The translations under genes and the position numbers were made by a program. Positions 1-44,355 of a DNA stretch of 44,355 bases are shown here, one piece after another. The notes under the pieces are model-generated. The model was not told where the DNA came from and ran no database searches. It was given only the letters and a program-made list of their open reading frames with translations. The stretch is from an uncultured Nitrososphaeraceae archaeon (GTDB taxonomy: Archaea > Thermoproteota > Nitrososphaeria > Nitrososphaerales > Nitrososphaeraceae): the NCBI GenBank assembly GCA_963765895.1, contig CAVXZB010000022.1, positions 1-44,355 on the forward strand, in the 5' to 3' direction. Numbering within the stretch: position 1 is the first letter of the stretch; each line of letters begins with the position of its first letter.

Positions 1-249
1 AAAAGATAATGAAATGCAGAGGTATAGTTATAGCCTCTGAGAATAATCAAAGTGGAGGGTTTGTAAGCAAATAAAAGAGAAAAGAATTTGATTTGGGAGA
101 AGTTATTTAATGTACAAGAGATTTAATCCTTGACCTTCCAATGCACGGACATCTGTTAGATGTAACTTAACATACTGCGAGGAATGGACGGCGGCCTTAC
201 TCAAGTAATATCAGATCACCCTTCCTAGTATTATTGAATATGAATAGTC

Positions 250-1296
250 TTGATATATGATTATAAGGTCAACGTTAAAGGGAGCGTCAATTTAAAGCAA
301 TTCGATAAGGCCCTGGTCATAGGACTGGGTAAATTAGGTCTTCCTGTAGCACGGTATGTAAAAGAAAAAGAATTTGACACCTATGGACTTGATTCAAATC
401 CAAAAGCTGTTGAGATGGCGAAGGAAAGCAGCAATTGAAAAGCAGTTAATTTTAGTCAGTTTGATGTCTTTATCATGTGTGTTTCTACACACAAACCAGG
501 TGACATGTTTTCTCCACAAATAGATGGTCTATTATCTATAATTGAAAAGATATCAAAAGAAGCAAAGAATGGAGCACTAGTTTCAATATTCCAAAAGGTA
601 CATCAAAGAAGGTATTTGAAATGCTTAATCATAGACTGCATGTAGCTCATGCACCTTCATCGCTGGTATGCATTAGAACAAGAAGAACACGGTGTCAATC
701 AACTACGAGTACTTGGTGGAGTCTGTCAATGCTGTCTAGATGTAGCTATGGAGTTTTATGATGGTAGAGTGCCAATAAATGGGGAAATAAAGGATCAAAC
801 AGACGGAATAGAAATAGAATCAGAAAAGAAAGGCAATCTAATAATAATAATAATAATAATAAATAATAAAGATAAAATGGTGAAAATAACGGTGAAAATA
901 ATAATTATTATGATAACATCGTCATAATGAACAACAACATGATACAATAAACACACAAAAAGACTCTGGGTATTCGTATGCATGCAGTACCTCAAATAGA
1001 AATTGCTGAAATTACAAAGATTGCTGAAAATGCTCACAGATATCTACAAATAGCATTTGCAGAAGATTCTGTATCTTTACTGTCAAGCAAATAACATAAA
1101 CTTTGCAGAACTACGAGATGCACTAAATACAAAATGGAATGTGAATATACTTGAACCAAGAGATGGAATAGGTGGTCATTGTCTACCAAAAGATACTAAA
1201 ATGTTCTTACAGTCATCAAATGGAAGTAAAAGTAAGATACTAATAGCCGCTATGGAAGTCGATCGTGATTATCGCAGAGGTACAGAGACAAGTTAG
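250..1296 (+). pseudogene. UDP-glucose/GDP-mannose (nucleotide-sugar) dehydrogenase family protein, multiply frameshifted
   Basis: Fragments in successive frames: Rossmann motif VIGLGKLGLP, FDVFIMCVST, HVAHAP-HRWY, IAEITKIAENAHRYLQIAFAE and catalytic GIGGHCLPKD. An AAT-rich low-complexity insert lies in the middle. Confidence 0.85.
839..910. repeat. (AAT)n microsatellite / low-complexity tract inside the dehydrogenase gene
   Basis: ataataataataataataat at about 841-860, followed by two copies of ggtgaaaataa. Confidence 0.85.
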
Positions 1297-1394
1297 CAAA
1301 TCAGTTAAATAAGAATATGGTAACACTTTGATAGCCTCAACAGAAAAGATGACACATTTCAAAGAAGATATAGCAACATGATCGTAGGATATGG

Positions 1395-2770
1395 ATGGTA
1401 AAGTTGAGCCTTAAAGAGAATGCACACGGTGATGAAACTAGCGTATCGACAACAAAACCAGGAAACGTATTTTCTACAATACATCAAAAGAAACCAGAAA
1501 AGCACCACTATGGTAATCTCAAACAAATATTCATTCTAGCATTTGATGCACTAAGAGAAAGAAAAGCCAGATCCATATTGACAATATTAATGGTTGTTAC
1601 AGGTGGTGGTTTAATGGTTGCACTTAATGGAATGAGTGCAGGCGTAGCTAGTCTAATTAACAAGCAATTAAGTATCTTGGCACCTAACGTCCTGTTTGTC
1701 AGTCCTGGCCAGATTAATTTTCGTGGAGGACCATCACCACCATCTACTTTAATCTTTAATTCAGAGGTAGTAAATAGAATAAAATCTCTTCCATATGTTC
1801 AGGAGGTCATTCCTTCATACCAAGGTCAATTTGAGCTCAACGCTCAAGGAAATATATTAACGACTCCAGTCCTTGCAATGGATCCAACTAAACTTCATTT
1901 GATTAGTCCCTCGTTGGCGCTAGTACCTGGTTCATTAATACAGGAAAATAATCCATCAGGTATGATTGTAGGTGATACTATTGCAAATCCCCCAGGAAAA
2001 ACTAATTTTGTGACGGTTGGCCAGAATATCAAGGCAACATATTCATTTGCAGATCCTAGTACAGGAAAGCTACAACACCAGTCACGAAGTTTTGTGATAA
2101 GTGCAATAATGCAACCTTCAGGTAATTCCTATATAGATAGGTCAATTATAATCAATTTACCAACTGGAAATTCATTATTCAAAAAAGGAGGCAAGTATGA
2201 TCAAATGGCAGTAATTGCACTTTCTGGTGATTATGTTAATGCTGTTCAACAGGAGATCACTAGTCTATATGGAAGTAACAATATTGGAGTCACAACACCA
2301 AAGGCCATAATTAAAACAATACAGGGAACTCAGGGTGGAAATAGTTCATTTCAAACAGGTATAGCGTTTATTGCATTACTTGTAGGAGCTGTAGGCATTA
2401 TTACCACTCTGTACACATCTGTTAATGAACGTATAAAAGAGATTGGAACTATGAAAGCTATTGGTGCAAAAAGTAGGTTCATTCTTGCTCTATTTCTAAG
2501 TGAGGCTCTAATAATTGGTCTTTTAGGCTCAACACTAGGACTATTAACAGGTGTTGCAGGTGCATATGTACTAACTTCTGGTATGCTGGGATCCGGATTT
2601 GGAGTGTGAAGGATGGAGGAGGAGGAAGTGCACCTCATTTTGCTCCTATCTTCCTTCCAAATGATCTTTTAAATGTCTGGTTGCTTTCCCTATCTTTAAG
2701 CTTGGGAGCAGGAGTCTACCCTGCTTGGAAGGCATCACGTCTATCTCCACTAGAAGCTCTAAGAAGGTAG
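1395..2770 (+). CDS. ABC transporter permease, MacB/FtsX family (C-terminus frameshifted near 2605)
   Basis: RKARSILTIL N-terminal TM; SVNERIKEIGTMKAIGA motif. The tail AGVYPAWKASRLSPLEALRR* continues in another frame to TAG 2768-2770. Confidence 0.9.
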
Positions 2771-3734
2771 ATGCTAGTAAGACAAGTAGTGAAAATGAAA
2801 ACAACTATAATCTTGTCATCACTGTATGATGTGAAGATATATCCATTCTTAGTTATCCGAAGTATCACTATCAATAGATTATGCATAAGTTTGGGGAGCT
2901 TTGGAGCAGTGCCTTTGGCACTATGAAGATTATGATAATTAACTACCGGTGAGACCGATGTAAAGTACGACTATCCTTTTCACTGCGAATCGCAGCTTCA
3001 TGTTGACGATGCCGTCGAGAGACCAATTTTGGAGAATTGCAGGTATGATGAAGTCTGTGGACTTACCATAATCTTATTCTTTTGTATTACTGGTTTGCAG
3101 CATGTCAGCGTTGCCTGCGAGTGATCTGAGTCGAGTAGGGTTACTTTACTTGCTACAAATTGTAGCTTAGGCTATGCTAGCTATGGACCCTCGGAATTGA
3201 CTGACCCACCCTAATCTTCTCTTCAATACTACGGCTCGCAACAGGTAGACAAGGGCAATAGCATGCCAACACTGTCGGTATAGGACTTTAGCGTGTGTAG
3301 GAAGCCATCGTGTCATGTCATCCGTACTATTCTAAACGGCATAGTTTATGAAATTTGTAGTAGCATGGTGAAGTCATTCAATCCACCATGGTCTTGTCTT
3401 TTAGTACCATAGCTCGCAACATGCCGGCGAGGCCCAATAGCATCCCCAATCTTACTTGCATGGACTATACGAAGTGTGTACAATCATCCGGTTTCTCGTT
3501 GTCAGTATCACTTAATATGTCAGATTTAAGAAGATTAGCCTCAATGTATGAAACAGTCATAATATGAACTGCAATACAGCCAGAAGGAAGTAACGTGTCC
3601 TAGACATGGGTCTATTATGAATAGAGTAGAATAATTGAGGCAATGTATAGGTTGAGATGTACCGTGTAAGTATTTTCTTTAATAGCTTTATCCAACAAGT
3701 TAAATAATATAATTTATTCTCAGAAAGCTAGTCT

Positions 3735-4130
3735 ATGTTGAAAAGTAATATGCCTGAAGAATTGCTCAACTTACAGGTGAAGGAATTCAATAAAGGAAAT
3801 GTGAATTCCTTGATGACACTCTATGAAAATGATGCATGTCTTGCATCCAGATCAGGACAAGTTATTAAGGGTCTAGGAAGTATACGTCTAGCTCTACAAG
3901 ATTTCATTGACATGCGATGCAAGTTAGAAGTCAAAGTGAAGAAAGTTCTTGAAACAACTAACCTTGCTCTTATTGTTACTGAATGGTCAATCAATGGAAC
4001 AGAATCTGATGCTAAACCCGTGAACCTTACTGGTAGGGGCACGGTAGTTCTACGCCAGCAGTCTGATGGCACATGGTTAATTGTCATAGAAAATCCTTGG
4101 GGATTGGGTAATCAAAATACATTTAGATGA
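3735..4130 (+). CDS. SnoaL-like/NTF2-fold protein (YybH/DUF4440 type)
   Basis: FNKGNVNSLMTLYENDA ... VVLRQQSDGTWLIVIENPWG pattern. Confidence 0.85.
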   Translation: MLKSNMPEELLNLQVKEFNKGNVNSLMTLYENDACLASRSGQVIKGLGSIRLALQDFIDMRCKLEVKVKKVLETTNLALIVTEWSINGTESDAKPVNLTGRGTVVLRQQSDGTWLIVIENPWGLGNQNTFR

Positions 4131-4160
4131 AAGGTGATGATGGCGATGTCATTTTACTCA

Positions 4161-5662
4161 TCATCTATTGTATTTCAGTACAGACGCTGGTCTTTTCCTG
4201 AGCGCCAAGGCAAATACAACTGAGACTGCTGACAAAAACCCCGCTGTAAGGAATACGAGATTATATGATCCAGGTGTTGGGTATGACCCACCGAATTCAG
4301 CCGTTCTCTGATTTTCCATGTATATCCCTGCTAGAGCCGGGCCTATTGCCATACCTATAAACAACAAGAGAGCTCCCACTCCTACTGATATGCCAGTGAA
4401 CTCTTTTGGCGATGACGATACGACCATGTTCCATGTTGCAGTTATTGTGAGCGACAGTCCACTGGCAATTACAGCCAAATTTGCAGATACTGCAAACTCA
4501 GTTGAATGAAAAGTAAGCAATCCAATGGCACCGATCAGACTGATTATCCCACCAATGATCGTTGGCTTCATGCTTCCTACTCTATTTATAATAAATGGAG
4601 TAATACTTGCAAACACCAGGAACATTACCATAAATGGTAGCTGAACGTTTGCAGCCTCTTCAGAATTCCCTCCGAATCCTAACGGGACTGGGCTCCTAAC
4701 CAGCTGGACTATGGATGGATATATCATGAACATCGTAATCCCGGTGGCTATCAGTATAATGTATGATCGCAGAAGGATCTTGTGTCTCAGTAACTTCAAG
4801 TCAAAGAAAGGTGGTTTGGCCCTTCTCTCTATAATAACAAAGACGATTAACGAAATTGCTGATGTTACGAATGCACCAGCGATCTGCGCAGATTTTCAGA
4901 GTTTATACCTATCTGTATGAGTGTAAGCGCAATTATGAATGAGGATATCGTGACAGAGAGGGCTGGTACACCTTTAATGTCTATAGAAAACGACGTCTGT
5001 TTTTTGTTCAAGGTACTTTCTGGACTCTTGACAGTAATTGCATGATCTGGCTTCCTATTTTCTTTTACAAATATGGCGATCATTAGCGTAACCAAGGCAG
5101 AGAAAGGAACTATAGCCAAGAAAGTTGAATGCCATCCAAAATTCTGAATAATGCTAGCTCCTGTCAAGAGACCGACTACTGAGCCTGCAGAATATGCCGA
5201 TCCGAATACTCCTACAGCAATGGCAAGTTTGGCCGGTGGAAATGTATCTCGAAGAAGACTAAAAGCAGCTGGGACTGCGGCTAAACCGAAGCCTTGAATT
5301 ATCCTCGTGACGAGCAAAAATGATATGTTATATGCGAAGCCTCCAGCAGTGAGTCCGGCTATATATATAATAAGTAACATGAGCAATACTTTCTTTTTCC
5401 CGTAAAGATCAGACAGTCTGCCTGCGACAGGAGTCATTACCGCAGCCACAATCAAGTAGGCACTGAATATCCATGCAGCGGTTCCGTACGGAATTTTAAA
5501 CTCCTTTATGATCTCCGGGATTGCAGGTAGAAGCATGGTCTCGGAGAAAAAAACTGTCAGAAGGGTGCAGCTAAGTATTGCCAGAGTGAACCACGCACGA
5601 TGGCTGACAATAATTCCTTCCTTGCTATCTTCCATTCCTCCAATGTTACCTTTTCTTGTCAT
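4161..5662 (-). pseudogene. MFS transporter (DHA2-like), split by a frameshift near 4880
   Basis: Motif A GRLSDLYGKKK and RIIQGFG in the 265-aa ORF; the C-terminal TM helices are in the 212-aa ORF. Confidence 0.88.
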
Positions 5663-5664
5663 GA

Positions 5665-5961
5665 TTATTTACTCTCTTGAACAAAGACGTGTTGTTGTTG
5701 TTGTTGTTGTTGCCGATCTAGTAAGAAATTTTCCATATCGGCCACTTTTAATGTGTTTATGGATTTTTCCAAGTTACGCATCGAGGTGTAAGTTTGAAAT
5801 CTATTTTTCGATAACAGGAGCGACGATTCAATTCCTATGTAGCTGGAGATACTTGTTACTACTGGAACTTTCTTGATATGATTAGACATTTTTTTAAAGT
5901 AGTGGTTAAAGTTGTGTGCCTGTATCCAGTTAGAATATACCTTTATATTTATATCGTTCAT
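5665..5961 (-). CDS. Hypothetical protein or fragment with a poly-Gln tract
   Basis: ORF ends immediately upstream of the MFS start; (CAA)n run at about 5690-5712. Confidence 0.3.
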   Translation of the reverse strand: MNDINIKVYSNWIQAHNFNHYFKKMSNHIKKVPVVTSISSYIGIESSLLLSKNRFQTYTSMRNLEKSINTLKVADMENFLLDRQQQQQQQHVFVQESK

Positions 5962-6288
5962 CTCTGATCCTCATCCTTATATATTGGCGCTATTTATCGT
6001 TGACTGAAGCAATACTCCGAATAGTGGACAGAATATTCAGGATATTGACTAGGTTTTATGGGTAAAATTTGCAACGACGGCATTTCTATAATATATCGCT
6101 ATCTCTATTTTTATCTTATCATGGAATTGGCGTGGAAAAAACAGTATGGAGCAATTCTCACGCAGCGTGGTTTAACTCTAGTAAATAGTTCAATAACGTG
6201 TCTCATTTAATATTTTAGCATATTACCTCTGAAGACAAGCATTGGTGATTGCTGCATTACCACAACTATAATCATCGATAATCTATAA

Positions 6289-7137
6289 TTGTGCAGCAAT
6301 TATATTCTGATTAAGGGTATGGACAAATTGGTGTCATCTTCTACTCGTACAGTTGATGTAAATACTATAATGAGGAGATCTCAAACCAGAGTCTGGAAAA
6401 CTCTAGAAGGAGAACCAGAATTTATTATTTCTGTTGCCGATACCCAAAACATTCTAGGCAAAGCTGCTAGATCAAAAATGAATTTTGTTATTTTAAATGT
6501 CGATCTTGTGGCATCAACAAAGCTATCTATGACCCTCCCTTTAGATAAACTCACAATGATGATTCAAGCCTTCAATCAGGAAATGTCACTTATGGTTAAA
6601 GAATTTGGGGGATTTATTCTAAAATATGTAGGAGACGCTGTTCTCTCCTTTTTCCTCGTTCCTAACCATCAATCCCAACCAAATATAGTATGTACCCATG
6701 CATTAAACTGCGCAAGATGTATGCTTCAGGTAGCCAACGAAGGGATAAATCCGATTCTGAATCAATACGACTGCCCTGTAATGAATATAAGGATAGGAAT
6801 AGACACTGGTGAAAATGCAATAATACAGAGTGGTTGGGACATTCACCATAATATAACTAATGTAGAAAAGATTAGTAACAATAACAATATTTCCAAAAAA
6901 GAACAGCCACTCATAAAGAAACCAGTTTACGACATTTTAGGCTACAGTACAAGTATTGCAGTAAAAATGACTGCTCTTGCCAATCCTAATCATATGGTGA
7001 TAGGTCAACTAGTTTATGATGTAATAGATGACAACCAAAAATCGCTTTTCGAACAGCTTACCATGAGTCGAGAAATTTGGAGTTATGTTAACATCAATAC
7101 TGGAGGGACTATTTATAATGTTTATACAAATAAGTGA
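6289..7137 (+). CDS. Class III adenylate/guanylate cyclase domain protein
   Basis: VDLVAST (metal Asp), LKYVGDA (Lys and second Asp), IRIGIDTGE, YDILG. Start may be ATG 6319. Confidence 0.9.
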   Translation: MCSNYILIKGMDKLVSSSTRTVDVNTIMRRSQTRVWKTLEGEPEFIISVADTQNILGKAARSKMNFVILNVDLVASTKLSMTLPLDKLTMMIQAFNQEMSLMVKEFGGFILKYVGDAVLSFFLVPNHQSQPNIVCTHALNCARCMLQVANEGINPILNQYDCPVMNIRIGIDTGENAIIQSGWDIHHNITNVEKISNNNNISKKEQPLIKKPVYDILGYSTSIAVKMTALANPNHMVIGQLVYDVIDDNQKSLFEQLTMSREIWSYVNINTGGTIYNVYTNK

Positions 7138-7160
7138 ATTATGCAGCTGCATTACACTCT

Positions 7161-7295
7161 CTATACCCTGATGGCGGCGTTGCCGTATGTTACCACGACC
7201 GCAAAGCCGTTACGTGCCAGTCTTATTGCTATAGTGCCTTCGATCTCACGGAAGGCTTAGGTAACTACAATGCTCTTGGTGAATGCATATCCCAT
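7161..7295 (-). pseudogene. N-terminal remnant of a short-chain dehydrogenase (SDR)
   Basis: Manual translation MGYAFTKSIVVT*AFREIEGTIAIRLARNGFAVVVTYGNAA resembles a decayed VVTGASRGIGxAIAxRLARDGFAVVVNY SDR start. Confidence 0.6.
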
Positions 7296-7976
7296 TTGTC
7301 CTGCATCCTATCCGTTCTTCACCGAACTCTTTAAAACTTCTCTTAAAATTCAATTGAAGTTCTGATCCATTGGCTTAGTATTCTTTCTGATCGTGATGTT
7401 TCATCCATTGGGTTGCAAGCGTAGCCGGCAGTTCACCGGCGGTCACTGATAACTTCCAACATATAAAGACTGAGTCATTTACCTCAATATTAATTCGGTA
7501 ATTGATAAGGTACTGAAACCAAAATATCGGAAGGCCTGTAAAATGGAATGAACAGTAACTATGCATAATGTATAGATAGCATCTAGGATAATACCTCATT
7601 AACCCTGAAGGCATAGCATATTACTCATACCCCCAATTCAACCCCTATTTACTTTCGATGACTATCCAAGTAAGGGGGTATTCATGACCAACTTACCTAA
7701 TAGTGAATTCCTTGATGCAGCGAACAAAAAAGTGCCCCGATAGTATGTTACCAAAGTAGAGTCTAAACTAGGAGGACAGACCAGTTCATGTCAGGGTATT
7801 GTGTTATTATGTCTGAGGCTTTGAGAGTTGATCTACCGTAGCAGCAACTGCTCAAAACAGTACATTTGCAAACAGTTGAGGCAGAGGTACTTCAAATGTT
7901 CTATCTATACTTTTCTGATCAAGTCACCTACAAATGGATAATTTACAGTAAACTCTGAAAGATATTCTCTGTCCAT

Positions 7977-8237
7977 TCAAAAATTTTTTGATTCTACGAC
8001 AATTACATCTTTTATCCAAACTCCAACTTCGTTCATCGTAATTAGTTTATTTAGATATTCTTGCCAAGAAATTTGGCCATATGCATATACCCATGTCTCA
8101 TGTTTTTGTTTTAAATTTAAGAATGCATCATGATGATAAGTACAGTATTTCGAGTCCACATAACTTTTTCGTACACACGCAATGCATTTTCTTATTCGGG
8201 ATGTCAATATACTGTTCAATGATCCAGTGTTAATCAT
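7977..8237 (-). CDS. Small hypothetical protein with putative Zn finger (CxxC...CxxH)
   Basis: CIAC...YCTYH followed by WVYAYGQISWQEYLNKL; clean ORF. Confidence 0.7.
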   Translation of the reverse strand: MINTGSLNSILTSRIRKCIACVRKSYVDSKYCTYHHDAFLNLKQKHETWVYAYGQISWQEYLNKLITMNEVGVWIKDVIVVESKNF

Positions 8238-8431
8238 TTTATTTATTCGTTAGTTTAGATTGCATATACTAGTGATGCGAAATCTCTGAGTATTAAAATA
8301 ATTATAATCGGGGCATAAATAGTGATTATTATTTAATATGTCTCGATGAATTATAAGACCAATTATAATAATCTATTTTCCCTTAGTCGTAATCAAAAAC
8401 TAACCCAATGATGGTATATTGTATATATTTA

Positions 8432-8764
8432 TTATTTTGTCCCTCGCTATAGATCTTTGCAAGTTTCTCGCGAAATTTTTGTTCTGCTCTTGTTTGTTGA
8501 AACATTGCCATCCATTGTTTTTCCATTTTTTTAATAAGAGCATCAGCTGCCCTTATCGGTTGCTGGAGTGAATCTTGATTTCATTTCCTTTTTCAATTTT
8601 TCCGCAATCAATTCGATATTCACCTCAATAAATGCCGTTTGCCGCATCATCTCCTATCCTGCTCTCTGTCATTCTGCTTTTCATTCTTCCTTCTGTGTTT
8701 ACACGTATTGAGCATGTGCTGCCTGATGCGTGACATGGACGAGGACGCTCCATCTTCTGTTCAT
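8432..8764 (-). pseudogene. Decayed small helical protein divergent from HxlR
   Basis: Fragments VNIELIAEKLKKEMK / AADALIKKMEKQWMAMFQQTRAEQNFREKLAKIYSEG, with stops and frameshifts. Confidence 0.5.
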
Positions 8765-8855
8765 ATTGACTATAACTCACCTATTACTACTAGATTAAGG
8801 TGGGTAACTATTTAAGTCGGCAACCCAATCTAGTTATTAGGTGTAGACCCGTAAG

Positions 8856-9260
8856 TTGATGGAAGATAAAGAAATTGCCTCTATACAAAAGAATATGACT
8901 AACTGTCCGATTAATAATACCTTCAAAATAATCGGCAAGAAATTTACAATATTAGTATTACGCAATATGATTTACCTGAACCAGAAAAGGTTCAATCAAC
9001 TTCTTGATTCGATTGAGGAAATTAATGCGAAGACGCTGTCTGCAAGACTTAAGGAAATGCAAAAAGATGGATTGATAGAACGAAAGATATATCATGGAAT
9101 TCCGGTAAAAGTGGAATACCATATTACTGAAAAGGGACGGGCATTAATACCACTACTCTATCAGATGGCCAGATTTTCAATTCAATATTGTCCTAAAGAT
9201 GTGTTCAAAGATAAGAAACCTAGGGGAATTGAAGAGATGTTTGGATATCAAACCATATAA
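8856..9260 (+). CDS. HxlR-family winged-helix transcriptional regulator
   Basis: CPINNTFKIIGKKF...RFNQL...KTLSARLKEM...PVKVEYHITEKG. Confidence 0.92.
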   Translation: MMEDKEIASIQKNMTNCPINNTFKIIGKKFTILVLRNMIYLNQKRFNQLLDSIEEINAKTLSARLKEMQKDGLIERKIYHGIPVKVEYHITEKGRALIPLLYQMARFSIQYCPKDVFKDKKPRGIEEMFGYQTI

Positions 9261-9412
9261 TGATTCAAAGAGGGCACTATACATTATCCTACAATACAGT
9301 TGTACAAGTCCAGTGCAAACATCTGTGAGTATTATAATATCAATCTCGTTTCTAGTAATGCCGTTACATTTTGCTAGTAATGTAGTCTAGTTTTTAGTGA
9401 TAAGAAACAAAA

Positions 9413-9670
9413 TTAATAACATAAAGGACAGATGCTATAATAGAACGGTTTTCTGCAATCCATATGTCCGCAGTCATATAATACTCCACATCTTGTGCAT
9501 TGATGATAACAATGTTGCTGGCGTACGTTTGTCACATAAAAAAGCGCTGTAGTCAATATTGATAGTATGGCCGTTGACGTTATTTTGAGTAGAGATTTAT
9601 TCTGCAAAGTTAAATAATTTAGTGTAGATTGTTCAATGTCCGTGATAATGGCTTTCAAGCGTGTAATCAA
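9413..9670 (-). CDS. Small membrane-anchored Cys-rich (Zn-finger-like) protein
   Basis: Hydrophobic segment followed by HxCxxC-x4-C-x4-C-x8-CxxC. Confidence 0.5.
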   Translation of the reverse strand: MITRLKAIITDIEQSTLNYLTLQNKSLLKITSTAILSILTTALFYVTNVRQQHCYHQCTRCGVLYDCGHMDCRKPFYYSICPLCY

Positions 9671-10035
9671 CTATGTTGATGTCATTCTGATCTTTATTAG
9701 ACTCACTACTGATGCGGTGGAAAAAAAGCACTTATCGGTAAGACTGATATTAATTTTGTTTCCTTTATAATTTCAAGTCTCTAAAGAGCAGTTAATAAGA
9801 AAAGACATTAAGTAACTAAGTTATATCATAGCTAATCGATAGATAATATAGTCTATGCCTAACTGTCTTATATGATTACATTAGGAAAATGGCAAGCAAA
9901 AAAGCCTTGACAACTTCTGCTATGCTGGGAGATGGAATTTTTATTATCAGCTATGCTAATAGCTTCACCATTAACATTCAGTGTAATTTAATTTTTTCAA
10001 ACATAGGAAAAGAAAAAATTGAGTAGGTGAACCAG

Positions 10036-10493
10036 TTATTTGTATACAAACGTACTGTTCTGAAGTAATGCCTGTACCGTAGGATCAACTCTTCCCGATT
10101 CAGTCATAGTAAAGCAATTGGTAGACATGAACTGCTGCGCTCCTCCAAGTATATTTTCCCATTTGGGTAACATACTATTTACACAATTTTTCATACTATT
10201 TACACAATTTTCGTTGACTACATCAATATATTTAGAGAAAATCAGCCAAGGACTATCGAAACGTCCTATTTGGCTCGCAATCTTGCTGAACAGGACTTCC
10301 TGGTTCGCTTAGCAGCTGCCTTTTCCAAATGAGAAACAAACTCCTTCTGTAATATTACATCATTTCGTGTCTCAAGTCTAGTAAGATGGCCACCAACAAA
10401 TGTATTAAAGTCATAGTTGTTCAACGCTATATTATGAGCTTTGATAAATCCTGCAGTATCTTTAGCTATTGCCAAATATGGAATTGGAACCCA
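10036..10493 (-). pseudogene. C-terminal fragment of an MBL-fold metallo-hydrolase
   Basis: WVPIPYLAIAKDTAGFIKAH...DFNTFVGGHLTRL, then a frameshifted continuation to STFVYK*. The N-terminal half is absent. Confidence 0.65.
10171..10211. repeat. Tandem duplication with 21-bp period
   Basis: catactatttacacaatttt at 10171 and 10192 (NCVNSM twice on the minus strand). Confidence 0.95.
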
Positions 10494-10618
10494 TAGTGAT
10501 ATGTCTGTGCTGATGACATATTGACAATAATTGCAATACTGAAATGCTAATTAAATATAGAAAAATTAAGTACGACTGAAGGAATTGTACTCTACTCCTA
10601 TAGTTCAATTGTAATAAT

Positions 10619-10795
10619 TTACTTTATTGTTCTTGTTCCTTTTCTCTTATCATGTATACTTGGTTCATCTTTATTTGATATCGGAGTAGCAGGATGACTA
10701 ACTTTTCGAGTAGGTTTTGGCTGTTCATCTAATTCTAGTTTTTTAGCTGCGTCGGTACTAAGATTCGTCTCATCTATTTCTTTTTTATGGCTCAT
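10619..10795 (-). CDS. 58-aa hydrophilic hypothetical protein (below the ORF-track cutoff)
   Basis: MSHKKEIDETNLSTDAAKKLELDEQPKPTRKV...RTIK*, with an AT-rich TATA-like sequence upstream. Confidence 0.5.
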   Translation of the reverse strand: MSHKKEIDETNLSTDAAKKLELDEQPKPTRKVSHPATPISNKDEPSIHDKRKGTRTIK

Positions 10796-11269
10796 ATGAT
10801 ATAATTATGTCACCAAGTTCTAAATATGTTTCAGTGATAAAATAATGCTAAATAAGAACTCGAAATTAATTATTGATATAATCGTGCATGTCGATGTTAA
10901 ATCCTAATTAGTGAAGATTTTCTTTCGTTCATTTTGGTTCTATTTTATTAGTGTCAACTAGGCCTATAGTCTTGCAATGGAAGAGGAAGAAGCTCATGGA
11001 ATGAGAACTGAGTATACCAAGGCAACGCTAGAAAAAATATACTAAGGTAGCCTATTATAAGGAAGAATTAGAAAGAAAGCAAATAAATTAACTTTATTCA
11101 AAAATAAAGAGAAAAGGCGAAAAGTATGTCAAACTATATTATTTAATGCATAATATATATATATACAATAATAATTCAACTGCAATATTGCCTTATGTAA
11201 TAATTTACTGATGAAAAATTTTGACAATTAAATACGGCTGAAATAATATAAGTTCGATATACAAGTAGT

Positions 11270-12217
11270 GACTATGTAGAAAACATCATCAATATTACAA
11301 GATTAGTCAGTCTATGCATATTGTAGGTGATACATCTAAATGATAACTCTCTGTTCTGCATTCTAGTCAATCTAGACATAAGATTCTCTCCAAATAGTCG
11401 TTTTATAACTGATATTATGGTTTCATCTTTGTTTCGTTGATTGTACAGCAATTTGGAGTAACCACGCTTCATCTGCTTTCTGTACTTACCATGTGTTCTC
11501 CACATCGGTACATGTTCATATCGAGCAGGAATAATACTGAATGCATGTAAGTCCTCTCTTACGAGAAGGTGATTATCTTCACTATCGTAACCCTTATCAG
11601 CTGTAACTACAGATAATGGAAGAATATTTGATGTCCTTGTTATAATTGGCCTGAAATCTACATTATCATGCCTTGTTGGAGCTCGTCTTATCTTAATTGT
11701 ACATATGATTTGTTGTAATACATCTACTCCAATAGATAATTTCGCATATTTTCTTCTCAATTCTGTTCGATCAGTATAATATTGTGATGCATGAGTTATC
11801 TTAAATCCTGTTGAATCTATTCCTGCAAAGATATGCTTGGTACCACTAATTACAATGAATGACGAAATTATCTTTTCAAGCAATGAATTATTAATTCTAT
11901 CTGTAAACTTTTGCAATGTTGTAAAATGAGGAATACGTGACAACCGTAGAAATGACCTTAGGTAATAGGCTTCAATTAACCACTCGACAAACATTCTATA
12001 ACTCTTACCTTCATACTGTCGTATAGCAACTAGAACTATGTGCTGCCATATTGTAAATATGTGATTACTTTTCCTGTTAGAAAATAGAGGAATCCTTGCA
12101 TGCTTCAAAACACGGAACATAGTACCTGCAAGTCTGACGTACATTGATTCTTTCAATAGACTATTGGTATTATACTCTTACAAAGCTTTGACTGTATGAG
12201 ATGGTTTCTACACAGCC
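11270..12217 (-). mobile_element. IS5-family-like insertion sequence (948 bp) with imperfect 18-bp TIRs
   Basis: Left GACTATGTAGAAAACATC (11270-11287) versus revcomp of right GGCTGTGTAGAAACCATC (12200-12217): 15/18 match. No clear target-site duplication. Confidence 0.85.
11272..12156 (-). CDS. DDE transposase (IS5/IS4 superfamily)
   Basis: IDSTG, ADKGYDSE and YNQRNKDETIISVIKR DDE motifs; PHFTTL. The stop codon lies inside the TIR. Confidence 0.93.
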   Translation of the reverse strand: MKESMYVRLAGTMFRVLKHARIPLFSNRKSNHIFTIWQHIVLVAIRQYEGKSYRMFVEWLIEAYYLRSFLRLSRIPHFTTLQKFTDRINNSLLEKIISSFIVISGTKHIFAGIDSTGFKITHASQYYTDRTELRRKYAKLSIGVDVLQQIICTIKIRRAPTRHDNVDFRPIITRTSNILPLSVVTADKGYDSEDNHLLVREDLHAFSIIPARYEHVPMWRTHGKYRKQMKRGYSKLLYNQRNKDETIISVIKRLFGENLMSRLTRMQNRELSFRCITYNMHRLTNLVILMMFST

Positions 12218-12450
12218 ATGCTGATAATACTTTATCGTGTTAGACAATGCAACCGGACTTAGTATAGTGATTAGCATAGACTAGCTGATACTGTCTATAG
12301 ATATAGTCAAGGAGTTGACAGACACAAAGTTCATCACCAATCATAATGTTTTTACCTATCAATAGAATCAGCCAGTCCTGAATCTTACCATAGTCAGGCT
12401 TCCGGTTAAGATTTTATCTTTTAAGAACGGCATATCATACCTGACTTATT

Positions 12451-12690
12451 ATGAATCCAGACTATTGTAGCTGTAACGACTTTGAAAAGGCAGTTGATTA
12501 CAATGATATTCATTATTTTAGACCAGAAGACGATAAGTTTAACGCCATTAAGAAGCAGGGCTGGTATATTTTCGATATGGGTTACCAGTGTCCTATTACT
12601 AATATAGAGCCTTTCAAGTACCTGTCCGTGGTACCGGAGGAGGTTAACACTAGCACAGTACACAAAGGTATTATTTCAGCTGGTGGTTAG
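12451..12690 (+). CDS. Small hypothetical protein (CxC N-terminus)
   Basis: Clean ORF. A paralogous fragment at 13170-13257 differs largely at synonymous sites, which supports coding. Confidence 0.65.
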   Translation: MNPDYCSCNDFEKAVDYNDIHYFRPEDDKFNAIKKQGWYIFDMGYQCPITNIEPFKYLSVVPEEVNTSTVHKGIISAGG

Positions 12691-12698
12691 GTAACAAG

Positions 12699-13135
12699 TT
12701 GAAGATTCGTAGAATAGATCATGTGGGTGTAATCGTAAATAATCTCTCTCCCGCTAAAGCGTTTTTTCTTGATTTTGGACTTGAAGTGCAAAGGGAAGGA
12801 GAAGTGGAAGGAGAGTGGGTAGATCAGGTAGTTGGGCTTAATAATGTTAAAGCAGCAATTGTAATGTTGGGGATGCCAGACGGTCAGACCCGTATAGAGC
12901 TAGCCAAGTTTTATACGCCGTCAGATGAAAAGGTATTCAGAAATCTTTTGCAAATACCCTGGGTATTAGACATATAACATTTGCTGTTGAAGATATTGAA
13001 GCTATTGTTGCCAAATTGAAAAAGAAAGGGACAGAAATCTTTAGTGAGATACAAACCTATGAAAACATGTATAAATTATGCTACGTTCGTGGTCCAGAGG
13101 GAATTATCTTAAAGTTGGCGGAGCAAATCAAATAA
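12699..13135 (+). pseudogene. VOC/glyoxalase family protein, frameshifted at an A-run near 12930
   Basis: IDHVGVIV...IELAKF, continuing in another frame as GIRHITFAVEDIE...CYVRGPEGIILKLAEQIK*. Confidence 0.9.
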
Positions 13136-13169
13136 ATTAAGGGTAATTTTCTTTGTGGCCCTGACGTAG

Positions 13170-13257
13170 CGACTTTGAAAAGGCCGTGGATTATAACGAT
13201 ATAAGATATTATCGACCTGAAGACGATAGGTTTAACGAAGTGAAACAGGCAGGTTAT
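13170..13257 (+). pseudogene. Internal fragment paralogous to 12451-12690
   Basis: DFEKAVDYNDIRYYRPEDDRFNEVKQAG versus DFEKAVDYNDIHYFRPEDDKFNAIKKQG. Confidence 0.85.
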
Positions 13258-13356
13258 AGTTACACGTATTAGAATTGTCCAGAAAGTTTTGGTCTTTCTA
13301 GCAGTACAGAAAAACGTGATATAGAATTTTTCGAAAATATCATCTTAAAAGAATAA

Positions 13357-13821
13357 GTGTATCGTTATTACAGAACTTCGTATAGTAAAAATATGAGTAA
13401 CAGAAAAAATGTTGTGACTTACAGCATTCCGTTAGGGATTCTAACATCGCTTACCATATTCAGTCCTCTAGGACAACAGACCTATGCTGCTGCACATACA
13501 TCTGGGTATAACCATGGATGTTCAGATGCGCAAATTTCTGACCCATCTGAAAGATACATCAACCAACCAGACAAGCGATCAAGTTCTCATAGTGACGCAT
13601 TTATGCAGGCATATAATGAAGGATTTGATGCGTGTTCGGGTAATTCAAATAGTAATGACAATTCTCATTCTTCAGATAGTGGAAGTGGGTCGCATTCAGG
13701 TTTAGTAGATACAGCATGCCGCTTGATAAATAATCATCCCACAGCTGCAGCATTACTTGGACATACATTAGGCCTTGGAATAGGGGGTCAGCTAGCACAA
13801 GGATATTGTGCGCTAAGATAG
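13357..13821 (+). CDS. Secreted hypothetical protein (SGYNHGC...YINQP...FMxxYxxGF domain, Ser/Asn linker, Gly/Ala-rich Cys-flanked tail)
   Basis: Signal-peptide-like region, probable start ATG 13393. The domain resembles the decayed gene at 17340-17661. Confidence 0.7.
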   Translation: MYRYYRTSYSKNMSNRKNVVTYSIPLGILTSLTIFSPLGQQTYAAAHTSGYNHGCSDAQISDPSERYINQPDKRSSSHSDAFMQAYNEGFDACSGNSNSNDNSHSSDSGSGSHSGLVDTACRLINNHPTAAALLGHTLGLGIGGQLAQGYCALR

Positions 13822-14236
13822 GCAATACTCCTTTACAATTTCAGGTGAATGCATCAACCTCTCCTCATCTTTTCAGTTTAGAGAAATCATATACAGCGTA
13901 CATAAATTTTATCACCATAGTGGGACTGTTAGTCTCTATACCTAGGACGCAGCATTTTTCGATAATATTTGTAATCTCGCGCTGCATATCGTTAACACAA
14001 ACACCATTTCAAAGATGAGTATGCTTGACTTTACGGGAATGCGATATTATTCGATTGTATAGAGTCACCCATATTAACAGAATTGAATACACATAGTACA
14101 CTTAGACTACTATGCTACCATCTATAGATATCATCATTTGTACTGTAAATCCAGTACAAGTTTTTGATAGTCTTGAGAGTGAGTTTGGTAGAGCAGCTAA
14201 TCTTTAATCAAATAGAGTTGTTACTGTGTTGCAACT

Positions 14237-14407
14237 AAGACATATTTGACGTATCTGACACTTGAGCAGCAGATAGTCTCTAATCACATAAACTACTAGT
14301 ATATGGTAACTATCTGACGTATCTGACTTATAGATACTTGTATGGCAAACAGTCTTTAATCTTATGCAGCTCCCACTTCTATCTGACATATCTGACATAT
14401 CTGACAT
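14237..14407. repeat. Three clusters of 9-bp-periodic (ATCTGACRT-like) repeats, iteron-like
   Basis: aagacatat-ttgacgtat-ctgacac (14237), atctgacgt-atctgact (14312), (atctgacat)x3 (14381). Confidence 0.8.
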
Positions 14408-14600
14408 CGTACCCTGGATAGACTCTCTTTGACTGGCTATGAGAGAAGTTACAGTCAAGTTCCGAAACGATACAAATCTTTTGAAATATGGATCGAGCCG
14501 GAGAGCTTTGAATATGACGAGTATTGTCGAACTCTGCGGTACAGGGATGTGTGAGCTGGGTCTATATATTAGAAAAAGTACCTTTGTCTCTGTTATACTA

Positions 14601-15113
14601 TTAACATCCTTCGAGTATCTTCAATGCATCTTTTTCTCCTTGTTCAATTAGCATCTTGATAGTATCATAAGTAAAGTCTGTAGGCTTGCTAGAATAATCT
14701 ACTTCACGACCAGTACTTGGATCAACGTCGTTAGAACGCTCTATTCTCACTACGCTATGTAGTTTAAATTTCCCTTTGATTAGATCTTTATACTTTTTTC
14801 TCATATGGTTCAGGTTATTACTTGTTCCTTCTGTTATCATTAGAAGACACTCTAATTCCTTTTGAAATGCTGCACCTTCACTTGTATTGACAATGTGGCT
14901 CTTGAGAGCCTTTAATTTACGAATTATTCCCATAGAGTCATTTAATGTGTTTTCCAATTCATTATAGCCAGTTGCTAGATGTGCCACCATTTCATCGTAA
15001 CGAGAATCTCTGTCTAAGAACTGGATGCCAGTAGTTCTATTCTGAACTTCATCGTAGTCTGTTGGAACGTTATCTGCTATAGAGGGATTCACATTTACTA
15101 TATACACATCTAG
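14601..15113 (-). pseudogene. C-terminal fragment resembling thaumarchaeal patatin-like phospholipases
   Basis: LDVYIVNVNPS...VPTDYDEVQNR...VVRIER...DFTYDTIKMLIEQGEKDA; the catalytic N-terminus is absent. Family recalled, not searched. Confidence 0.55.
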
Positions 15114-15415
15114 ACGCCAATATGTGAGCCAGAATGTCCTATAAAATACTCCGAATAATCGGTACATCCACGATCGGAAATAGTAGTTTTTACAAATCTC
15201 CTAAAGGAATGAAGAGTAATTTGTCTTCGTTGTTCGTTACCATCTTCCTTATCACCTTTACTCATCCTATCTAATGTCATTGCAAAGGATTTTGCTATAT
15301 CATCATATGGACCATCTGGATTGGGTTTTCTTTTGGTCTAGTAAACAGCAAATAGTAAATCGATTCCTTCTTTAAAAGGTATTCTGTATTCTGTTATTAT
15401 TTTTCCATCTCGATT
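15114..15415 (-). pseudogene. Tyrosine recombinase catalytic-domain remnant
   Basis: Manual translation ...FAVY*...RRQITLHSFRRFVKTTISD...SEYFIGHSG/TYWR shows HxxR, GH and the catalytic Tyr. One stop and one frameshift. Confidence 0.85.
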
Positions 15416-15563
15416 TAGTAGGACAAAATCTTTAAGTCTCGCTAGCATTTGCAAAATTCTTTGGGTCTAATACTACGTTTTATGCCTGTTCTTCACACAC
15501 AATAGATTTAACCGACTACCAATTTCTAGTGCATGGTAATTGTAACAGGCCTTTACATACTAA

Positions 15564-16244
15564 CTAATTCTTCCTTAGTGCAAAGAATATGAAAGTGTAA
15601 TCAAGGCACGTAGCATTCCAATGAACAACTTTTTCCCCATGCGTGAAATCTATTGGTTCGGTAAGAAGGAAACCGTTCTGTTCTGCAATGCTAATTACGT
15701 CTTCCTCTATTTCTCTTCTGCTGAATATATTATCAGGCGAATTCTTAGGATTTACATCCGTATTTATTAGATTAGGTATCTTCTCAGGCCAGTAGTCTGT
15801 CGATGTCAAAAGTAATCCATCTTTTTTTAATATTCTATTCATTTCTTTAAAATAGTTTTGAATATTAATACCGTGCTCGATGACTGATAGTGATGTAACG
15901 AAATCAAATGTATTGTTTTGAAATTCGGTTTTTTCTAGATCTTGAATTGAAATATCAAATGTCTTGTACATTTCGACTGTGGATGGTATTCCTTCTTCTA
16001 GGAGCAAATCACATCCATATAGGTTTATGAAACCAAGTCTACTTAGCAGGGTCAAAATCGGAGAACCATTACATCCAACATCTAGTACAAAAGCGCTTGT
16101 GTCTGATTGCTTAATTATATCAACCATCTTATGTGTATCCCATGACTTTACTCTATCATGATGTGGAAATAGACCTAGAGAACGAAGACAATAGATTGCA
16201 TGATATATTTCAAAGGAGTTTTTGAGAACTGAATTATATCCCAT
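15564..16244 (-). CDS. Class I SAM-dependent methyltransferase
   Basis: VLDVGCNG motif I; FDFVTSLSVIEH; RILKKDGLL. Confidence 0.9.
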   Translation of the reverse strand: MGYNSVLKNSFEIYHAIYCLRSLGLFPHHDRVKSWDTHKMVDIIKQSDTSAFVLDVGCNGSPILTLLSRLGFINLYGCDLLLEEGIPSTVEMYKTFDISIQDLEKTEFQNNTFDFVTSLSVIEHGINIQNYFKEMNRILKKDGLLLTSTDYWPEKIPNLINTDVNPKNSPDNIFSRREIEEDVISIAEQNGFLLTEPIDFTHGEKVVHWNATCLDYTFIFFALRKN

Positions 16245-16732
16245 AATTTCAAAGCACTTTGCGAAGTAATTTAAGTTTACGAACCGGTAGCAGGACTTGC
16301 AAAACTTTGATGATCGTTTGGAGGTGCGCCATCCACAAAAACAGAAAATTGTGATTCATGCCAAGCACGATCCGTTTACGTAAAGTGTTTCCTACAGGTA
16401 TCATAATACTTGGTTATATCTGGGATAAATTCTGCAGGTATACGCTCAGAATAATTTATTAAGTTAGACAGTGCAACATCCGACGCTCTAATATCCATGA
16501 ATACATAAGGTCGCATTAAATCTGGTTGAGCTATCATTTTCACACGTCGCATTTGTGCTCGCCTGGTCCTAGAATGGATTATTTGGCGCGTTATTGCCAA
16601 AACTGCACAGACAAACGGAGGATGGCATTTTTCAAGTCCATAGTGTTTTTAAGCGATATCGGCCAGATACCCCTCTGAAAAATGAATGCTGAGTAAGCCA
16701 CAGAATTTCTGAAGGATAGAGGAATACCCACT

Positions 16733-16915
16733 ATGAATTATCCTCACGGTTACCTACTAAAGGTATCTAGAAGGGAAGGCAGTCCATCACGCCGTATAGA
16801 GATGGATGAACTGGATGCGATCCTAGTATTAGGCAAAGTTAAACTGATTGCAGTTGAGGACACTGTGGGAGATATCCTTATCGAAGTTGAAAGGAAGGAC
16901 CTTATCCGAGACTAA
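16733..16915 (+). CDS. Small hypothetical protein
   Basis: 60-aa ORF with natural composition; gaggaa upstream. Confidence 0.35.
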   Translation: MNYPHGYLLKVSRREGSPSRRIEMDELDAILVLGKVKLIAVEDTVGDILIEVERKDLIRD

Positions 16916-17055
16916 TGCCAAAACATCAACGATAATGTGAAAGCATACAGCAGATCGTCATGACTAGTTGCTTCTTTATCTAAGACATCTTCACCATTCT
17001 CTGCAGCAGTCCTTAGTAACGTTATGAATTTAGCTAACTTTGGATGTATAGACAT
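16912..17055 (-). pseudogene. C-terminal tail resembling a terminase large-subunit nuclease domain
   Basis: IHPKLAKFITLLRTAAENGEDVLDKEATSHDDLLYAF resembles the terminal HDDxxDA motif of TerL. Confidence 0.55.
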
Positions 17056-17098
17056 GTATTGAATAATGCTAATATAGTGACTCCATCGTTTACAACAC

Positions 17099-17330
17099 CT
17101 AGTAAAAATAGTAATTACAGCTATAGCCACATAATTGAACAAGCTGAAATCTCGAGCTTAGACGGCGATAAAATTCGACTGCATATACATGCTTACATTT
17201 GATATTACGACAATTATAGTCTCGACACGAACAAATCCACCCAGATCGGCTTGCAATGACGTTGTAAATATTGTGGTCAGTTATTGATCTGACAAAGTTT
17301 GATCGGCATAGATGTATATCGTGGCACGGT
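17099..17330 (-). pseudogene. SWIM zinc-finger fragment
   Basis: YNV...WICSCRDY...KCKHVYAV fits the CxC...CxH SWIM signature. Confidence 0.8.
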
Positions 17331-17339
17331 GTTGGAAGA

Positions 17340-17661
17340 GAAGTCAAAATAGCCCGCAGAATCTGGACCCTGTGCACAGTCCCATTCTGCCTCATCTGCT
17401 TTGCTTGCTGAAGTAATTGGGTTAACTAAGCACCATCCGGTCACATATCCCTTAACGAATTCCTTTCTCTGATTGATAAAGCCATTACCTGGCTGAAGTA
17501 TATATCAGTGGCATCCGTCCAGGTGCATACAGCTATCCTTCCCATCACATACCCCATGGTTAAATCCAGACTGATATACAAGACAGTGCAAAGGCAGAAA
17601 TGGGCGCGCTTAAAGCAGCTACAAGAACGGCTATTGCAATACCGCTAATTATTATTCTCAT
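17340..17661 (-). pseudogene. Decayed secreted protein related to the domain in 13357-13821
   Basis: Signal peptide MRIIISGIAIAVLVAALSAPISAFA, then a frameshift to YQSGFNHGVCDG...*YILQPGNGF...EFVKGYVTGWC. Confidence 0.65.
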
Positions 17662-17994
17662 GGCTTGCCTCATGATCTATTGATACAATCAATATGAGCA
17701 ATGATATTATTGAATACTGCGGCAACATCCATCCTTATCTTGCTAGCCGATCCTATTTATCTGATACACCATTGTATAATAACAATATATTTATCCTTTT
17801 AAGAGAAGCTTCGAACTGAATGAAACTATGACAGACTTAGTCTCAAGTAAAGAATTTTTTTATCATGATCCATATCTCCCTATGCTACTCACGGAACGTA
17901 CTGCAAAAAGTAAGTCCCACAATAATTGTTAGGAAAGAGTTCTTTTATTGTATGTTATATCCTAATGCGAGGCCATCATTCGTAAACCCTCCCA

Positions 17995-18411
17995 TTAGGC
18001 CAGTGCCTCTTCATAGTGTTGTAGATTTTCTTCAAATGTGTTTAAGTAGATAGGCGATAGCTCTTGTATGGATAACTTACTTATTAGCAACATTGGTTTG
18101 TGATCACGTTTATTGCCCATCAATGGCAGCATTGCGATAAAATCTCCTCTTGCGATACCAGCAAGGCGGCAATAGTTTCGTGATAAATAAACGAGTAGGG
18201 ATTCCATCGCCAAATCTTCGTGAATCTCTTATCGATTGAACCTTTCTTTATCAATCCAGTGCTTGGGGTTTCTAGTTGTCGAAATCTTTTGTCCTTGGAC
18301 TATACTTAGTTCGATTGTTGGTAATGTTTCTTTCATACTGTAAGGACTAGATAGTTCATAGAGACTGTAAAGAAATATCAATTCATATACTAAAATTCGA
18401 ATATGAGCCAT
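17995..18411 (-). pseudogene. Unidentified gene remnant (two in-frame ORFs separated by a stop)
   Basis: 18229..18411 and 17995..18213 share a frame, separated by TAA plus 5 codons. Confidence 0.35.
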
Positions 18412-18524
18412 AGGCCGCTGCGCTGTACGAGTAACAAAAGAAAATGCAATTAGTAGACTCTCAATAAACTTAACGGAAACGGAAACTATGCCTAGATTGA
18501 TTTTGGTAGACCGGAAGCCCTACA

Positions 18525-19028
18525 TTATTCTTCCAACATTTGTAGTATTTCGGCTTCAGTTGGAGAGAATGTCTCATATTCGTCTTTATACCAATCATGA
18601 ACCTGTTGATCCATTATCTCTCCTATGTCTGACGCATACACACATTCATTTGAGCATTTATTTGCGGTACAACCCGGTTTATAGGGAGACTCATAAATAT
18701 TTCCATACCTTCGCCAGACACTACAGTCATGTGACATCCACTCCAACTTTTTGTCCTTATAGCGTTGTTCTGGACTTTTGTCTAACCAAGGTCGAATTAG
18801 GTATGTGTAAATATATAGCGCCTTACAGTACTTGATTGACAGATTAACATATTGCTCCGGTGTTAATTCTAATCCCAACTTGGGAATACGGCTATCAGGT
18901 TCGGCCGCCTCTAGTAATATGTTGCGATATGCTTGCCATTCGGCAATTACCTTTTCCTTCTCGCATGTATTACGATATTTACCTGTGACTAGCATCTGGT
19001 ATCTATATGCCCTGCGGCCCAGTTCCAA
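18525..19028 (-). CDS. Hypothetical Cys-containing protein (frame is open further upstream to about 19130)
   Basis: 167-aa ORF with HDC...C-x4-C-x3-C cluster; natural composition. Confidence 0.55.
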   Translation of the reverse strand: MELGRRAYRYQMLVTGKYRNTCEKEKVIAEWQAYRNILLEAAEPDSRIPKLGLELTPEQYVNLSIKYCKALYIYTYLIRPWLDKSPEQRYKDKKLEWMSHDCSVWRRYGNIYESPYKPGCTANKCSNECVYASDIGEIMDQQVHDWYKDEYETFSPTEAEILQMLEE

Positions 19029-19514
19029 ATTAAAATCGATTATTCTACGCTTCTGTTTATTTGCGTCTGCTAAGTTGGAATTGGTAGCGCTATCACCATA
19101 ACCTTTATCAGTCGTTTTAATACCTCTCTTGCTTTTGACGTTGACGACATTCTAATGAAGATAATCTATCTCCTTACCTAGATTATACACTTTCAATTAT
19201 TTAACTGCTATATCCTGCCTATCTTTATCCACGCGTTCATTTAGTGCTTTGTGGGCTCTAGCTGCAGATCACTTTGACTGTAGTCCTGGTACAGATAATT
19301 ACAGACTTTCAACCAGGTTTTGATATAAAGACAGGGAATTGCGAGCGACTACAACATTCTGAAATAGAATGAAATATCGCATAGCAGGGAGAATTAGCAT
19401 GCGTGCACTTTAATGTTCCCATCAGGTTTTCTCTCCAATATCGCCATCGATTGGACTTGGATAAGAGCAAAATTGCTAGGCCATAACAAATTGAATTGGA
19501 TCTAGTATCGCCTA

Positions 19515-19637
19515 CACCCGGGATACCCGGGTAACTTTCTAACCTAAGGAAGAATTTAGATGTATTACATATATGTTACACAATAGATGATGTTAAAGCT
19601 ATAATAGAATTCAAAACGATCCCGGGTATCTCGGGTG
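19515..19637. repeat. Inverted pair of 17-bp units, each with two CCCGGG-like hexamers at 9-bp spacing
   Basis: cacccgggatacccggg (19515-19531) versus revcomp of cccgggtatctcgggtg (19621-19637): 16/17 match, with an AT-rich spacer. Confidence 0.88.
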
Positions 19638-19679
19638 CAATTATAGAGGATATCTGAAGAGTTTAATGCGCGCACCTAC

Positions 19680-19990
19680 CTATAGCAAGGCATTCTGACC
19701 GTCTTCCCTCAGATTAGACCTAAGTGCTAACCCCGACCATAGGTGTATCTCTCGGCTCCAGTACCCACTCGTTTATCCTGCACACTATGTTTAGATAACT
19801 CTCTACCTAGTGCATTTATTTCCAATCTATTCAACCTCTTATTCCAGCAATAATTAATAAAATCTGAATGCGCTTTCTGTTTATCTGTTTCATATTACAC
19901 GCCAAGTACACACCTATCATCAAGCCATGTCTTAACCGGATCTGACAATCTCTGGTATCTTGTATTGCATTTCTGGGTAGGTTCCTTCTG
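19680..19990 (-). pseudogene. C-terminal winged-helix remnant of a P4/D5-type primase-helicase
   Basis: YQRLSDPVKTWLDDRCVLGV*YETDKQKAHSDFINYCWNKRLNRLEINALGRELSKHSVQDKR.../WSGLALR matches the D5 C-terminal pattern. Confidence 0.65.
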
Positions 19991-20192
19991 TGATGTTATT
20001 AATAATGATCGGAGATTTGTATTTCCAAGAGAAATTATTGCTTGAGTCCTTAGTAGTTCAGATTTATTGATTGATTTTATGACATCTTCTAAAAGTTCAA
20101 TCACTATCTTTTCATCCGATCTTTTGGTAATAAGTTGAGAACTTACTTACACAATAAATGCACAGATACAATAAGATAATAGTCAAATAGCA

Positions 20193-20690
20193 ATGAAAAG
20201 ACTGCTCATTCTCCGTCATGCTAAATCTGACCGGAAAGATCCCGATTTACCAGACCATGATAGGCCACTTAATAAGCGTGGCAGACATGATGCACCCCTG
20301 ATGGGAAAGCTGCTTAAAGATGAAGACTTAAAGCCAGATCTCATTGTAAGTTCACCTGCGACCAGAGCTAAAAAGACAGCAGAACTTATAGCTAAGCAAT
20401 GTAAATATAAAGGAGAGATTGTTATTAATCAATCTCTTTATGGAGCTGAACCAAAAGACTACCTTAAGATCTTGGAAGGGCTTTCTGTTACATATAAGAC
20501 TGTATTAATGGTAGGGCATAGCCCCACGATAGAGGAGACAATTGAAATGATTACAAATTCATCAGATGTCATAATGCCAACATGTGCTCTAGCTCATATA
20601 CGTTTACCGATAGAGAATTGGGCTGACATCAATAAACAGAAAATAAATGGAAAATTGGCTAAGATATGGAAACCAAAGGAATTGTCTTAA
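20193..20690 (+). CDS. sixA: SixA-like phosphohistidine phosphatase
   Basis: LRHAKS, DHDRPLNKRG, SSPATRAKKTA, VGHSP. Confidence 0.9.
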   Translation: MKRLLILRHAKSDRKDPDLPDHDRPLNKRGRHDAPLMGKLLKDEDLKPDLIVSSPATRAKKTAELIAKQCKYKGEIVINQSLYGAEPKDYLKILEGLSVTYKTVLMVGHSPTIEETIEMITNSSDVIMPTCALAHIRLPIENWADINKQKINGKLAKIWKPKELS

Positions 20691-20764
20691 AGTCCATCTG
20701 ACATATAGTTTAAATTAGCACTTTAGCACTTTATTATATTATCATCGTATGCTTTTATTTTAAA

Positions 20765-21158
20765 GCTCATTTTCAGGATAAAACCTGCCATAAATTGGTA
20801 GATATGATAGTCATTACAGCCCATAGCACGGTAGGATGGCCATGTATACTAGTTTTAATTTTCTTTAAGATTCTGTTCAACGCCCTATCAAGTTTATCTT
20901 TCGAAACAAAGTCCTTTAGATCTATATCTATAATTAGAAAAGTTGGTGGAGTTCTATTAATGCCATCGTATTTAGTAAAGGAAGGATAAGCATTGATTCT
21001 ACAATCTTCATAGTTTGATGCCTAAAATATTCAAGGACTTCCTTTATGTTGAACACTTCTTTCTGGTAACCAAGAGCTTTGGTCATTATATTTCTTGGGA
21101 AAATGGGCTCCTGTAAATGTGATATTATGAAGTACAGGTTCTGCTCTAATTCCTGACT
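20765..21158 (-). pseudogene. N-terminal remnant of a second AEP primase, paralogous to 24274-24642
   Basis: SHLQEPIFPRNIMTKALGYQKEVF / NYEDCRINAYPSFTKYDGINRTPPTFLIIDIDLKDF...GHPTVLW / YHIYQ aligns by eye with the AEP at 24.3-24.6 kb. Frameshifted. Confidence 0.9.
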
Positions 21159-21161
21159 AGT

Positions 21162-21208
21162 AAGGGGAAAATTTCTTTCTGTGAGGGGGTGAAAGAAAAA
21201 CTACCCTT
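21162..21208. repeat. Palindromic site A: 18-bp imperfect arms around an 11-bp asymmetric core
   Basis: aaggggaaaatttctttc TGTGAGGGGGT gaaagaaaaactaccctt. Confidence 0.9.
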
Positions 21209-21327
21209 TGTATATCATTATTTTCGTTTCGAAGCTGGCCCAGTGTTTATTATAATCATTACGACTAATATTAATCTGATTAAGTTTCATTTTATCTATA
21301 TGCCTGAATTACTAGAACTAAAAAGCA

Positions 21328-21407
21328 TACTACTAAGGGGATAAATTTCTTTCAGTCCAGATTCTAATAAGCACCATTGCTGAAAGAAAAATTACCCCTT
21401 AGTAGTA
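21328..21407. repeat. Palindromic site B: 28-bp arms of the same family, 24-bp loop
   Basis: tactactaaggggataaatttctttcag ... ctgaaagaaaaattaccccttagtagta. Confidence 0.92.
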
Positions 21408-21473
21408 ATAATATTTTATCGCCTATCCTAATGCTAAAACAAACCAAGATGCGCGCGCATTATTATTGGTTGT

Positions 21474-22769
21474 TTATTTACCAGTAGAGTTAGACGACGG
21501 TGTAGAAGTGACATGCGCGGCTTCTGCAGAATAGTTTGTAAATCCAGAATGAGCTGCCAGCCATGAATAAAGATCTGCCAAAACATATTGTTGTATAGGT
21601 CCAATTCCAGTCGTCCACTGAGATGAAGGATAGAAGGCATGTCCTAGATTTGGATATGTTATCAATGTATGGTCAGGATGATTTATATCAGCCAGTCTTT
21701 GCTGCAAGAGAAACGCTTGCTCCACTGGAGTCTGAGTATCATTTTCTCCATTGAGTATTAGGATACCTGTGGATTTAGAGACATTACCAATGATGCTTAG
21801 ATTCGGTATCATATTCAATAACGATCTCCACAATATAGGACAGATTTGAATACTGTTGCATTTATGTGAATTGAAAGCTGTGATGTTTTCATATGTCTTT
21901 ATCGATGCGGGTTTAAGTTGTTTATCGATATTTATGGCACCACCACTACTAGTACCAAAAGCCTTTAGTAGAGTGTTAGATATGTCTTTGATATTATTAG
22001 TACGTAAAACTGAACCCGACACCAGTAAATGACTTAACAAAGGATCCTTCGCTATTTGCTGTATTGATATCAATCCAGTATGATTCTTATCCAATACTTG
22101 TGTAGCGTACTTTGAGGGTAAGGATACGTCTAAATTGTACTCTGAGACTGAAGGGTTCTGAGCCAATGTGGACATAAGTACTATGTTCTTTACCTTCGTC
22201 GAATTATCCATTGCTACTCTTGGAGCGTAAAGTGTACCTTCGCTATGACCAACTATACTTATCCTCTTGGGGTCTACTTCAGGCTGTTGTACAAGAACAT
22301 TCACTGCTTTCTTACCATCTTGAATTTGGTCATTGCCTGTATTATTTCCCCATACATTCGAGTCCAAAATAGTATAATTTCCACCAATGCCTCTTTTATC
22401 ATATCTGAGTACAGCAAAGCCTCTTTCTGATAGATATTGAGCTATATCCCAAAGTAGTAATGGTGGTTTAGGGCCATTTTTGTGAATAAATCCTAATGTT
22501 TCATTCTTATCAATAGCACCAGAACCTTGCATAAGAAGAACACCAGGGAAAGGTCCCTTTCCTATAGCAGGATAAGTCAGCTGAGCCTTAGTCTTTACTC
22601 CTTTTCCTAGATCTATTACTAAATTTCTATATTTTATTGTGGGAATATACTGCTGAGCTAGTGCTTGGTTTTGTTGTAGGTTAAAGACACTAGTAGATAA
22701 ACAAGAAAATACAAGCATAGTAATCAAAAATAATCCTAAAGATAAAGTAATGCTTCTTGTTCTGACCAA
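21474..22769 (-). CDS. Secreted alpha/beta-fold hydrolase
   Basis: N-terminal hydrophobic signal; RYDKRG; nucleophile GHSEG; GENDTQ; YPNLGH catalytic His. Confidence 0.92.
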   Translation of the reverse strand: MVRTRSITLSLGLFLITMLVFSCLSTSVFNLQQNQALAQQYIPTIKYRNLVIDLGKGVKTKAQLTYPAIGKGPFPGVLLMQGSGAIDKNETLGFIHKNGPKPPLLLWDIAQYLSERGFAVLRYDKRGIGGNYTILDSNVWGNNTGNDQIQDGKKAVNVLVQQPEVDPKRISIVGHSEGTLYAPRVAMDNSTKVKNIVLMSTLAQNPSVSEYNLDVSLPSKYATQVLDKNHTGLISIQQIAKDPLLSHLLVSGSVLRTNNIKDISNTLLKAFGTSSGGAINIDKQLKPASIKTYENITAFNSHKCNSIQICPILWRSLLNMIPNLSIIGNVSKSTGILILNGENDTQTPVEQAFLLQQRLADINHPDHTLITYPNLGHAFYPSSQWTTGIGPIQQYVLADLYSWLAAHSGFTNYSAEAAHVTSTPSSNSTGK

Positions 22770-22931
22770 TTTATTATGCCTTATAGCATTCAGCTTGTAT
22801 CTTAGGGTTCACATACTGCTCCAGAATCGTATTATAGAGAATATGAATTGTCATAACAAAGAATTTGGGTATGCGACGGGAGCATATTAAGTCTATTTTC
22901 TTTAGAATAAATTCTAAATATTTTACACCAA

Positions 22932-22982
22932 TAAGGGGCTATTTTTCTTTCACCCCCTCACAGAAAGAAATTTTCCCCCCTT
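22932..22982. repeat. Palindromic site C: inverted copy of site A
   Basis: 22942-22978 is the exact reverse complement of 21164-21200 (37 bp, including the core ACCCCCTCACA). Confidence 0.93.
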
Positions 22983-23594
22983 GTCCACTAAAATTATTTT
23001 TATGCTTGGTAGTCATGCCTTCAAAGCTTTCGTCAGTCTAGATATCCAAATCTAATTAAATTAGCTTTATTATTTAGCATTGCTCACACGTCCTTTAGGA
23101 TTATCCTCTCTATAATAATTGATTTAGAGTTTGCTCGTATAAGATTATAATCGAATCGCACGGTAGTGCGGGTGCAGAAATATTTTTTTATCTGCTTGCC
23201 ATTAGATCTGTAGTCGGATTTATTTGATCTGTCATGTCACTCCAGTCTAGTCCGGAAACAATTGGTTTATTGTATCGATAAAAACCAAGAATTAAGATTC
23301 CAATTTCAGAATACACAATTAGACTTGTTATGACTTAAGAGTCTTGTTCTAGAAAACATCCGAATAGTTCTAATCTATAATGGACATTTTTCGTGTGCGC
23401 CTCATCCTTGGCATTTCTACCATCATACCTGGCATCAGCTATACATCCCATGTCTCAAATTCAAAAAGGCTTTTAATGTGATATGCTGCATATCTCTTAA
23501 TAAAAGAGGCTATTTCCGATGTAATTACACAGGATCTGATATCTTGTCTGATTTAGTCTGATTCGAATTACTAATACGGTGGTTCACTATCTAT

Positions 23595-24642
23595 CTAAAG
23601 TTTAGCCAGCAGATTGTACAAGTACGTATTTTCTGTCTTTAATTTCCCCATACTTCTCGGTAGATATCCATTCCTCTTTGCAGAATCAATATTATATTTG
23701 ATCACTTGATACGCATTAAAGTCTAATCGCCTTAATTGGCTACATCTATCAAGCCAATCCTTTATTATTTTAGAAGCCCTCATCAGTATAACACTTTTTA
23801 ATATTAATAAGGTAGGGTGCTAGGATGCACCATACCACGAATTTCCTATAATCAGATAGTGGAGTCTGTAATAGTTTTTCGATCCACTTGATCTTGTTCG
23901 AATTTATGGTCGTTTGGACGTACGCCATTTTGCTATTCGCTTGCTTACGTTGTTCAATCTTTTCGTATATGAGCCATCTTCTAAAATTGCGCAATAGATA
24001 ATTTATCGCGGGCCTTTGACCATCCCACATTTGCATGATTGTAACTTCCTGCGCGCATTTTGAATTTATAGTCCCTGGAACTCTAACCAAACACGTGCTC
24101 ACTGTAGGATTATGTTGAGGATCTCCTTTTTTGTTAGCTAGGAACTCTTCTGCAAATTGCATAAATTTAGATGTCAGATCTTTTCCATCAGGTTCTCTCA
24201 ATCTTGCAAATCTATCTTCTTCTTCGAGAACGAATCCATCCATCGGCTGATATATGTGGTAACCATTACCAGTTCACAATACAGTAGGATGGCCTCGTGT
24301 AGCCATGCTGATTTTCCTAAGGATTTTATTTAATCCTCTGTCAAGTTTTTCCCTTGAATTATCAAAATCCCTAAGATCTAAATCCATCATCACGAAACTA
24401 GGCCCGACTCTATTGATACCCTGATAATTAGTAAATGAATGGTAGGCGTTAATATGACAGTCTTCATAGTCCGAGGATTTGAAATAATTCAATACCTCTT
24501 GCTTACTGTACACTTCTTTCTGATATCCAAGCCTTTTGGTCATAATCTTTCTCGGAAAAAGAGGTTCTTGAAAATGAGATAAAATAAAGTCTACATTTTC
24601 AGATATTACTTCTGGATGTAATGTGTGATTACTCGTCGTCAT
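23595..24642 (-). pseudogene. Archaeo-eukaryotic primase (AEP) fused to a PriX-like C-terminal domain; in-frame TGA at 24274-24276 and frameshift near 23780
   Basis: DLD motif I; (W>*)TGNGYHIYQP motif II; VRVPGTINSK; C-terminal WIEKLLQTPLSDYRK...ILAPYLIN...IIKDWLDRC is PriX-like. Confidence 0.85.
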
Positions 24643-27147
24643 CCTGATTATTTTCCTCTGCATCGTTGTCCTCATCGTCCTCGTATTCCACGGCCATCCT
24701 ACTCTTTACCATCTCCACAGCATAGTCTATTCTATTATCCATTGAGCCTTTACCGATGGGTAATTTCAATAGCTCTCTCTATGGTTTGCCAGAAGATGAT
24801 TACCTAGGTCAAATTCTATAAGATTTCTGTAATCACACCAGGGGCAAGATATCAGGGGCAGTTCTACTTTGGATTTATCTTCTCCATTTATGGCCTGTCT
24901 TGGAGATGCTGAAGCATCGTTATTATGTAATCCTGCGACACTTGCGACAGATGCGACACATTTAGAAGACGGAGATACATCTTTTTCATCAATTCTCTTA
25001 CTACCTGGGTTCGGATTCACTAATGGCGCTGAGGTTTCACTATTATCATTTATTTCTGCGACACTTGCGACAGATGCGACACATTTAGAAGACTGACATG
25101 CCTGTTTTTCATTAACACTAGTACCTAATTTATCATTACTATCTATAGAACTACTATTACAAATCACATCTGTACTGGGATCTTTATCATATTCATGTTT
25201 TGAATGTTCAGCAATTGACTCTATTTGAGTTGCAGCGGCTTCTACTTCAGTCTGAAGATTAACTTTAGTGGATGGTGGGACAGATTCTGATGTTAAATTA
25301 CCATCATCTATTGGCCCATTTTGCACGTCTCCGTTCTTAAAATGTGTCGCAAGTGTCGCGTCTGTCGCAGGTTCCGGTTTATTAGTCGGATCCAGGATTG
25401 CTATCTCGTCTGGAACATCATAATAATGAATTACTAGTCTGTCTAGAACTTCTTTTGAAAATTTAAGCCCCATTTTGGTCTCGCTACCACTTCCTACTTT
25501 GAATGGTTCAGCTTTGAATTTTGACATATAAATAGATGTTATATATTTGTGCGAAATAGACCCGAATTCTACACTGTAAAATGAATTTGGCTTAAATGCG
25601 TTGTCCCGACCGTTCATCACGGTTTTGGCTTCAGTCCATATGTCTTCATTATAAAATATGTAGGATTTACTCTCATCCGGTCCATCACTATTTACATTTT
25701 CCTTTCCAATTAAGTTATTGATTACTTCTCGTAACTTCGATTCAATTGAATTTCTCTTAAGTTCATTTCTTTCGGATACGATTTTAGATAGTGCGCACCG
25801 AATTTCTTCTAATGCTATAGGAGCATCATTTGGACTGTTAAATAACCGTAGTAGTGGTTTAGTAAGCTCAGCACTTCGATGTTTAACATTCAAATTAAGA
25901 TCAGCGATTACATCATTGTGATGAATCATTCGGAATGCGAATAGCAATTTGCGCAAATTGATTATTTCGTCGTGAAGCGGTTTGAACTTTGGATCGCCCG
26001 CATATTTTATTACATCCTTTATATTATATTCGACATCGCCAACTATGAACCCAAACACGAATGACCTATCCAGAATTCCTTTGATTTTCTTGTAGTCTGG
26101 TAGCTCCTCCATTGCAAGCCACTTCGTGCAATATGTCAGATACGATTCCTGTGTTCGGCCATACGTCAAGTCTACTTTAGGTACGTTTCCACCTGATGTG
26201 TAACCTGTCTTTAGGATTTTCTGCTTCTCTCTATCGTATCCAATATCCTCTGCCTCATCTTCTGCGATAGTCCCTTGACATTCCTCAGTATCCCCTAAGA
26301 ATGTGAAATAATTAGGCGCACTTGCTGATGTTACATAGAATACACGATACCCTAGCAGTTTGTATACAAGCAGTGCCGAATTTTTCCCACTTCCATTATC
26401 CCCTACAAAAATATTATAGTGCAGTGTTGGAAATTTGTCCTGGAAATAGCTGTAGATAGTATCAGCTGAGAAGATGGAGATATGATGATCTTCAGTATTT
26501 ACATATTTTCCATATACGAGTTTGGTTTTTAAATACAGCGAATCGAAGGTTTCATTTCGCGCTCTTTCAAGGTATTGATTAAGCTCGTCAGGCGATTCAA
26601 ATATATAGGGTAAGGGATTCTGGGAATCAAAATTATCTGCTGGATGTAGTACCTTATCACGTCTATCTATTTCAGTTTGATACTTTGGCTGTCCATTTTG
26701 CTCTAACATTAGGAATGCAGTTTGACCATCTTTGAATACTATCAATTCGTGTAATGGTAACGTTCCATTTGCAGTATATTTTCTAATCTTGACTTTCTTG
26801 AGGCGTTTCGTATTCTCATCTTCATTGTTAAGCTGATCTTCTTGCCCATCTTTTGTTAAACTCACAATTTCATAATTATTATTCAATACATCTTCTATGA
26901 GATTGATATGTGGAGCGCTTACTCCAATTTGCTCTAACTTTTTAACAAGAGTTTTTACAGTCTGGTTCCATTTAGGACCCTTACAAACTGGAGATACAAT
27001 CTGTTTTTCCTTATAAACATGATTTAGTGTTAGCAGTAGACAATGAGTCCGTTTATCCTTCCTAAAGGACGTCACTATCTGTTCTTTGGTAATCTCGTCT
27101 GTTAATTCCAGATCTATAAAATTATCTGCGTTAGAATATGGTTTCAA
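24629..27147 (-). CDS. Large P-loop NTPase-like replication protein with C-terminal C2H2 Zn finger (last ~50 aa frameshifted at an AG repeat near 24775)
   Basis: Walker A-like GDNGSGKN; Walker B-like IAEDEAE; ILDRS Arg-finger-like motif; CPWC...H...H finger. The tail LLKLPIGKGS...DDDE* overlaps the primase start. Confidence 0.75.
24933..25370. repeat. Iteron-like array: three blocks of three 9-bp-spaced GCGACA motifs (two identical 38-bp direct copies, one inverted block)
   Basis: ctgcgacacttgcgacagatgcgacacatttagaagac at 24933-24970 and 25056-25093; inverted aaatgtgtcgcaagtgtcgcgtctgtcgcag at 25340-25370. Confidence 0.93.
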
Positions 27148-27157
27148 TTACAAGACC

Positions 27158-27325
27158 TCAGTTTGTACTCTCTTGAAATTTGGAGATGCAATCATTGCAA
27201 AGTAATAACGAAATTACTTTCTGAGGTCCAGCTCTTACTTTAATCTCGTTTGTAGCTTTTGCAAAGCATTCCTCTGCTTCACATATAAGGTTATTAATCT
27301 CCGAGTTGTAGTCATAATTATCCAT
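27158..27325 (-). CDS. 55-aa Zn-finger protein (not in ORF track)
   Basis: MDNYDYNSEINNLICEAEECFAKATNEIKVRAGPQKVISLLLCNDCISKFQESTN*; aggaga upstream; ends 10 bp before the P-loop ORF. Confidence 0.8.
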   Translation of the reverse strand: MDNYDYNSEINNLICEAEECFAKATNEIKVRAGPQKVISLLLCNDCISKFQESTN

Positions 27326-27348
27326 GGGGAATCATCTCCTATTGGCTT

Positions 27349-27397
27349 AAGGTTTCACTTGATTGCAGGGTCTCAACTCTACAATCAAGTGAACCTT
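27349..27397. promoter_or_regulatory. Strong ~22-bp stem-loop between the RHH and Zn-finger genes
   Basis: aaggtttcacttgattgcagggt ctca actctacaatcaagtgaacctt. Confidence 0.8.
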
Positions 27398-27400
27398 GAT

Positions 27401-27541
27401 TTACTTTTTTCGTTCCAACGTGTACCGCCCTTCAAGTATTCTTAATACATACCGGCTGCGTGGAACATCCCCACGTTCTGAACCTATCTGTCCTATGATT
27501 TGCCTAGGGAGCGAAATCCCTAATACAAGATTTGACTTCAT
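27401..27541 (-). CDS. 46-aa ribbon-helix-helix (CopG-like) protein (not in ORF track)
   Basis: MKSNLVLGISLPRQIIGQIGSERGDVPRSRYVLRILEGRYTLERKK*: beta strand (GISLP), helix, then RSxxxxxIL second helix. Confidence 0.75.
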   Translation of the reverse strand: MKSNLVLGISLPRQIIGQIGSERGDVPRSRYVLRILEGRYTLERKK

Positions 27542-27598
27542 ATTTAATATATATAGTAAGTTTAATAAATCTGTCATCCAAACTACTACGGATAATTT

Positions 27599-28792
27599 TT
27601 GAGATGGGATGAGAAAGTTGATTCATCGATCATAGAATCCTTAGGGAAGGACCAACTGCATACTGAGGGTCTATATGAACAAGTGTGTTCTAGGTATAGA
27701 GGGATTTCATTTGACGCATTTAATAGGCATCTGAAAAAGTTAGTTGCTGACGGATATATCAAAAAATCATCTATCGGAATAGGCAAAAAAGCTTCCCACT
27801 GTCTAACAGAAAAAGCTAGACGGAGTTTACGAATTGGAACATTTGATATTAAATCCAAAAAAGGGAGAGTCAGACGTGGTGTAAATAGTGAACGAATAAA
27901 ATGCCAGAAACTATATGTTTTGCTGCTACTCTTTCGTCACCGAACTATTTACAGATTTGACACAGAAATAGAATTCGATAATTTCCTAACTCAATTTAAA
28001 TTAACTAGTGAGCAACTTATTCAAACCCATTCTCCCAATTTTATACATATATCTGGAGATGGAAGCTATCAATATTTAGGAACTGCTTGGAAATCCCCTA
28101 ATGGGGATATTGAGATAGTAGAGATTAGTAAACATGATATAACACATAGAAAAGATTCAACTGGAAACCTTCGCCGACTGACACAACCTGAATTTTATTA
28201 TTCTTGTAGCGTTAAGGGATTAACTGAAAGAGAGGTTCTAAATTCAGATTTACGTCTAGCATCTTCGTCATTTAGAATTACAAGAGAGGAAGCAGAGGAA
28301 GCATTTCGTATATTACATAAAGAAAATCTCCTCAAACCGATCGCCGTATATAAGAATGAAGTCTTATACGCGGTATCAGATGAACGGTCGGATGAGTTCT
28401 TACAAGATTGTCTTGAAGTCTATGAATTCGTTTCTGGCGGAATAATAGATATTTGGGGTTCCATTAGTCGGCCTAACCCCCAGGAAGTACGCTGGCTTGA
28501 ATTTTTTATAGGTAAAGAAGGTACCGACAAAATTAGAAATCATGCTTACGAAACTAAAAAAGCCAAACGTGGTATGACAACAGATGATTTTTATGAATGG
28601 TTAAAATGGTGGAGACACTCCCTTAAGAAATCCAAGGACGATATCGACGCTATGGTAACAGATCTCAAAAAGAAACATGAATTGACGATACAGAAATATC
28701 CCTATCCTTCAAATGACGTCTTGGAACTTGTTTATCCAAATTTTTTGGAGAATACATTTCAAATAACAAAAAAGAAGCAGAAATCCAATTAG
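27599..28792 (+). CDS. Hypothetical protein with N-terminal winged-helix DNA-binding domain
   Basis: ISFDAFNRHLKKLVADGYIKK...HCLTEKA wHTH pattern; intact 397-aa ORF divergent from the RHH operon. Confidence 0.75.
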   Translation: MRWDEKVDSSIIESLGKDQLHTEGLYEQVCSRYRGISFDAFNRHLKKLVADGYIKKSSIGIGKKASHCLTEKARRSLRIGTFDIKSKKGRVRRGVNSERIKCQKLYVLLLLFRHRTIYRFDTEIEFDNFLTQFKLTSEQLIQTHSPNFIHISGDGSYQYLGTAWKSPNGDIEIVEISKHDITHRKDSTGNLRRLTQPEFYYSCSVKGLTEREVLNSDLRLASSSFRITREEAEEAFRILHKENLLKPIAVYKNEVLYAVSDERSDEFLQDCLEVYEFVSGGIIDIWGSISRPNPQEVRWLEFFIGKEGTDKIRNHAYETKKAKRGMTTDDFYEWLKWWRHSLKKSKDDIDAMVTDLKKKHELTIQKYPYPSNDVLELVYPNFLENTFQITKKKQKSN

Positions 28793-28809
28793 ATATTATT
28801 CTATATTAG

Positions 28810-28981
28810 TTAAAATTCTTTTTCCATCAATGCGTCTGGCTTGACTTCCGTCAACTTGGGATTGTGCTGTATCATTGGTGTAATCTGACTGAATCGTTGA
28901 TTAGTCTCGTCACGAATAGTCTGTAAATCCTGTTCATATTTTTTGCTTCATCGCCTGCATTTCTCTATCCTTTTCGGGCAT
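28810..28981 (-). pseudogene. Orphan C-terminal tail of another integrase
   Basis: YEQDLQTIRDETNQRFSQITPMIQHNPKLTEVKPDALMEKEF* parallels the neighbouring integrase tail MIRHNPKLAHVKPESLLKK. Confidence 0.8.
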
Positions 28982-29220
28982 TTTAGCCTCAATACCTCCT
29001 CTAGTACAGTATAATCTAGAAATCTAGATATTCCTTGCATTTTGACTTCGATTTCCTCAGACTCTAGCATAATAGATGCTTGCAACATGGCCTAAGAATT
29101 AGTTACTATACTGCACTAGCCTCATCTGAGATCGTCATTTTAAAGCGCTATAAAAGGTGTAGTGTAATTCTCTTCCTTACCATTAAATCCCTATCCCAGA
29201 GTTAGATCTATCCATAATAA

Positions 29221-30388
29221 TTAGCTGATACTTTTCTTTAGCAGTGATTCCGGCTTAACATGTGCCAGCTTAGGATTGTGTCGTATCATCTGCATCATCT
29301 GGGCCATTTGGTTTTGAACGGCCTCTAAATCCTTCCTGTGTCGCCTTTCAAGTTCCATTATCTGATCATTTTTGAACTGCAATTCAGTTACCCTCTTGGC
29401 TAAGCGATGCTCTTCGTTTATAGTTAGGTCATTGATTACCGCGGCATAACCTAGAGCTTTATCGCTTCCTTCTAGTAGTTCTTGATCAGTTGGTTTGAAA
29501 TAAGATTTGGTTAGACCTGATCTATGACCCATTACGTATTCTGAGTAGAGAGGATTCATACCAGCGTTTATGCAAATGGTTTTGAAGAATTTACGAAAGC
29601 CATGTGTTTGCATTAGTCGGTACGCTCGCTTGCGATCTGCTGTTGGTGCTCTTACTCCAGTGCGGTCTAGTAGTCTATGAATCATGAACGCGATAACATA
29701 CGCCGATACCGGTTTCGGTCTATTGACCTCGGTGACTGTATCAAACTCTATTCTAAACAGGGGAGAATTGGGTTTGAGTTGTTCGCCCATCCGCTGCCGC
29801 CATTTTAGGTATTGGTCTATGTACTTGGTACATTCTGGTGTACAGAACGTTGTGTATTGCTCCTGCTCTTTCTTGTATGCGGAAATTTTGTATAGCTGGT
29901 ATTTGTCTATTCTTGTCAAGTCTCTTATTCTTAGGTGTTGTAACGCACCGCGGCGTAGACCAGCAGAGCACATTATCAATACGATGCATTTATCACGTAA
30001 TTGAGGCAGCATCAATCAGTAGTTTTATCTGCTCTAGTGAGTAGGGTTCATCCTCTACTACGCTATAGTGTGCTGCCTTGAATTTCTTTAGCCGCTTCCA
30101 GTGTAGTATGAAATTATTCATCTCGTAGAAATGCACGATAGGAGCGATGTAGCTGGATACTGTAGCCGGTGCTAGCTTACGGTCACGCCTTAGGTGTACT
30201 ATGTAATCTCTTATCGTGCTTTCTAATTGGCTAATGGGAATTAGTAGCATGTCGTTGTGAGTGGGTCTTTTACAATACTGCATAAAATACGAGAATTTTA
30301 GGTTGTACTCCTTTCTAGTTATATCGCTGTTAATTGAATTGATAAAATTACTGTATGCCTCTGCTTCTTGTGGTTGGAGCTGGTCCAT
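29221..30388 (-). CDS. Tyrosine recombinase/integrase, split by one frameshift near 30005
   Basis: N-terminal SAM-like domain (LAPATVSSY); catalytic GLRRG, K, HGFRK, MGH and SYF all present. Confidence 0.92.
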
Positions 30389-30423
30389 TTTCTAAGCTAC
30401 CCTTCTACTGGAGCTACACCTAA

Positions 30424-30764
30424 TTAAGTATAGCATACACTATCAGTAATGTTAGTTTTGTATAGAAATATACCTGATATTATCCCAATTGAGATTCCTA
30501 CTACTATATGAATAGTCATTCCTGCAATAATAGCAGATGATATAGGTGAATGAACTCCAACAATGTGTCCAAATACTATCCAAGTAAGGTCATATGCATG
30601 GGATCTTCCTGTAGAAAAGAAGGTCAAAGGAATTGCCATAACCATGGCTCCTATTATACCCCGGCAATAATGAAGAATACTTCCCTGTTGAATGAAAAAT
30701 CCACTCTAGCTTCGTGGTGCTTTACTTTATTGATCATCTTAATGCTGGTGCTTCTAACATGCAT
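30424..30764 (-). pseudogene. Membrane protein, frameshifted and apparently truncated next to the integrase
   Basis: Hydrophobic helices ...GIISGIFLYKTNI end abruptly 35 bp upstream of the integrase start; frameshift at a G-run near 30660. Confidence 0.6.
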
Positions 30765-31119
30765 TCTAAAAGATATAAGAATTGGTTAAAAGTTGATTTC
30801 TTTTTCAATTCGATGTATTATTTCCAAATTCATCTTTGTAATTGCTTCTATTAGGAACGTCAGTGCAGTGATAACAATGCTCTTCAAATCATGGAATTCT
30901 CACTAGGTTATGTTCTTATCTTTGTTCAAGCATTGCGTAATCATATGCATCTTTGGTACCATTACAAACAATATATTTGCTAGGGCACTGTAAATACCTA
31001 CTGACCTCTATGTGGATCTTACGTTCTTTTATATAGAACATGGTAATCTAACCGATTAGAAAAGAAAAAGTAAATTCATAACTATTCGTACTGATTGAGC
31101 ATCTACAATTCCATTCTGA

Positions 31120-31563
31120 TTACCTTAACTGTTCTTTATCAACTATTTTAATACTTCTTTCCTTAGCTAATATTACTGCAGTTATTGCTATATAGGCCAC
31201 TTGTGCTAGTTCACATATCATATCTATTGCATCAATATCTCCACCTCTTCCATTAACAGGATTACCAGGAAATCGTGTTATAACATATAATACTATGAAA
31301 GCTATATTTCCTGCAATTCCTATGTAATACCATCTTCTTCCCCATCTCTTTATCATAGGCAATATCCAAAATATCTGTGCAATTCCTGAACCTAGAAAGA
31401 ATACTGCTACTGGTAGGTTCCCAAGCATTCTTGGATGTGAAAGTGGCATATACAGATGTACTATTCCAGCTATTGCAGTAGCAACTGCAGCAGCAATGAA
31501 TAAGTATTGATAACTACGAAAGGTGGATCGTTGTTGTTGCCTAGTGTTATTATTTTTTGACAT
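31120..31563 (-). CDS. Hypothetical 4-TM membrane protein
   Basis: Four hydrophobic segments; IAGIVHL, AQIFW, TRFPGNP. Confidence 0.85.
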   Translation of the reverse strand: MSKNNNTRQQQRSTFRSYQYLFIAAAVATAIAGIVHLYMPLSHPRMLGNLPVAVFFLGSGIAQIFWILPMIKRWGRRWYYIGIAGNIAFIVLYVITRFPGNPVNGRGGDIDAIDMICELAQVAYIAITAVILAKERSIKIVDKEQLR

Positions 31564-32175
31564 TTTTTATCTATCCTTCATCTATTGCCATCATAGTATT
31601 TAGTTATCTCACAATCTGTGCTGCGTAATATTGACATAAATCTGTAGAGTTGTACGCAACGCTAACTGCGGGTGTAATCTGGCCAGAATAACGACAGAAC
31701 ATTATGTTTAGGATTTAGCCGCTCATGATAATAAATAAAAAGACTAGCGATATGTATATATTTAATGCAATAATTTAATGTTATATTATCAATATACTTT
31801 CTAATCTTGTATTTGTAGACCACAAAGACAAAAGTTATATCTATAGATCACTTTGGATAGCAGATTGAAGATGATGAATATAGGCCACTCTATTCTCATT
31901 CATTGAACAAGCATCCAGGGAGAGTACCTACGATAGAAGGGATTTATAATCTGCTAGAATACCTCAATAGTAGAATGAGACCGTATTACTGCAACTACTA
32001 TAAGATATGTCGTGTCTCAGAAGGGAACGTATACAATTAAAGAAATAGCAACTATATATGTTAATCCAAAAGTCACTAAACAAATATAGGAAGTCACTCA
32101 TGTCAAATAATGCTATTATTAATATGATTAATGACTAATCGCAAGAAAAAGTTGGGATTGTTGGACTTCACTTTA

Positions 32176-32692
32176 CTAAACACAATCACATGATGTCTTT
32201 TTTAACGCGTTTCTTATATCTTGCAAAAGGCTGTCACGATTATCTTGTTTTTGTGCATGCAAATAGATTAGCGTAGGATGTTCAAAGAACTGGTGATTAT
32301 GAATAGCAGTTACAGTCCAATGGTGGTCCTCCAAATATTGATTTACTTTATTTACTTCTGATTGAAGTAATGTAAATTCTGCTAGCTCAAATACGTTTTT
32401 GCCTGATGATGCGGATGCTGGTTGGTATGGAAATTCCATTGGTACCTGGTCATTAATCTTTTTACCGCTCAGAGTCAGTGTCGGTGAATCCCTAGATAGA
32501 TCTATTCCACACACATTACCACTTTGGCTTGCATCGGCTTTACTGCTTATCTTATCCGCACGATTTTTGCATTCTTGCGAGGTCGATGGCAGCAAGCGCC
32601 ATATTAGAGCCAGTAGTGAGTGCAGATCCTACAGCGAGTGAGATCAATATTATTGCTGTTGTCAACAAGCTTGTAACTAATAATCTTTTCAT
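32176..32692 (-). CDS. DUF1259 (LppY/LpqO-like) domain protein; signal peptide in another frame (frameshift near 32590)
   Basis: AEFTLLQSEVNKV...VTAIHNH...PTLIYLH; leader MKRLLVTSLLTTAIILISLAVGSA starts at 32692. Confidence 0.75.
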
Positions 32693-33053
32693 ATTTAGTA
32701 ATGTACCTTATGTTACTATGGATTACAACACTAGCTAAATGTAGTATCATTATTTGTAGATGACTGATTGATATTATTAACCAACGTATTGCATTCCATA
32801 TTACAAGGTCGTTTCGCAACGACAGAACAATATAAGCTTAGCTTATCAATGTTAACTCTAGAAGATGAGAGCTTGTTTCTTATTGAACTAATTTAGTAAC
32901 AGTAGTTATCCTACTCAGCCTAAATAGCTGGGTAATAACCCAGTGCAATTCGGGCGCGCCTTTTCAATAGCTATGCTATCAACATTGGCACGCCTTTCCT
33001 TCGCATACCGTATCAAATAATTCTATCTATTGTTACGATATTAAGTAAGTTAA

Positions 33054-34072
33054 TTATTTAATAGGCTTTATTACTGCCTTAAACCGTACATTCCCATTAG
33101 CTACTTGATCATATGCATTGCTAATTTCTTCTAATGGAAATATTTCAGTCATTACTCTTACTTTACCTTTTGCAACGTAGTCTAATGCCTCATAGAGGTG
33201 TTCTCTATCATTTTGTGTAGAACCTATGATGCGGGCACGTTTGAATAAGATCTCTGGAGAAATTGTAAAAGGCTCTGTTGAGACTCCCATTAAAACAAAG
33301 CGTCCGTCTGGTCTAAGACCTTTAATTGAGTCTGCAGTTGCCTTGTAAGAATTACTTGTAGCAAGTATTACATCTGCTCCACTACTACTACCGCCGCCAG
33401 ACTGTCATGTCCTTCTTTTAATAATCCTTCTCCATTTGCAACAACACTATCAGCTCCGAGTTTGTACGCTAATTCTTCCTTATCTTTTGAGTGTGTGACA
33501 GCAATTGTTTCAAAACCAGCAGCTTTAGAGTATTGAATTCCAAGGTGGCCTAGCGCTCCTATACCAACGATCGCTACACGTTCATGTGGCCTGGGATCAG
33601 CAGATCTCAATCCACTATATACAGTATAGCCCGCACAGAATATTGGTGCAGCTTGCTCATATGTCAATCCGTTTGGTAGTAATTGAGTAGCGTCAGCATA
33701 AGCAACCATATATTCAGCATGACTTCCTGCAGTGCTAATGCCAGTTGCTATCTGGTTTGGACAGAATGATAATTTGCCACGCTGACACCACTCACATCTG
33801 CCGCATGTTGATTGTAGCCAAGGAACTCCTACTCTATCGCCAACTTTTCGTGTAGTTACACCTTCGCCCAAAGCAACAATTTCTCCAGCAGGCTCATGGC
33901 CTATGGTATATGGAAACTTTACTCCTAGCCTACCTCTAGTAATATGAACATCGGTGTAGCATATACCACTAGCATGAATTTTTATAAGTACTTGATTGGC
34001 GCCAGCCTGTGGAGTAGGAACTTCTTTAACTTCCCACTTTGCATCTACTGATGGGATGACAGAAGATAACAT
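33054..34072 (-). pseudogene. Zn-dependent alcohol dehydrogenase (AdhP/CAD-like), frameshifted near 33390
   Basis: GICYTD, GHE, CGRCEWC...C, FCAGYTVY, GIGALG; C-terminus GNVRFKAVI in the 78-aa ORF. Confidence 0.92.
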
Positions 34073-34379
34073 TATTTGTCCCTCATTATAATTACTTTGT
34101 TTTTGGTTCCATTAATATCTTGCATTTTTAAGCTAATAATGTTGTTTCGTTATTAGCTTAATTAATAACTGAAACTAAAATTGTTCAAGAAGTATGTAGG
34201 GCCGATATATTGTTAACATGAATATCAAAATTCTAAATACTGTCACAATAATTTGTCTTTGATTTAGCAAAATAAATTATTATGATGGATATTGTTTCAT
34301 GATAGTCACAAATTCAATCTTTCGTAGCTCTAACCTAGAAATAATATCCTTTTTCAGAAATGAGTGACCTGTGTGAGCT

Positions 34380-34743
34380 CTAGTTACCTGTTGTAAGTAC
34401 ACATCTAAACCCAGCCTTACCACTCATCATTAACCCATAGGCTTCCGCAGCACGTTCTAGTGGAAAGATTTCATTGACCTGACACCAGAGAGAACACTAA
34501 ATAATATGTATCTTGTGAATCAATTGAAGTACTAGCCGGCCAACCTAACAATGACCGACGTCCTTGGATACAAAGTGGAGGCACTTTTGGCTCATTAGAT
34601 GCTCCGATTATGACAATCTTTCCATTAACTGCAAGACCTTCAAGGATTTCGCTCATTGCTTTTTCACTTGGTACTGTTGCAAGTATGACTTTGGCACCTC
34701 CAAATTTGTTAAATTGTTCGAGAGCATCTTTTTTCCTTGTCAA
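34380..34743 (-). pseudogene. C-terminal fragment of a second Zn-dependent alcohol dehydrogenase
   Basis: GGAKVILATVPS...IDSQDT / FPLERAAEAYGLMMSGKAGFRCVLTTGN*. Confidence 0.85.
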
Positions 34744-35235
34744 GAGATATGCCTGTTACAATAACAATAGCAATCATAAGAATGGTTATTGTTTTCAGAT
34801 GAAATGGAATATGCAATCTGGAGTTGTCCCTTATTCCTCAGAAAGTCTATTCATTGGCTTGTAATAAAACAATAGTAATAATTTGGACTGATAACACGCA
34901 GAGAATAAGTTTATGAGTAGAAATCTTATGTCAGAGCCTGGGTAATGGGTGTTACCTAAAGTTATAATCTCTTGCTTAAACATTCAATTGCATTTATGGA
35001 ATATTATCTAATAAAAGTTCTAACATCGCGACAGTAACAATGTGAGTTTACATATTAATTTAATTAATATGTGTAATTCCTCTCTATTGAATGAATGAAC
35101 TATTTGATTCTTAGTCTGGTTATCATTCCTTGATCATTAATAGGTACAAATAAAATAGTGGCATTCTATTCTCTAGGTTATTGGTATTAATCTTAACTAA
35201 AATTACCATGTTATTGGCAGTAAAATGAAAATCAG

Positions 35236-37326
35236 ATGATACACGAAGGAAAAAAGAAGATTCGGAATAATTTCTTGGTAGAAGACAATCCTTTGTGCAT
35301 AGGAAACCCTAGTCCAGCAAAGATATTTGGTACTCGGAAAGTAGTCCAGTTGACTGGCGACATTGATCGTGAGTTAGGCCAAAAGACAATAAACCAGACT
35401 GGAAGACGATTCGGAATATATGGAACAGATTTAGGTGTATCCTTTTTACATGAGGGTAAGCTTTATTTTTTATTTGGTGATACAAATAGAAATCCCACCT
35501 ATCCTGGCCTTCCTATACAGGCTATGCCTGGAGAGGATTATAATGAGGAGATTACCGATTATGATAGTGTGGCATATACGACTAGTGATCGGGCGTATAA
35601 TGGAATTAATTTGATTTTTAATTCGGACTATCCACATCTAGAGGGCGTCGCCCAGATGACTGGAGAACATCCAATAGAAGGTTTTAGTAAAGGAGGCTAT
35701 ATGTACGTGTACTTTACTACTGATTTGTATCCCGATGAAAAGGTACCAACCCGTACTGTACTTGCCAGATCTAAGGATGGCGGTATTCATTTTGGTAAGC
35801 CAATTTATACTCTATCAACTGATAAGTTCATTCATGTCTCCGCTCAAATTGTAGATAATAATAATATTTACGGGATTCCAGATACTAAAGGCGAAGGATT
35901 ACTAGTATGGGGTACTAGCAAACATCGTAAAAGCGATATTTACTTAGCATACATACCCTTGGACCAAATTACTAACCGATCAAGGTTACAATTCTTCATG
36001 GGTCTTGCTACGGAGTCTTCTGAACCGATGTGGGGACCAGATGAATCTATGGCTAAGCCTTTATTTTCAGCTCAATGCTTGGGAGAAATATCCGTTAGAT
36101 GGAATCAATACCTTGAAAGATGGATCATGCTTTATAACTGTGAGCTCTGTAATACGAGTGGAATCCTTTTTCGTTTAGCCAATAAACCATGGGGTCCTTG
36201 GTCTCCTCCAAAGATAATGTTTGATCCTGTTGATGCATATGGAAAATATATTCACCAGCCAGGATCTGATAATCTATATGATTACGGTCGCAATCGTCCT
36301 AAAGATCGTGGCGATGAGTATGGTCCTTATCAAATATCTCCTTTTTCCACTGGTATTAAGGGACGCTATACAAAAATTTACTTTACTATGTCTACTTGGA
36401 ATCCATATCAAGTAGTGCAGATGTCCAGTATTATTACTAGCGATGAGGAAGAAAGAAATCATAGGCCTTACGCTAATGATGTAAATGATAGAAATGACAG
36501 AAAATATGCACATATCTCTGTTTTATTGGCACATCTAGCAAAAATATACAGTTTAAGTTTTGAAAATTCTATACAAGATAGTATCTATATTGCCGATCAT
36601 GTCGAGTGGGCACAATATCATTCTTCTGCTGAATTACGTAACGAAATTAAGAATAAATGCTTGAGAATAATAACTAAACTTGGATTTGATGAGGATAAAT
36701 CTGAAGCATATGCTACAATAGTTATGGGCATTTCCCGTTTAGCGTATAATTACAACAGTTTTAAAAATATTCCGAAAGGCAATATACACAAAAGGTGGGC
36801 GTTAAATGCTATACAGAGCGGCCACAGTGAGTGGCTTATTTCTGAGATAAAACAAAAGATAGACAACAGTTGCTTTCTTCCAAGCAATGACTATTTATGT
36901 TATGCTTATGACTGCCATGATTCAAATGAATTCAAATATGCACGTATAGGTCTTCTTATATCTTTTCTTGCAGCTAATGTTAGCACGAAATTGGACTTAA
37001 AAAGAGAACAATTATTGAATTGTAACTCGTTTGTGGCATGGGCAAGATTTAGATCGGTAAAAGAAATTCGTGAAGATCTGTTGAATATGGTAACACAAAT
37101 AATAAAATTTCCTTCTACAACCTCTAAAGCGAATGCCTATACAGAAATCATTCACGTAATTCAAAATCTCGCTAATACTACGCATAGCATAGAACATTCG
37201 AATTATTATGAGTGGGCTTCTTCGAAGATAAACGAGAATAACGAGGAGAGTATAATTATGGATATATCAAAATTAATTAATGATGATCACTTTCTTTCTC
37301 CAATTGCTTACACGTACTCAGAATAG
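35236..37326 (+). CDS. DUF4185-domain (beta-propeller, GH183-like) protein with a duplicated C-terminal helical domain
   Basis: GTDLG, LYFLFGDT, GEISVRWN...WIMLY, PWGPWS, YGPY, YFTMSTWNPYQV motifs; two ~140-aa C-terminal repeats. Confidence 0.8.
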   Translation: MIHEGKKKIRNNFLVEDNPLCIGNPSPAKIFGTRKVVQLTGDIDRELGQKTINQTGRRFGIYGTDLGVSFLHEGKLYFLFGDTNRNPTYPGLPIQAMPGEDYNEEITDYDSVAYTTSDRAYNGINLIFNSDYPHLEGVAQMTGEHPIEGFSKGGYMYVYFTTDLYPDEKVPTRTVLARSKDGGIHFGKPIYTLSTDKFIHVSAQIVDNNNIYGIPDTKGEGLLVWGTSKHRKSDIYLAYIPLDQITNRSRLQFFMGLATESSEPMWGPDESMAKPLFSAQCLGEISVRWNQYLERWIMLYNCELCNTSGILFRLANKPWGPWSPPKIMFDPVDAYGKYIHQPGSDNLYDYGRNRPKDRGDEYGPYQISPFSTGIKGRYTKIYFTMSTWNPYQVVQMSSIITSDEEERNHRPYANDVNDRNDRKYAHISVLLAHLAKIYSLSFENSIQDSIYIADHVEWAQYHSSAELRNEIKNKCLRIITKLGFDEDKSEAYATIVMGISRLAYNYNSFKNIPKGNIHKRWALNAIQSGHSEWLISEIKQKIDNSCFLPSNDYLCYAYDCHDSNEFKYARIGLLISFLAANVSTKLDLKREQLLNCNSFVAWARFRSVKEIREDLLNMVTQIIKFPSTTSKANAYTEIIHVIQNLANTTHSIEHSNYYEWASSKINENNEESIIMDISKLINDDHFLSPIAYTYSE

Positions 37327-37605
37327 GATTTTTTGAATAACTGATACTTTACTAACTAAGGCAGTTTGATCTTCTTGTATATTATTTGACGGCGGTTTTA
37401 GTTAGAACTATTATATTTCTAATCCACTTATTTAAAAATCAATAATGTTATGAGGTTCTAATTATAAATCCGTAGGGGCTAATGAATTAACGCTACTAAC
37501 ATGGATCGCTACTAATATTATTTGTCAGGATAGAAGCTTTGATTATCTGCCATACTGCAACAAATAATAAAGATAACGTTCAGAGTTAAATAAAGGACCT
37601 AGAAA

Positions 37606-38010
37606 ATGGACATCAAACGAAGCGGTTCACAGCCTTCCACTAGAGGGTCGACTGAGTATTTCACTGGCTCAGTGCGCATTGACCCCATGTTTCAGGCAAA
37701 CCATCCAGGGCGGGCCGTCGGTGCCAGTGTCACGTTTGAGCCTGGATCCCGTACAGCATGGCACACCCATCCGCTAGGCCAGGTCCTGATCGTGACGGCT
37801 GGTCTTGGTCTAGTACAGCGCTGGGATGGCCCAGTCGAGGAAATTCGTCCGGGCGACGTGATCTATATCCCGCTTGGTGAAAAGCATTGGCATGGTGCCG
37901 CGGCGACCACGGCCATGACCCATATCGCCATTCAGGAACAGCTCGACGATAAAACTGTCGACTGGATGGAAAAGGTCAGCGACGAACAGTATCAAGGGTC
38001 GTCAAGATAA
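37606..38010 (+). CDS. Cupin domain protein
   Basis: [18 protein letters not shown] and GEKHWHGA cupin motifs; aagga upstream. Confidence 0.93.
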
Positions 38011-38183
38011 CAAGGGATGTGGCTAGGAGGCCTCATCCACATTCATTCGATGATATGAAAGAATGAAGATGAATTCCTATATAATATAGTGATATTAGAC
38101 GCGATCGTGCTAGAAGCTTTTGTTGCTGCAATTCCTTGCAAAAAATACCTTGTCCGTAAATAACATAAGGAGCATAGATCACT

Positions 38184-38556
38184 ATGCAAGATCAAAAGTC
38201 AAACTCGCCACGGGCAACTACTACTACTGCTACTAAGGCTGGTTCTTCATCACAACTATCAGTAGTATTAGCTCTCATCTACGATCGTGCAGGTCGCGTT
38301 GCCATCAATTGGAAGAGAATTTGGTGTATCTATTAATGGACTACAATGGATAGTTACTGCCTATGGCTTGACTTTGGCCGGCTTTCTTATGCTTAGTGGG
38401 CGTGTGGGAGACATTTACGGTCACAAGAAGTTGTTTATCACAGGACTTCTGCTGTTTTCTCTTGCATCGTTGACGGGAGGTCTTGCTCCTTCCGAGATTG
38501 TTGTTATTGATAATAAGTCGCTCTGGTTAGCATCAATCAGTTTGATACCACATTAA
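38184..38556 (+). pseudogene. N-terminal fragment of a DHA2-type MFS transporter
   Basis: VALPSIGREF...LQWIVTAYGL...GRVGDIYGHKK; truncated after about 3 TMs. Confidence 0.85.
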
Positions 38557-39097
38557 GAACTGCAAGCAGCTGTCGACAGAACACTAGATAAGGAGTTTGC
38601 AGGATATAACGAGATATTTGATGCTTTTAGAGTAGTATCGAAGTTCTATAGTTTTAAAGGCACTACTGAACGTTAAAATTAGTCTCGTTCAACTTTCCCA
38701 GTACTTTGCGTGATTGAACTAATTAATTAATTTCTCGCCTACGTTAATTCCTTAGAAGATCCGTCAGAGCGGGACTGACTGCTACATCAAATTCAGTATA
38801 ATACCTTTTCACTTCCCATTATCCGTGTTTAGACCTATTTCCTCACTATATCGTCAACCTTATTGCTATCTGTCATTAGTTTACCTCTTGCATATATCTC
38901 TACGTGGTTCCAATATGTAGAGGTGTATTCTCTCAACGTTCCTTCGCTATTAGTCGAAGTACTTAAACGCCATATCGCGGCAATATGATCCGGTCGGGGA
39001 AGTCATAAAATATTACGTACATATTCAATTCTGTATAATAAAAAAATGGTAGATTAACTGGCCTCGTAGCATTCACTTTGTATTAACGACAAATGAA

Positions 39098-39801
39098 TTA
39101 GCGGCTATTTTTCGATAAATAAAGTCCATTCTGGAGCATGCCATGATCGTTATTTAGATAAACTGTCTTCTTCTTTGCATTTAGCTTCTTAATTGACGAT
39201 AATAAGGTATCCAGTTCGGCTTGTGAGTAGATATAATTATACCATTTCTTATAGCCATGTATCCTGAGATACATCTATCATTAGTAACGACCCTCGTGCG
39301 AGGAAGTTGTGGGGCATCAACAGAACAAAAGACTATTCCTATATTTTCGATTTTATCTATTACTTTCCGCCATGATTGATCTCTAAATTCTATTACAGAT
39401 TCATTGTTGTCCAATTTGGTTTTATTAAAAAAATTTATTACTGTTTCAAGATTTTCTAGCGAGTATTTGAATGACGGGGGCATTTTGAAAAGCCAGAAAT
39501 CGATCCTATCATAAATTCTATAAAGTGTTTTACTAAATTTGCTACATAATTGTAAGGCTTTTTCTCCTTTCAATTGGGTATAATCTGTAATGTAGCGATT
39601 GACCTTAATAGAAAAAGAGAAATAGTCGGGGGAAGCGGATAACCATGTATCTATCCAGGATTCCATAGGAAAGCGATAATAGCTAGCATTAATCTCTACC
39701 GAATTAAATCCTAGATTTATAGACCATTGAAATGGTGAAGGTTTTCCCTCGTTCCATGAATATGAGTAACCAGAAGTTCCAACTTTTATTATTCCAGACA
39801 A
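39098..39801 (-). CDS. DUF72 family protein (C-terminus frameshifted near 39275)
   Basis: VGTSGYSY, VEINASYYRFP, IEFRDQSW, SVDAP; tail YLRIHG...YLNNDH in another frame. Confidence 0.9.
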
Positions 39802-40560
39802 CTCTATATTCTAGATGAGATTAAGGTCTTATGAGTAATAACAATTATTTCTTTCTTCTAGAAGAATAGTGTATCATGTAATGAGTTTCTCCTAACCTAA
39901 TGAAGGAAGAATTTAGATATAGCATCAAAGATAATTATAATTTTTAGATATAGATAAAGGAGATATAAAAAAAGATATAAAAACTAAAGACGAATGAAAA
40001 AGATCGACTAAAAGAATAATTCTGGGCTATCTGTTTGAAAATTGGATACCATAGAAGAATTAGGGCCCTATAGGCATGTGAAGTTATCGAAGTGTGTCAA
40101 AGCTGATAAAGATGTTCTAACCACAATCATTGAGAAATTTTTTTCTTTAACACGGAAATATTCTAAAGTCAGTAGTGTTAATAGATAACTGTATACACGG
40201 ACTAATGTTGAAAGTGCTTTTTATGTATGAACTAGACTAGTTTTACATTTTTCATATTCCTTGCACTTTTGTTTTGTGACCCTACGAATATCTTTTTCAA
40301 CAAAAAGAAATATTATAAATGCTAACATTAGCATTTATAATATTTTTTAAATACAGATTTAAACTGAAGGGCTGCAGTGGCAAACTTTACCTAAAAAGAT
40401 TAAGAAACTACATAGGAATAGTTTTCAGAAAGACAAATCTTTTGAAAATGAATTGGTCTTAATCCAAATGTAGATTAGGCATATATTTTAGAAATTAGAA
40501 TTCTCAGCATAATTAGTAGCAATAAATTCAGTATTAGTGTCCATCCATTCATTTTTTACT

Positions 40561-41517
40561 TCATTTAGACTGATTTTGTTGTTGTTGTTGTAATCCAGAT
40601 GCCGAAGATCTAGACTGGGATTGTGGCAATTGGAAAAATGGGACTGCTCCTTGTCCACCTAAAGAAAATGGCAGTTGTCCATTCCACCTATTGATTGCTT
40701 GCCACTGAAGATATTGAGGATCTTGTCTTAACTGCGATGTAATAATTTTAATTGCTTGTGATTCTCCACTAGCCTTTGCTATGTTAGCTTTAGCCTGTGC
40801 TTGAGCTTGTACAATTGTCTGGTTAGCTACTACTTGAATTCCTCTCAAATTATTCAATTCTGTCAAGTACTTTTGAAAAGCTACTACTTTATCTTCAACC
40901 TGATTAGAAAATGCATCAGAGAATTTAAAATCGGTAATAAATATTGTCTCTACTACTATGTCCTTAGCTGATAAAGAATTTCTTATCGTATTTGCTATAA
41001 CATCCTTAACAATGGCTCTTTTTGTAATTAACTCCTCAGCGTTGTATTTCGCTACGCTTGCTTTAACTGATTCTTGTATTGTAGGTGCGATTACTCTATC
41101 TGCATAGTCTGGGCCCAATTGTTGGTAAACCTTATTTACATCAGCAGGGTTCAGATGGTAATTTAACGCTATCACGGTTTGTACTTGTTGTAAATCATTT
41201 GAAGCTGCTGATGCTTCGGCTTGATATTTGAGTGTACGTACTTCTAATGGTATGACCTGTTCCGCGAACGGTATTACGAAATGCACTCCTTCTCCAAGTA
41301 CTCTATTCTCAACTGCGCCTAGATATAGAACAACTCCTCTATGTCCTGCCTGCACTATGACTACTGATTCAGATATTACTAAAATAATTACAATAAATGT
41401 CACAAGAGCTGCAATAATTACTAATTTCTTTGAACTTGTTACTAAATCTCTTCCTACAGGTTCAAGAGGTTCTCCTTCGGGTGTCTTATTATTTGATTTC
41501 TTGAAGGGATTTCTCAT
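40561..41517 (-). CDS. Prohibitin/SPFH (band 7) family membrane protein
   Basis: TM anchor; VQAGHRGVV, GEGVHFVIPF, ASNDLQQV, YNAEELITKR, AINRWNGQLP. Confidence 0.93.
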   Translation of the reverse strand: MRNPFKKSNNKTPEGEPLEPVGRDLVTSSKKLVIIAALVTFIVIILVISESVVIVQAGHRGVVLYLGAVENRVLGEGVHFVIPFAEQVIPLEVRTLKYQAEASAASNDLQQVQTVIALNYHLNPADVNKVYQQLGPDYADRVIAPTIQESVKASVAKYNAEELITKRAIVKDVIANTIRNSLSAKDIVVETIFITDFKFSDAFSNQVEDKVVAFQKYLTELNNLRGIQVVANQTIVQAQAQAKANIAKASGESQAIKIITSQLRQDPQYLQWQAINRWNGQLPFSLGGQGAVPFFQLPQSQSRSSASGLQQQQQNQSK

Positions 41518-42281
41518 AACTTAATAATCTTCTTTAGTTAACCGCGTGATACTAAATGTAAGATGCATACCCTTCTGAGACATACCATCCATTTCTTGAA
41601 TTCTTATTGCCGAATGTAACGAGGCTTCTAATGTCATCGACAATGATATTCTAGAATCGATAGTAGATGACCTAATCGTAAATCTTTCCTTCTCTTGTAA
41701 CTATGTACGCACGCTTGAGATATAATCTTGTAGTAGGGCTGAAAAATGAAAGAAGAGTCGATGTCATAGATAGTATTTTATAAATCATCATAATTAACTC
41801 TCGATTAACTTTGTTAATTCAGAATAATATCCATTATTCCTGTTATTCAATCTTTAAAAGTACTAATATTCTAGTCAGCTATGGATTTTCTCATGCATAA
41901 TTATTTGCCAAGAGGAATCAATTGCTAGATAATTTTTTATTTCTTTGTTTTATCTCTATGTAGAGCATGGTGAATATGTACTATTATAGAATGTACGCTC
42001 AATACTTATGTGAAAGTATTATGACTATCATTTGCTTTTAGTTCTGTATTGCTAAGACCACATTCTTTACATTTGTAAATTATTGTATTTTCCAATTCCT
42101 TATTTCTTAGCATGTCTCCTCCGCACAAGCACATTTCATGTCGAATATAACCCCTGATATTGTTACAAGTTTCGTAATATAAAATGAACCATTCTCTATA
42201 TTAAGAATAATAATGTGATCTATAGGACTATCGTCTACAGTAGTATCAGTACCGGAGCTCCAATTAAAGTATTATAATATA

Positions 42282-42524
42282 TTAATGAATAGTACTAACC
42301 ATCAGTGCAGCTGTAGTTGCAATGTTGCGTTCAGAATCTTTTAGAGATTTTTTTGCAGCTTGAGCAATTATTCCTGCAACATAAGTGTCGATTCCTAAGA
42401 AGACAGCAATCTCCTCTTGGCTGTGATTTGCAACGGATTTAACTGTAAATAATCCACAGCGTTCTAACAAATTCTTAAGACCAGGTGCAATACTTAAACA
42501 TTGAATACTTGCGTTGTCGTTCAT
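42282..42524 (-). CDS. Small helix-hairpin-helix-like protein (Rad51-N/HHH_5-like)
   Basis: IAPGLKNLLERCGLFTVKSVANHSQEEIAVFLGID...A..II..A pattern. Confidence 0.65.
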   Translation of the reverse strand: MNDNASIQCLSIAPGLKNLLERCGLFTVKSVANHSQEEIAVFLGIDTYVAGIIAQAAKKSLKDSERNIATTAALMVSTIH

Positions 42525-42985
42525 AATTCTATATTTAGCTTTAAAATACTTAAAGATATTATAAAGTCTTCATATAATCTATATAGTTATGTTATAACAC
42601 TATCAGGTTATTGGACATGATGCTAGAAAATTATGCCCTTATAAAGATATAACCCTTGTTTACTAAATTAAAACGAAAGCCTTCGCTAATATATTATCCC
42701 TGCCTCGGCTTCTCATTTTCATATTCATCAGCTACACCGCCCTTCATTACTGATTTTTTTAACTTTCCTTCTCTTTCTAATTCTTTAACGACATCATTAT
42801 CAGTTTTAATTTGTTGATTGTTAGTATTATTAGATCTTGTTCATTATTCATGTTTTCCACCTCTAAATTGAGATAATCTCTATCATTTATATGACTTATT
42901 ATTATAAAAGATTTGATATACTGCTCATATAATGCTCAAGATTTATATTAATAAAAGGAAGAAAAATATGGTTTGAGATTAAAGT

Positions 42986-43129
42986 TTAGGTTAAAGCATC
43001 TTTTACCTTTACCTTGGCTTTGTTAAGAGTCTCTGAACTAGGTTTTCCTTCAATATGATCTCCCTCAGTCTGAATTTTTGCTTCTGCATCTTGCTCGGTA
43101 TTTTTTACTTTCTTTGCAATATCTGTCAT
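42986..43129 (-). CDS. 47-aa hydrophilic protein (not in ORF track)
   Basis: MTDIAKKVKNTEQDAEAKIQTEGDHIEGKPSSETLNKAKVKVKDALT*. Confidence 0.6.
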   Translation of the reverse strand: MTDIAKKVKNTEQDAEAKIQTEGDHIEGKPSSETLNKAKVKVKDALT

Positions 43130-43657
43130 ACTAGTTATTTATGGTATACATACTTTAATACTGTTATCAATGCCTCATTCTGTCAATTTTTTATTCCCAT
43201 AATTTAAAAATATATTATACCCAGTTAGAGATCAGTTATAACAATTAAAGTTATGTCAGAAACAATTTAAATAACGATATAATTATTGACAGTAATAAAT
43301 AAGCGTTTTACTTTTTAATTAATATGATTGAGTTTGATAGATCTTTACTCTATATTATTCTTGGCACAGTTATATTGGTATTAGTTTTTTATTTTAAAAA
43401 ACGGAAAGATTTTAATAGGACGACTTAATATAACCAAGTGATATCATAATCAAAATCACGGAATGTCTTGTATATCTAATTCCAAATTGGAATGCAGTTA
43501 CCCCGAATTTATAATATAATCACTGCATCAATCAATAGCTTGGATAATGAATCGCATGTACCCCGATGACGATGACGAATAAATTAGTTAGATCTTTTAA
43601 AAAAGAAAGAAACGTTAAAGTCAAAATATCGATATTATGATATCTTACATTCGTCCT

Positions 43658-43801
43658 TTACTTATCTGCACCAGCCCCCATTCCTCCACCTGTTGATTCG
43701 ACTTCTTGCTCTTCCAGCTCCTTGTCGACTTTTGACTTTACTTTGGTAATTGGTTTAAGAGTCTCTTTCGTGATATCTTTTTCATCTTGTTGTTCTTCCA
43801 T
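43658..43801 (-). CDS. 47-aa acidic hydrophilic protein (probable start ATG 43801)
   Basis: MEEQQDEKDITKETLKPITKVKSKVDKELEEQEVESTGGGMGAGADK*; TATA-like atataaa upstream. Confidence 0.55.
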   Translation of the reverse strand: MEEQQDEKDITKETLKPITKVKSKVDKELEEQEVESTGGGMGAGADK

Positions 43802-44115
43802 ATTTGTATTAGGGTTACATTTTATATGAAGATCGTTTTTATTGAATCTTATTTTTCTATTCATATTGAGGGCTATATCATCAAGTGCTTTACTGTGCTT
43901 TGCATATCGTGCTGTTCGGCCTATGCGTAAATAGGTGATCTATAAGAACTTGAATTATATTTAAATTCCTATTAATTTGAACAGATTGGCAAAGCCAGTG
44001 TACGGTAATATACCGCACTTTTGCCTCCCTCCCTCTCTTATAAGGACATGTCATATTATTAACATGTCAAGTTGAATATGATTTTGAAGGGATAATTCAG
44101 GGGGTTGAAACAAAG

Positions 44116-44355
44116 ATGATTAGTGGTTTGTTGGAAAAAGGAAAAAGAATAATGATAGTAGATGATGATAGTGATCTTACCTTCACTATCAAGACAGTCT
44201 TAGAGAGATATGGATTTAAATTACATTCTTTTAATAATGCATATTTAGCACTGAGCGCATATAGGTCTAACTTTTATGATCTAGTGATCCTTGACATAAT
44301 CTTGCCAGAGATGAATGGCTTTCAACTATTTAGAGAAATTAAAAGGATTGATAAA
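44116..44355 (+). CDS. Response regulator receiver protein (runs off the window end)
   Basis: KRIMIVDDDSDL...YDLVILDIILPEMNGFQLF. Confidence 0.92.
   Translation, partial: MISGLLEKGKRIMIVDDDSDLTFTIKTVLERYGFKLHSFNNAYLALSAYRSNFYDLVILDIILPEMNGFQLFREIKRIDK

Follow-up and report, generated by a model that had tools for sequence, protein, structure and literature searches.

What is a regularly spaced repeat, present in both orientations, doing inside the coding sequence of a predicted replicative helicase? The question is raised by a 44,355-nt stretch of DNA (hereafter the window; contig CAVXZB010000022.1 of an uncultured Nitrososphaeraceae archaeon, assembly GCA_963765895.1), in which the hexamer GCGACA occurs 14 times. 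Nine of these occurrences are grouped in three blocks, at 24935, 24944 and 24953 and at 25058, 25067 and 25076 on the (+) strand, and at 25345, 25354 and 25363 on the (-) strand. The spaced triple GCGACA-N3-GCGACA-N3-GCGACA matches three times in the window, versus no match in 100 dinucleotide-preserving shuffles, which confirms the original prediction of nine motifs at 9-bp spacing in three blocks. The coordinates also bear out the two 38-bp direct repeats 123 bp apart and the single inverted block that it had described: positions 24933-24970 and 25056-25093 are identical across 38 nt and lie 123 nt apart, as the core of an 82-nt repeat that is 83% identical, with all the mismatches outside the core.

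The unit of the arrays is a heptamer, TGCGACA, and the nine units of the window follow a strict 9-bp period between 24934 and 25369, two blocks being direct and one inverted. The left (N-side) array (25345..25369, (-) strand) contains three heptamers at this period and reads TGCGACA-GA-CGCGACA-CT-TGCGACA on the coding strand, giving ATDATLAT. The first right (C-side) array (25057..25081, (+) strand) has three TGCGACA heptamers and is inverted relative to the left one, its (-) strand translation being VASVASVA; the second right array (24934..24958, (+) strand) is a 123-nt duplicate of the first. Over the complete blocks, the (-) coding strand yields PATDATLATH for the inverted block and KCVASVASVA for both direct blocks, so that a single motif does encode CVASVASVA or ATDATLATH according to its orientation, as had been proposed. 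The inverted arms, 24932-24975 and 25328-25371, are 80% complementary over 44 nt, and each is formed by three units and an inner flank of about 17 nt (CATTT[TA]A..ACGGAGA). The whole candidate origin (24932..25371) thus comprises the 44-nt inverted arms, the internal duplicate array and a spacer.

The gene that contains these arrays (24632..27147, (-) strand) encodes a helicase/initiator candidate of 793 aa, with a Walker A motif (GDNGSGKNS), a folded body (residues 1-594) and a C2H2 zinc finger (762-793). Between the two, AlphaFold2 assigns pLDDT <50 to residues 595-761, and this predicted disordered linker is encoded at 24865..25365 on the (-) strand. All three arrays lie within the linker, where they had been placed from the sequence, or at its N-terminal edge, with the outermost unit of the left array reaching 25369 (residue 594). 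Some 48 C-terminal residues (ELLKLPIGKGS...acidic tail) are lost through a frameshift at about 24775, and a different frame still encodes them. Across 100 sequences, neither the Walker A motif nor an acidic AEDE motif varies; the zinc finger is missing from three distant loci. For the 793-aa protein, searches of Pfam, NCBIfam and PHROG (E thresholds of 0.01-0.1) retrieved no family, the only match in a PDB sequence profile search was irrelevant (E 0.066), and tblastn against 72,556 plasmid and 50,697 phage records gave no match. At the level of fold (Foldseek), the PDB matches include MCM, the NrS-1 helicase region, SCCmec Cch (5dgk), MPXV E5 and SaPIbov1 Rep (8tch), with E values of 2e-6 to 4e-5, and the BFVD matches are viral primase-helicases of Toprim, DUF927, D5 and PrimPol types (E 1.5e-15 to 1e-7); the TM-scores are low (0.2-0.38), because the helicase model has several domains. 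The structural models thus support a protein that folds like primase-associated and self-loading replicative helicases, and a P-loop with Walker A and B motifs in a D5/NrS-1/DUF927-like fold is what is expected of a primase-associated SF3/D5-like helicase.

Directly downstream of the helicase gene, and overlapping it, lies a gene for a PrimPol with a PriX-like helix-bundle domain (23770..24675, (-) strand), which in the window is a pseudogene: in place of the W of PTVLWTGNGYHIY there is an in-frame stop codon (24274-24276), and the C-terminal part is cut short. On the other side, a tyrosine integrase (29221..30388, (-) strand) is split into two overlapping ORFs by a frameshift near 29993-30015. 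Since both the helicase and the integrase are frameshifted and the PrimPol has a stop codon, the copy of the element in the window is decayed and probably no longer active. The synteny of integrase, helicase and PrimPol/PriX recurs among the 17 sources compared, with the PrimPol family found in 11/17 and the integrase family in 10/17, and in the loci examined the PrimPol is a separate gene downstream of the helicase. The conserved module holds only integrase, helicase, PrimPol and small ORFs, with no partition (ParA/ParB-like) or packaging genes; the 55-aa ORF upstream of the helicase in the window is unrelated to the family of small ORFs that other loci have upstream, and no convincing attachment-site direct repeats were found around the element. 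The 397-aa ORF divergent from the helicase gene (27599..28792, (+) strand; family F8), which the original prediction had put forward as a possible binder of the arrays, adjoins the helicase in only 3/17 sources and is therefore not the conserved partner of this family. Support for its description as a wHTH protein is limited to a sub-threshold HxlR match in one homologue, and Pfam, NCBIfam and PHROGs gave no usable match for the protein itself.

In order to compare the arrays at the DNA level, we used the window and 16 related Nitrososphaeraceae loci, with layout counts referring to the 14 loci that have a complete linker. In all 14, an array of two or three units is followed by a spacer of 68-407 nt (about 260-400 nt in most loci) and then by one to three inverted arrays. 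The motif is thus present in both orientations in the linkers of the homologues, 14/14, where its consistent absence in inverted form would have spoken against a DNA-level role. Seven heptamer variants were found (TGCGACA, TGCGTCA, GTGACA, GTTACGC, GGACGC, ATGACAC and TGCACGG), and both arms of any one locus carry one and the same variant. As some relatives have mixed A/T units inside one array, some of the differences between heptamers are not changes of specificity. The number of heptamers per related locus ranges from about 5 to 13, and the number of right-hand blocks per single left block varies among loci, from one to three. Exact triple 6-mer arrays with a 9-bp period number 25 in the 35,895 nt of helicase genes from the window and the 16 loci and one in 214,474 nt outside these genes, and periods of 6, 7, 8, 10, 11, 12, 15 and 18 give 0-1 arrays within the helicase genes and 0-2 outside. 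In each of the 14 loci with both arms, the window included, the helicase ORF runs through the arrays, and extra array blocks lengthen the protein by 24-41 aa. The 9-bp period corresponds to three codons, so that repetition, duplication or inversion of the arrays leaves the reading frame intact.

The arrays are conserved as DNA, not as protein, in agreement with what had been suggested from the single locus. In six aligned loci, the third base is invariant at 10/10 four-fold-degenerate sites of conserved residues in the arrays, versus 7/54 in the rest of the gene, so the peptide is not kept while its synonymous sites vary freely. The tripeptide repeats might alternatively be selected for a protein-level role of the linker, with the symmetry of the DNA being incidental, and ATDAT.. 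and ..VASVASVA are indeed kept in many homologues. Besides the invariant third positions, however, the Ser codon of the right arrays alternates between TCT and AGT, fitting the GA/CT spacers of the left array, and the peptides on the two sides follow a reverse-complement rule (ATD to SVA, ASD to SDA, VTD to SVT). Among 100 homologues, 49 could be called on both sides, and in 48 of these the pair is the one predicted by reverse complementarity (AT-VA 19, AS-DA 14 and VT-VT 15; one mixed and none discordant). As the region is also predicted by AlphaFold2 to be disordered, selection on the peptide is already disfavoured and in our view very improbable.

The complementarity of the arms could also reflect long-range pairing into a stem, formed by the mRNA or by single-stranded DNA, that would regulate priming, the stability of the transcript or the translation of the C-terminal module. 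Both arms can pair as RNA (MFE -127.7 kcal/mol, z -5.64 versus 100 shuffles), which makes a structural role thermodynamically possible, and the arm complementarity is kept across the seven sequence variants, as a conserved helix would also produce. A comparison of the arms nevertheless shows complementarity at 340/399 heptamer positions (85%) and at only 40/114 positions of the 2-nt spacers (35%), indicating that the units are selected and not the stem. An internal 9-nt periodicity would moreover be superfluous for a stem, the one left block faces one to three right-hand blocks, mixed A/T units break the pairing, and 68-407 nt of translated sequence would be enclosed. An Rfam scan of 23500-28000 gave only a chance lncRNA match far under its threshold, and thus no family match for such a stem, which we regard as improbable.

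DNA sites without a role in initiation, such as a centromere-like partition site, a copy-number or incompatibility determinant, or a roadblock/operator, are a somewhat less remote alternative but still an unlikely one. The evidence for unit-wise selection at the DNA level fits such sites equally well, the arrays lie just upstream of the overlapping PrimPol gene, and plasmid iterons often act in control besides initiation. A roadblock or operator would act on the 3' end of the helicase gene and on the downstream PrimPol, and its binder could be the helicase or another protein. Nevertheless, the conserved module lacks ParA/ParB-like genes, 6-12 sites on two arms would be superfluous for a pure operator, and opposed arrays about the least stable tract, directly past the body of a replicative helicase, resemble an origin. 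The arrays might instead be arm-type integrase sites of an attP located within the helicase gene, given that a tyrosine integrase gene lies at a distance of 4 kb and that attP sites of the lambda type have clustered arm sites in opposite orientation and an AT-rich core. Integration would, however, part the two arms to the ends of the element, whereas here both stay within one ORF and are contiguous, in the window as well as in loci with host genes on both flanks. The contiguity of the arms in integrated copies already contradicts this explanation, which is hardly credible. A MITE or palindromic insert was rejected on the evidence given against these alternatives. An archaeal origin of the Orc1/Cdc6-ORB type was also considered and rejected: Pfam searches of 26 window ORFs (including all those of at least 80 aa in 20193-30388) found no Orc1/Cdc6 gene, and the fold search with the helicase placed Orc1 no higher than rank 50, as a distant match.

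The arrays are thus probably the replication origin of a small integrated element (~6.6 kb) of this ammonia-oxidising soil archaeon, encoding an integrase, the helicase/initiator and a PrimPol. The original reading as an origin or initiator binding array is supported in that neither of the two patterns that would count against it, free synonymous variation or a motif that is never inverted, was found in the homologues; binding of the helicase to the heptamers and initiation at the arrays are what we infer from this arrangement. Between the opposed arrays of the window lies the least stable 40-bp duplex of the entire helicase gene (25126..25165, nearest-neighbour dG -40.9 kcal/mol), a candidate unwinding element. 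In 10/14 loci the least stable 40 bp of the gene (~2.4 kb) falls between the opposed arrays, and in 4/14 it lies outside the spacer. Taken as a whole, the spacer is only slightly AT-richer, in the window its stability falls only marginally below that of the remaining gene (mean dG per 40 bp of -48.8 versus -50.4), and in one locus (L011) it is more stable than the gene.

The best reading, by analogy, would be an iteron origin of the type served by the Rep proteins of staphylococcal islands (SaPIs), set within its initiator gene in the manner of phage lambda. According to passages of PMC9371898, SaPI origins have six to twelve iterons immediately downstream of rep, opposed about an AT-rich centre and bound by the C-terminal winged helix of Rep, and passages on SaPI5 (bioRxiv 10.64898/2026.10.17.759575) describe 7-nt iterons with dinucleotides between them, to which adjacent C-terminal domains of a single hexamer bind. 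The archaeal arrays share short iterons (5-7 nt in SaPIs, heptamers here, with nine in the window), two sets that are opposed in 14/14 loci, and an AT-rich centre, the least stable stretch lying between the sets in the proportion given above. Iteron plus dinucleotide in SaPI5 amount to the same 9-bp period as in the archaeal arrays, and in both cases the initiator is a replicative helicase (here a predicted one), with a primase alongside, on an integrative element. SaPIbov1 Rep and Cch are themselves among the fold matches of the archaeal helicase. A fold search with residues 376-594 gave nothing at E <=0.001, and its top matches are winged-helix proteins, the best E value being 0.28. In SaPIs the origin begins past the stop codon of rep, whereas the archaeal ORF continues through the arrays and the putative origin is translated as a disordered tether; the position of the arrays relative to the helicase body, right after residue 594, is as in SaPIs, but that relative to the stop codon is not. 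The archaeal host, the longer spacer in most loci and the lack of detectable sequence similarity (Pfam, NCBIfam, PHROG and PDB sequence searches) also set the two systems apart.

The parallel with lambdoid phages drawn in the original prediction stands for the placement of the origin within the initiator gene, but the closest analogue is SaPI Rep/ori and not lambda O. In passages of PMC7466680, the lambdoid ori is described as iterons and an AT-rich tract amid the coding sequence of the initiator O, and extra iterons in Stx phages add 13 aa to O; the same work recoded lambda iterons with the peptide unchanged. The archaeal loci agree in having iterons and an AT-rich tract inside an inter-domain segment of the initiator coding sequence, and in that extra repeats lengthen the protein, here by more residues than in the Stx phages. 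They differ in that the archaeal protein has no Pfam match, and hence no O homology, and in that the arrays are opposed about the tract and do not run in one direction. Lambda O, which is itself no helicase, brings in DnaB through P, and the iterons of lambda are longer and internally symmetric, all point the same way and have the AT-rich tract to one side of them. By fold search, P4 alpha, pRN1 ORF904, NrS-1 and poxvirus D5/E5 are comparable as primase-associated P-loop helicases of mobile elements, but in the archaeal loci the PrimPol is a separate gene; a PrimPol fusion, recognized by PF09250, occurs only in P0110 among the listed homologues. P4 alpha recognizes short repeats that lie in either orientation (ori/crr), and pRN1 and P4 have their origins between genes. 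From the same host group come the cryptic integrated elements of Thaumarchaeota, which in passages of Krupovic et al. 2019 (PMC6563490) are small and integrase-bearing, with PrimPol and superfamily 3 helicase; the present element is alike in host group and in combining an integrase with replication genes specific to mobile elements, and the passages concerned describe no replication origin or iteron array for them.

On the SaPI-like reading, the origin would be written into the part of the gene coding for the disordered tether that joins the helicase body to the C-terminal zinc finger and acidic tail. After excision of the element, helicase subunits would recognize the TGCGACA units (heptamers with 2-nt spacers), and three heptamers on one side, opposed by three to six on the other, could allow one ring to be loaded on each side of the spacer. 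The least stable AT-rich tract of the spacer (25126-25165) would then melt, the downstream PrimPol would prime and host polymerases would extend.

It is also possible, although doubtful as a whole, that the origin is not merely tolerated in the gene but linked with the expression of that same gene, as a coupled circuit. Helicase rings bound to the heptamers would then block both transcription and translation of the 3' end of the gene, which encodes the zinc finger and acidic tail, and of the overlapping PrimPol gene; in turn, the origin would be cleared or activated when transcription crosses the arrays. A period of 9 bp, or three codons, would amount to a dual code under selection for protein binding and for the reading frame; helicase, PrimPol and embedded origin would form a minimal self-contained replicon of Nitrososphaerota; and initiator-iteron pairs would diversify by lineage, giving the seven heptamer variants. 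A comparison of divergence per domain, within versus between iteron classes, singles out no one domain and is confounded by phylogeny; subject to the same confounding, the most divergent part is the N-terminal 110 residues (0.20 identity between the AT and VT classes), followed by the C-terminal beta/alpha region (0.38).

Among the articles searched, none describes a replication origin for a mobile element of ammonia-oxidising archaea, and to our knowledge these organisms still have neither plasmid vectors nor routine genetics. The combination of a helicase, a PrimPol and a mapped candidate origin provides a concrete and compact candidate for a shuttle replicon. In public protein data the family counts 297 members or more and has no curated annotation, so that a whole class of elements from soil archaea would be annotated once the cis-site and its role were named. 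The same DNA serves as codons and as a candidate protein-binding array on both strands, an unusually clean natural overlapping code, and the reverse-complement rule makes its peptides traceable through evolution. If the analogy holds, the origin design with a self-loading helicase, known from staphylococcal islands, would be extended to archaea. In the ESM Atlas, the helicase matches unnamed clusters, and a 25% share has DUF3631, which we take as a lead only. Many of the protein homologues are forms of 500-600 aa that end shortly past the left array.

The window contains nine GCGACA units with a strict 9-bp period, arranged in three blocks, two direct on the + strand (24935-24958 and 25058-25081) and one inverted on the - strand (25345-25368). 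They lie inside the ORF of the 793-aa P-loop protein (24766-27147, - strand), where the inverted block is translated as ATDATLATH and the direct blocks as CVASVASVA; the motifs, spacing, blocks and both peptides of the original prediction are confirmed as written. GCGACA has 14 matches in the 44 kb, nine of them within the three blocks, and the triple pattern occurs three times, against none in 100 shuffles. The true repeat unit is a heptamer, TGCGACA, plus two variable bases. The + strand blocks are parts of an 82-nt direct repeat, with copies 123 nt apart, in which a 38-nt core is identical and mismatches fall exclusively outside it, and the - strand block forms one of the two arms of an inverted repeat (44 nt, 80% complementary).

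One scan of genome contigs retrieved 16 related loci (L001-L016), all in Nitrososphaeraceae or Thermoproteota MAGs. Among these and the window (17 sources), three could not be scored for both arms: L005 (contig edge after the left array), L006 (truncated gene) and L016 (a 32-residue fragment). All 14 scorable sources carry their own 9-bp-period motif in both orientations and in the same layout, starting with two or three coding-strand units (the left array), followed by a 68-407-nt spacer and one to three opposed right arrays. Both arms share one heptamer variant within each locus, which is TGCGACA in the window, L001-L005 and L008, TGCGTCA in L007, L009 and L013, GTTACGC in L010, ATGACAC in L014 and TGCACGG in L015, with the units GTGACA in L012 and GGACGC in L011. 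Exact triple 9-bp arrays number 25 in 35.9 kb of helicase genes versus one in 214 kb of flanking DNA, and there are essentially none with other periods.

The peptide pairs encoded by the two sides were classified in 100 homologues, 49 of which could be called on both sides, giving 19 AT-VA, 14 AS-DA, 15 VT-VT, one mixed and no discordant pair. These are exactly the pairs predicted by reverse complementarity (GCG-ACA-GAY versus TCT-GTC-GCA, for example). At four-fold sites of conserved residues in a six-locus codon alignment, the third base is invariant at 10 of 10 array positions versus 7 of 54 others, and the right-array serine is encoded by either TCT or AGT, the counterparts of the GA and CT spacers in the left array. 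The frozen third bases, the serine codon switch and the opposed arrays thus argue against a peptide conserved with free synonymous variation and never inverted, and the proposal of DNA-level conservation holds. The arrays are real, far from chance and family-wide, and are conserved as DNA; judged from the sequences compared, their inversion is universal.

On energetic grounds, the arms could also pair as RNA (z -5.64), forming a stem with a structural role. When each right block is reverse-complemented and compared with the left arm, 340/399 heptamer positions match (85%, a value lowered by imprecise register in four distant loci) versus 40/114 positions of the 2-nt spacers (35%, near chance), and one left block stands opposite one to three right blocks. 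In addition, A and T heptamer forms are mixed within the arrays of one clade of homologues (P0048, P0054, P0070 and P0038), for example with AS-AT-AT in the left array and VA-VA-VA in the right, so that the two arms are not always mirror images. The contrast between heptamers and spacers, the block number and the mixed arrays therefore point to selection on each heptamer instead of continuous pairing. An RNA stem leaves the periodicity, copy number and spacer pattern unexplained, and an Rfam search gave no matching family. Across these sequences, either A or T is probably tolerated at position 5 of the heptamer, so that TGCGACA and TGCGTCA do not necessarily represent distinct specificities. 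We consider it very likely that the arrays are protein-binding sites of some kind.

On its inner side each array is bordered by a partly conserved flank, CATTT[TA]A[GA]AA..ACGGAGA, which lengthens the inverted repeat to 44 nt (24959-24975, 25082-25098 and 25328-25344 in the window; same position in L001-L009). Over these 17 nt the arms agree at 144/323 positions (45%, versus 25% by chance), and the flank, which is more widely shared than the heptamers themselves, could serve as a second site or as the point where melting begins. Nearest-neighbour energies place the least stable 40-bp stretch of the ~2.4-kb gene within the spacer in 10 of 14 loci, although the spacer makes up only about 4-22% of the gene's length (about 10-20% in these ten loci); in L001, L010, L011 and L015 that stretch lies outside. 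The mean stability of the spacer is only slightly below that of the rest of the gene. In the window, this candidate unwinding element is at 25126-25165.

The AlphaFold2 model of the 793-aa protein (100-sequence alignment) has a confident body (residues 1-594), a disordered region containing the arrays (595-761, pLDDT below 50) and a confident C2H2 zinc finger (762-793), the latter missing from the helicases of L012, L014 and L015; with its outermost unit, the left array extends to residue 594. The predicted fold resembles replicative ring helicases in the PDB, namely MCM, the NrS-1 helicase region, SCCmec Cch, MPXV E5 and SaPIbov1 Rep (E 2e-6 to 4e-5, TM 0.2-0.35), and, in BFVD, viral primase-helicases of Toprim, DUF927, D5 and PrimPol types (E down to 1.5e-15). 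The Walker A (GDNGSGKNS) and acidic AEDE motifs are invariant across 100 sequences. Region 495-590 has a beta/alpha pattern, for which the best fold matches, non-significant, are winged-helix proteins, and divergence between iteron classes is greatest in the N-terminal 110 residues. At least 297 of 8000 scored candidates are relatives of the protein (E up to 0.001), 120 of them listed, and the named ones among the matches listed are Nitrososphaeraceae or Nitrosopolaris hypothetical proteins. The 793-aa protein matched no Pfam, NCBIfam or PHROG family, nothing relevant among PDB sequences, and nothing in plasmid and phage collections (tblastn).

The best explanation, which we regard as probable, is that the arrays are an iteron-type origin used by a self-loading helicase and located within that helicase's own gene. 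Helicase subunits would read the heptamers, with one ring assembled per arm, and the tract between the arms would then melt, allowing the neighbouring PrimPol to prime. By analogy, the closest documented design is the origin of Staphylococcus aureus pathogenicity islands (SaPI). Parts of one report describe, directly downstream of the rep ORF, an AT-rich centre flanked by six to twelve short iterons, half of them on either side and at least two per side in opposite directions; the winged helix in the C-terminal domain of Rep, itself the replicative helicase, binds them without requiring ATP (PMC9371898). According to passages of another, the SaPI5 iteron is the 7-mer TGCAACC, and three adjacent C-terminal domains within a single hexamer hold three successive, dinucleotide-separated iterons (10.64898/2026.10.17.759575), the same 7+2, 9-bp geometry as in the archaeal arrays. 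However, the SaPI origin starts after the stop codon, whereas the archaeal one would lie inside the ORF, in the window and 13 other two-arm loci. Staphylococcal islands already provide a precedent for the design, and lambda, whose O protein is not a helicase and is unrelated to the archaeal protein, provides one for the embedding; as far as searched, their combination is new, as are the host, an archaeon, and the helicase family, which has no annotation. Since the period equals three codons, arrays can be gained or lost in frame, with block numbers from 1 to 3 and the 123-nt duplication of the window, and their DNA is translated as a predicted disordered tether. One survey reports PrimPol and S3H replication genes in thaumarchaeal integrated elements, and its passages on origins, iterons and repeats describe no origin (PMC6563490); for Thermococcales plasmids, part of one study predicts origins in intergenic regions (PMC2926602). 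A full-text literature search turned up no account of arrays like these in Nitrososphaera or archaeal integrated elements.

ORF clustering identified a conserved module of tyrosine integrase (10/17 sources), sometimes a small upstream ORF, helicase and PrimPol (11/17), with host genes on the flanks. The PrimPol, of ~350 aa with a PriX-like helix bundle, is encoded directly 3' of the helicase, often overlapping. The 397-aa neighbour, originally called a wHTH protein, occurs in only 3/17 sources. In P0110 (654 aa), a PrimPol domain (PF09250) is fused to the helicase; in the loci examined, the PrimPol is a separate downstream gene.

The window copy is decayed, with all three core genes damaged (23770-30388). 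A frameshift at ~24775 removes the last ~48 residues of the helicase, whose tail ELLKLPIGKGS...DDDE is readable in another frame; an in-frame stop (24274-24276) replaces the W of PTVLWTGNGYHIY in the PrimPol, whose PriX-like end is truncated; and the integrase is split by a frameshift (29993-30015). Despite this damage, the nine heptamers all remain perfect or almost so. Fragments of a second PrimPol (20818-21188, - strand; 53-65% identical to residues 16-140 of the L004 type) and of a second integrase C-terminus (28816-29022, - strand; 53% identity to the L002 type) suggest repeated integration and decay at one site, and the two PrimPol copies account for a 109-nt repeat (21025-21133 and 24482-24590, 72% identical). 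Helicase genes of several related loci are also frameshifted or carry in-frame stops, with the arrays kept (L009, 4888-5047; L013, 7271-7273; L014, 2324-2514; L008, about 8557-8621); many MAG copies may be decaying, or the contigs may contain errors.

Another 9-bp-period array lies at 14188-14410 and has no relation to a helicase gene. It consists of TATCTGAC[A/G] units, 2+2+3 in three blocks ~68-69 nt apart and in one direction, interleaved with a 22-nt repeat (..CAGNTAGTCTTTAATC) of 76-nt period, and its two-unit pattern has 4 matches versus 0.06 expected. The ORFs beside it (13357-13821 and 14601-15167) have no Pfam match, and the array might represent a further iteron-type site or have a regulatory role. 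An IS encoding a DDE transposase is located at 11272-12156. Several host genes look split or truncated (4161-5662, 33368-34072 and elsewhere), among them an MFS transporter divided between two ORFs and an alcohol dehydrogenase in which only the beginning of the second domain is present, and coding density is low for an archaeon, which points to a pseudogene-rich genome or to assembly indel errors.
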